Part shown: positions 1-64,000 of the stretch, piece after piece
Position numbering within the stretch: the first letter of the stretch is position 1
Layout of the letters: every line of letters starts with the position of its first letter
From: Eledone cirrhosa
Lineage: Eukaryota
Direction of reading: 5' to 3'
Assembly (NCBI GenBank): GCA_964016885.1
Contig: OZ024741.1
Span: forward strand, 99,448,001-99,512,000
Length of the DNA: 64,000 nt
Translations under genes and position numbers: made by a program
Notes under the pieces: model-generated
What the model was told of the DNA's origin: nothing
The model's input: only the letters and a program-made list of their open reading frames with translations
Databases searched by the model: none

Positions 1-387
1 GCTTGGACACGACGATGAGAGGTCGAGGATTCCATGAAAGTGTGGATGGTCGAAAACGTTTGGTAATCCCTGTCCTAACGGGTCCAACTAAGAATCACGG
101 CTCAATAATAGACACAGGTTACTCAGAGATTAACACAAATCTACAGCACTAACATTAGAAAGAACTGAAAACTGTTTTCTTTTCAAAAATCATTCCCAAG
201 TAAAACGCTTAAATAAAACTTGAAATACCTATATAAATGTATTACCCTTTTCTCTTGTTACAGAAGATCTGTTTTGTTTGACAAACAGGGTCCCAACTTA
301 TTTTCAATTTTTACACATGTAGTTTTTTTGCATGCTGTTTACGAAAATCACGAGAATTTTTTTTTTTTTTTTTGAGAAATTAATAAT

Positions 388-607
388 GGTTTCTGATTTA
401 GGCACAAAGCCAACCATCTTTTTTTTTGGGGGGGGGGGGGGGGTCGATTAAATCGACCCCAGAGCGTTCTTTATTTTATCGACCCCGTAAGGATGAAAAG
501 CAAAGCTAACCTCAGCAGGATTGAAACTCAGAGCGGTAAAGAGCCGCAACTCTATACTGCAAAGCATGTTGTCCGACACTCTACCGATACTACCAATTCA
601 CCGCCCC
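388..607 (-). mobile_element. tRNA-derived SINE (family A, MetaSINE-like central domain)
   Basis: The reverse complement begins GGGGCGGTGAATTGG, has a B-box-like GAGTTTCAATCC and the core CTTTCATCCTTACGGGGTCGATAAAATAAG. It is flanked by the duplicated site TTTTTGAGAAATTAATAAT (369-387 / 608-626). Confidence 0.85.
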
Positions 608-1579
608 TTTTTGAGAAATTAATAATAAAAAAAAAGCTACAATATTTTAAAAATTGAATTTTCAAAGCATTTTTAGCCAATTAGATCTAACCAACCACAA
701 AACGACGGATAAATCACCTGCATAATGATATCAAAAATGTTATATATCATTTCATTCTTTCATTACAAGGACGGTGGAAGCATTTCTTAATTGTGGTGGG
801 GGTGGGGCGAATTTGGTCAATTTAGTTGTTGTCATTAGTTTACCTCTTTCCACGCTGAAATGATCAGAAAACTTCGATATACGATAAACATAACGTGTAC
901 ATAAATTGTAGCGCATATCCAAATAGATGGGTGTTTTGGTAGTTTGGGAACCCCAGTTCCACCGCCATTGCAATAGGCTAATCAGTTTGGTTAAATAGTG
1001 TAAAGTAAATAGATCTCCGTCGGTTTCGACGATGACTTGTACCGCTAGTTCCAATAACTTGTTGAAAAAGTGACTGAGTATTCCACATACATGTTTGATT
1101 GTAACATAACTTTTAATGAGAATCAGCGTGATGTAGTAATATGGGTGGACATTTGAAGCTAAACAATACATTCTCTCTGGCACACACATTCACACACATA
1201 CGGATTGTTGCACACATGAACACATGTCTCGTACACACACACACAAAGACACATTTACTTTTACGTTCACACGCCGTATGCACTCACATTTCCCACGCAC
1301 ACGTATATGATGAATGGCCATGTAAAGTCTACGCTAGCTATTCTTCTGTCCAATGTTCCTGTCACCAACTTCCACCACTACCTCTATATACCCACAACAC
1401 TAGACCCCATTCTGTGTTAACCCACCCACATTATTATCCACCATGTATCATCGATAACACTTCATCACATTTTTTATGTGTATATTGAGACATTTTTCAA
1501 TGTTTTTGTTTTTAATTTCCTCCAACCAAACAACAGCACCAACATCACATCGCCGTCATCATTAGTACTCCCGCCAAAA

Positions 1580-1775
1580 AGGCAGTGGTTTGGCAGAGTC
1601 GTTAGAGCATCGGACAAAATGCTCTGTAGCATTTAGTTACGGTACATTAGGTGCTGAATTCAAATCCCGCTAGGATCAACTTTACCTTTCATTCTTCCGC
1701 GGACAATAAAATAAAGTACCAGTAAAGTACTCGAGTCCATTTAACCGACTTTCTCCTCCCCCAAAATTACTGACT
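1580..1775 (+). mobile_element. SINE family A copy
   Basis: GGCAGTGGTTTGGCAGAG head, TTCAAATCCCGC box, CTTTCATTCTT...AAATAAAGTACCAG core. Confidence 0.75.
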
Positions 1776-2040
1776 TTAATTGTATTTTTGTATTGTATAG
1801 TCCCGTAACTCTAGAGTCGTAGGGGCGCCGTATTGACATACGGCGATTCTTGGGCATCTTAAGCCTGGCGGAGCCCATCCCTCCAGGCCTGAGTACAGCA
1901 GATTTCTTCCAGAGAAAGATAGAAAGTGAGAGAGAGGAAATGAGGAAGAATCCACCCCAGTAGTAGACTGGTACTTTTTTTTATCGACCTCGGCAGGATT
2001 TGAACTCAGAGAACAGAGAGTCGGAACGAATACCATAAAG

Positions 2041-2227
2041 CAGGCATGTCAAACTGAGGGTCTCCCGAGGGCCACATGGGTCACATATGTATTGTCTGAG
2101 GGCCACATACAACAACTAATTGCGCACATTACAACTCATTTTACGAAGATAAAACATGCTCGTGCTGTAAAAACCTTTGTGCGGAACGCAGGTGTGCTTG
2201 TAAAAGGCCGCATGTTTGACATGACTG
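2041..2227. mobile_element. hAT-superfamily MITE inserted in a SINE A copy
   Basis: TIRs CAGGCATGTCAAAC / GTTTGACATGACTG; perfect 8-bp TSD CCATAAAG (2033-2040, 2228-2235). Confidence 0.9.
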
Positions 2228-2545
2228 CCATAAAGCATTCTATCCGACGTTCTAACGACTCCAATTCGCCGCCTTACTGGCCTTATGCTAGAAATAGTTA
2301 TTACCACCGCCATAACCACAACTACTACTACCAACACCGGTACCCCACCAACGTCATCGCCAGCAAGAACAGCCGCTATCTTATTGTGGTTCTTACTCAT
2401 TGTGCTAACAAGCTATCCAATTATTTAAAATCTGCAATTTTCTGCATCCCCCACAAACTTCAAATTTCAAACAAATAAGGACCACTGACGAACATTGTGT
2501 GTGTGTGTATGTGCGTGTGTGTGTAATAGGGAGAGAGAGAGGATA

Positions 2546-2624
<79 letters not shown>

Positions 2625-3515
2625 TGTGCGCGTCTTAGCTATATGCTGGAAGAACAATACTTACTTATATCAATGCTGAAATTAAACATGTTGGAATTCC
2701 ATCGGTTGTAACGATAAGAGTTCAAGTTGTTTGAATAACAGGACAGACTGCTAGTGAAATTAACGGATGTTAAATGACGATGACAACGAGATGGAGTTAG
2801 GAGTGATTATGATATCTTGAAATATTTAGAATGCGAGACTATTTGGATATATAGTATATGTAGACACTTCACGTAGAGCGCTAACGGTATTTTTGCGTTT
2901 GTTCTTTTTTTACACACATAAGCCAACTTATGTGGATTTGCTTCGCTCAGGCTGTCGCATGTGACTGGGCGTGCCACAGTCACATCTACCCTTCATTCAG
3001 AGTGTAATTGGCCATTTGAATTACAAGTACAGTCAATCCGATGTGCTTCCAAACAGCTTCCATTAACCCAATTTGACTCACAAAGCATGGTTTGACACGA
3101 GGCTACGATAAGTGATACTTGCCAAAAATGCCGCGTGGTGAGATCGAACCCAGAACCTAATGATTGTGAAGCGAACTCGTGTGTATATGTTAGTGTGAGT
3201 ATAAACATCTAGAAAATTAAAGTGTGACGATGGGCTCAAGACACTCCCGCTAGCACTACCCTAACTACCACCATCCCAGTCTCCCAAAAATGATTTATGA
3301 GGAAAGCAGACGATAGGGTGAAGAAAGAGGAAGAGGTTAACGGGAAGAGGAGGAGAAGGATTTATAGTTTAAGTGTTCGGAAGATAAGCTAAACAATCAG
3401 GGGGGGGGGTAGTATGGGTGGTGGTCGTCGTTGTAGCAGTACTTGTAATAGTAGTAGAAGTGGGGGAGGTGCTGGTAGCTGTGATGGTGGTGGTCAATTT
3501 GAGATAGGCAGAGTA

Positions 3516-3558
<43 letters not shown>

Positions 3559-3664
3559 GGAAAATTTAAACAGGAACAAAACAGAGAGGCAGTACAACGA
3601 ATGTTTATTAATTTCACGCTCTTGAGAGTGGGGTGGTGATATATATATATGTATGTATTTTTTC

Positions 3665-3840
3665 TCATGAGTCAGTTCTTTCGTTGCTACGGACCCCGCG
3701 GCTGAATTACCGGTCGCTGTCTTCATTATGCAAAGCCCTTTAAACTGTATGTTATTACTCTGAGGTTTTACACCTTGTTGAGTGCTTAGCAGCACTACTG
3801 AAAGCATTCGTTGGCTTAGCTGAGGCTCTGGCTTCGAATA
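3665..3840 (-). repeat. Unclassified ~180-bp dispersed repeat between (TA)n tracts (second copy 45700-45885, + strand)
   Basis: Both copies share blocks GCTAAGCACTCAA, GCTTTGCA, ACAGCGACCG and TAGCAACGAAA in the same order. Confidence 0.65.
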
Positions 3841-3859
3841 TGCTGTACTTCCATTTGTG

Positions 3860-3914
<55 letters not shown>

Positions 3915-3956
3915 TACTGTATATATATATATATATATACTACTATATATATACTA

Positions 3957-4050
<94 letters not shown>

Positions 4051-4051
4051 C

Positions 4052-4189
4052 TATAGGAGAAAGTATGACTCCGACGGCAGAGCTCAAGCTGTTTCGACGG
4101 CTATTTCTGGACTAAAGTAAGAGTTTTTAGTCCAGAAATAGCTGTCGAAAAGGCTTGAGCTCTGCCGTCGGGGTCATACTTTCTCCTAT
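4052..4189. repeat. Fold-back (inverted repeat) element, ~63-bp arms, in a (TA)n tract
   Basis: ATAGGAGAAAGTATGACTCCGACGGCAGAGCTCAAGC...CTGGACTAAA, a short loop, then the near-perfect reverse complement ending TCATACTTTCTCCTAT. Confidence 0.9.
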
Positions 4190-4280
4190 TACCCACTCTA
4201 CTACCCTAAGTATTGAGTACTCTGGTGCGTTATGGTCCATCTGGTTCCTTACCACTCCGTATACTACTATATATATATAC

Positions 4281-4340
<60 letters not shown>

Positions 4341-4497
4341 TGCACATATATATATATAATAATAATTGTTTCTACTTTTGGCACAAGGCCAGCAATTAAA
4401 TCAGTACATTACTGGTACTTTATTTTATCGACCCCGTAAGGATGAAAGGCAAAGTTAAATAATAATGATACTATTTATAGTTATGTATATACTATAC

Positions 4498-5195
4498 TAT
4501 AAACAACAATAAACAGGAAAAGTCAGTAATTTATTACTACCTTATTACCAGTAAGAGAAATAGCTCAATGTAAGAATATCAGGTGTTTTACAGAGCAGGA
4601 ATAACTAAAAACATTCAATACAAACATTAACTAAAATATAACTTAACATATGTAATGGATGGGAAATCAGTAACTTTCATATTCTACACACATACAAATT
4701 TGAACTCTACAGAAACTATCTTTGCATTACATCCTCCATAATAGGCTAACATATTCGCTTAAAGTGCTTGTATTTTATGTAATACCTTGCCATACAGTAT
4801 TCATATATACCTTTGCTTGTTTCCTTCTCATATATATGACTAATGCATGTGCATTCTCTACACTCTTGAATATGTACTTCATTCTCTTTAATTATTAGAC
4901 TATTCTCTTGTATTATCTGTCGCATGTATTCCACTCTGTGCTTTTAATTTTAATTTTAATTTTAATTATTGTACAATTCTCGTATAATATATGTCGCATC
5001 CATTCCACACTGTAAATACTAAACTGTTGTTCACAACATCAATATATATGTATCTATATGATTGTTCAGTTGAATAGGAGGTTAATTATATGTACAAACA
5101 TTGATAATGCTCCGATGATACCAAACTAAAGTTTGGAAGAAACAATTGTCAGCGATTAAATGATTTGAACATAACTTTGATACTTGTGTAATTTA
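4498..5195. mobile_element. Non-autonomous hammerhead-bearing element (homologous to 26050-27068)
   Basis: 4900-5195 matches 26675-26962. 4498-4600 is the reverse complement of 26963-27068. Carries the ribozyme motif at 5105-5158. Confidence 0.75.
5105..5158 (+). ncRNA. Minimal type-I hammerhead ribozyme motif (U4C core variant)
   Basis: taatGCT-CCGATGA-taCCAAAC taaa GTTTGGaa-GAAA-CAATTG-TC-AGCgatta: helix I, core, helix II hairpin, GAAA, palindromic helix III and a GUC cleavage triplet. Confidence 0.75.
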
Positions 5196-5664
5196 TATAT
5201 ATATATATGTGTGTGTGTGTGAAGCGTTTGGATGTAGAGTGGTGGTAGTGACTGTGGTGGTGGCGGTGTGAACGGTGGTGTTGGTAGTGGTTTTGAAAGT
5301 TGGGGCGTTAAGAAACGGGTTAAAGTTTGCTTTCAAAGATGAGAAATAGGGTGAAAAAATGAGAGGCGAAGAGCTGAATAAACGTCATGGGTCTTTCATC
5401 GGTTTCGATGATGAACATTCAGTTGTTTAATTCAATGAACGTCCGACTCGTGAACTAAAATGTGGTTGAGTATTCCATATACACGCATACCATCAACGAA
5501 AAATATGATACAGTAAACAACAACAACAAATATTAAATGCATTGCAGCACAAAATATCCAGTAGTAAAAAAAAAAGAAATAAATAAACAGTACACCGTAC
5601 GTGGCAATAAGAAAATGGGGAAAAAAAGAGGTAATTAAGCAACGAAAGAAAGGAAAAGAAGAAG

Positions 5665-5810
5665 GTGTGACAGGCTCTACACCTCAGTATTTCAGCTGCC
5701 CTGCGCTGATAAGATGGTAAAGATATTGCTGCTGAGAATGGCCAGTGACACCCGCTGTATCAGCCACTCACCTCACGGGGCTCCTTCCTCAAGCGGCCTG
5801 CTGCCTTTCT
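5665..5810 (-). mobile_element. 3' fragment of a CRE-like (RLE-encoding) non-LTR retrotransposon
   Basis: The minus strand encodes EWLIQRVSLAILSSNIFTIL, resembling the C-terminal QRxSxAxxxGN motif; homologous to 41560-41750. Confidence 0.55.
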
Positions 5811-6303
5811 AAAACAACAGTAACAACAGTAAAATCTAGTCCCTTGTATTTATAACATAAGGATGTTACCATAAATGTTAAGACGAACGGAACATTTAAA
5901 AACAATAACTGTCCTTGATATACAGCAAGACGGGAGGTAAAACTCATCGTTGGGCTGGAGGTGGAGAGGAGTAGTGAGGCGCTATGTAATTGATGAGCGT
6001 TCTATTGCTTTGTACTATTGACATCAGATTTGCCTAGAGGTGGGAGCCTAGAAGCATTGTAAAGAAACGAAGAAAGAGAGAGAGAGAAAAAGAAAGAAAC
6101 GAAGATAGAAAGAAAGAAAACAAACACGAAAAAGAAAGATGCCAATCGTCAGATGGGACCAAGGTAACCATATTTCCTCTGGTCTTTCTATTGCTGATAT
6201 TATCTGCCGGTCGCAACTCTGAGCAGAAGCATCACTGCTTTTCCGTTCACAGTAGGCAGGATTTAAATTCAGAATGCACAGAACCGGAACAGATACCGTA
6301 AAG

Positions 6304-6659
6304 CAGAACTTCTCAAACTTGTTTAGCCACCCCCACCCCCACCCCCTCATGGTCACGTAATACCTTCAACGCCCCCGCCCCCCTCACCCCTATTTCCAGA
6401 GAAACCTGCCTTCATGCAAATTGTAAATAATATATAATAAATAAAATCATTAATTCATATATAATAAATAATTTAATATATACTAAGTATAAATGAATAT
6501 ATATTTTTTTATTTTACTATAGTTATATATATGAATCATTTGATATTTAAAATACTATTATATCATCTCTACCGAACCCCCCCCCCACCGTCCCCTTTAG
6601 GCCCCAGTGCTCCCCAGGACCTTCTCAACGGGGGGTAGCGCCCACTTTGAGAACCTCTG
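6304..6659. mobile_element. hAT MITE inserted in a SINE A copy
   Basis: TIRs CAGAACTTCTCAAA / TTTGAGAACCTCTG; TSD CCGTAAAG / CCGAAAAG (7 of 8). Same family as 16319-17471. Confidence 0.85.
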
Positions 6660-6790
6660 CCGAAAAGCAACCCTTCCGACGTTCTAACATTTCCGCTAAA
6701 TTGACACTTTGCTTATCGACCCCCGAAAGGATGAGAGGCAAAGCTGACAAGAGCCAGACTGCCAGAACAAATACTGCGAATCATTTAAAC

Positions 6791-7098
6791 CAGGGGCGTG
6801 CAACAGGCGGCCCGTGGGCCACAATCTGGTCCGCCAGACCAGTCAGAGTGGGCCGCGATGACCGTTTTTAATTTTTAACTTGTAGGCTTATTTAGAATTT
6901 TTTTCGTAACTGTAATACAATTTTCTGTTAGTTGACCTATACTAAAGGGCTTCACTGATAAGCTTATGTGCGTTAGAATTTCCCAGTTCCATGTTATGGA
7001 AAGAGATGGTGAATCATTGGAATAGTGCTTATTAAATAGTAATGGCCCTAATAGTTGTTCAAAAGTGGCCTGCCAATGGAATATGTTGCACACCTCTT
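6791..7098. mobile_element. hAT MITE inserted in a SINE A copy
   Basis: TIRs CAGGGGCGTGCAAC / GTTGCACACCTCTT; perfect TSD ATTTAAAC (6783-6790, 7099-7106). Confidence 0.85.
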
Positions 7099-7327
7099 AT
7101 TTAAACTGACATTCTAGCGACACTGAAAATTCGCAGCCGTGTATATATGATCATGTCAGAGGGAGCGCATTGGTATTGAAGCTACAACCTCGTAGTTATG
7201 AAGTGTTGAAAGGAAAAGTAAAGTTGACGAACACCGAGATATAAACCCAGAACCTGTTTAGCTATTTACTCTGACACATTACCATTGCTTCCACGTCACC
7301 GTCCTTCTTAATATTCCAACAATATAA

Positions 7328-7765
<438 letters not shown>

Positions 7766-8386
7766 CAAAAAGAATAAGAGGACGTTATATGACAAGCAAA
7801 AGAAAGAGTCATTAAGCTGTAGCTTGACTTGCTAGAAATAGTAAACAAACTTTCAAATTACATCTTTTCTTTAAAAACAAAGTTGGGTTAGATATACAAA
7901 CTGGAGTAGCCCCGAATAAAATGTTATAAATAAAGATGGAATTGTCATGGCTGGAGTGGCAGTCGAACAGTGAAAGTTAGACACTCAGTAATAACATTAT
8001 ACAATGATAATGCAGATGTTTCCGGCTGTCAAAAATAGTCATTATATTAATACACCCCGTTGTCTTTAACTGGGTACATGATATAGGAGACATTTGCAGC
8101 CGCCTTTTGTTAAAATGGGAAATGTGTGTGTGTGTGTGTGGTGTATATATATGTATATATATATACCTATGTAATATATGTATGCTGTCTCTCTTAATTT
8201 TGAGTTTACTTTTGACCGCCTAACATCCCGGTAGCAAGGGTGTAACGAAAACAAAATTTTCATCGTCTCATGTGCAATCGTTTACCCTTTGAATCGTAAG
8301 AATGTTTTATAGAGTTTAAAGGTTCCCAGTTCAGTCATATTTTGGTCCAGGCGGATCTGTATATATCAGGTAGCTCCAATAATAAT

Positions 8387-8448
8387 TGTTTCTACTTTTG
8401 GCACAAGGCCAGCAATTATCCCAGTGCATTACTGGTACTTTATTTATT
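8387..8448 (-). mobile_element. 5'-truncated SINE A insertion with 18-bp TSD
   Basis: TSD GGTAGCTCCAATAATAAT at 8369-8386 and 8449-8466. Confidence 0.9.
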
Positions 8449-8887
8449 GGTAGCTCCAATAATAATAGGTATGAAACTGAACGGTACTAAATCTGCAAGC
8501 TCCTCATCAATGGTTCGAGTGTGTTTGTGAGTGTGTGTTTGTGAGTGTGTGTGTGTGAGATAGATAGATAGATAGAGAGAGAGGGGTGGGGCAAATAACT
8601 ATAATTGTGTATTCTATGATAGAAGGAAAAGTATGATATAAAATAGCCGAGATTTCCATGCCATATTTGGCAAGGATGCTTCTGTTGTCTAAACGCAACA
8701 TAACTACTATATTTTATGCAATTTCCTTTCGATAGAGTTGTTTCGGAATCTTTAACACGGCCGCACTGTTATTTTCACTTCGTAGTCTCTATATATTTGG
8801 TGCGGGTGTTGACGTCATGGTGAAATATAATTGTATTTGGGGCAATTTTGTTTTAGGGAAATACTACGCCAGAGAACAAACATTCAT

Positions 8888-9260
8888 GTGGATTGGCAGT
8901 ATCGGTAGAGGATTGGACACCATGCTTTGCAGCATCGAGTTACCTCCCTTTGTGGTCTAAGTTCAAATCCTGCCGAGGTTAACTTTGCATTTCATCCTTA
9001 CGGGGGTCGATAGAATAAAGTAACAGTAATGCACTGGATTAATTGTTGGCCTTGTGCCAAAAAGTAGAAAAATTATTATATTCATCATCGAAATTTGAAC
9101 CCGGTTACGACCCTTTACGTTCTGAGTTCAAAACCCGCCGAGTTTAATTTTGCCTTTCATCCATACGAGGTCGATAAAATAAAGTACCAGTAACGCACTG
9201 GGCTGATTTAATCGGCTTTCCCCTGTTGGTTTTGTACCTGAGTCAGAAACTATTTTTATA
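8888..9260 (+). mobile_element. Two tandem SINE A copies
   Basis: Two copies of the GTTCAAA...TTTCATCC...GTCGATA(G/A)AATAAAGTA core. Confidence 0.8.
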
Positions 9261-10759
9261 TTCATCATTACAATTTTTACTACGTAGAAATCTGAGTAGA
9301 AATATGCTTCGTGTAATTTTATTGTAAGGAACTTCTATATCTTGACACATTTATTTTATAGTCTTTGTATATTTGATAAGGTTTATGTTTGAATCACAAC
9401 AATTGCATTTTGTACATTTTTTTCTCCTGATTTGCTGCATCTCTGCAGGCTCCTTTCTATATTCTCTTTATTGATTCTTTTTGTATTTGGATGTCATACT
9501 CAAATATAATTATATTTTTGTCTAATTAATTTTGAGTAATTAACCCTTCAAATACTAACCCACCCTAACGGCGTCCGTTTCTATGTAACAAAACAGCCCA
9601 TTTTAAAAAGCTTCCACTATAATTGTATATGAGAACCTCTTGTTAAGTTATATTACAAATACCATCTGGATAATGAAATAATTGATCATTTTAGTAAGCC
9701 TCTCAAAATTCTTAATCAATTAATTGATTAGAATACAATTGCTTTTCATAAAAAGCTTGATGTATCTTTCTAGAGTCCTTTCCAACACTAATACACATGC
9801 ACTATGATATCAACTTCGTCATCTATTTATTTATTAGTATGAGTAATGTACTGGGATAATTGCTGGCCTTGTGCCAAAAGTAGAAACAATTATTACGTCT
9901 TGGTTAAGTCACTTTACTTCACTTTGGAGTCTTTAAATCTCATATATGATTATATAATATCTAATGCTTCTTTTAAAAATGCTTTAAGCGTATCAAAGTC
10001 TTCCTCAGAAGTCTTAAAAGTATCAAATTACTTTTATTCTAGTCACTGTATTTACTGTTATGGGTGAAATTTAAAATCACGGTAGGTGTTTGAGCGTGAT
10101 AAATGTTTGGTGAATATTTGGTTTTATAGTAATATAAATGAGGCTTATAGTAATATAAATGAGGTTAAATTTCGGTAGCTCCAAATCGTATTTTATCGTG
10201 TTAAATTATATTTTATAGATTCATTGGATATGGTAGAGTCAACCATAAGTTCAAATGGTATTTAATAATGTCAAGTTGTTTTTGAGTTCTTAAATAGTAC
10301 ACTTAATAATACACTTAAATTGTATTGGATGGCGTTAATTTACATTTGATTACCTTAAATGGTAATCAGCACTAACAAATAAGATTTGATGCGCTTAAAT
10401 GATACTACAAGTGATCAATAGTATTTCATGGCGTTAAATAATGTCATTATATTGAATGGTGTATTTTTTTACTGTTCCATGCTATAGTAAACATCTCTGG
10501 TTTCTTGGACTACTTTTGTAGCATACTAGATGAGAAAGTTTTGCTTGCTCCTCGATAAATTCTGCTCCATTTCTGAAAGGAAACAGACACGGCAAATGGT
10601 TCATCTGCGATCCTCTCACAGTGCAATGCATTTGATTCTGCGAGAGTAAGAAAGGGTGAAGAATAGAAGGAAAGGTGGGGAAATAAAAGGGGAGGATAGA
10701 GGAGGAGAATTGACCACTAAACTATTTTCAAGTATTGTAATAAATGCTAAGGATATATA

Positions 10760-11160
10760 TGTGTAGGCCCCATTGTCGCCCCAGCGGACAAAATGGAGAT
10801 AACGTTACTCCGGGTGATAGCGAGCAGGGTGTGTTGGAATAGCCATTCCAACTTGCGAGACTGCTCCTGCGGGTAGCCAACTTCGAGTAGGTATGTGACC
10901 CAGAGACTCGGGGACCAAGAACACTGGAAGTTACCACTGTTACAGGTTAGACTAGAAACCTATCGGAGAGTATCAGATGTTTCGATAGTTTGCCCTCTTC
11001 GCTCTGAAGAGCAGCGAAGCCTGGGTTAGCTGCAGCATCCCAAATGAGAGACATCATCGCGGAACGGAAAAAAATTGTTATGCTGTCTAGTCTTTTGCAG
11101 TCCCCTGGGTCCATCCCCACTGACACGAGCTGGGAAGGGAAGCCTGTGGCGTCGAAGACA
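10760..11160. repeat. GC-richer dispersed repeat, possibly a solo LTR (homologous to ~15900-16150 in opposite orientation)
   Basis: Shared blocks TCTCCGATAG, TTCCAGTGTTCTTGGTCCC, GTTGGAATGGCT and GTAACG. Begins TGTAGG and ends GACA; no convincing TSD. Confidence 0.5.
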
Positions 11161-11494
11161 TGCTATCATCTTATTTACTGAATGAAAGGTTGAACGGCAA
11201 AATTGACCTCGGAGGGATTTGAACTCAAAACTTTGATAAAAGTTAAATGTCCGACATTGTAATCAGAGATTGAGTTTCCAATAATGTCAAAGAGGTAAAA
11301 CAAATGTTGCAAACAGCAACTAATCTCAATGGTGTGTGGTGTTAAAGTAGCTACAAAAATCTGTTGTATTAGCATGGATTACCTCAATTATGCATAGATG
11401 TCAAACCTTGTTTAACCATTTATCCTTCTCGGCTTTCAGTACTTATTTAAATGAAATGTTATTATCCATCGCTTGTGTTGCCTTATTGGGAAAT

Positions 11495-11805
11495 TATGTA
11501 GCTTAGTGATTAAGGTGTTAGTCTCATAATCGTAAAGTCGTGAGATCGATTACCGAAACGGGTGATGCGTTGGATCTTTGATCAAGACATTTTATTTCAA
11601 GATACTCCAGTCAATTAACCTGGGGAAAATTGTTTACCTGTAATTCAGAGGGCCAGCATTGTCACACACTGTGTCAGACAGAATCTCCCTGAGAATTATA
11701 TTACGAGTGCACGTATTCAGCAACATGCACGTTAATTTTATCAATAGGCTGTTCTGTTGTTCGAACAACTGGAGAACGCATCGCTGAAATCGAAGGAAGT
11801 CCAGC
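11495..11805 (+). mobile_element. CORE-like SINE family B
   Basis: tRNA-like head, TTGATCAAGACATTTTATTTC core and GAATCTCCCTGAGAA body. Other copies at ~14540-14720(-), 19800-19960, 24863-25188, 25660-25930(-), 31310-31500, 51700-51945(-), 53660-53890(-), 55175-55305 and 56232-56480. Confidence 0.7.
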
Positions 11806-12050
11806 ACATACAAGTCGTAGTCATATTATTGGTGAATTGGATCCGAGTTCAAATCCCGCCGAGGTTGACTTTGCCTTTCATCCTTACGGGGTCGATAAAA
11901 TAAAGTACCAGTAATGTACTGGGTAATTGCTGGCCTTGTCCCTAAAATAGAAACAATTATTGTTTAGCCCCTAGTCAGCCCTGATTAAGTATATCTATGT
12001 TCAAAAGCATTCTAGTTATGACCATTCCGTGTTATTATAATTAACCAATG

Positions 12051-12272
12051 TAGGGCAGTGGATTGGCAGTATCGGTTGAGGGTCGGACGCTATGCTTTGC
12101 AGCATAGAATTACGGCCCTTTATGATCTGAGTTCAAATCCCGCCGAGGTTAACTTTGCCTTTCATCCTTACGGGGTCGATAACATAAAGTACCAGTTATG
12201 CACTGGGGTCGATTTAATCGACTTTCCCCTCCCCCAAAGTTGCTGGCCTTGTGCCTATATAAGAAACCATTA
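12051..12272 (+). mobile_element. Full-length SINE A copy
   Basis: Complete head, core and tail; TSD TTATAA(T/G)TAACCAATGTA. Further copies at ~4363-4458(-), 11845-11960, 14978-15185, 20298-20483, 38446-38665, 39810-40205, 43138-43283(-), 60745-61155(-) and 62440-62820(-). Confidence 0.85.
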
Positions 12273-13719
12273 TAAGTAACCAATGTAATTTTGCATAACG
12301 TTATTACGGCAGCATTTAAGAGAAATTTTTACTGCTACTTTCATCATGCTATGTGACCATGTAGAGGCTCTCTCGTTTGCCTTGTATTTCATTGTTGGGT
12401 TGTTTTTTTTACTGCAGTTACGTTTTCTTTTCCTTATTTTTTTCCCTTTATCTTCCTTTTCTTCTACTGATTCTCCTCCTACGCCTTATTATAATTCTTC
12501 GTCTTCATCGTCGTCGTCATCGTCTGTATTTTTATCGTCTCAAAAAGATATGAATGCGTCGAAATAACTGATGTTAAGTATGTGTATGTCTGTGTATGGG
12601 ATATATGTAACTACTGTATGTATGTGTGTGTAGGAGGGAAGTTAGACATATGGAAGAGGTTATTTTCTGAGGGAAGGGTGAAGGGGGCAGTTCCGTACGG
12701 ACACATTACTATGTTTGGGGGCGGCCTATAGATGTTGGGGTTGGGCTGGATATTCGTGGCGGATGAAGGTATTACTCTTGTGCATTTCCTTTTGCATGTA
12801 TGGGTTTAAATTTACTATTGCTGTTGTTGTTTACGCCTCTATCTGCTGTGGTTTGTGCACGATTCTGTAAAACACCAGATGCAAAAAGTTGTTAACAAGA
12901 GGCGGGGAGGAAAGTTGGGATTAGAAGGAGGTGAAGAAATGGGAGACAAGGGTGCGCAAACGTAGAAGACAGGATAGAGAGAAGAAGAGGGGAGGAGAAA
13001 TATGTGTGTGTGTTTATGCATGTGTGTATGTAATAGTTAGGAAAGAGGAAAGCTAGATAGATTTTAAAATTCAAGATGGATGGCTTACGAAAAATAAATT
13101 TAAAAAGGAGGGGGGAAATACCAAAGGAGAGAGAAAGATAGAGGAGGGGTGGTTCAGAAGAAAGAAACAAACAAGAAGAAGAAGAAGAAGAAGAACGGTA
13201 TAAATACGCGAGAAGGGATTGAGAAGAAAAAAAACGAAACAAAAATCAAAAGATGTCGAATAAAAACGAAGGAAATTGCTGTCTGTGAACTTAAAGGAGT
13301 ATATATTAAAATATAAAAATAAACGTGTGGTCGTCAGTGTATTGTCGTCTGCTATGTCACTGTAGTGGTTGTGTCCTTTTTGTCTTTGATTGACGTTCCT
13401 AACTTCGTCACCACCTTTCTTTCTAATCTTCTTAATAATAATATTATTGTTGTTGCTTGGTTTCTATTCATCCATTTATCTATCCTTCCACCCACCCGTC
13501 TATTCATCCAGAGCACATCCCTACATAACATCGTTATTTCGTTCGTCAGGCTCGAACTTATAAACCTTGTTCTCATCCATCATATATCTTGTTTAGTCCT
13601 GGAGAATTTCACTGGAAACAGATACCATGCCAGCGTTCTCCCTAACTACACACACCTTTCACTTTCATCCAGCTTGCTTCACTTTTCATGAGGAATGCAA
13701 GTACTGTATGTATATATGA

Positions 13720-13753
<34 letters not shown>

Positions 13754-13800
13754 TTATGAGTTTTTGCATGTGTGTGTATATATATATATGAGTTTATGCA

Positions 13801-13843
<43 letters not shown>

Positions 13844-13902
13844 GTGTATGTGTGTGGGGGGGGGGGGCTAGTTTATATATACATACACGCACACACACAC
13901 AC

Positions 13903-13947
<45 letters not shown>

Positions 13948-14345
13948 TTTCATGCCGTTAAGCTGTACAAATATATACACACATACACACAATAGTGTGC
14001 TCAGCGAGGTGGAAAATATTTCGCAAACAAAATCTGTCAAAATAGACCTGATTTGAAATTCAGTTGATTTACCAATCTCAGAATCTACGGTCCTTCCTTA
14101 TTTCGACCTTCTCATTCTTTAAAGAGAGCAGCTGTTGGAGACAAGATTGTTTTTTATCATCCGCTTTCGTGTTTTACTTCTTTTGGTCAAAGGAGGGGTG
14201 TCAACAAAACCATCTCTAATTTTCTTTTAATATTCTTTAATATTCTATGCCAAACGGAAAACAAAATATATTTCTAAAAAAAATGTAAAATGTATTTCTT
14301 TCTTAATATCTAATGCATTTTATTACATTTTACTTTTTGTTAGTG

Positions 14346-14391
<46 letters not shown>

Positions 14392-14436
14392 TTGTAACTA
14401 CCATTTATCTATTTATTTGTAACACACACGCGCGCG

Positions 14437-14527
<91 letters not shown>

Positions 14528-14734
14528 TTGTTATCCAAGGGAAAGGCATAGCTCGATACAGCCTGGCACCGGTGCTGTTGCAACTGGGGGGGGGGGGTCA
14601 GTTGAGTGGACTGAAGTAACGTGAAATAAAATGTCTTCCTCGAGTACACATTGTGCCAGAAATCACATTCACAATCTTACGATCGTGAGTCCAACACTTT
14701 AATCAGTAGGCCAGGTGCTTTCATGTTTTTCTCT

Positions 14735-14848
14735 GCTCACAACATATAGGTGTTCTAAGTAGTCAACTGTATAAGTTCTATGTTCAACATAGCTTAACTT
14801 CGGTGATCATACGAGAGCCGGTGTTTTCAACGCGATATGTCCGTAAAT
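14735..14848 (-). pseudogene. 5S rRNA pseudogene
   Basis: The minus strand reads TACGGACATATCGCGTTGAAAACACCGGCTCTCGTATGATCACCGAAGTTAAGC..., matching the 5' half of metazoan 5S rRNA. The 3' half is heavily decayed. Confidence 0.85.
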
Positions 14849-15779
14849 ATTTACAGAGTATATACGTATATATTTTAATAAGTATAACTTCTCTCTATTT
14901 ATAAGTGTTGTTTGTTAATACCATTCTTATGTATCTTTATATTTGAAAGCAATTCTATGTATGTATTTAAAAAGTTAAGGGCGGTGAATTAACAGTATCG
15001 ATAGAGCGTCGGGTAATATGCTTTGCTGCATATAGTTACTGCCCTTTACGTTCTAAATTCAAATCCCGCCTGTCATCCTTACGGGGTCGGTAAAATAAAG
15101 TACCAGTAATACACTGGCATCGAATTAATTGACTTTCCCCTTCCCCAAAATTGTTGGCATTGTGCCTAAATAAGAAACCATTATTAGAACAGGTAATTTT
15201 AAACATAGAATATTTGCTTTCATTCTTTCGGGGAAACTGAGATATCTTAAAACCTATGGAGGCTGATATGAACGTTTTAAGCACATACATAGATACACAT
15301 ACTGAATTTCTTTTCCTCCTGACTCGAATCTCAAGTAATTACAATCACCAGGCAAGAATTGTTTTCTTCATTTGTTATTCTAGCTCATTCTGTTTACAAT
15401 TGAATGGTTTTATACTTTATCTAATGTTTGTTATGTTGGTGTTTTTGCAGACAGATTTATATTTTCGTACCAAATGAAAGTGTGACAGCTAATTAAAAGT
15501 TTGCTTCCGTTCATTTACATTTGCGGCCCGCAAAATACTTTCTAATGGCTCGCTGCAAAACAATTTTTGTGACTAATATTTTCCTAAAACATGTTAATTT
15601 GTCCTTCGTACGTGTGTATGTAGGTGTATATATACGTGTATATGGGTTTTTAAAGAAAATTTCTCTCTCTACATTTTGTAGTAGTTCACATATCCCAATT
15701 ATTAATATATGCGATTCATTTTGATTAAAAAAAATAGCAACCTATCAAATGTATTGTAGATTAGTATCATAAATGGTGG

Positions 15780-16205
15780 AAATCACGGTCCCCGTATCTC
15801 CCTTTTGGTCCGTTATGCCTCTCTCTACCCCAGGACATAATGGTCCTTTTGAGTCTTTGAGTCTGAGATCCTTGCTTGACAGAGCTGGAAAATACGATGA
15901 AACTTTAAGCTGTCGGCCATTCTCCGATAGATTTATTGTCGAACCTGTAGCGGTGAAGTTTTCCAGTGTTCTTGGTCCCTGGAAAATATCCCCACTCACT
16001 ACTATCAGGGTGGAGTTGGCCACCCACAGGAGTTAGCCCCGTGAGTTGGAATGGCTGTTTCAACACGTCTCCCTTTCCATCATCCAGTGTAACGCTTTCT
16101 CCCTTCTATCCTCTGGGTCTACGAAGCAACCAGCACCTGGGGTTCTACACACCAGAGAGTACTCCCTCACACCACCCAGGCCCATATCATTGGGGTAGCG
16201 ATGTC
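15780..16205. repeat. GC-richer dispersed repeat (second copy of the 10760-11160 family)
   Basis: Inverted homology to 10760-11000. Confidence 0.5.
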
Positions 16206-16318
16206 TGAGCACACTTTGGGTATATACATGTTATACATTTAGTTTCAAATGTTCATGTAGTAAATGTGCATTTTAATGAAGTATAAAAAATAAATCAATA
16301 TTCTGTAATGATTTAGCA

Positions 16319-17471
16319 CAGAGGTTCTCAAACTTTTCAGGCCACCGGACCCCTTACAGCCACGTAATACCCTCAGCGCACCCACTCCCTATTTCCAGAG
16401 AGACCTGCCTACATGCAAATTGTAAATTATATATAATAAATAAAATATATACTATGTATAAATGAATATTATATTTTTTTATTTTGCAATATTTATATAA
16501 ATCTGTCATTTGATATGTAATATACTATTATATCATCTATATATAACATAAAAGAAACATGTTTATTGGTTGGATGGCTGGCTGGTTGGTTGGTTGGTTG
16601 GTTGGTTGGTTGGTTGGTTGGTTGGTTGGTTGGTTGGTTGGTTGGTTGGTTGGTTGGTTGAATCACGCGAAAACTACACACACACAAATATATACACACA
16701 CATCTAACGAGAGAGACACAGAAGGAGAGGCAGAAAGAGATAGGCCGTTATACAGAGAGAGATACAATTAAAGTGTTAGATATTCAAAGAGAGAGAGTAA
16801 CGTCCCACAAAAGTCTAGAAACGGCCTTAAACTATAGATCCTTTAATCCATAGGAGGGTTTAACAATATTGCGTTAGCTTTTATCAATTCGTTTTACAGT
16901 CTTTGATTTTACAGAACAAAGAAAAATTGATACTATTTGAAATTAATTCACCCTCCAGTTTTTATCCATATACTACTTACAGACCATACTAACGAAGCTA
17001 AACACTTCAAAAGCAATGTTATGCGGTATATTGCTGTGTTTCAGATGACGTCCTTTGGAACTGAAAAAGATCATACTGACTATGGTTATTTCACAACATT
17101 TAAAATCCAAGGACAATGCTAACATTTAATCGACAGTTTACTCCCCCAGCCTAATAAGGAAGTTTTATGATTGTTTTTTTTATGTCTCTCTCACACACAC
17201 ACTCACACACACATTATGGTCTCACCTCATACCAGACAACACATCCAATACAGTCGTTTTCTTTTTTATCTGTCTTCTCTTAATTGTTCTCCCGGGCGAA
17301 GCCGGGTACCTCAGCTAGTATATTATAAATAATAAATCCACTGCCAAAAAATAGACCTTTCTACATACGCAAATATATTCTTACTCAACTGCTATGCAGC
17401 CCCCACCGCCCTCTTAGGCCACATTGCTCCTCTGGAACTTCTCAACGATACTATCCACTTTGAGAACCTCT
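16319..17471. mobile_element. hAT MITE (6304 family) interrupted by a Helitron
   Basis: TIRs CAGAGGTTCTCAAA / TTTGAGAACCTCT. The interior is collinear with 6304-6659 on both sides of the 16536-17318 insertion. Confidence 0.8.
16536..17318 (+). mobile_element. Non-autonomous Helitron
   Basis: A|TCTATATATA 5' end, (TTGG)n near the 5' end, 3' hairpin CCCGG-GCGAAG-CCGGG then CTAG|T. Confidence 0.85.
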
Positions 17472-18403
17472 TAGCAGAAAATATCTAAGAACTGGCCTGT
17501 TAATTTAGATGTTTATAGTATATATTTACTTATGAAAATTTACAGTATAGAGTAAAGAATATCTTGCTAATGCCGTTTCATATAGCCTGGTACGTTAAGA
17601 TTTAATGAATAATATTGATTCCTGGCTATTTAACCTTTACTTTGATTATACCTAACTTATTCAATAAATATGTATGTAAAAGGTAAAAGGAAATAACAAA
17701 ACAAACGACCCAGTACATGGAAGAAATATATTAGTTTAATGCTTGAAATAGCAGGAAGAGAGTCCTAACGTTTCGGACCCTAGTCTTTCGCCAGAAGATA
17801 AATAGAAAGAAAAGAGTGACTAGGAAGGAACAAATAGCCCTTTGAAATATATGTGTGTGTACGTGCCTTCATAGACAGACAGACGGACAGGCAGGTAGTT
17901 AGTAAAGAAGTTGAATTATACGACAGACATGTTACTCAATATAAAGATTTATATTTTGATAATATTTTGGATCGGTTGATTGGTTGATCGATAACCACAC
18001 TGATTAGATAATTGGTTGATGTTCCTGACAGTAACGCACCAACAGATCGAATGCATGATCTGAATACAGATTAGTGTTTAAGACTACGTGGATGCATGTG
18101 TGAACATGTGTGTGTATCTGCAGAGTTCAGTTCGCTAGAGCATGCATTAAGAGAGTGTGAGCGTCGTTGTATGGTTGAGCGTATGTGTGTGTGTGTTAGG
18201 GGTAGTTATGTAAGTGTCAGCGTGTGGGGGGAAAGGGCGTGAAGGAATGAGCAAGATTATAAATATGAGTGCGGTTGTGTTTGCAAAAATCAGTGTGTAT
18301 GCATGAAAGTGCGTTCGTATACGATTTTCTATGCGAGGTTTAAATGTTCTTTCTTTCTGAAATAGTGTGTGTGATGGAGGGGGGAAAGGAGAGAGAGAGG
18401 GGG

Positions 18404-18458
<55 letters not shown>

Positions 18459-19327
18459 AGTTCATAAGTAATTTTGGCGTCCGAGGGAAAGAGTAAGACA
18501 TGAATAGAAGGAAAGCGGGTGATATGACAATGCGTATCTATAAGTGTGAAGAGGGAGAGAGTGCGAGAGAGAGGGGAAGAGAGAGAGTAATAGCGAGTGA
18601 GAGAGAGAAAAAGAGAGAGTAATAGTGAGTGCGAGAGAAATTGAAAGAGAGTGAGTGAATGTGTATGTGAGTGTGTGGTATGTCACGTGATAAATGCTCT
18701 TCAATCAACACAGGTCAGTTGAGATGGCAACAACTGAAATTGCATGTAGTAATGACTACATTTGAAGCGTTAAGAAGTAGGTGTCGCTATTTACATTGTC
18801 TCCTTCGTATGAAGCTTAATCCTAAGAAACCGTCCTCTCCTTCAGACATCACCCTGCCGGCTTTACAACTGGCTCGTTTCACTATTAAACTAGCCAACTA
18901 CGACTAATAACCAATACCCATTGTCTGCAATGCTCACCTAGACACACCATAGAGGCATCATTCGGCCTACGATGACATTCACTGAAGCGTAAAAACGTCG
19001 TCTGCGATTTGCTGCAAGTAGAAAATTGGATAAAACTCTATAAAAATCCAAACCAGAGACGTCTGTCTGACCGTCTGTCTGTCTCTGTGTGGTCCTGTGT
19101 CTTTCTTACATTCTTTTGGTGTCTTTCTTTTCTTTTCTTCTGTTTGGTAGGGTTTTCTTTCGTTTCTTCTTCTTCATTATCTTCCTGATCCTCATAAAAT
19201 CAGCATCATCAAATTTGTTTCTTTTTTTTTTTGTATTTCCCCTCTCTTTCTTTGTCTGAGATCCTTCACTTTTTCTCCCTCTCCTCTCTCTATCTCATAG
19301 AATCTTTCTCTCCCTCTGTATCTATTT

Positions 19328-19405
<78 letters not shown>

Positions 19406-19510
19406 CATACACACACGAATGATTTTTTTTTTTTTTCTAATTTTGTAGAATATAAAATAAGTATGGTTCTTTTCTACAGACGTATTTTCTTTCCGATCCC
19501 CTTCGGAAGA

Positions 19511-19619
<109 letters not shown>

Positions 19620-20983
19620 ATGTGTGTGTGTGTATATATGAGAGAGAGAGAGAGAGAGAGGTTAAATCATTGAAGTTGAAACAAATTCCGTAGCATTTCT
19701 CAGTGAACAATTTTTAAGAAATAACACGAAGATGCCAGGAAAATGTAGGTTGACGGTGGCAACGAATCAAAAAATTTATGAACAAAAATAATGACATAAG
19801 AGCCAGCCAATGTCACGCTGACTATCCCAGAGAAATTACGTTAAAGGTACACGTGTTGTTTGTGGAATGCTCAGTTACTTACATGTCAATTTCAAGAGGA
19901 GGCTGTTTCGTTGATTGAACAAGTGGAACACTCATCGTCGAAGACGACGGAAGCCCTTTCCATCGGAATGACGTTGTACTAGTGATTTTGCTAATTAGTT
20001 TCTTATTCATCATCATCATCATCATCATCGCTTAACGTCTATCTTCCACGTGAACATGGGTTAGACGGGAGTTGTCCCAATTTGAGGCAAGGTTGGTCGG
20101 GTGACCATGTCTCGCTCGTAAAGTACTATCTGGCAGGCTTTCTGCGGCTGGATGCCCTCCCTAACACCAACCACGTTTACAGTGTGGACTGGGAACTTTT
20201 TATCGTGTTACCTACACGACCACATTACAGCGTGGACTGTGTGTGTGTTTTTGTTGTGACACCTACACGATCTCGATCTCGATCTCATTATTTCATTTGT
20301 GGATTGGCAGTATCGGTAGAGAGTCGGACGTCATGCTTTGACGCATAGAGTTACGGCCCTTTTCATTCTGAGTTCAAATCCCGGCGAGGTCAACTTTGCC
20401 TTTCATCCTTACGGGGTCGATAAAATAAAGTACCAGTAATGTACTGGGTAATTGCTGGCCTTGTGCCAAAAGTAGAAACAATTATCTCATTTATTTGGAC
20501 TGGATGTTGTGGTACCAACTTTACAGAGAAATGATATCCATAACAATCTATATAGTGAACTAAGTAGCCTAATAAATAGAATTGCTTTGAAACCCACAAA
20601 ACTCAGTGTGCTCATAATCATCGTTGGTCATATACAGTCTAAACAGTCATAATCATTGTACTAACTTATACTCACTACAACTTTTTATTTAGTACATGTA
20701 GTCATCGGTGCACTTGAATCTGTAACATAAAACTTACAAGGTGAATTAGAAAGGCCGGGGCTCTCTAGGAAAACAGGTACAAAAGAATGATATACATTCT
20801 CTAAATCTAATCTAGGAGTAAAAGGAACACTGGAAGCATTCCATGAATTCTCTACATAAAGTTTGATCTTGAAGAATCTTATATGTATCAAAGAAAGTGT
20901 ATTGTATATGTGTGAAAGAATGTATCTTCATAACCAGGATACAAAAGTACAAAATCTCATACATGTATACATACATACACACA

Positions 20984-21076
<93 letters not shown>

Positions 21077-21307
21077 TATATATATATACACGCATTATAT
21101 TATATATATATATATACAATATATTAAAAAATGGAAACTATATTTATAAAACCATATTTATTTCATTATACATATTTCAAGGGCCACCAAAGCAAAATAT
21201 AGGTTAGTTTTATAAATAAATATTGACATACCCTGAAAAAATGCAACCATTTTATATTTTATATTTTATATTTTGCTTGTTGTATCCCAACAAATTAAAT
21301 ATAACCT

Positions 21308-21399
<92 letters not shown>

Positions 21400-21560
21400 T
21401 TATTTATTAAAATAACAGATTAAAGTTTAAGCAAAGAATCGCTGCTTTCACCATTAACGGGATCTTCTGAAACTAAAAAAGTCAATCTGTGAACGCAGAA
21501 GTAAATATTTCAAAAAACGTTGCAGCCGAAGGAAGACAGGAAGACGATACTTTGGTTCGT

Positions 21561-21835
21561 GGAAACGTTCCCTGGCAAAGAACGGGGGAAAAAAGGAGAT
21601 AATACGTCATTATTTGGTGTAGTGAAAAGAATTACACGCGAAGACAAAACCACGTTTAGGGTATAAATGAAGTCGTAGACTAATATTCTATTAGGTGGTT
21701 CATGGAGACGTTCTCTGGCAATGAACGGAAAAACGAGGATAATACGTCATTATGAGGAGCAATGAGAACAATACACGCAAAGACAAAACCACGTAAATGG
21801 TATAACTGAAGTCGTAGACTAAAATTCTATTTAGG
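21561..21835. repeat. ~145-bp tandem duplication at the Penelope 3' end
   Basis: GGA(A/G)ACGTTC.CTGGCAA...GATAATACGTCATTAT...AAGACAAAACCACGT...GAAGTCGTAGACTAA occurs twice. Confidence 0.85.
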
Positions 21836-22610
21836 AAACCGAATGATTCTCGGCTTCAGGGTTAAGAATAAAGTAAATAAAATATAGAGGTAATGGAAAC
21901 TAAATATATACATACACACATCCATATACGTACATACACAAGCATACGCGAAAACACTCCCCATGGGTATGCAAATACAAGCACGTACACAAAAAAAACA
22001 AAAAAAACACGCACATACAGAACCCACGCAACGCCTGTACCGCATACATACGAACGTATACACCAAATACGTATAAAAATAAATAAATAAAAACATATAT
22101 ATATATACACATGTGTGTGTGTGTGTGTGTGTGTGCGTGTTTACATAATTAAATAAACGTATATAAATATACACACATAAATACGTATACAACGCGTGCG
22201 CACACACACCCATATGTAAAACACATATGTTCGCGGACGTACGTCAACCAAAACACAAAGTACACATATACACACCCCTACGAACCCGCATACTCACACA
22301 GACGCAAAACTCACGTATACACATAACCAAATGCATATGTACCAGTATATATAATATATACGCCAATGACATATACAAGCAAATATACGTACGAGAAAAT
22401 ATACGTACCTTCGCAAAACATACAGGTAATATATACTTACCTATACGAATAAGTAATGGTATTAACATAACATATACTTAGCTACCACATCAAGACGTAA
22501 AATATCCGCGTATAGTTCGTACTATCCGTAAGGGTATAATGTGGGGCTGTAATACAGGAAAGTTTTGTGCAATTTATGTTTACAAGCCGAAATTGCTTCA
22601 GATTTTTTGT

Positions 22611-23126
22611 TTAAGATGTGGTCTTTGGTGTAGAGTATTTCCAGGGCCTCAGCGGCGCAGAGGTCACATGGTCTTTTATTTCCGTTATACGATCTAGCCT
22701 AGCTAGGATCTCCCAGTGTAACTTATATTGGGTGTGGTTGTCTTTTAGACTCCAGATATAAGCTGAAAGTGACGTCATATTCCTTCTTAAAGGGTTAAGA
22801 AAAGAATGTGTATGCATGTAAAGACGCTGCTTGAATCTATTGGCGGTTAACCCTATGTGGGCCCTACGGGACGTGGGTGTTTCAACCTTACATTTGTAGA
22901 CAATGTTACTAGAGAGGCATTTCCCGGATAGGGGGCAGTCAACCCGATTCCTACAATTACATTTAGTACTAGCTACAGGGTTGCACGTGTTCCTACGGCT
23001 AGGTAATTTAGCTAAATTTGAAGCTGTGATGTTATGTACAAGGTTAGGAGTCGTAGAGTAAGAAATTTTAATGGTATTTCTATTAAAAATTTTACTATAT
23101 TTATGTGCTGGGGGTAAATGCTTCAT
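22611..23126 (-). pseudogene. Penelope GIY-YIG endonuclease domain
   Basis: KISYSTTPNL, Cys cluster CNCRNRVDCPLSGKC, VYKC...HIGLT, TSLSAYIWSLKD...WEIL. Confidence 0.88.
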
Positions 23127-23223
23127 AATAAGGGAGAGAAAGATCTAAGCTAAAGGTATGGCCACCTCCATATTATATGGTGGGTTATACCATATAATAC
23201 GTCGGGATCTATCTTTCCTAGGT

Positions 23224-24260
23224 CTATTCTGTATAAGCTACCTTATCGACAAATCCACTCCGAGCAAGAGCTTCATTGTAATATGTGGAATGGTCGTTGA
23301 AAATATGCTCGTTTGTAGATAGACGGGAATGCCTCAAAGAAACGTTTCTTACCAGGTTCTTGGTTATGCTGGCAGGATGGTTAGAATGCTTACTTATGTA
23401 ATTAAGCGTATCATTCGGCTTTCTATACGGGTAGTGCAAGCCATTCGACAAATCGAGGGTAACGTCGAGGTAATTAACGACCGAGAGGTTGGCCTCAACC
23501 TGTATAGAGAGGTTGAAGCCTTTAAAGAAGGCTGTGAGTTCTTTTCTGAACCTGTCGCAAGCACGGGGGCCGCACTTTGTCATGGTCAAAAGACCGTCAT
23601 CACGGTACAAACCACCGCCCACGTTGGGGAATTCTTCCTTGATAGAGAAAAGAAGGAAAAGGCCGATAAGATCAGTAACCTCCGCAGAATCGCTGGCGCC
23701 CATACTCACGTCGAATGGGGTACTATTAGATTTTTTAATCCAAATAGAGTCGTCGAAATTAATCACCGACTTACGGGCATTGAGGATGACATCAACTTCG
23801 AAATCCTTAACCACTGTTAGTGTTTTAGCAAAATTGATAGCTCTAAGGAGAAGTGGTAACGTGATGGAGGAGTAGTAATTACTGATGTCGAATTGAATAA
23901 AACGGCAATGTTCCTTGTTGCATATGCCGTTGAACCAATCAATCACCGCGAAAGAATTGTTCCACAGTGCAAGAGGGGCTAAACTTCTAATTTCAGGTAT
24001 AATCCTATCTAAAATCCTTTTACTAAGTCTACCTATATCGGACTTCGTAGCGTTAATAAGCCGAATAGAGGGGTTGTTCGGGAAATTGGATTTGTGATCC
24101 TTCAGCGTAAAGTGGGGCGAAATAGGGTCCAGAGGTTCGGTACGGTCCAGGATGTTGAGATCAGAGGTGATATTAAACCCAGCATCGTTGATTTCATTAA
24201 TGACGCTCCAATTAGTTTTACGGTAATCCTTAGTTACAGCATTATGTAGCAGTTGAGGGT
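23224..24260 (-). pseudogene. Penelope reverse transcriptase domain
   Basis: Open frame from ~24260 through the track ORF 23224-23946, with the YRDD catalytic motif. Confidence 0.9.
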
Positions 24261-24410
24261 ACTATATATACATATATATATACATATATATATTAATAAG
24301 AGGAATTCCAACTTTGTCTGATTTACTCGTTTTATTTACAATCCTTTAAAATATATATAATGGTATTATAATGAAATAGTATGATAGAATATTAAATTCT
24401 AAGTGTTAAT

Positions 24411-24449
24411 TGAACAAGTACTTTCATGCTTTCGCAATCTTCAGGTTCA
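24411..24449 (-). ncRNA. Minimal hammerhead ribozyme motif (mirror copy)
   Basis: Exact reverse-strand copy of 24532-24570, produced by the palindrome. Confidence 0.8.
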
Positions 24450-24531
24450 TGATATGTGGTGACAGTCGAGTTTGCAATTTTCAATTGCCATGACAGTTGA
24501 AAATTGCAAACTCGACTGTCACCACATATCA

Positions 24532-24570
24532 TGAACCTGAAGATTGCGAAAGCATGAAAGTACTTGTTCA
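24532..24570 (+). ncRNA. Minimal hammerhead ribozyme motif
   Basis: TGAAC-CTGAAGA-tTGC gaaa GCAt-GAAA-GTAC-TT-GTTCA: 5-bp helix I, GNRA-capped helix II, palindromic GTAC in helix III. Confidence 0.8.
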
Positions 24571-24742
24571 ATTAACACTTAGAATTTAATATTCTATCAT
24601 ACTATTTCATTATAATACCATTATATATATTTTAAAGGATTGTAAATAAAACGAGTAAATCAGACAAAGTTGGAATTCCTCTTAATAATATAATCTTCTA
24701 TACACAATCATACACACCCGTGTATATTTACCTATCTATATC

Positions 24743-24863
<121 letters not shown>

Positions 24864-25189
24864 AGGCGCATGGCTTAGAGCATTGGGCTTGTAATCGAAA
24901 GGTTGTGAGTTCAATTCTCGGACCGGGTGATGTGTTGTTTCCTTGAGCAAGACACTTTATTTTATGTTGCTCCAGTTTACTCAGCTGTAGAAATGAGTTG
25001 TGACGTCACTGGAGCCAAAATGTATCGGCCATTGTCTTTCCCTTGGACCTCATCGGTGGCGTGGAGAGGGGAGACTGGTATGCATGGGCGACTATCGGTC
25101 TTCCACAAACAACCTTGCTTGGACTTGTGCCTCGGAGGAAAATTTTCTAGGTGCAAATCCCATGGTCATTCGTGACCGAAGGGGGTCTT

Positions 25190-25279
<90 letters not shown>

Positions 25280-25548
25280 TCATTATATATATATACATAT
25301 ATACATACATATATATACAGACGCATTATATATACATACATATATACACACACGCATTATATATACATATATACACACACACGAATTATGTATATATATA
25401 TATATATATATACACCCATTATGTATGTATATATACACATACACCCATTATGTATGTATGTATATATACACACACACCCATTGTATATATATATATATAT
25501 ACACACACACACCCATTGTATATATATATATATATATACACACACACC

Positions 25549-25653
<105 letters not shown>

Positions 25654-26087
25654 TAAGACTGGCACTCCGTCGATTACGACAACAAGTGTTCCAGTTGATA
25701 CGATCACCGAAACAGTCTGCTCGTCAAATATACGTATAAGTGGCTGAGCATTCTTCAGACACAGGTTCCCTTAACGTAATTCTCGGGGAGATTCAGTGAC
25801 ACAGAATGTGACAAGGCTTGTCATTCGAATTACAGATACAACTCATTTTTGCCAGCAACGTGAAATAATAAATCTTGCTCAGGGACACAACGCGCCGCCT
25901 GGTCCTGGAATCGAACTCCTGATCTTATGATAATAATAGGCCCGATGTGATAGATAAGAACAAACAAATGCCACATGAACCATAAATCGCTTTACTCTTA
26001 ACATCGCCTGATGACTAAATGTGGGTTTGTTAATTCAAATCTCTCTCATATAAATTAGAAAATTATCAAAGTTGTGTTCAAATCATT

Positions 26088-26141
26088 TAATAGCTGACAA
26101 TCGTTTCTTCCAAACTTTCGTTTGGAATCATCGGAGCATTA
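26088..26141 (-). ncRNA. Minimal hammerhead ribozyme motif (U4C variant)
   Basis: taatGCT-CCGATGA-TTCCAAAC gaaa GTTTGGAA-GAAA-CGATTG-TC-AGCtatta. Confidence 0.75.
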
Positions 26142-26872
26142 TCAATGTTTGTACATATAATTAACCTCCTATTCAACTGAACAATCATATAGATACATAT
26201 ATATATTGATGTTGTGAGCAACAGTTTCGTATTTACAGGGTGTACTGGATGCGACATATATTATACGAGAATTGTACAATAATTCAAATTAAAATTAAAA
26301 GCACAGAGTGGAATACATGCAACAGATAATACAAGAGAACTAACTGTAACTAACTTAAAAAATTCAATATAAACGTTAACTAAAATATAATTCAACATAT
26401 GTAATGGAAAGGACTACAATAACTTTGATTTTCTCAACACACACAAATTCAAACACTATCAACATATTACATCCGCCATAAATTTTAATACATTAACATA
26501 TTTGCTTACCATACAGTATTTATTTATTTATCTATATATGCATAATACCTTTGCTTATTTCCTTCTCATATATATGACTAACACAGGTGCACTTTCTACA
26601 CGCTTGCATATGTACTGGTAATGTACTCTTTCTTTCTCAATACTTCTTTCTCAATGCCTCTTTAATTATTAGCCTATTCTCTTGTATTATCTGTTGTATG
26701 TATTCCACTCTGTGCTTTTAATTTTAATTTTAATTATTGTACAATTCTCGTAAAATATATGTCGCATCCAGTACACCTTGTAAATACGAAACTGTTGCTC
26801 ACAACATCAATATATATGTATCTATATGATTGTTCAATTGAATAAGAGGTTAATTATATGTACAAACATTGA

Positions 26873-26926
26873 TAATTCTCCGATGACTCCAAACTTTCGT
26901 TTGGAAGAAACGATTGTCAGATATTA
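26873..26926 (+). ncRNA. Minimal hammerhead ribozyme motif (U4C variant)
   Basis: taatTCT-CCGATGA-cTCCAAAC tttc GTTTGGAa-GAAA-CGATTG-TC-AGAtatta. Confidence 0.75.
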
Positions 26927-27096
26927 AATGATTTGAACACAACTTTGATAATTGTCTAATTTATTTTCCTGCTCTGTAAAACACCTGATGTTCTTACATT
27001 GAGCTATTTCTCTTACTGGTAATAAGGTAGTAGGAAATTACTGACCTTTCCTGTTTATAGTTGTTTATATATACACACACATACAGACATATATAC

Positions 27097-27183
<87 letters not shown>

Positions 27184-27276
27184 CGTATATATATATATAT
27201 TTATATACATACACACAGACATATATACGTATACATATATATATATACATGTGTATATATACATGTGTATACACAC

Positions 27277-27311
<35 letters not shown>

Positions 27312-27402
27312 CACACATATATATACGTATACATACACGCACACATTTATACGCACACGCACACATACGCACACACACGTATACACACGCACGCATACCC
27401 AC

Positions 27403-27435
<33 letters not shown>

Positions 27436-28069
27436 CATACATTACTGGACAAATAAAGAAAAATGTTCACAACGCATAAACATTCACATACCTATCTACA
27501 CGTATATTTATTTACCCTGTAGCCTTGACAGACAAATGTATATAAGTTACACAACTAGTACACGTACATACAAAATTTATATAAACAGATTGACAAGATT
27601 AGCAACCTACATAACTGAGTAGACATCTATATGTATTCATGCTATTGGATACAGGTACAAAAACGGAAATGCATTACACTCATTGCCCTCAACAGAAATA
27701 TCTACACGTACATTTATGTTCAGTCATAAAGAAATAGAGAGGTTACAAATGCACATGCACACATCATATATATAAATACACAAATTTGAAATGTAAAGTA
27801 TAGCTTTTTTAAGAAGGTGGAAAAGAGCCGATCATCAGTGCACCTGAGCACTGTACACAATAATTTCATAATTATTATTATTTTTAAATATAGGTCTTCT
27901 TGATCAATCAGACATAAGATTCAAATTAAGGAAATGTGAGATTGTGTTCCCTGACAATATGGTGCGTTACGTGTGTGTGTGTATGTATCAAAATATGTCG
28001 CAATTAATCTTTCCATTGGCGATACTATGTCGATCGCATCTTCTGGCAGGCGACGGCGAGATTTGAACC

Positions 28070-29070
28070 TCGTTTCTTTCGGTGATAAAAGGAGAAAACC
28101 TACACCCGAATTATCTTCACAGCAATTGGCTCGAAATAAACCTATTGCGGTGGAGAAATTGTCATGAAACAAGGAACAGGCAAACAAACAAAGAAACAGT
28201 CTATAAGCAATGTAAATAGTTAGTGTTTAAATAGCTGTGGGTACATCTAGAACAGTAGACAAATCAAGAAAAATAACCGAAACAAAAAAGTTAAATACAT
28301 GTGAGTACAACAAAGACAGTCAGGCGAACGAAAAAATATATATATTTAAAGTTGGGTAGCGATATTGTTGTCGACACATACAGGCGATAACGTTGTGGGA
28401 AGAGAGTTCCCTACGGCCCAGAAAGAGAAAAGAAATATGGCGTCCAGCTGCAGCAGAGACGTGATGAAAATTCAAACCGCAACGATTGGTGTCAGTGAGT
28501 GAAAACAGGGGGAGACCACAAGCCTACCTTTTTTGCCTTCTATAATATTTACGTCCTTACTTTCGAGTTTCCACGCCAGAAGCGTCATATAACGTTTCAC
28601 CCATTGACATTAATCGTTGTCGTGAAGTTTTTTGCCTTTCAAAATGTCTTTGAGGAAGCTGGACGTTATATTTCTTATATTCCCTGGCTCGTCAGACGCT
28701 CTTTTCACACAGCGTTATCACCTGTTTGTGTCATTTGTCTAGCAATAGGGAAGCTAACCACAATATCACTACCCGACTTTATAAATATATAAGTTTCTTT
28801 CGTCTGACTGTCTTTAGTGTACCTTCAGGTATGTGATTTCTTTTTTTTTTTTTTTTTTTTTTGATAATTTTCCCGTCTGGTTTATCTACTTTTCGTGATG
28901 TACCCACAGCTATTTAAACTCTAACTGTTTACGTTCCTTGTCGACTAATGTTTGTTCGCCTGTTCCTTGTTTCCTGACACAATTTCTGTACAGCAATGGG
29001 CTGATTTAGGGCCTATCACTGTGATAATATTCTAGGTGACGGTTTTCTCCTCTTATCACCGAAAGAAAAA
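28070..29070. repeat. Old, diverged inverted repeat (~430-bp arms)
   Basis: TTTCTTTCGGTGATAA.AGGAGAAAACC, AAACAAGGAACAGGC, TTTAAATAGCTGTGGGTACATC and AAAGACAGTCAG recur as reverse complements in mirror order at 28600-29070. Confidence 0.85.
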
Positions 29071-29186
29071 GAAAAAAACCAGGTTGCCCGGTACGAGTAG
29101 CGGATGAATGGAATAGTTGGTTTTGTCCTGCCTTCCATTTGAATTTTACAAACGGTACACAGTCGCTTTTTCTCTGATATACGCAG

Positions 29187-29305
<119 letters not shown>

Positions 29306-30339
29306 AGGTGGAGCTATGTGAGTGTGTAAAACAAATCACCATACGCTTGATAAACTATATGAACAGACAGCTATGTAAGTCTACAAAGAAACTTCTATTG
29401 CATCACAAAATCGTGATGTAATCTTATTTGAATGTCGTTCATGTATTGTCCAGAAGAATCGTGTGACAGCGTCAAATGGCGCAGTTATGTGCATATCCCT
29501 GCCTACCGGCTATCATTTATATCCATCTTTCTATCAATGACCTAGGTCAGACAAAATGACTGCCAGTTTGATTGAGGAAGAGAGGATATCGTCTGGTAGA
29601 TAATGGCGGGTGGTGGTTTGCGATGGTGAGGCCCGGCAGTGATAGAAAGAGTATAAGAAGAATGAGGAGAAAGTTGAAAGAGAGAGAAAATGAGAAAGGG
29701 AAAGAAAAGATAAACGAGGGAAAAGGTATAGAAGAAAAAGAGGCAAAAACGAAGAAAAGGTGAGGAGAAAGACAGAAAATGTGGGGAGTTGAAGAAACTA
29801 GAGAATTGGTGAAGAGAATAAGGAAAAATGAGATCAAGCGGAAAGTAGTGAAAACATGAGAAATGTTGAGAGTATGAAAGAGAAGACGAGGGTAGGCAGA
29901 AAGAGAGGAAAATCAGCAGAGATGAAAATGCGATGTGAAAATGTAACGTGGGGTGTAGAGTGGTGAAAAGATTGTGATATATCTGAGATAAAGTAGAAAG
30001 GAAATGAAAGAGTTAAACATGAAAACTAGACAAATGAGCAGAATATGACGAAAGAAAAGTTAATGATGAGGAAGCATGCTTGGGTGACTGTGGGGAGATG
30101 GCTGGAAGAAAACAGATGAGAGAGGCGTGAAGCAAGAAAGACAGAAGAACAACAAACATAAAAACTGCTGGAAAATAAGTAGAAAAATTGATACACGATA
30201 AAGAAAAAATGAAAGAGAAGCTTAGACAAAGAGACAGATAGGTGGATTGGTAGAAAGGTAAGTAGATAAACGTAGGTATGTGTGTGTGTGGGTATATGTA
30301 TAGATGTATATACATATAAATATATATACTGTGTGTGTG

Positions 30340-30430
<91 letters not shown>

Positions 30431-30513
30431 ATATATATATGTCTGTGTGTCCTGGGTTCAATCGGGGGTAACCATAGTAAGTAAGGTTCTCAATACATAG
30501 CAGAGTATAAATA

Positions 30514-30750
<237 letters not shown>

Positions 30751-30770
30751 AATGTATGAATACACATATG

Positions 30771-30883
30771 TGTTTCTGAGGAGGACGGCCGATTGAAAAG
30801 GGTTTTCGAGACAAGAAATAAGTAGTAACTTAACCACTACCATGCTAGTCGATCAATCGACCCTCTGAAACGATCGTAAAACA
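30771..30883 (+). ncRNA. Hammerhead ribozyme motif with extended helix II
   Basis: TGTTT-CTGAGGA-GGACGGCCGATTGA...(~55 nt)...TCAATCGACCCTCT-GAAA-CGATCG-TA-AAACA: palindromic helix III and GUA triplet. Confidence 0.7.
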
Positions 30884-32710
30884 ATGAACTAACTCTCTAC
30901 CTACACCTGACTTCTGTTTTTTATTGTTCTATGCACAAAGACATATATGTAAATGACTCGGTAATCCGGACGGATTTACTTCGAGGATACCTTAGGCGGT
31001 GATCACCTACCGCAAAAACTACCAGTCACACTGCCGAATCTAGCTGCCACCATCCTTCCCATCACAACCAGCTGGATTACGATGTATATATATATATTCA
31101 CTTACATTATTCATGGGATTTGTCTATTTATAGATAAATTCGGGTTTACCTACCCTTAGAACTCTCCTGTACTTTCTAAAACCTCCATAGGGATAGCTAT
31201 CTTTATTTATATAACAAGTTGAATGAGTTGGGGTGTATAAACCAACGAAACCTAAGCACCTGTACATTTCACTGCTTGTAACTAAATTATATATGTGTGT
31301 GTGTGGTAAAAGTGAGTTGCACCTGTAATTTAAAGGGCCAGCTATGTCACATTCTCTCCCACGCTGAATCTCCCTGAGAACTACGTTAAAGGTACACCTG
31401 TCTGTGGAATACTCAGCCACTTATACGTTAATTTCACGAGCAGACTGTTCTGTTGCTCGAACCAACTGGACTTCCAGTCGTTAGAACCGACGGCGTGCCA
31501 ACACACACACATACTGCTGATGTATACATCAAAACACACATACTACTAAATACTTCACTAAGAAATCATAAGGCTGCATCGTTGTTGTAAACACTGGCAG
31601 TTACACTTAATATAGACCCGCACCATCTACATAAAACGTTGCGCCTAAATTTAGGAAATGTTTGATTTCTGCTTCCTGTATTTCCCGGTCATGTAAACAA
31701 CCGCAGATAGGCCGGAAGTCATTAAAATGGCATTATTACAAGGTCAGTAGATCACACCATCATTTCTTTATATAAGCCATGTTGATTTGTATTTACCAGT
31801 AGATCACTATAATTACAATATCTCTGAAATATTGTATTTATAGAGATCGATAAAATATCTAGCCCAGACTTTAAGAAAGTAAGTACTGCCGTTGATAAGC
31901 ACTTTATGGCGGTGTACCAGGATGACCACAGTCTAATGATTGAAACCTGTAAAAAAAAAAAGGATTTTTTTTTTCATTAACGCAGTGCTCTCGAATATAC
32001 TGCATTCTGAAATACTGTGTCATATATTGAATAATCTCATCAACCCAACCACTTTCGTTGACGAACTACAACAGACACTGATAAATGGATAGAGGAATAG
32101 CAAGCAGATGGATGATTAGATGGAAGAATGGATGGATAGAGAAATAGATAGGTAGATGGCTGATTAGCATTTGGCAGATTTATGTCTAAAGAGAGATGTG
32201 CTGCCATTTTTCACTTTTCACCCAGATTTACACAAGATGTAAACATATATAATTATACATCAGCACTGTTATTTACGATTATATATATATGCACAAACAT
32301 CACACATACAATGTATGTGTATGTATATATATATATATGTGTGTGTGTGTGTAAATATATGTACGTATAATAAATGCGGATTGTCTGTGCCCAGAAAAGA
32401 ACTCAAGCCCCAACGGATCTACCCCAACCTATTATACATTTTTGGAATCGGCAAACCTCCGGGGGGTTGTTTCCACAACCATCATATTGACAGCGATCCC
32501 GTCTGCGAAACCACTGAAAGTTCAGTTTACGCATTGTTACTTATTCGCATACAGCTCATATATATATATATATATATATATATGAATGTATGTATAGTAT
32601 ATTTGGCAATATACCGTATGTTTAATTAAAAACATTTTGAAGACCATACGTGATCGGTTTTAAAGTAGTGACTATGTCACTTACTTCTTTTCGGCGAAAG
32701 AAGGGAGAGA

Positions 32711-32751
32711 AGCTAACAGTCTGTTTCACGCTGGTTGGCGATCATCAGAGC
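32711..32751 (-). ncRNA. Minimal hammerhead ribozyme motif
   Basis: GGCT-CTGATGA-tCGC caacca GCGt-GAAA-CAGaCTG-TT-AGCT. Confidence 0.8.
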
Positions 32752-32850
32752 CACGCACCCCCTGCTTCTGCCGAAAATTATAGAAGCTGGGTTCTTATAG
32801 AATTCTAGTAATAATCAGGAGCCGACTATACAGAGCGACCGCCGGTCCAA

Positions 32851-34370
32851 TATCATCATCATTATCATTTTACGTCCGCTTTTCCCTGCTTGCAAGGGTG
32901 GGACGGGTCCTATTCAGCACAGCATCTCTCCATTCGTCACGGTCTTTTGTCATCTCCTCCGTGAGCTTCAGCGATCTGAGATCTGCTCTTACCACCTTCG
33001 CCCATGTTTTTCGTGGTCTTCCTCTACTGCGTCTTCCTTCTACTGGGATTTCTTGGCACTTCTTTACCCACCGGTCATCCTCCATCCACATCACATGTCC
33101 ATACCAATAGTCTTCTCTCCCGCACACTACAGCTTATCCCTCTTATACACAGTTTCTCTCTCAATTCGTCTATGCTTGGTCGTTTACACACATTGCACAT
33201 CCAACGGAGCATATTTGCTTCATTTCTCTCCAGCTGTCGCATATCCTCTGCAGTTGCTGCCCATGTTTCACTACCATGCAGCATCGAGCATCTCACACAA
33301 GCATCATATAACCGGCCTTTCGTTCGTAGGGAGAAACCCATCTTTGTCAACAGAGGAAGCAGCTCCCTAAACTTTTTCCAACCCGTCCTTATTCTAGATA
33401 CTATGACCTCGAGGTACCCTCATCCCTGGCTAATCTGATCACCTAGGTATCAGAAGCTATCAAACACCTCTATAGATTCTACCTGCATTTGAAAAATGTG
33501 TCTATCGCTGCGACTTCTACTGTCAAATTTCCCTGAACATCAACTGCATATGTAGTTTTCCCTACCAGTTAGTTTACCTGCTATCCCACTACATCTCTTG
33601 TATACCCAAGATCTGCATTGTGTACATAGTGTAGAATTTATGCCAACTCCTTTTCTACATATTGAACATGGCCATTTCCCTGATAGAATCAGAGTTTTGT
33701 CCTCTTTTCTGCTTATCAACACTTTTGTCTTAGCTAGATTCAATCTCAGTCCTCTTGATTCCAACTGCTGTTTCCATAGTCAGAATTTATTCTCTAGCTC
33801 CTCTACTGATTCTGATATAAGTACCAGATCGTCAGCATAGAGAAGTTCCCATGGGCAGCCAGTTTTAAACTCTTCTGTTATGGCTTGGAGGACTATAATG
33901 AACAAGAGTGGACTGAAGACCGAACCCTGATGTACTCCTACTTGTTTCTGGAATTCCTCACTAATCTCCATTCCTACTCTCACTTTACTGACAGCACCTC
34001 TGTACATAGCTTGCACTATCCTCACAAGCCATTTCTCTACACCTAGTTTCCTTAGGGTCCACCAGAAGACAGATCAGAGTACTCTATCAAAGGCCTTCTC
34101 TAGGTCAACACAAGCTAAGTATAGTGTCTTATTCTTCTCTCAGAACCTCTCTTGTAGTTGTCTCACTAAGAAGAGGGCATCTGTTGTACTTTTCCCAGGC
34201 ACAAAACCAAACTGCATCTCATCTAATTTGACCCTTTCTCTAATTAGTTGCGCTAGTATTCTTTCTACCGCTTTCATAACCCGGCCCATCAGTTTTATGC
34301 CCCTATAATTGCTCCTCTCCAGAGTATCCCCTTCACCTTTGTAGCAATTTATAAGAATACTGCTGCACCA
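32851..34370 (-). mobile_element. RTE-clade LINE, 5'-truncated and frameshifted
   Basis: SNYRGIKL, QFGFVPGKSTTDA, GVHQGS..SPLLF, LLYADDLV, KWPCSIC zinc-finger insert, GRRSRGRPRKTW, RDEWR; 3' (TGA)n tail. Confidence 0.95.
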
Positions 34371-34832
34371 TGTATATACATATAATAAGAGAGAGATGTT
34401 TGTTGGTTGGTTGGTTCCTTCGCGCATCACACAAAAACAAAAATTAACAATCGAAAAGTAAGGGAACACGTACATACACACGTACACATACACACACACA
34501 CACACAGACACACACACACTCATACATATATATATATATATTTCTATTTATTTGCCACCAGGGCATCAAAGATTGGGACAAATATAAAGAGGGGAGTTTA
34601 CATACATTTAAAAAGACGTGTAAAAAATATATAACAAATTAAATTTAACAATCGATGTCCTCAATAGGGAGGGGCGTTGACATGTGTCGCACACACTCCC
34701 GAAAAAATGTGCAACCCTCCTCTTCAGGAGCACAAAGAGCGGGTGCTTCCTTCCTCTTCTCATTCTTCTCCTCTCTCACCTACAGGCTGATATAGAGAGA
34801 AGGCCCATTCACTCAGGCCATTCTCGCTACTT

Positions 34833-36167
34833 TCACCCATCTTTCATAAAACTTGCTGGGGTAGAGCACCTCTCTCTCTCCATTCTGATCCTTCTTCTAA
34901 AGTGGTACTTGAAAAAAAAGACCAGTTGTTGGCCGGAGAGATAGGTGTCTGACCTCAGCCCTTTCAACCTTGTCCACCATACGCTCATCCGCTCAGGTTC
35001 AAGGATCACGCGTCCATCCTGGTCCTTCAAAGACCGAATCGTGGACATGTTTCCACTTTTTGCCTCTGTCACTCGGGCCGAGCTAACAGCTTTGGCTCCC
35101 TCGTTACCCAGAGCACGTATTTTACTCCTGACAACGCAGCCCTCGTGTTTCGCATCAAAGAACTGGTCTAGGGCCGTTCTTGACGCCAGCATGCCGGCCA
35201 CGTTGCCACTCCTAATCGCCTCTTCTACTCTATTTGTTAATTCCCTTTCAGTTCTATTCCTATCTGATGCTAATTCCTGACTAAAACCTATCGATTCTAT
35301 TCTAATTTCTCTCTTGAGAGAGCCCCACCACCTGTTGTTGACAATTGCCCCCGTCAAACGCTGCTTAACTAGTGTGCTAATCCGCTTACTGTAAGCTTTG
35401 TTTGTCGGTAAAGACAAGTTTAGCTTCCAGTAACCGGGTCCCTGTCTATGAGTTCTATCAAGGTTGACCACTCCGGTCAACAACTTGTGATCCGAATAGT
35501 CAACCATGAACATTCGTGGACAGCTTAATATGTCCCTATCCTTATTTCTAACTAGGAACCTATCTAGGTACGACCTGGATGTTCCGCTGTGATTACTCCA
35601 CGTCCACCGTGGCACAGTCGGAAAATCCAGTCGATATCTATCGGCCAGATCAAATCGTCCGATTAATCGTTTGAGGCTGTTACAGCCCCCTCTATCGGGA
35701 CATGCCCCTATATAGTCCCAACGTGCATCCAGGATACCATTCCAGTCCCCCACTAAAAGCAAGGCGCGAGACGTTCCCAGGAAATTCTCCAGGCGTCGGA
35801 AGAAGTCCGGTCGCGGTGTCCCCGATGGGGCATACGCTGCCACCAGCCTGAAAGCTCCACCTTCACCACTGCCGACGTCTAAAACCACCAGTCGACCCTC
35901 CGGGTCCAGGTGTACCTTCTGTGTGGCAAGACCCAGGTATTTTCGCAGCAGAACGACAACCCCACCCCCACCCCTCGGCTGACAGAGCGATGCGTAGATC
36001 TCAAAGTCGTCGAAGATGGGGGCCAGTTGGCGCTCGCTGCTGATCCTGGACTCGCAAATAACCATTACATCCACTCTGTGCGACCTGAGGTCATTTAAGA
36101 GTTTGCCCTGTTTTCAGGACATCCCCAAGCCGCGTGCATTCACACATCCAACTCTTATATTGGCCAT
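34833..36167 (-). pseudogene. LINE ORF2: APE-type endonuclease plus C-terminal tail, RT missing
   Basis: ATG at 36167 with an in-frame TGA at 36116; motifs AAYAP, LVGDWN, TWSN, SYLDRF, SDHK, GPGYWKLN. Confidence 0.9.
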
Positions 36168-36885
36168 GTTGGTGCTGAAGAGGTAAAAAGGAAGAGGAAA
36201 GGAAATTACTTACCTCTTCGTCTCCTGGGGACCAGGCTGCACAATTTCCATGGGGGTGTTGGAAGGGTTGTTTGGTGGGGTGGTGGTTTGTGGTGGGGTG
36301 AGGACATCAGTGTGTGGTGGGATTAGGGTGTTTGGTGGGGTGTGGGTGTCTGGTGTGGGGGTGGGGAAACATCTCAATAGGACGCTGTTATGTGGTTTGG
36401 TGCAGTTGGTCCCCACATGCATTGGATGGTTCTTTTTCAAAGTTACATAGGTTTCCGTTGGGACCCTAATCATCATTAGGTGCGGTTTGTTCGCTGCGTA
36501 GGTGAAAGTGATCCCTTCGGTTTCCACCAAAGGGTTATTTTCTATCGCTTTCATCAACGTTTTATTGTTCTTGTTAATGTATGTATAGAGTTTTTGTTGT
36601 GTTGTGTTTGTTTTTGTTTGTTGTTCTTGCGGGTGTTTGCGTTTTATAGTACGTGTTATGTTTTGGGGAGGGGTGGGTTTTTTTATTTATGATGTTTGTT
36701 CTGTTTGTGCTGGTGGTTGTGTGTTTGTGGCATTTTTGTTAATGTGGTGCCTTTTTTTTTTCCTTTTCACCTGTTGAAAGGGTTCTCCCTCGTCGTCACT
36801 GGGTGACGTTGATACGGAGTCCTCTTCCGTGTTGTTGGGGAGGGGTATATTTTGGGGTTTTGCTGTGGTTGCTTTTGTATTTGTT

Positions 36886-37872
36886 TTAGGTGGGGAGGGG
36901 TTGGGTGGAACAGTGTTTTGTGTTGTTATTTTTCCGTGTTGTTGTGGTGATGGTGGTGGTGGTGGTGGTGGTGGTTGTGTTGTTGTGTTCGGGGTTGGCA
37001 GAAGAGCCTTTTTTTTTACTCGTTAATTGGGGACAGGCAGCCCTCAGGTGACCCCTGCTTAAGCAGTGGTAACATGACGGTCGCCTTCCCTCCACTGAAA
37101 TGTTTATATAAGTTAGCCCGTCCAGAGGCACGCGTTGTGGGATATTCGCTATTCGTTCTGGGCTCATTTGCACCAGAACTTCTACGGTGGTCCCACCAAA
37201 TACGCCTCCGGAGGACTTTCCTATTGAAATTATCTTGTCTTCGTCAAAGTTTATTATTCCACATAGTATCCACCAAATGTTTACATTTGGTGTGATACTC
37301 ATTATTTTTATTCTTTGTGTCCTTTTTCCCCTGTATGTGGGGTAAAAGGTGAAGTGGGGGGACACAATGGGTGCTATCGAGTACTTTTGAGCTGTTGACT
37401 GGTTGTTCATCAGCACCGAAATGCTACCAAACAGTTTACCTTTTTGTATGAAGGTTAAGTCCTTCATTGCGTCTTTTAGAACCAGCTCAATTTCATTTTG
37501 TGATAATTGAGCTGGTTTTCTTGTTACGTTCGATATTGTCCTGAAAACCACAGTTTTCAGGACAGCCTCTCTACGTAATTCCTGTGGAGAATTGATGCTA
37601 AAAGCACCGTTTTCGCCAAAAGTCACGAATTGTTTTGCGTCTTGTAATAGTTGTTTAGCATTTGTTATGTTTATTGGCGTGTATAGTTCGGTTTTTTTTA
37701 CGGTCTGTGCAAATGTTGTTTTGGTGTTGTTGTCTTTCGTGTTACTGTCACTGTTGGTAATATTGGTGTTGCTATTGTTGCAGTTGTTGGTTGTGGTGTT
37801 GTTGTCATTGTTCTTGTTGTTGGTGCTGGTATTATTTCCCGGATTTGGTTTCGCGGTTTCGATATTTTCCAC
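36886..37872 (-). pseudogene. LINE ORF1 (gag-like, zinc knuckle)
   Basis: VEGRRPSCYHCLSRGHLRAACP (CX2CX4HX4C). Continues with frameshifts to ~36210. Confidence 0.85.
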
Positions 37873-39459
37873 GTTTTTCGATGATGCGAGGGGGGGGGGG
37901 GGGGCTGCAAGCTTTGTACTCCTACCTTCCCTCCACCACTTTTCTTAGTGGGCGTGGCACTCACGACAGTGTGCGAGGTGGAAATGGCATCCATTGCCAC
38001 CAAGTCTACAGTTTTTAGATGAAAATTGAAAATTTCGCCCCTCCCCTTGTCTTAATATACATAACTAATTCTCTCTCCCCCTCTCTCAATATATCTAACT
38101 TACTCTCTCCTCCTCTTAACATACATAACTTACTCTCTTACCCCTCTCTTAATATATGTAATTAATTCTCCCCCACCCCTCTCTTTCTCAATTATCTGGA
38201 AGAATTTTTACTTTTATTTTTGTCACACACACACACACACCACGGTCTCGCCTCACTGTAAACCAAACAACGCATCCGATAGAGTCGTTTTCTTTTCTAC
38301 TTGTCTTCTTTTATCATCTGTTTACCCGGGCGAAACTGGGTACGTCAGCTAGTATATAATAAATGCGAATTTCCCTACATGTATCCGTATGATTTTATTG
38401 CTTCGGAAAATATAAGTGCTGCACTTAGTATTAAAGTAAATAAAAGGGCGGTGGTTTGGCAGTCATTAGAGCGTTAGACAACGTTTTACCGCATGTAGTT
38501 ACGTCCCGTTTACATTCTGAGTTCAAATCCCGCCGAGATTAACTTTGTTTTTCATCCTTACGAGGTCAATAAACTAATGTACCAGTAATGCACTAGGGTC
38601 AATTTAGTCAATTTCCCCCATTTCATTCAAATTGCTGCCCCTGCGTCAAAGTAGAAACAAATATTAACGTCAATAAATGAAATATGTCGCTGCAAGTTCG
38701 CATCGTTTCCTTGTCATGAAAGAAATTTTGCTTTCTAATAAATGTTTCGCTACACCCGCTTTCGAGAATGGAGACTATGGAATATCTAAGAGTTGATAAA
38801 AACTGATTTATTTTAAAACGGTTTCGAATCTCATCGAAGGTGTTGCAATGGACTATTTTAAACATACCTTATTACTAGTTCATACCGCGTATTTACTTTA
38901 TTAAGTTTGTGGTCGCTATTTTGTAGAGAATAAGCGTCGTTGTATTGAATTAAATAAACCGCAAGACGAATTATGTCGGTGCAAGTTCGTCATTTGTATG
39001 TCAAAAATGTAGTTTTCTTTTTTCATACATTTGTATACATTTCCTTATACATTACGAAACAAACACACGTACATACTCTCATAGTAGAAAATCGGATTAT
39101 ATAGTCTTGTATTATAGTTCTGTATAGATGCATTTTTGCACAAAACCTCATGCTGCAATCGAGAATGTTGAAGGCTGAGGAACATATGTATACACTAGGA
39201 GTAATTTTTAGCTCTTTCGTAAATACAGACAATTGTGACTGCTTTTCTTCTTTCACCTTTGCCATTGAATGATCTGCTTTGCATTCAGAAGGAAACAGAA
39301 CAGCTCTAATCTGAGCCACTTCGACATTAAATGTCTGATATTTGATACTAATAAAAGATTATTTTTTCTTAGATGTTCTTTCCTCTGGAATCCTGATGGG
39401 GGGTCTACTCTATACAGCAAATCAAATCTCTTTATTTTCCCTTTCCCTTTCGTTTTATC

Positions 39460-39538
<79 letters not shown>

Positions 39539-40330
39539 TCGTCTTTTCGTAAGTTTATAAAGAGTCAACTAAATTTAGATCTGATTCAGTATATAATTAT
39601 ACATCGGATATTAGGGAGTTTAAAGCTTTAGAGGCCGCATCACATCACAAAATCCCTCAACATTTATTACCTGTAAATATAGCTGTTCTAACAGCAAACA
39701 CTGATTTCTGTGGGACATTCTGTTTAGAAACCACAACTGCCTACAAACAGCAACATTGTATAGTGATGTAGGTACTACATATATGTATAGTAATGGGTAG
39801 ATATGATCGTTAGTGCATTGGACTAAATGCCTTGCGGTATTTCTGACGGTTCTTTACATTCTGAGTTCAAATCCCACCAAGGGGATTAATAAAATAAAGC
39901 ACTGGTCAAGTACTGAGGGTCGATATAATCGAATTTCCCCTTCTCCAAAGTTACTGGCTTTGTGCCAATGTCAGAAATAATTTTTTATGAGAGAGGTGGA
40001 TTGACAATTGTTAGAGCAGCAAACAAATGGTTAGCTGTATTTGTTCTGGCTCTTGAGGTTCTGGGTTCAAATCCCATCGAGGTCAATTTTACCTTTCATC
40101 CTTCCGAGGTCGATAAAATGAAGTATCAGTCAAATACTGGTGTCGATATCGACAGCTCCTCCCCACAATTGAATGGCCTTGTGCTTAACTTAGAAATCAT
40201 TATTATTGTCAGGGTGGTAGATTGGCCGTATCGGTGGAGCGTCCGACAACATTATTTACGGCATATAGTTGTCCCTTTACGTTCTTAGTTCAAATCCCTC
40301 ACAGGGTCTATAAAATAAAGTACCAATAAT

Positions 40331-40510
40331 TGTTTCTATGTTTGGCACAAGGCCAGCAAATACCCAGTGCATTACTGGTACTTTATTTTATCGACCCCGT
40401 AAGGATGAAAGGTAAAGTTAACCTTGGCGAGATTTGAACTCAGAATGGAAAGGGCCGTAACTCTAAGCATCAAAGCATGGCGTCCGACCCTCTACCGATA
40501 CTGCCAATCC
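40331..40510 (-). mobile_element. SINE A inserted antisense into another SINE A (40211-40605)
   Basis: 19-bp TSD AAAATAAAGTACCAATAAT at 40312-40330 and 40511-40529. Confidence 0.9.
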
Positions 40511-41014
40511 AAAATAAAGTACCAATAATGCACTGGGGTCGATTTGATCGACTTTTCCCTCCGACAAATATGTTGGTCTTGTGCCTAAATCAAAAACCAT
40601 TATTAATTTTATTGTTGTTTCTCTCTAAGATACTCACATAAGCGGATGAGCTCCTACCATGTGTTCTCCATTTTATTTTAGTCATAATGTATCTAGGACT
40701 ACAATGTTCAAACACAGTACAATGTAATTTGACAGAGATTTGGATACTATTTATAGCAGATTGAGAAACCACGTAAAGGCAACCCCGTTAGTTTGTTTTA
40801 ATAACTGTTTTCTATCGTTACATTTTTTTTTCACCCTTATAATTCATATCGAACTGTAAATACATTTACTACAAAATAATTTCATATAAGAAAATATTTC
40901 TAACTTTATTCTAATAGAATTATAGGATCATAATCTTTATGGAACAAACATTCCAGCTTAACAACTGCTAGATCACGTTTGTGTATGTGTGTGTATTTGT
41001 GTGTGTAGAGTGTG

Positions 41015-41049
<35 letters not shown>

Positions 41050-41051
<2 letters not shown>

Positions 41052-41235
41052 GTGTGTGAATGAAGTATTTCCGTCGGAAAGGTACAGGAAAAAAGAGTGC
41101 TCTATGTAGGCTACAGAGCTTATTAGTTATGTAATAAACAACATAAGATAATTATTTCATTTACCACTGGTTTCTTGAAGGCAGATGTTATGTCTTTCTT
41201 CAGTCATCAGAATGAATAAATAACATGGTGATTAT
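41050..41235. mobile_element. Hammerhead-bearing element (rearranged copy of 45370-45650)
   Basis: 41132-41232 matches 45375-45478 directly; 41055-41125 is the reverse complement of 45572-45643. (TA)n on both sides. Confidence 0.8.
41156..41216 (-). ncRNA. Hammerhead ribozyme motif
   Basis: TTCATT-CTGATGA-cTGAAG...CTTCAa-GAAA-CCAgTGG-TA-AATGAA. Confidence 0.8.
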
Positions 41236-41559
41236 ATATATATAATCCTTCACCATACATTCACTCTGTTGTAGCTATAAATTCTCTTGTCTACGACTCT
41301 TTGGACACCCACCACTCACGCACGCACACACACACGCACCCATCAAGTTTCAGATGTTCAAGCAATGCATCACCCGCAGAAATCTCACAAGTCTGGGAGC
41401 AATTCAACTGTCATAGAAACTCCCCTCACTCAATCCCCAACCCAAACCTCATACCCAATCTCATCTCTACAAATGATCTCATTAAAAAACCTTTCGCGCT
41501 AATTTAGCTGCCCGTAACTCAGAAGAATGGAAAATTACCCAAATACCTGGCTTTAATTG

Positions 41560-41750
41560 ACCACTTCCTTTTGGTGCCCTTTGCCATTAAAACCTGCCGT
41601 TTTCCTTCGCAAAATCAGGTGGAGAGATTCTCGCCCGATGATGAAGCCCCATGAGGTGGTATGGCTGGTGCAGCGAGTATCGTTGGCTGTTCTCCATGGT
41701 AATGATTTTACCATATTCTATGAATGTAACTCAGGTGTACCACTATGACA
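41560..41750 (+). mobile_element. 3' fragment of a CRE-like non-LTR retrotransposon
   Basis: LVPFAIKTC, then (frameshifted) WLVQRVSLAVLHGN; resembles the RLE C-terminus. Confidence 0.6.
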
Positions 41751-44371
41751 AGGGTTAAGAGTGTGCCCTCTGTTCTCACCTTCCATTTTTTTCTTTTAGT
41801 GTTTTCTTTATCCCCCTTCTTTTCTCTTCTTTTCTTTCTTCATGTTTATTATTTAAATTTGTTATTGTATACTTTTGTTTGTTACTAAGGTAAGGAGTGA
41901 ATATAGATTACTTTTTTTTATAAATCATTTAGGTGTATATTTTTGATTCAGAAAGAACGTTATGTTTAAAAGAAATGTTGGCTGTCATGAAGATATGGAG
42001 TTTCATGTATAAGCCTTTCACATTATGTATGAAATAATCGGTGACCTTGTGTAGTTCACCACCATTTTGTTTAGTCTTCTTGATATACACTTCATACGTG
42101 ATGTGTATACTAGAAAATCTGTGGTTCGGTTCTATGGAAGGAAATTCAATCCTCGTTTATAAACATCCTCAGATTATGTACTTTTAAATGATACTCTATA
42201 TTGGTGTGCCTATATTATCTACAAGTATGAATATATGTTCACTTTATTCACTGCACACAGCGATTGTGTGTATGTTTGTGAGCTTTCGTTATACAAACAT
42301 GGTACATTAACAAATCAACAATCAAATCACATTAAAATAATATAGATTTTCACATGCATACACACACATAAACATAAACGTGTTTGTATATGTTTATGTG
42401 TGTTTTCTGCTAGAACACGGTGTATATTTGAAGAGTTTAAGGTAAATCTAATGTAGATATAACTAAAGTTTTTGAATTAGAAGCCTTTGCTGAAAAAAAG
42501 AATGAAATGCTTGGTGTAAACACTTTCAACTACTTCTTCGTAAACAGAAAAACATAAGAGATTACCCTGATACATTTCAGATTCCGCCATCGTAAGAGGT
42601 TAACTACCCCTATGATTCTGTGAATTAAGGAATGTACTCTGGAACTGCTATATGTCATACAGAATATAAAAGATAACTGAATTGGTCAGTTTTATTTACT
42701 TGGTGTGCAAAAGTTTGTCGACATAATTATATATATATATATTTTTAATATCCTAGAATACAGCGATTATTTAAAGATTTCAATGTAAACCTTAGATATA
42801 ACTAAATACCGTTTGGGAATTAGAAGCTTCTGTTATGAAATAAATGATGTGTGAAATACAATTTCGATAGAAATACCACGAACGATACTTTAATTTCATC
42901 TCCCTAATGTTTACGAAAAATTCTGGTATCTCACAAAAGATATATTCAATATATAAATAGATGAGTTATCATACTTTCTTTGTTTAACCCTTTTTATATC
43001 AACCTGCTCCAAACCGCCTTTCGTTTCAAGAAACAACACCTCTTACTTTAAAGAGTTCAAATTATAAATTAAATCTTTCAATGTAATTTAATATAAGAAA
43101 CTTTTGTCAAGTTATGGTAAAAATAACATCTAAATAATTGTTTCTACTTTAGACACAAAGAAAGCAATTTAAAGTGGAGAGGAAAGTCGATTAAATCGAC
43201 CCCAGTACTCACTGGTGCTTTATTTAATCGACCCCGTAAGGATGAAAGGCGAAGCTAACCTTGGTGGGATTTGTACTCAGAATACCATCTAAATAATGAA
43301 ATAACTAATAATGTTAGTATATACTCCCATATTATTAATTAAATATAGTACTGAGAACACATACAGATCTGTTGCATGGCAAACTAAGATACAAACAATA
43401 CAAGTGGATGCAGCCTTAGTCAATCATAGCGACTATCTTTTCCAGACAACTTAACCTCGTATTCTTCAAATACATGTACATAGCAACGAGTTTGCTTCTA
43501 TATAGTTGTTAGATATGTTAGAAATAACAACCAAATCTCCTTCAAATGACATTCCATAGTCTTACCAATTGAAAAGAGACATTGAATAATATAATCCGAG
43601 CTACACCATATCTGCAGAGAGAAAAAACCGGATATTCACAGCTGGAATATCTTTGATCATACGTCTGCTTTATCAGAAGTTGACCTGAGGTTAAACAATA
43701 ACAGCAGCAACAACAATTTACCCAAAATATATTAAGCCTGCAGCTGTAATATGCCTTGTACTAGTTTTGAATCATTTAATTACATAACAATTGCCTCCAT
43801 CTTAACTATAATTTATCGATATCATTATAAATCAACACTTCTGAAACACAGTCGATCACTATACGACAAAAATGTTTCATACTGACCACCATTGAAATCA
43901 TAAATAAGGCATTGTTCTCTTGGGCTTATCATAAAAGTAGAGCTTTCAGACTATACATCAACAAAGTGTCAATAAAACTATTTCCACGAATCTAATATAA
44001 AAGATCACCTTAAAAGAATTTCTCTGAAAGTACATTCCAGATTATTCACCGCGAATGGTGGTAGTTTTCTCCCGGCCACATCATGGTAGTACACGTAGAG
44101 TCCATTCTTATCGCAACTACGTAATCATAAGAATTCTCAGTTCATCCCCCCCCCCCCTCACCACCACCACCACAGACGTATGGCCGCATATAGAAATTAC
44201 GTCATTCTTGGCTTTCTTCTTTCACATATATCTCTTCTGACCACTTTCCAACTACGCTACACAATAAACAGCGTCACATACTTTCCCCCTTGATATATCA
44301 TGCTGGGGAAATATTCTTTAAAGAACACCTACAGAAGTATCGTAGACCTGTGTGCGTGTATGTGTATCTAT

Positions 44372-44427
<56 letters not shown>

Positions 44428-44438
44428 AGAGAGAGACG

Positions 44439-44488
<50 letters not shown>

Positions 44489-44530
44489 TATAGATATACA
44501 TATACATATAGATAAACGTATGTATATATG

Positions 44531-44576
<46 letters not shown>

Positions 44577-44607
44577 TACACACATATATATATATATATA
44601 TACACAT

Positions 44608-44708
<101 letters not shown>

Positions 44709-44774
44709 CAAGGAGTGTAACGCGGAAGTACTCTAAATTCAGCCGGGTGAGCACTCCATGTTTAGGTTCACGTC

Positions 44775-44839
<65 letters not shown>

Positions 44840-45019
44840 ATAGCTTTCACCGTATTTTTGACTAAAGGAATTTTAGCTTGATAACGGGGTTTAGAACCCT
44901 CAGATAAATGGAAAAAGATGAGTATTGACGTATATATATGTATATATATACGCATGTATATGTATGTATAAGAAAGAGGGTATGGTAAGATACCAAGTGG
45001 ACCATAACGTACCAGAGTA

Positions 45020-45345
45020 CTCAATGCAATACTTTCCATGTCCAGTCTGCGTTGGCTGGCCATTGATGTAGGAGGAAGTTCGTTGCTGCTGCTCTTAGGT
45101 TACCTTCATTCCACGCTGTGGGTTCATCTGGGATCCAGGATAGCAGAGTGTCAAGGTGTTTCTGGAAAATGTCCACGTCCACCCCATGCAGATCTCTCAA
45201 AATAGGGAGCGCACAGGACAAAGACAATAGGGAAAAAATAACAGAAAGTTGGACAGTCCCATCTCCTCAGTCGACCTCTGGAAATCACTACGGCTTCGCG
45301 ATAGTTAAGGTCGAAACGTTCATTCCAGTGCACATTGGGACATAA
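45020..45345 (-). mobile_element. 3' fragment of a CR1-like LINE
   Basis: ALPILRDLHGVDVDIFQKHLDTLLSWIPDEP...RAAATN, typical of a CR1-group ORF2 C-terminus. Confidence 0.7.
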
Positions 45346-45398
45346 CATAACAAGTATATATATATATAGTTATATAATAAACAACATAAGATAATTAT

Positions 45399-45459
45399 TT
45401 CATTTACCAATGGTTTCTTGAAAGCAGATGCTAGATCTGTTTTCAATCGTCAGAATGAA
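45399..45459 (-). ncRNA. Hammerhead ribozyme motif
   Basis: TTCATT-CTGACGA-TTGAAA aCAGAT ctagc ATCTGc TTTCAA-GAAA-CCAtTGG-TA-AATGAA. Confidence 0.82.
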
Positions 45460-45643
45460 TTAAAAAAAACATGGTGTTTTTATTAAATATGGATTTGTAA
45501 ACAAAATTTAAGAAATATGAAAGTGAGGCTGAGAAAAAAACGGGCGAAAAAGGAGAGGGGGAAAAGAATAATAATAAGCTCTGTAGCCTACATAGAGCAC
45601 TCTTTATACCTGTACCTTTCCGACGGAAATACTTCATTCACAC

Positions 45644-45691
<48 letters not shown>

Positions 45692-46452
45692 TTAGTACAG
45701 CATCAACGAAGCTCTGGTTGCAACCAAGCTAACGAATTCAGTCTCGGGGTGCAGCTAAGCACTCAATAGGGTATATTACCCTAGAGTTATAACATTACGT
45801 TTAAACAGCTTTGCAAATCGAATACAGCGACCGATAGACGGGCCGCAGTGACCATAGCAACGAAAAAAAGTGAACTCAGGAAAAAATGTTTGACTAACCT
45901 GGACCATCGCGTCGATATCATACACAACACATAATATATACCATATAATATACGTCACATACAATATATAACATCTCCGCTAGGTTTCTGTATATATATA
46001 TATATATAATCAAACAAGATCCATTTTCATCACTGCATTCTTCCTATTCATCAAAGCTTGTATTAATTTATTAATTGATATTGTTGGAGTTATCTCACTT
46101 CCTTTGTGATTTTTATTTTATTTTACAGAATTTGTTAGAAATGATAATTCCCATGTTTTCAGGGGTTGGCTGGCTAGTTGGTAAAACTGCTTTCGTTTAT
46201 TAACAACTAAACATAAAGACAAACATATACAATGTACAAAATCTCACAATATCATGAAAAACCATTGACATTATATAAAAATTATTTAGCAGTATCTAAT
46301 AAAAACAAATCACGCCATTATGATGGAACAAAAAAAAAGAAGAAAAATGAAGAGATTGAACAGCTTCAAAGGAAGATTTTCTTTAAAATTGCAGGGATAA
46401 TCTCAATTGATGAGTTGGTGAAGTATTGTTGTGTGTTTTTCATATTTCCTTG

Positions 46453-46502
<50 letters not shown>

Positions 46503-46503
46503 A

Positions 46504-46609
<106 letters not shown>

Positions 46610-47104
46610 ATTGTAATATTTTTAATACAACCCACATAGGCCCACCTTGTGTGTGTGTGTGTGTGTGCGTGTGCGTTTGTGTGTGAGGTTGTGTGTCGGT
46701 GTTTCACCTGTCCTTTGAAGATCTTATGGAACAACGAAATCCCTAAATCTATCAGCACTTTAACAGTCTCATCCTCAGGATGCGGAGTGTTGTTGTTGTT
46801 GTTGTCGGCTTTGTTACTGGAATTTGAAATCTGCCGTTTGACCCTTTTAATTTATACGTCATCTGCCATATCACGTTTATGTGTTTATCTTAGCATTGTA
46901 TTGTGATATGTATACCATAGCCATAATTAACACTTATTCGAAGACTCACCATACACTTACTGTAAGAATTAGCACAAAATACAAGGTGGATAAGAAAATA
47001 TTAACAGAAAATACCGACATAATAAGAAAATAAGCTTTCTATTTATAGAATAAACCCCCACCCCACCCCACAAACACAGCCATGTCTTTAATATAATAAA
47101 TATG

Positions 47105-48960
<1,856 letters not shown>

Positions 48961-49993
48961 TATTTAGCTATTATGTGTAGGTGTGCATGTGCCTACTTAC
49001 GTAGGAGCTACGTGTGTGTATGATTGCCTTTATATTCACTCTTGCTGATTTGATTGGATTGCAACCAAATATTGTATTTCCGCTTCCGGTCTATTTTCGG
49101 ATTTGTTTGATTTGTGGTGCCGTTTTTTTCTTTCCTTATTGACGGGCGGCACGCCTTAGTTATTGATACAAGCTGTATCGATTACTTGGGACCCTACTTA
49201 GCATCACTACAATCAACAATGTTCACCTGCGCCGTTCCAACTGGCTGCCACGTAGACCGAATTGGCAGAGAACGTTAAAATATATAATGATGACTCAGGG
49301 TGTTTATTAAGAGTAAAAACATAAGGTAGACTATATCGAGGCTGGTATTAAAGTAGAGAAGCTTGTTGGTGTTGGTGGTGTGGCGGTGGTGGTGGTGGTG
49401 TGGTGGTGGTGTGTAATTTTTGTTTCTGATTAGAACTCATGTGTATGTCTGTCTGATTAACTTCTAACGTACAAACAAGACTTTTTTATTGGAATTTAGA
49501 CATCATCAACTAGGTAAATACATGTGTGTCTGTATGTGTGTGTGTGTGAGTGTGTGTGTGTGAGTGTGTGTGTGTATGTGTGTGTGTGGGGGGGGGGTGC
49601 AGGTATGGGTTTTATTGCATGTGTGGATCTATGTGCTTTGAGTTGTATGTATTTATGTTTCTGTTTATTTATGTATGTGTGTCTGTACGCACGTATGTAT
49701 GTATGTTCATGTATGTATGTTCATGTATGTATGTTTTCTTTGAGATTCAAGTTCATCTTCGCAGAAATCAAGCCGATCTCGGACAAAGTTAGTGCCTTAC
49801 CCTAAATTGTTTTTGTTTTTTTTATTCAAAAGAGATATGTTCAATCAAGCCTAGTGTTTATGTGAATCTCTTAATGTTCTGTCCGATTCATACACGGAAA
49901 CGATACCACATGGGCAGCTCATCCCAAATGACATCATCTTAGATGATATCAACAGATTTTCCACTCTCTATTAAGATATTGCATGTAGTACCA

Positions 49994-50189
49994 CAGACCT
50001 GTCAACTCTCCCTGTCGGACGGGGAGATCGCCCACACACTTTAGGGTGGGTGAGTGATATTTTTTCTTGTGAAAATGGGTATAGCTTTCATTATGTAAAA
50101 TCTCCCCATTTTGCCTCATTTCTCCCCGGTTGGGGGTACTTTTTTTCATGGTACTCCCCCGTTTGGGTTTTTAGAGGTTGGCAGGTCTG
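49994..50189. mobile_element. MITE
   Basis: TIRs CAGACCTGTCAAC / GTTGGCAGGTCTG; TSD unclear. Confidence 0.7.
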
Positions 50190-50399
50190 GTAACGTTACC
50201 TGGATTGAATCTAAAGCCTAGTACGGAATAATCTCTCCTAGCTCCAGAAAATAGCAAAACATCTCTAGCTCATACAGACTTATAAACTGACACTACAAAA
50301 TTATTTTCCTGGGATTCACCAGTTTCTTCAGTGGATAAATCGTTTGATGTTGAAATAATATAATTGTTTATAACCTTGTTTGTAAAAATTGCTTTGTTT

Positions 50400-51065
50400 C
50401 ATTTCATGGAAAGTTGCCAATCGACTCATATTTTATTTGTCAATATTTTCAATGAAAACACCTACTTGTTAATTCTCTTTAGAACATTGAAGTTCTTGAA
50501 GAATGAATGCATTATCTATGTCAAGGTTCATATTAGCCATGTAAGGCATTCTCAAGTGTGAATAATCATTCAAAGTGGATCCATTTAATTTTAAAATAAG
50601 TGTATACGTTTTTGTGTAGCGTTTTGTCATATGGAAGAAATAATTTCAGTTACCCCTATTATATTCATTTATCATCTATAAGTTCTTTTTCAAACGCTTT
50701 ACATAATTAATCATGCTTTGTAAGATTGCAAGTGAATAGAAAATTCTTCGTAGTTTATGTGATGTGAAAGAAACGAAAGCATCTTGCATTTTCTTAAAGT
50801 ATTCAATATTATCCTCTACTAAACCCATTTTTGATAGCTTCTTTATAAGTATCATAAATATCACCATTAACAATTCGCATATCAAATGATGTAGCTCTTG
50901 GATTATTATGCAATAAACCTCTCAGATAAAAACGCTCGTGAAACATAGTACTTACATGCAACGGTGTAGGTGGTAATTTTCCTCTCACTTCACAATAAAC
51001 TTGTTTCTATTCCATGTATAATGTTCTGGAAAATCCGAACAAATAGTACGTTTTGGAGAAGGCAA
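50400..51065 (-). pseudogene. Helitron Rep/helicase fragment (decayed)
   Basis: Frameshifted segments SDFPEHYTWN, ERFYLRGLLHNNPRATSFD-MRIVNGDIYDTYKEA, GLVEDNIEY...LRRIF and LKLNGSTLNDY...NAFILQEL match the linker between Helitron Rep and Pif1 helicase. Confidence 0.85.
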
Positions 51066-53095
51066 CCGATTCACGGTTATCTCTAATCTGCTCAGTTAGT
51101 CGTGTTATTTCTTTCGATAATCTGCTCAGGTAGTGTTGTTGTTTAGTCCCAGGTTAGCCCAATCTAGTTTTAATCACTCCTTTTTTTTAAGACGGAAGTG
51201 TGTGCTTTGAGAAAGATTTAGCTGTTATTTCTATTTGTTCCATCGACTTGATAGACGTTAATGACAGCTGATGCGCAGAGCTAAACACACTTCGCTACGC
51301 CATTCTCCCAAAATACTAGTAATTATATAGTTTTGGTAACTAGTATAGTAAATGTTACTTTAAACTAGATATGCATAACATGGTCCCAGTCAACCACTTG
51401 CGGTTCGTACCAAAGTTTTGGTCGTCTACAGCAGGTTCTGTGTCATACTCTGTTGCATAATGTAATTAAAAGTAAATTTATATTTGGTTGTCCAAGAAAT
51501 TTTCTTCGCGAATTTTGGAAACCATTCGCTGACAAAATGTTGTGCATCACTGCTTTAGAAGACAAAACAAGATAGGTACGCTGCTCCAATCGTGTCTTTC
51601 AGTTGTAATTTGGCTATAGACCAAATATTGTAGGTGTGTGCAAAGATATAACATTACATTATCAAAGCTACTGCTGCAGCTACTCTCTCTGTTCGTTCGA
51701 CAAGATCCCAGACCTCATTCGCTTGCCGAATGGGGCGGACCTCGTCAAATTGGACCAAGGAAACAATGTTTCCATTGGTCTTTCCATTTCTGTTACTATT
51801 TACTGGTCGCAACTCCTGGCAGAAGGAGCAACGTGAAATAAAGTGTCTTGCTCAAAGACATAACGCATTGCCCGGTCCAAAGATTGAACTCGCAACCACT
51901 TCACGATTGCGAATCCAATTCTCTAATTCCTAAGCCACGCGAGCCAATTGATTAAATTCTGCAAGGGCACAGGTCATGCTAGAAATAGTAGCCATATGTC
52001 CCTTGAAAAGGAAAAAGGAAAGATACATCAGAGTGGCCTTTGATGCAATGCCTAGAAAATAAGCGGAGTGGTCATGGATAGAAAAGAATTGATCGTAGGT
52101 ATGCTTGATCAGGACTGATCTTGTAGTTAAACAAGAACTACCTCTACAACAATTACCACTGCCGAAACTAATGCTAGTACAAGAATGGAATGATCCTCCG
52201 TTGGTTTCGATTATGAGTATTCCAGTTGTTCAACCAATGGAACAGACTGCTCGTAAAATTAACGATACATGTATGTACCGTTAATATAATTCTCAGGGTG
52301 ATTGTAACTGCTCTTTGGAATTAGATACAGTCATTCTGACAGGTTCTCAAACAGTTTCCATCTACCAAATTCCATTCACAAAATTTGGGTCGACCCGAGG
52401 CTATAGTAAAAGACACGTGTCCAAGATGCCGCGCAATGGGATCGAACCCGAGATTTTATAATTGCAAAGCAAACTTCTTAACCATTCGGACACGCTGCGT
52501 CCACTACACTACTAATATTACGTCTATGAAAAGCCTTAAGTGGTTATAGGAACAGCATGTTTATTGGACGTAAATGCTCTTTTCATTCTACGGCTACTTA
52601 TTAGTGATTCATGTAGTTGATATCAGTAGTGATAAATAAATATGTGGAGGTGATATCACAAGTGATAAATATTCGGTAGGTTATCGAAGCAGAAAACACT
52701 TTGTGTAAAGTCTGTCTGTCTACACACCCACCCACCATCACCACCACCCACCATCACCACCACCACCACCACCACCATCACCACTGTCAACTCCTTTATA
52801 TCTCCCTCTTTTATATATGTGTGATTTATATAGAATAAAGACACCGTAAAAAGTAGTTCTATATGCATGAAACTGTAGACACCACGAAGTCTACCACCAT
52901 TGTTTTCTGTTTAAATAATTAAGTAGTTTTACTTTCTTTTTTTTCTCCTTTCTCTTTTTATTCTCATAAAAAATATGCTTATCAAAAAACACTTCTCTGA
53001 TATACATTTGTATATATGAACATTCAGTCAACACACACAAACACATACACAAATACAAACACACACAAACACACGCAAACACACACAAACACACA

Positions 53096-53129
<34 letters not shown>

Positions 53130-56100
53130 TACATACAGGCATACACAATTGTACACATGTAAAGCACTGTCCTTTTGTTGGAAAATTAGTTCGTTTTAAC
53201 AAAACAAACAAAAAATTTTGTACTAACATGCTATCTTAAAGTTAATGTTTTCATTGTAAAATACAGATACATATTTAGCGCTTTTAGTGTATATTTTTGA
53301 ATGATAAATACAGAAATACATCAAGCTGAGGTGATAAATGACAGAAGAAGGGTCAATTACGTAAAAGATTCCTAACTGGCTGGGAACTTTTTTAGTTGTT
53401 GTTATTTAGCATCAGGTCAGATGTGATCGAGAAAATTTATAATCTGTCTTTCTGAATACGGGGGAAAAATTACATACATCATTATTCAAATATACAATTA
53501 CATAAAGCGTTAAAAATTGTGTGGAAGGCGGGGGCTGACACAAAACATGTTGGGATGAATAGAACAAAGTTATAGGGAAATGGATTCGAGTGGCATAGGA
53601 TACTATACAAAGAAACCTTTTTAAAATTAAGTGAATTTTAATGCCATTGTGCGATGCAAGCAGCGCGTTGAGCCGGTACTTATCCTGGTTTCATGGAGTG
53701 AAGTGTCTAAGAGTGCAGTCCATCGCAGGGTTAAATACCCAGCTATTGCTGGTACTCATTTTCAGTTGAGTATACTTGAACAACGTGAAATGATGTTTTG
53801 CTCAAGAACACAGCCGACAACTGAGCTCAGGAATTGAACCCACGACATTATGATCGTGAGTCCAACACCCTTACCACTAGGCCACGTGAATATAGAGACA
53901 TAATATATAACTATGAAGAAAACACTATAAATATAGCAAAGAAATATATTTTTAAAAAGTACATACATAAATATTTTGGTATTCGACTTACACACGAATG
54001 AGAACCTACTTAGAGCTACCATGCCCCTGCCTGTCTGCAACTATCCATACTGGGATCTGGTGCACCAAAATATGTCCGCTAACATCCTTTGTGTGGAACG
54101 TCTGAAAAAGGACCCTGCGTTCTCTCAATATCCTTGGTTTAGCCCATGATAAGTCTGGCATTATTTTTACCAAGAATTTGTTACTTAGGTGTTTGATACA
54201 TTCAAATACTATTTGTTTGTTTGCTATTAAAATATCTTGGCAACATCCTTTGCACCACATCATTGTCGTCGTCATCTAGGTGTGTTTTATACGACATTAC
54301 GTTGGGTTCACCCTTTCTTCACTGTTGGGTTCTCTTCCTCCTTTTCTCTCCAGTACTTTTCTATTCCACTTCGGCTACAATCCCATCCTCGTTGTCACAA
54401 GATGGAGTGTTGCTGTTGGTTGGAGAAAGAGGGTTTCCGCTGGTGGGTTTGGGAAAGAGTGAATGATACGGATTCTCCCAAGCCCACCCCGCAAAGTGGA
54501 AGTTGGTGCTGCTTGCTGGTGTAGATCACTAGTGTCTTCCATCTCCTATTCACTGTTACCACTGATCAGTCTTTGATATTGGGGGAAAATTAATCAGTTC
54601 CGGAGCTTCGACCTGTAGCATATTTTGAAACTTGTTCACGTCTTAGCTGCTGTTCCCATTCTTTGTAATGATTTTGTTTCTGTGGACAGGAAGCCCTTCA
54701 GTGGGTTTTGCTATCATGTGTCAGTCGATTATCTTAACCCCAGTACGAAATAAAATAAATTATTCGACTGATATTCTATTTTACCGACCCTTTGAAAGAT
54801 AAAATGTAAAATCGACTTCAGCAGGATTTGAATTCAGGAAACCATCAAGTGGACTTTTTTTTTTCCTACTACATATGTAACAAATTGTCTTCCTGGGCTC
54901 TGCACAAGTAATTTTATCTGATTCCTCTCCGAAACATAATAGTGAACAGCTCCGGAATGGTTTGATGGCATTCGAAGACCGTGGGAACTTATATGTCCAT
55001 TGAGAACCTACTTGACCTCATGTCAATACCTGCCCATATTGTGACACGAAGGTAATGACAAGGTCAAGGTCATTCGTCCCTCTTTAGAGTTAACCTCTAT
55101 ATATTTCTTGATTCTTGGTATTCTAGTTCATCGAACTCATGTGTATGTGTGAATTAGTTTACAGAATTCTTGACAGAGCGTTGTGTCCTTGAGCTACTCC
55201 ACTCAGCTGACAAAAATGAGTTGTGTTTGTAATTTTAAGGTCCAGTGTTGTCACAAACTGTCATGTTAAATTTCCCCAAGAATCAGGTTAGGGGTGCAAG
55301 TGTCAATACTTGCTCATACTGTGCCACGAAGAGAATGACAAGTCCTGACCCATCATTAGTGTTAACCTCTGTATATTTCTTGACTCTTGGCATTCTATTT
55401 CACCGAAGTCGGGAATGAAGACATATGAAGCCAATTTCGATGTGTTTTGAACTCGGTTCATCGAGTCAGAACAAATACTGCAGAGTTCTAAGTCTGACGC
55501 TTTCAGGCGTGGAAGAGGAGGATGAAGAGGAACCTGGTGCTGATTGTGATGTTAAAAATAAAAATAGAAATCTGTAATCCATAATAATATAATCTTTGGG
55601 CGAATTTGTTGTTGCTGATGTATTTTGGTTGGTTCTATTATTATTTTTTTGACTGATATTTGTTTGTTTTGTGTCTTGTGTTTTTGGTTGTTGTTTTGTT
55701 TTTTGTTTTTGTTTTTTGTTTTTGTTTTTCGATAAAAAAAAGTACTAAATATGTAGAAATGTTGAGGCAGGAATTATATTTAAAAAATACAAGGAAAGAA
55801 TGAAAACCATATTTTGTTGATGAAAAGTTCATTGCTTTTTTTTTTTTTTTTTTTAATCGAAATCGAAGTCAAAAATAGAATTGAGGCAGGGGAAGACGAA
55901 AGAAAAACGAAAGAAAAAGAAAAGGAAAACGGAACATATTTCAGACCTCAACTTCAATTCTTCGTTTAGAACATTGATTTATTGTAACGAAATTCTTTGA
56001 ACAATGTTACGTTGTTGTTGCTGCTGATGCTGTTGATTCTGTAGCTGCTTCTGTTGCTGCTCTTTTATATTGCTGTTGGTGTTGATGATGGTGTTCCTGC

Positions 56101-56133
56101 TGTTGCTGTTCTTTGTTACTGATGATTCTGTTG

Positions 56134-56193
<60 letters not shown>

Positions 56194-56651
56194 TGCTATG
56201 TGTATATGTGATCTAGTTTACAGAATTCTTGGCAGTGCGTTGTGTCCTTGAGCAAGACACTTTATTTCACGTTACCCTGCTCTACTCAACTGACAAAAAT
56301 GAGTTTTATATGTAATTTTAAGGTCCAGTCTTGTCCCGAACTGTGTCATGCTAAATTTCCCCGAGAATCAGGTGAAGGGTGCAAGTGTCTGGAATGCTCA
56401 ATCACTTGCACGTTAATTTCACAAGCAGATTGTTCTGTTGTTCGAACAACTAAAAGGCTCATCGTCTGAACGGACCGAGGTCCAACAACAAGTTTGCAGG
56501 ATTTATTCTGGCTCCATTCTAAGTAAATCTGATAACTAGTTGTAATCAGATTCACTTAAAATAGAAACATAACATAATATAAGGCATTCTACTTCCTGAA
56601 GTAGTCTGTATTTTTTTTTTTTTAAATAAAAACCATTGTTCTTACAAACAA

Positions 56652-56694
<43 letters not shown>

Positions 56695-57567
56695 CGGTCA
56701 GGGATTTTGGTCACGTTCCTTATATTTAAGTTACTTGAGATTTTATATATCCCCAGGGAACAATACTTTATCGACCTGGTAGTGATATATATTAAGATGT
56801 TCTATATATGTGATTGCTTTTCTGAATAAGTTGTCTTAAAGATATCTTTTCATTAAGATGTTTTGTATATTCGTGATGAATTTTAATTGTGTATAATTAA
56901 TATATATAGTATATGTTTTTTTGTTTTTGCTTTGGTTTTTGTTTTTTGGTTTTTGTTGTTGAAGCACTAAGTTTGATGTGCAGATCGATGCTGGAGTCCT
57001 GTCCATAGCTTCCACGGGTGACTTTGAGCCAATCATCTGTGGAAAGTATGTAACATGTCGGTAATCAATAAAAACATGCTAACGAAATTTCATGTTTATT
57101 TTTTCTTATATATACATACATGCACACACCTTTAACATAATGTTCGGTGAAAATCAGCAGACCCACGACCTGTCTGGGATGTCAGTCGTACCGCTACTTC
57201 AGGACTGACTCGGTTTGCGAAATCCCGTGTAACCCTTACTAGCAGGGAAAGTGAGTGTTAAATAATAATATGATGATGATGATGATGAATTTGGACTTTG
57301 AATTACAATGTATCCGGCAACTTTTTCAGTTTCAATTTCACAGGACGTAGTTCGAGCCAAAGCTATGGTAAAGAAGCTTGCTCAAGATGCTACGCAACGG
57401 GATTGAATTCAGAGAATTCGTGATTGCAAAGCGATTGTATTAACCGTTCAACCATGCATGCGTCCGTATTTCGGCTCTAGTAAATAATTAAAAATGATTA
57501 CTGATTGGTCGTCCCTCCTGATGCATGCTGGCAAATAAACTTCTGGTAGTCCGAAAAACCAGATACG

Positions 57568-57656
<89 letters not shown>

Positions 57657-57950
57657 ATATCTATATTTATATATAGTCATTCCTATAACTAACATGTAAC
57701 TTGTTAGAGACGAAATCATGTGGGAGAGAATGGTCGAGGAGTCAGAATCGGCATAAGCTTAATCCTCTAGAAACTAATTCACTGAACAGGTAACTCAGTA
57801 CATTGAACGAATTCTAGTAATAGACTGCATAGTCTCTTACCCCCACCCCACCACCACCACCACCCCTTCACTCTTTGAATCTCACTTTTTTTCTAATCAC
57901 CACACACAATCAGACGCCGATATCAAAATGTTTGCGTGTATGTTTATGCA

Positions 57951-58002
<52 letters not shown>

Positions 58003-58344
58003 TGCATAAACATACACATGCATAATACATGTGTAGTGTGTGTATATATATATATATATATATGTGTGTATATATATTTGTGTACGCGTGTGTATGTATG
58101 TGTGCATATATCGTGTGAGCGAGGAACTTTACCTGTTTAGTTGTCCATGAACCCATTCTAGTTCTGATCATGATGCGCACACACGCATACACACACCACA
58201 GACACGTGTATATGTATATATATTTATATATGTGCATATATGTATGTAAATATGTATATATATATATATATGTATGTATTATATAAATATGTATATATAT
58301 ATGTATGTATATAAATATGTATATATATATATGTATGTATATAA

Positions 58345-58389
<45 letters not shown>

Positions 58390-58619
58390 TTATTGATTTA
58401 TTGATATTTTATCTGAGTGACCCGAATCTTCTTGGTCGTAATTTTTCGGCTGCACGGGTGATTTTAGGCATAATCTTTGTGTGTTGGTATCTTAACGATA
58501 GTTATAGCTCTGATTTATCTGAATTATTGAGCCCTCTGCCACTCATGTCGGATTTTGTTTATCGTAAATTTGTGAGCTGATTTTTCGATACTCGATTATT
58601 CTATTATATATATATATCT

Positions 58620-58875
58620 ATCTATATCTATATCTATCTAAGACGGGTAAAATTCCCGAGATCCATGGACGAGTTCTCTCCAGCGGTCTCTGTCCCTCAT
58701 TATCGCTGCCATATCCTGCATCTCCAACAGACCAGTGTCTGTCCTTAGGGCATCAACATATGTTAACCTTGGTCTTCCTCTTCTAGTGTGTCCATGTAGG
58801 GGCTCCCAAAGGAGCACTGAGTGCAATGTCAACTCTGGATGTCGGTGAGCATGTCCAGCCAACCTCAGTCCCCTC
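58620..58875 (-). mobile_element. 3' fragment of an RTE/RTEX-like LINE
   Basis: LRLAGHAHRHPE...VLLWEP.HG..RRGRPRLTYVD...DRDRWR; TAGA-rich tail. Confidence 0.8.
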
Positions 58876-59291
58876 TGTATATATATATATATGCGGTGCC
58901 CCAGCATGGCCTCAGCCGGATGGCTGGATCAGGTAAAAGAGTAATGTATACATGTATGTATATAAATATGTGTATATATATATATAAATATGTATATATA
59001 TATATATGTATGTATGTATATAAATATGTGTATATATATATATGTGTGTGTGTATGTAAATATGTACATATATATATGTATGTGTATAAATATGTTTATA
59101 TATATGTATGTATCTATGTATATAAATATATATATATATATGTATGTATATATGTATATAAATATGTATATATATGTATATATATATGTATATATATATA
59201 TATATGTATATATGTATATAAATATGTATATATATGTATATAATATATATATATATATGTATGTATGTATATATGTATGTATATAAATATG

Positions 59292-59326
<35 letters not shown>

Positions 59327-59440
59327 ATATGTATGTATGTATATAAATATGTATATATATGTATATATGTATGTATGTATATATGTATGTATGTATATAA
59401 ATATGTATATATATGTATATATGTATATATATATATATAC

Positions 59441-59491
<51 letters not shown>

Positions 59492-59939
59492 TATACCCAC
59501 ACTCACAGAGTGAGAGAAGAGATATAAATATGCAGCATATTGCCTTAAACCGGCTCACCCTTGAAGTAAACTACAGGTGTATTTTCTACTCTAGGTTTTC
59601 CACCGTCGTGCAGTAACTGCTTGTCCATACTTCAACATATTATAACGTTATAACCATACGTAATATAATGTGTATATATATATAGTATCTACACGGAAAC
59701 AGCTGCCTTAACGTAACAATGTTTCCTGAGGTGTATTATAACATGTGCTGGAAAATATCTGCATGCATCCATGTAAACCTTAACTTAATTCTTCAGGTGC
59801 GCTAATTCACAGATCTATATTCATGCATGTATACATACATACATACATGCACACGAATACACACACATACGCACACACATATATATATTTATTTATAGAT
59901 ATCTTCTTTGGACTCCTGTACAGATAAACCTCAAAGTTA

Positions 59940-59979
<40 letters not shown>

Positions 59980-60104
59980 ACGTATGTATGCAGCATCCAA
60001 GTTGTAGGTTGCAATTTTGCACACAGGTAGCTAAAATTTCGTATAATGGTACACCATCTCAAGTTGTTCATGTGACAGTTTCTTATAACTTGAAAGTACA
60101 TTAC

Positions 60105-60135
60105 CTAGCAGTGATACCCGGCTTTACTCGGGTGC
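60105..60135 (-). mobile_element. Helitron 3' terminus
   Basis: The minus strand reads ACCCGAGTAAAGCCGGGT-ATCACTG-CTAG. Confidence 0.65.
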
Positions 60136-60191
60136 TAAATATGTAGAAAACAATTATTATTATTGTTATAATAAAGAAAGAATTATTGTTA

Positions 60192-60386
60192 TTATTTTGC
60201 GAAGGTGTTAAATTTCAGCATACCATTGAAATTTTTAACACCTTCGCAAAATAATTGTTTCTACTTTAGGCACAAGGCCAGCAATTACCCAGTAAAGTAC
60301 CAATAATGCACTGGGTAATTGCTGGCCTTGTGCCTAAAGTAGAAACAATTATTTTGCGAATGTGTTAAATTTCAATGGTATGCTGA
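60192..60386. repeat. Nested fold-back built from SINE A tails
   Basis: 60215-60292 is nearly the reverse complement of 60310-60386, and 60192-60212 pairs with 60232-60254. Confidence 0.85.
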
Positions 60387-61164
60387 GCCTGTTCTGTTTT
60401 TGCAGAGTGACGAAACCTTTTGGCTCTTATTTGTTCAGTATCATTAGTGATGTCTATACATACATTAGACAGTATATAGAAGGGCACGTATAAATTTGTT
60501 GGGTCCTCTATTTTGTGCTGGATAACTTGCCCACTTTTGGAGCTCCCAAATGATATCGTTTTATATTTTTATATTTTACATATATATTTTTCAACATACG
60601 TATGTTATCATTTTTTTTTTTTAATGTGTGTATTTTCTCTCGATATAAAAGACCCTAATGTCTTTGTAACGCCCCGTCTTTTTTTTTTTTTTGGTAACCC
60701 CCCCATTCCAGTCTTTACCTTTGTAGCAAACAACATCACGACAATCATGATTTCTTATTTAGGCACAATGCCGATAAAGCTGATTAACTCAACCCCAGTG
60801 CGTTACTAATGCTTTATTTTATCGACCCCGTAAGGATGAAAGGAAAACCTAACCTCGGCGGGATTTGAACGCAGAACGTAAATGGCCGTAACTAAATGCC
60901 ACAAAGCATGTCTGACGTTCTAACGATACTGCCAATCCAACGACCTTAAACTGGTTTCTGATTTACGCACAATGCCAGAAAATTTGATGGAAAGACAAAG
61001 TTAAGTCAACCCCAGTAGTAGACTGCTATTATATTTGAAAGGGTGAAAGGCAAAGTTGGCCATAGTGGGATTTGAACTCAGAACGTAAAGAGCCAAAACA
61101 AATACATGCGCAATGGCATTTTATCCGACATTCTATGAATTCTGCCTATCCACTATCCAATAAT

Positions 61165-61552
61165 AATTTCTTTATTTGCCACAGGAGCATCAGATGGCGG
61201 GGGTGAGGTTACATAGAAATCGGTAAAAATGATGAATTAAAAGAATAAATTTATAAATTTGGGATGTTTAGTATGCAAATATGATATACAGTCCACCTGG
61301 TACATCGGGACCTCTACCTAGACTAATTCGAGGAACCCTCATAGATGCATCATCACCTTGTCTACCAAGGGTCAATTCCCCCTGTCAGGTGTCATTGTCT
61401 AACCTACAGATAAATACTGAGATTAGACTCATTTACTCTTGGCATTTTCTCTACTTCTACCCATATTTTGACAATTTTACTGGAGGAGAGCACCTTCCTC
61501 TTCATCCTCACCTTCCTTTCCAGGAGAAACTCGAAAAAATCGGTAAGAAGTT
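61165..61552 (-). mobile_element. 3' fragment of a Tx1-family LINE related to 34541-38005
   Basis: DFFEFLLERKVRMKRKVLSS..IVKIWVEV is similar to the ORF2 tail at 34790-34925; shares the GTGGCAAATAAA end. Confidence 0.7.
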
Positions 61553-63139
61553 GACTGAAGAGGAATAACGTGAAAGAGTAGACGGGGGAGGATAAGGAAG
61601 ACGTGTATCATCATCATCGTCATCATATCTTCCAGTGCTCAGCAATGGCTTTATAAATCGTGTGATCTGAATAGGTCATTAATAATAATGTTCGATACGC
61701 GACATATGACTAAGCAGTTACTTATCAGATAAGAAAGTTTGTGTAGTGTTACATGCCATGAGAATGGGTTTACCATATCGTATTTTTTGTGGGGGCTCTA
61801 TGAATGTTATCAACGTACAACTTGATGTTGTATGTTAAATATGTTGCGGATGACGTTATGTCTCTCTATGTTGTAAATCCAGACATGTCGTCCTTGGGTT
61901 TTCTTTGGTTAGAATATGAACGATATTCAGATTAAACACAATTTATATACTGTAGACAATAACACCTAGACAATAACACCTAGACTTCACATAAACAAGC
62001 GATGGCTTCCATCGACAAATGACAAACGAGTAAACACCAAAAAGGTTCTCTGTATGTATGGCGGGTGCGTATTTATTTTTCATGTCAAGGACAATCTATT
62101 TTGTTTTGGGATTTTTTAATCTTTTTCATGTAAAACAAAAATGCATTCGTTTAACCTCAGACAAATACATTTCCGGGTAGTTACATGGTGAACTGTATAT
62201 TGAAAATTAGTATAACAGTTTTTGTGAGCTCATAAGTGACTGAAATCACCATTCCGCGATGTAATTATTCCAGTTTCGATCAAAGAACTCACCAAGCAAA
62301 TAAAAACGCCAAGTGTCCTTAGCTCCTACTAAAGTTGTAGTGAATCCGTCCTGACACACAGCGTGCCTTGGGAATGTTGTGAAGCTCATCCCTCTCCATG
62401 TCGTAACGTAGCCGATTTATTCTATAAAAAGAGGAAGAATCGACCTCAGTACTAAATTAGTACTTTATTTATCAAACCCGAAAAGAAGGAAAGGCAAAGT
62501 AAACCTCGTCGTGATTTCCACTCAGTGTTGTGAGCCGAACAAATGCCGAAGCATTTTTAATCCGATGCTCTTACAACTACCAATTCGCCGCCAAGCCAAT
62601 CACGTACATACTCCGAAATAATGGTTTCTGATTTAGGCACAAGCCCAACAATATTGGGTGGGGGTGGGGGAGTCGATTAAATTGACTCCAGTGGGTTACT
62701 GGTACTTTATTTTATCGACCTCGTAAGGGTGAAATCCAAAGCTAACCTAGGCGGAATTTGAACTCAGAACGTAAAGGACCGTAACTCAATGCTACAAAGC
62801 ATGGCGTCCAACTCTCTACTGAAATAATATAATATAATCAAATTTACATCACCAGTTGAAAAAATATCAGATGTGTGTGTATAGATTATATACAATCCTT
62901 AGTGCAAGTAACCTTTATATACAACGAGTCAACGAAAGACCACCTAAGTAGTCACTCGATCTAATATAAATAGCAACTAAATTTCCCTCATATTACACTA
63001 AATAATGTAGTTCTAGATGTACTATGTCTGAAAAAAAGGCGGATTTATCTTGACTTGACTTGTGGTTGACTATAGGCTTCTTGCTTTCATTAATATAGGT
63101 TGAATTGGAGTTAACATAGCCGATAAAACCCATTTCAGA

Positions 63140-64000
63140 AGAAATGACAATACTGTCGCTGTTATTACCCAGTGAGTGTCCTAACTATTCAACAAGTCAC
63201 ATCTCAATAAAATTGGCAATACTATCGCTGTTATTACCCCGTGGATGTCCTAAATATCCAATAAGTTACATCTCAGTAGACATGACAATGCTATCGCTGT
63301 TATTACCCCCGTGGGTGTCCTAAATATACAATAAGACACATCTCAGTAGACATGACAATACTATCGCTGTTATTACCCCGTGGATGTCCTAAATATCCAA
63401 TAAGACACATCTCAGTAGACATGACAATACTATCGCTGTTATTACCCCGTGGGTGTCCTAAATATCTAATAAGATATATCTCAGTAGACATGACAATACT
63501 ATCGCTGTTATTATCCCGTGGGTGTCCTAAATATCCAATAAGACTCATCTCAGTAGACATGACAATACTATCGCTGTTATTACGCCGTGGATGTCCTAAA
63601 TACCCAATAAGACACATCTCAGTAGACATGACAATACTATCGCTGTTATTACCCCGTGGATGTCCTAAATATCCAATAAGACACATCTCAGTAGACATGA
63701 CAATACTATCGCTGTTATTACCCCGTGGGTGTCCTAAATATCCAATAAGATACATCTCAGTAGACATGACAATACTATCGCTGTTATTACCCCGTGGGTG
63801 TCCTAAATATCCAATAAGACACATCTCAGTAGACATGACAATACTATCGCTGTTATTACCCCGTGGATGTCCTAAATATCCACTAAGACACATCTCAGTA
63901 GACATGACAATACTATCGCTGTTATTACCCCCGTGGATGTCCTAAATATCCACTAAGACACATCTCAGTAGACATGACAATACTATCGCTGTTATTACCC
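63140..64000. repeat. 69-bp tandem repeat (minisatellite), continues past the window end
   Basis: Unit CATGACAATACTATCGCTGTTATTACCCCGTGGRTGTCCTAAATATCCAATAAGACACATCTCAGTAGA. About 10-11 well-conserved copies plus two degenerate copies at the left edge. Confidence 0.97.

Follow-up and report, generated by a model that had tools for sequence, protein, structure and literature searches.

The window, meaning the whole 64-kb stretch of Eledone cirrhosa DNA that was analyzed, contains a loopless palindrome with a hammerhead ribozyme on each strand, next to a truncated open reading frame (ORF) of a Penelope-like element (PLE); the features of this locus are listed in Table 1. The palindrome is centered between positions 24490 and 24491 with a loop of 0 nt and covers 24289-24692, a total of 404 bp of which 98.5% are paired. 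This extent is slightly wider than the 24291..24690 given by the initial annotation, which had correctly described a loopless palindrome, arms differing at three positions and a truncated Penelope RT ~30 bp away: there are exactly three mismatched pairs (24488/24493, 24485/24496 and 24296/24685), the RT frame starts at 24261, and the (TA)-rich spacer measures 26-32 nt. Two of the three mismatches fall within the innermost 6 of the 202 pairs (p ~0.003), the third marks the start of the TA-rich flank, and the arm cores (24297-24484 and 24497-24684) are 100% alike over 188 bp in a row. Because two mismatches lie at the center and the third at the flank, the arms are best read as exact copies that meet at an imperfect 12-nt center. 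Such identity means either a young event or later homogenization. There is a weak hint that the right-arm version of the center, the only one that contains the 10-bp hairpin of Table 1, is the native sequence.

Table 1. Positions and strands of the features of the palindrome and of the neighboring element.
Feature	Positions	Strand	Remarks
Core of the left arm, identical to that of the right (PLE-type 3' end pointing outward; minus-strand sense)	24297..24484	-	AT-rich match continues to 24289 past one mismatch
Loopless center, 12-nt imperfect palindrome with two of the three mismatches; putative junction of two 5'-truncated ends	24485..24496	.	
Core of the right arm, identical to that of the left (plus-strand sense)	24497..24684	+	AT-rich match continues to 24692
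(TA)-rich microsatellite remnant between palindrome and RT; putative shared target	24263..24294	.	
About 40 nt of unmirrored sequence, then (TA)n: one-sided PLE tail or host flank	24693..24735	+	Lacks the tail hairpin motif of other families
10-bp hairpin, only in the right-arm version of the center	24491..24521	+	Shuffles folding as well: 0/200
Minimal type I hammerhead	24532..24570	+	Cut after 24565, score 10.6
Identical hammerhead, opposite strand	24449-24411	-	Cut after 24416, score 10.6
Neighboring Hydra-clade PLE ORF, RT then GIY-YIG-type endonuclease	22523..24261	-	~130 N-terminal residues missing; frameshifts near 23225 and 22698, plus stops
Degenerate hammerhead, U4 to A	21424..21474	-	33 nt before (TA)n, 1.1 kb past the ORF stop; 0.05 such matches per shuffled window

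Hammerheads were identified by a descriptor scan of both strands with shuffled windows as the control, in which scores of at least 7 occurred in 0 of 30 windows and scores of at least 9 in 0 of 60. The scan yields a full type I parse on each strand, as had been proposed; the scores are far above chance, and the two ribozymes point outward. Each comprises a 5-bp helix I, the core CUGAAGA followed by one U, a 3-bp helix II with a GAAA loop, a U followed by GAA, and a palindromic helix III, AGUACU (AGU/ACU), with a CUU cleavage triplet and therefore U at the cut site. The CUGANGA and GAAA boxes, helices I and II and the U-H cut site of the minimal type I class are thus all present in the arm. The ribozyme lies on the sense strand within ~200 nt of the 3' end, the region in which PLE hammerheads are known to sit, the arms stopping 119-127 nt past the cut site, compared with 113-150 nt for the tail-bearing ends of other families. 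Judged by its sequence, the arm hammerhead is a minimal, PLE-type motif. The lowest-energy fold of the isolated 39-mer contains helices I and II, yet its stability equals that of shuffled sequences (z 0.43). Rfam returned no hammerhead, either at the gathering level on the whole 64-kb window or at E values up to 10 on 20500-28000, and the Rfam miRNA matches in the latter interval were discarded as hairpin and microsatellite noise. The GAAA loop of helix II was also considered as the second core box and rejected in favor of the full descriptor parse.

RNA read through the entire palindrome is predicted to form a ~200-bp hairpin (-317 kcal/mol) and to leave the hammerhead helices a probability of 0, in line with the initial proposal that such a transcript would be double-stranded RNA (dsRNA) burying the ribozyme. 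The companion proposal, that a single-arm transcript could fold the ribozyme, is not supported, since in the 202-nt single arm helix I reaches a probability of at most 0.08 and helix III needs a partner copy; of the on/off switch that the two would have made, the buried state has support and the folded state has none. As the short helix III is a 6-nt palindrome able to dimerize, it cannot close without a second sense copy, and since each strand contains one sense copy, pairing is possible only in trans. The double-hammerhead dimer is calculated at -13.8 kcal/mol against -4.2 per monomer, and lies 2.6 above the best dimer fold. U is the weakest choice at the cut site for hammerhead cleavage. 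Any cleavage would depend on the pairing of two sense copies in trans and is expected to be weak. The palindrome most likely has no function: it is likely an inert relic, although transcription, if it occurs, may produce dsRNA, the predicted read-through hairpin being a probable source of small RNAs or of editing directed against its own family.

Among longer proteins, 46 are related to the neighboring ORF, with identities of 36-57%. The ORF retains a CxCX5C linker (P0002), with CxxC (CDLC) and CxH (CKH) in the next frame. Its endonuclease is C-terminal, and the Naiad clade was ruled out on this ground. The Hydra clade is characterized, in the available sections of its description (PMC8557442), by insertion in (TA)n, C-terminal endonuclease motifs, and RWK and DKT motifs. 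Among the 46 relatives, RW[KR] is present in 31 and DK[TS] in 39, the neighbor itself having lost both by 5' truncation, and (TA)n adjoins its truncated 5' end and is also present past its candidate 3' end. Pfam gave no match for the RT or endonuclease pieces, so the clade assignment rests on homologues and motifs. From these sequence features, the neighbor appears to be a 5'-truncated Hydra-clade PLE of another family than the arms, and the earlier recognition of a Penelope-like element is borne out by the relatives and the endonuclease motifs. Compared by eye with Hydra-1_Obim (PMC8557442, parts available), it represents a different family; the Hydra-1_Obim hammerhead likewise differs in sequence from that of the arm. 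No intact hammerhead was found ~840-1000 nt after the RT match, the position used in seven of the 14 related loci presented below. The degenerate hammerhead at 21424-21474 may be the 3' end of the neighbor or of another PLE; it has the AG/CU helix III start and U17 in common with the arm hammerhead, and sequence homology between the two is absent. A direct repeat of 140 bp (83%) lies at 21553-21831, downstream of the ORF.

The arm was compared with the neighbor's 3' region by blastn, which gave nothing better than E 1.9, and with its downstream 1.1 kb by local alignment, where the score of 28 was reached by 26 of 300 shuffles. The identity with the element's 3' end that would characterize a 5' terminal repeat of the adjacent element is therefore absent, the arm has no homology to the rest of that element either, and the initial statement that the arm lacks homology to that end holds. 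The related suggestion of a separate fold-back family is upheld as far as separation from the neighbor is concerned; the arms, however, look like PLE 3' ends, and head-to-head joining is a PLE hallmark. A second copy of the arm was not found in the 64-kb window, in the prokaryotic genome contigs or in the 14 loci near RT relatives, so no PLE ORF is tied to the arm family. A hammerhead-specific pattern likewise had no match in the prokaryotic genome contigs, and alignments of the arm with four other hammerhead ends of the window did not rise above shuffles. Four short arm words are absent from the Craig 2021 supplement, in which line breaks could hide a match, and the arm marks a PLE end family not found in the one curated set checked. 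The palindrome probably lies close to the RT because both target (TA)n; within such a tract, being next to an RT does not show that a sequence is part of that element.

The head-to-head architecture recurs in the window and elsewhere. Two further structures of other families were found in the window: at 26050-26964, inverted arms of 290 bp, 94.5% alike, carry hammerheads that point outward, with a tail of 100 nt on one of the two sides, and at 30506-30646 an older, small head-to-head palindrome (89%) retains one intact hammerhead and another with a core change. A search based on the RT aligned with 13 relatives led to 14 loci (L001-L014) in prokaryotic genome records; their content (Hydra-type PLE DNA with (TA)n and hammerheads) makes animal host contamination of prokaryotic assemblies the most likely source. 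Inverted arms with a hammerhead on each strand are present in 3 of the 14 loci, all three from one assembly. One of these structures, L003:5980-6196, resembles the palindrome most closely: it stands alone, spans 217 bp around a 1-nt middle, has central mismatches and a hammerhead per strand, shows (TA)n at one of its ends and a tail at the opposite one, and adjoins the end of an unrelated Hydra-type element. In L003, L008 and L013, several hammerhead families are packed between short (TA)n runs. None of 10 longer inverted junctions inspected contains a palindrome better than a few base pairs, which speaks against a palindromic junction as the general rule.

Other hammerhead-bearing ends were also recorded. 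A second PLE-end family occurs in the window at 26050-27064, with its tail on the right, and at 4493-5198, with the tail inverted at the 5' end; all three of its hammerhead copies have C in place of U4. A third family, at 41019-41237 and 45367-45678 (hammerhead scores 13.1 and 14.1), has a direct tail in one copy, whereas the other copy carries the tail inverted at its 5' end, and a lone Hydra-type hammerhead (score 9.2) is located at 32711-32752 on the minus strand. In the tail-bearing ends of many unrelated hammerhead families, a GCTC...GAGC pair, spaced by 8-30 nt and likely to form a hairpin, is located 40-61 nt past the cut site; its sites are 26918 (plus strand), 41162 (minus strand), 4493-4601 and 45568-45678 in the window, together with sites in L002, L003, L005, L007, L008, L009 and L011. 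The motif is found in 12 of 35 ends against 0.2 expected, a count in which copies are not independent and one is a neighbor's tail, and the pair is a candidate for a conserved signal for the start of reverse transcription. The end of a common dispersed repeat (60191-60386) also forms a fold-back, at 60215-60386, without a hammerhead.

Head-to-head PLE ends have been described previously (Arkhipova 2013; Cervera 2014; Craig 2021), and the joining of ends in this manner is a known by-product of PLE insertion that is apparently common. In the available text of one account (PMC3846280), the typical Penelope layout consists of an inverted repeat, a direct repeat and the ORF, with an optional tail, and self-priming is proposed; the same text describes the head-to-head junction at a short palindrome. 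In the case of Adineta vaga Pen2/Pen2a/Pen3a, it reports inverted pseudo-LTRs of ~200 bp, palindromes of 15-38 bp at the head-to-head junctions and AT-rich simple-repeat targets. The palindrome studied here matches in that its ~200-bp inverted ends meet head-to-head at a short palindrome in an AT-rich target; unlike those elements, it is followed by no cognate ORF and stands alone beside another family. The ~40 unmirrored nt on its right, either a tail or host flank, lack the tail motif. The available sections of PMC8557442 further contain Penelope-13_HM, which has an inverted 5'-truncated copy and a hammerhead listed on both strands. In the Hydra families of its File S2, as far as available, a by-eye count gives U/U flanking helix II in 14 of 25 and U at the cut site in 10 of 25, as in the arm, whereas helix III starts with AC and has a 1-3 nt loop in 25 of 25; the arm starts with AG and is loopless, so that its core flanks and TA-rich flank fit the Hydra type and its helix III fits 0 of the 25. 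Minimal PLE hammerheads, according to the parts available of PMC4209133, need to dimerize, cleave weakly, and are sometimes paired 100-700 bp apart on opposite strands. The arm resembles them in its type I form, in the palindromic helix III that needs a dimer and in the extra base before helix II, and differs in that its helix II is short (3 bp) with a closing U-A where the common form has G-C. The available portion of the O. vulgaris repeat paper (PMC13282606) does not mention hammerheads or palindromes.

With the geometry, hammerheads, lack of homology to the neighbor and recurrent architecture observed above, the palindrome is read here, with a probability of roughly three in four, as a small recent insertion made by a PLE enzyme: two ~200-nt 5'-truncated 3' ends joined head-to-head in a TA-rich target, of a family and in an event separate from the Hydra-clade neighbor, within the same (TA)n tract. 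In the proposed mechanism, a PLE enzyme would cut TA-rich DNA and copy the last ~200 nt of its RNA twice, both copies breaking off at the 5' side ~40 nt before the hammerhead and turning their 3' ends toward the TA-rich target. In vitro work, in the sections accessible (PMC11167929), shows that a PLE protein cuts and extends both target strands, that two initiation sites explain the tail, and that the PLE hammerhead needs protein and is dispensable for insertion. For the joining step there is about an even chance that the same RNA end served as template for cDNA primed by both cut strands, and that these two cDNAs, having identical 3' ends, annealed there through a short self-complementary sequence. 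Since identical cDNA ends can anneal only at a self-complementary stretch, this route would give a mismatched center and perfect arms. More tentatively, one strand could have folded back at a short self-complementary stretch and primed itself, which would leave the same center. RNA editing was considered as the source of the two A/G differences at the center and dropped, as a pair of transitions is not unusual and there is no support for the idea. On the reading favored here, the palindrome is a young and clean case of a PLE by-product that is already known; minimal loopless pairs of this kind record the point at which two cDNA ends were joined, and their centers, collected genome-wide, could separate two-strand annealing from fold-back self-priming.

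An alternative, which we consider improbable, is that the palindrome represents the inverted and direct 5' terminal repeats of the adjacent Hydra element, generated in the same event, the matching 3' repeat having been lost or replaced. The order and strand do fit the published succession of inverted repeat, direct repeat and ORF (PMC3846280, available text), the spacer is only 26-32 nt, and the neighbor has no intact hammerhead ~840-1000 nt after its RT match, in contrast to seven of the 14 loci. The arm, however, lacks homology to the neighbor's downstream 1.1 kb, a (TA)n run separates the two, and the ORF is truncated and decayed whereas the arms are identical; the neighbor also has a candidate hammerhead of its own at 21424-21474, and nests of mixed families are common.

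We give similarly low odds to the whole 400-bp palindrome being mobile itself, as a MITE-like fold-back DNA element with a captured hammerhead or as a non-autonomous palindromic retroelement copied by PLE enzymes. Its inverted arms are perfect, a TA target duplication could hide in (TA)n, and the tail motif seen in other families is missing from the arm; against this, no second copy occurs in the window, the prokaryotic contigs or the 14 loci, and the other inverted structures of the window vary in spacer and truncation point, as one-off products would. Animal non-LTR retrozymes, reported as non-autonomous PLE derivatives (bioRxiv 10.64898/2026.07.22.740005, in the portion available), share with the palindrome a non-coding, PLE-derived nature and a type I hammerhead, which favors a mobile unit. 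The same portion, however, describes them as direct tandem repeats with two sense ribozymes, while the two arms here are inverted and each strand contains a single sense ribozyme, and the direct tandem repeats with at least two sense hammerheads that define a retrozyme are absent from the palindrome. Even more doubtful is the specific form in which the whole loopless palindrome would be a multicopy hairpin retrozyme, copied intact by PLE enzymes as a non-autonomous unit; a transcript of either strand would then be the same ~200-bp hairpin, in which the hammerhead would stay off until the RNA was unwound or paired in trans, and would feed small RNAs against the parent family.

It is very unlikely that the locus began as the insertion of one PLE end, which fold-back repair at the DNA level then mirrored at a quasi-palindrome together with its flank. 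The arm has a (TA)4 run 56 nt past the cut site, where many other families stop, so this run could be the old target and the outer 60 nt of the arm could be mirrored flank, and the window has a hammerhead-free fold-back of another repeat at 60215-60386. A short TA run is, however, presumably unremarkable in such AT-rich sequence, the total distance to the arm end fits tail-bearing PLE ends, and head-to-head junctions are a described PLE product (PMC3846280, available text). Least probable of all is a fold-back artefact of the library or of the assembly: 188 bp of the arms are identical, and tandem and inverted PLE structures are known to trouble assemblies (PMC8557442, sections available), but the mirror ends at a plausible element end, the two flanks differ and each is unique, the center is asymmetric, the older inverted pairs of the window have diverged (94.5% and 89%) as artefacts would not, and the same form is found in another assembly, all of which indicates that the palindrome is real.

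Further features were noted in the window. An endonuclease/exonuclease/phosphatase domain (Pfam PF03372, E 3e-11) is encoded at 34833-36113 on the minus strand, probably within a decayed LINE that extends to ~33800. A degenerate 5S rRNA-like sequence (47.8 bits) lies at 14734-14848 on the minus strand, and a tandem repeat array with a 69-bp unit occupies 63032-64000.
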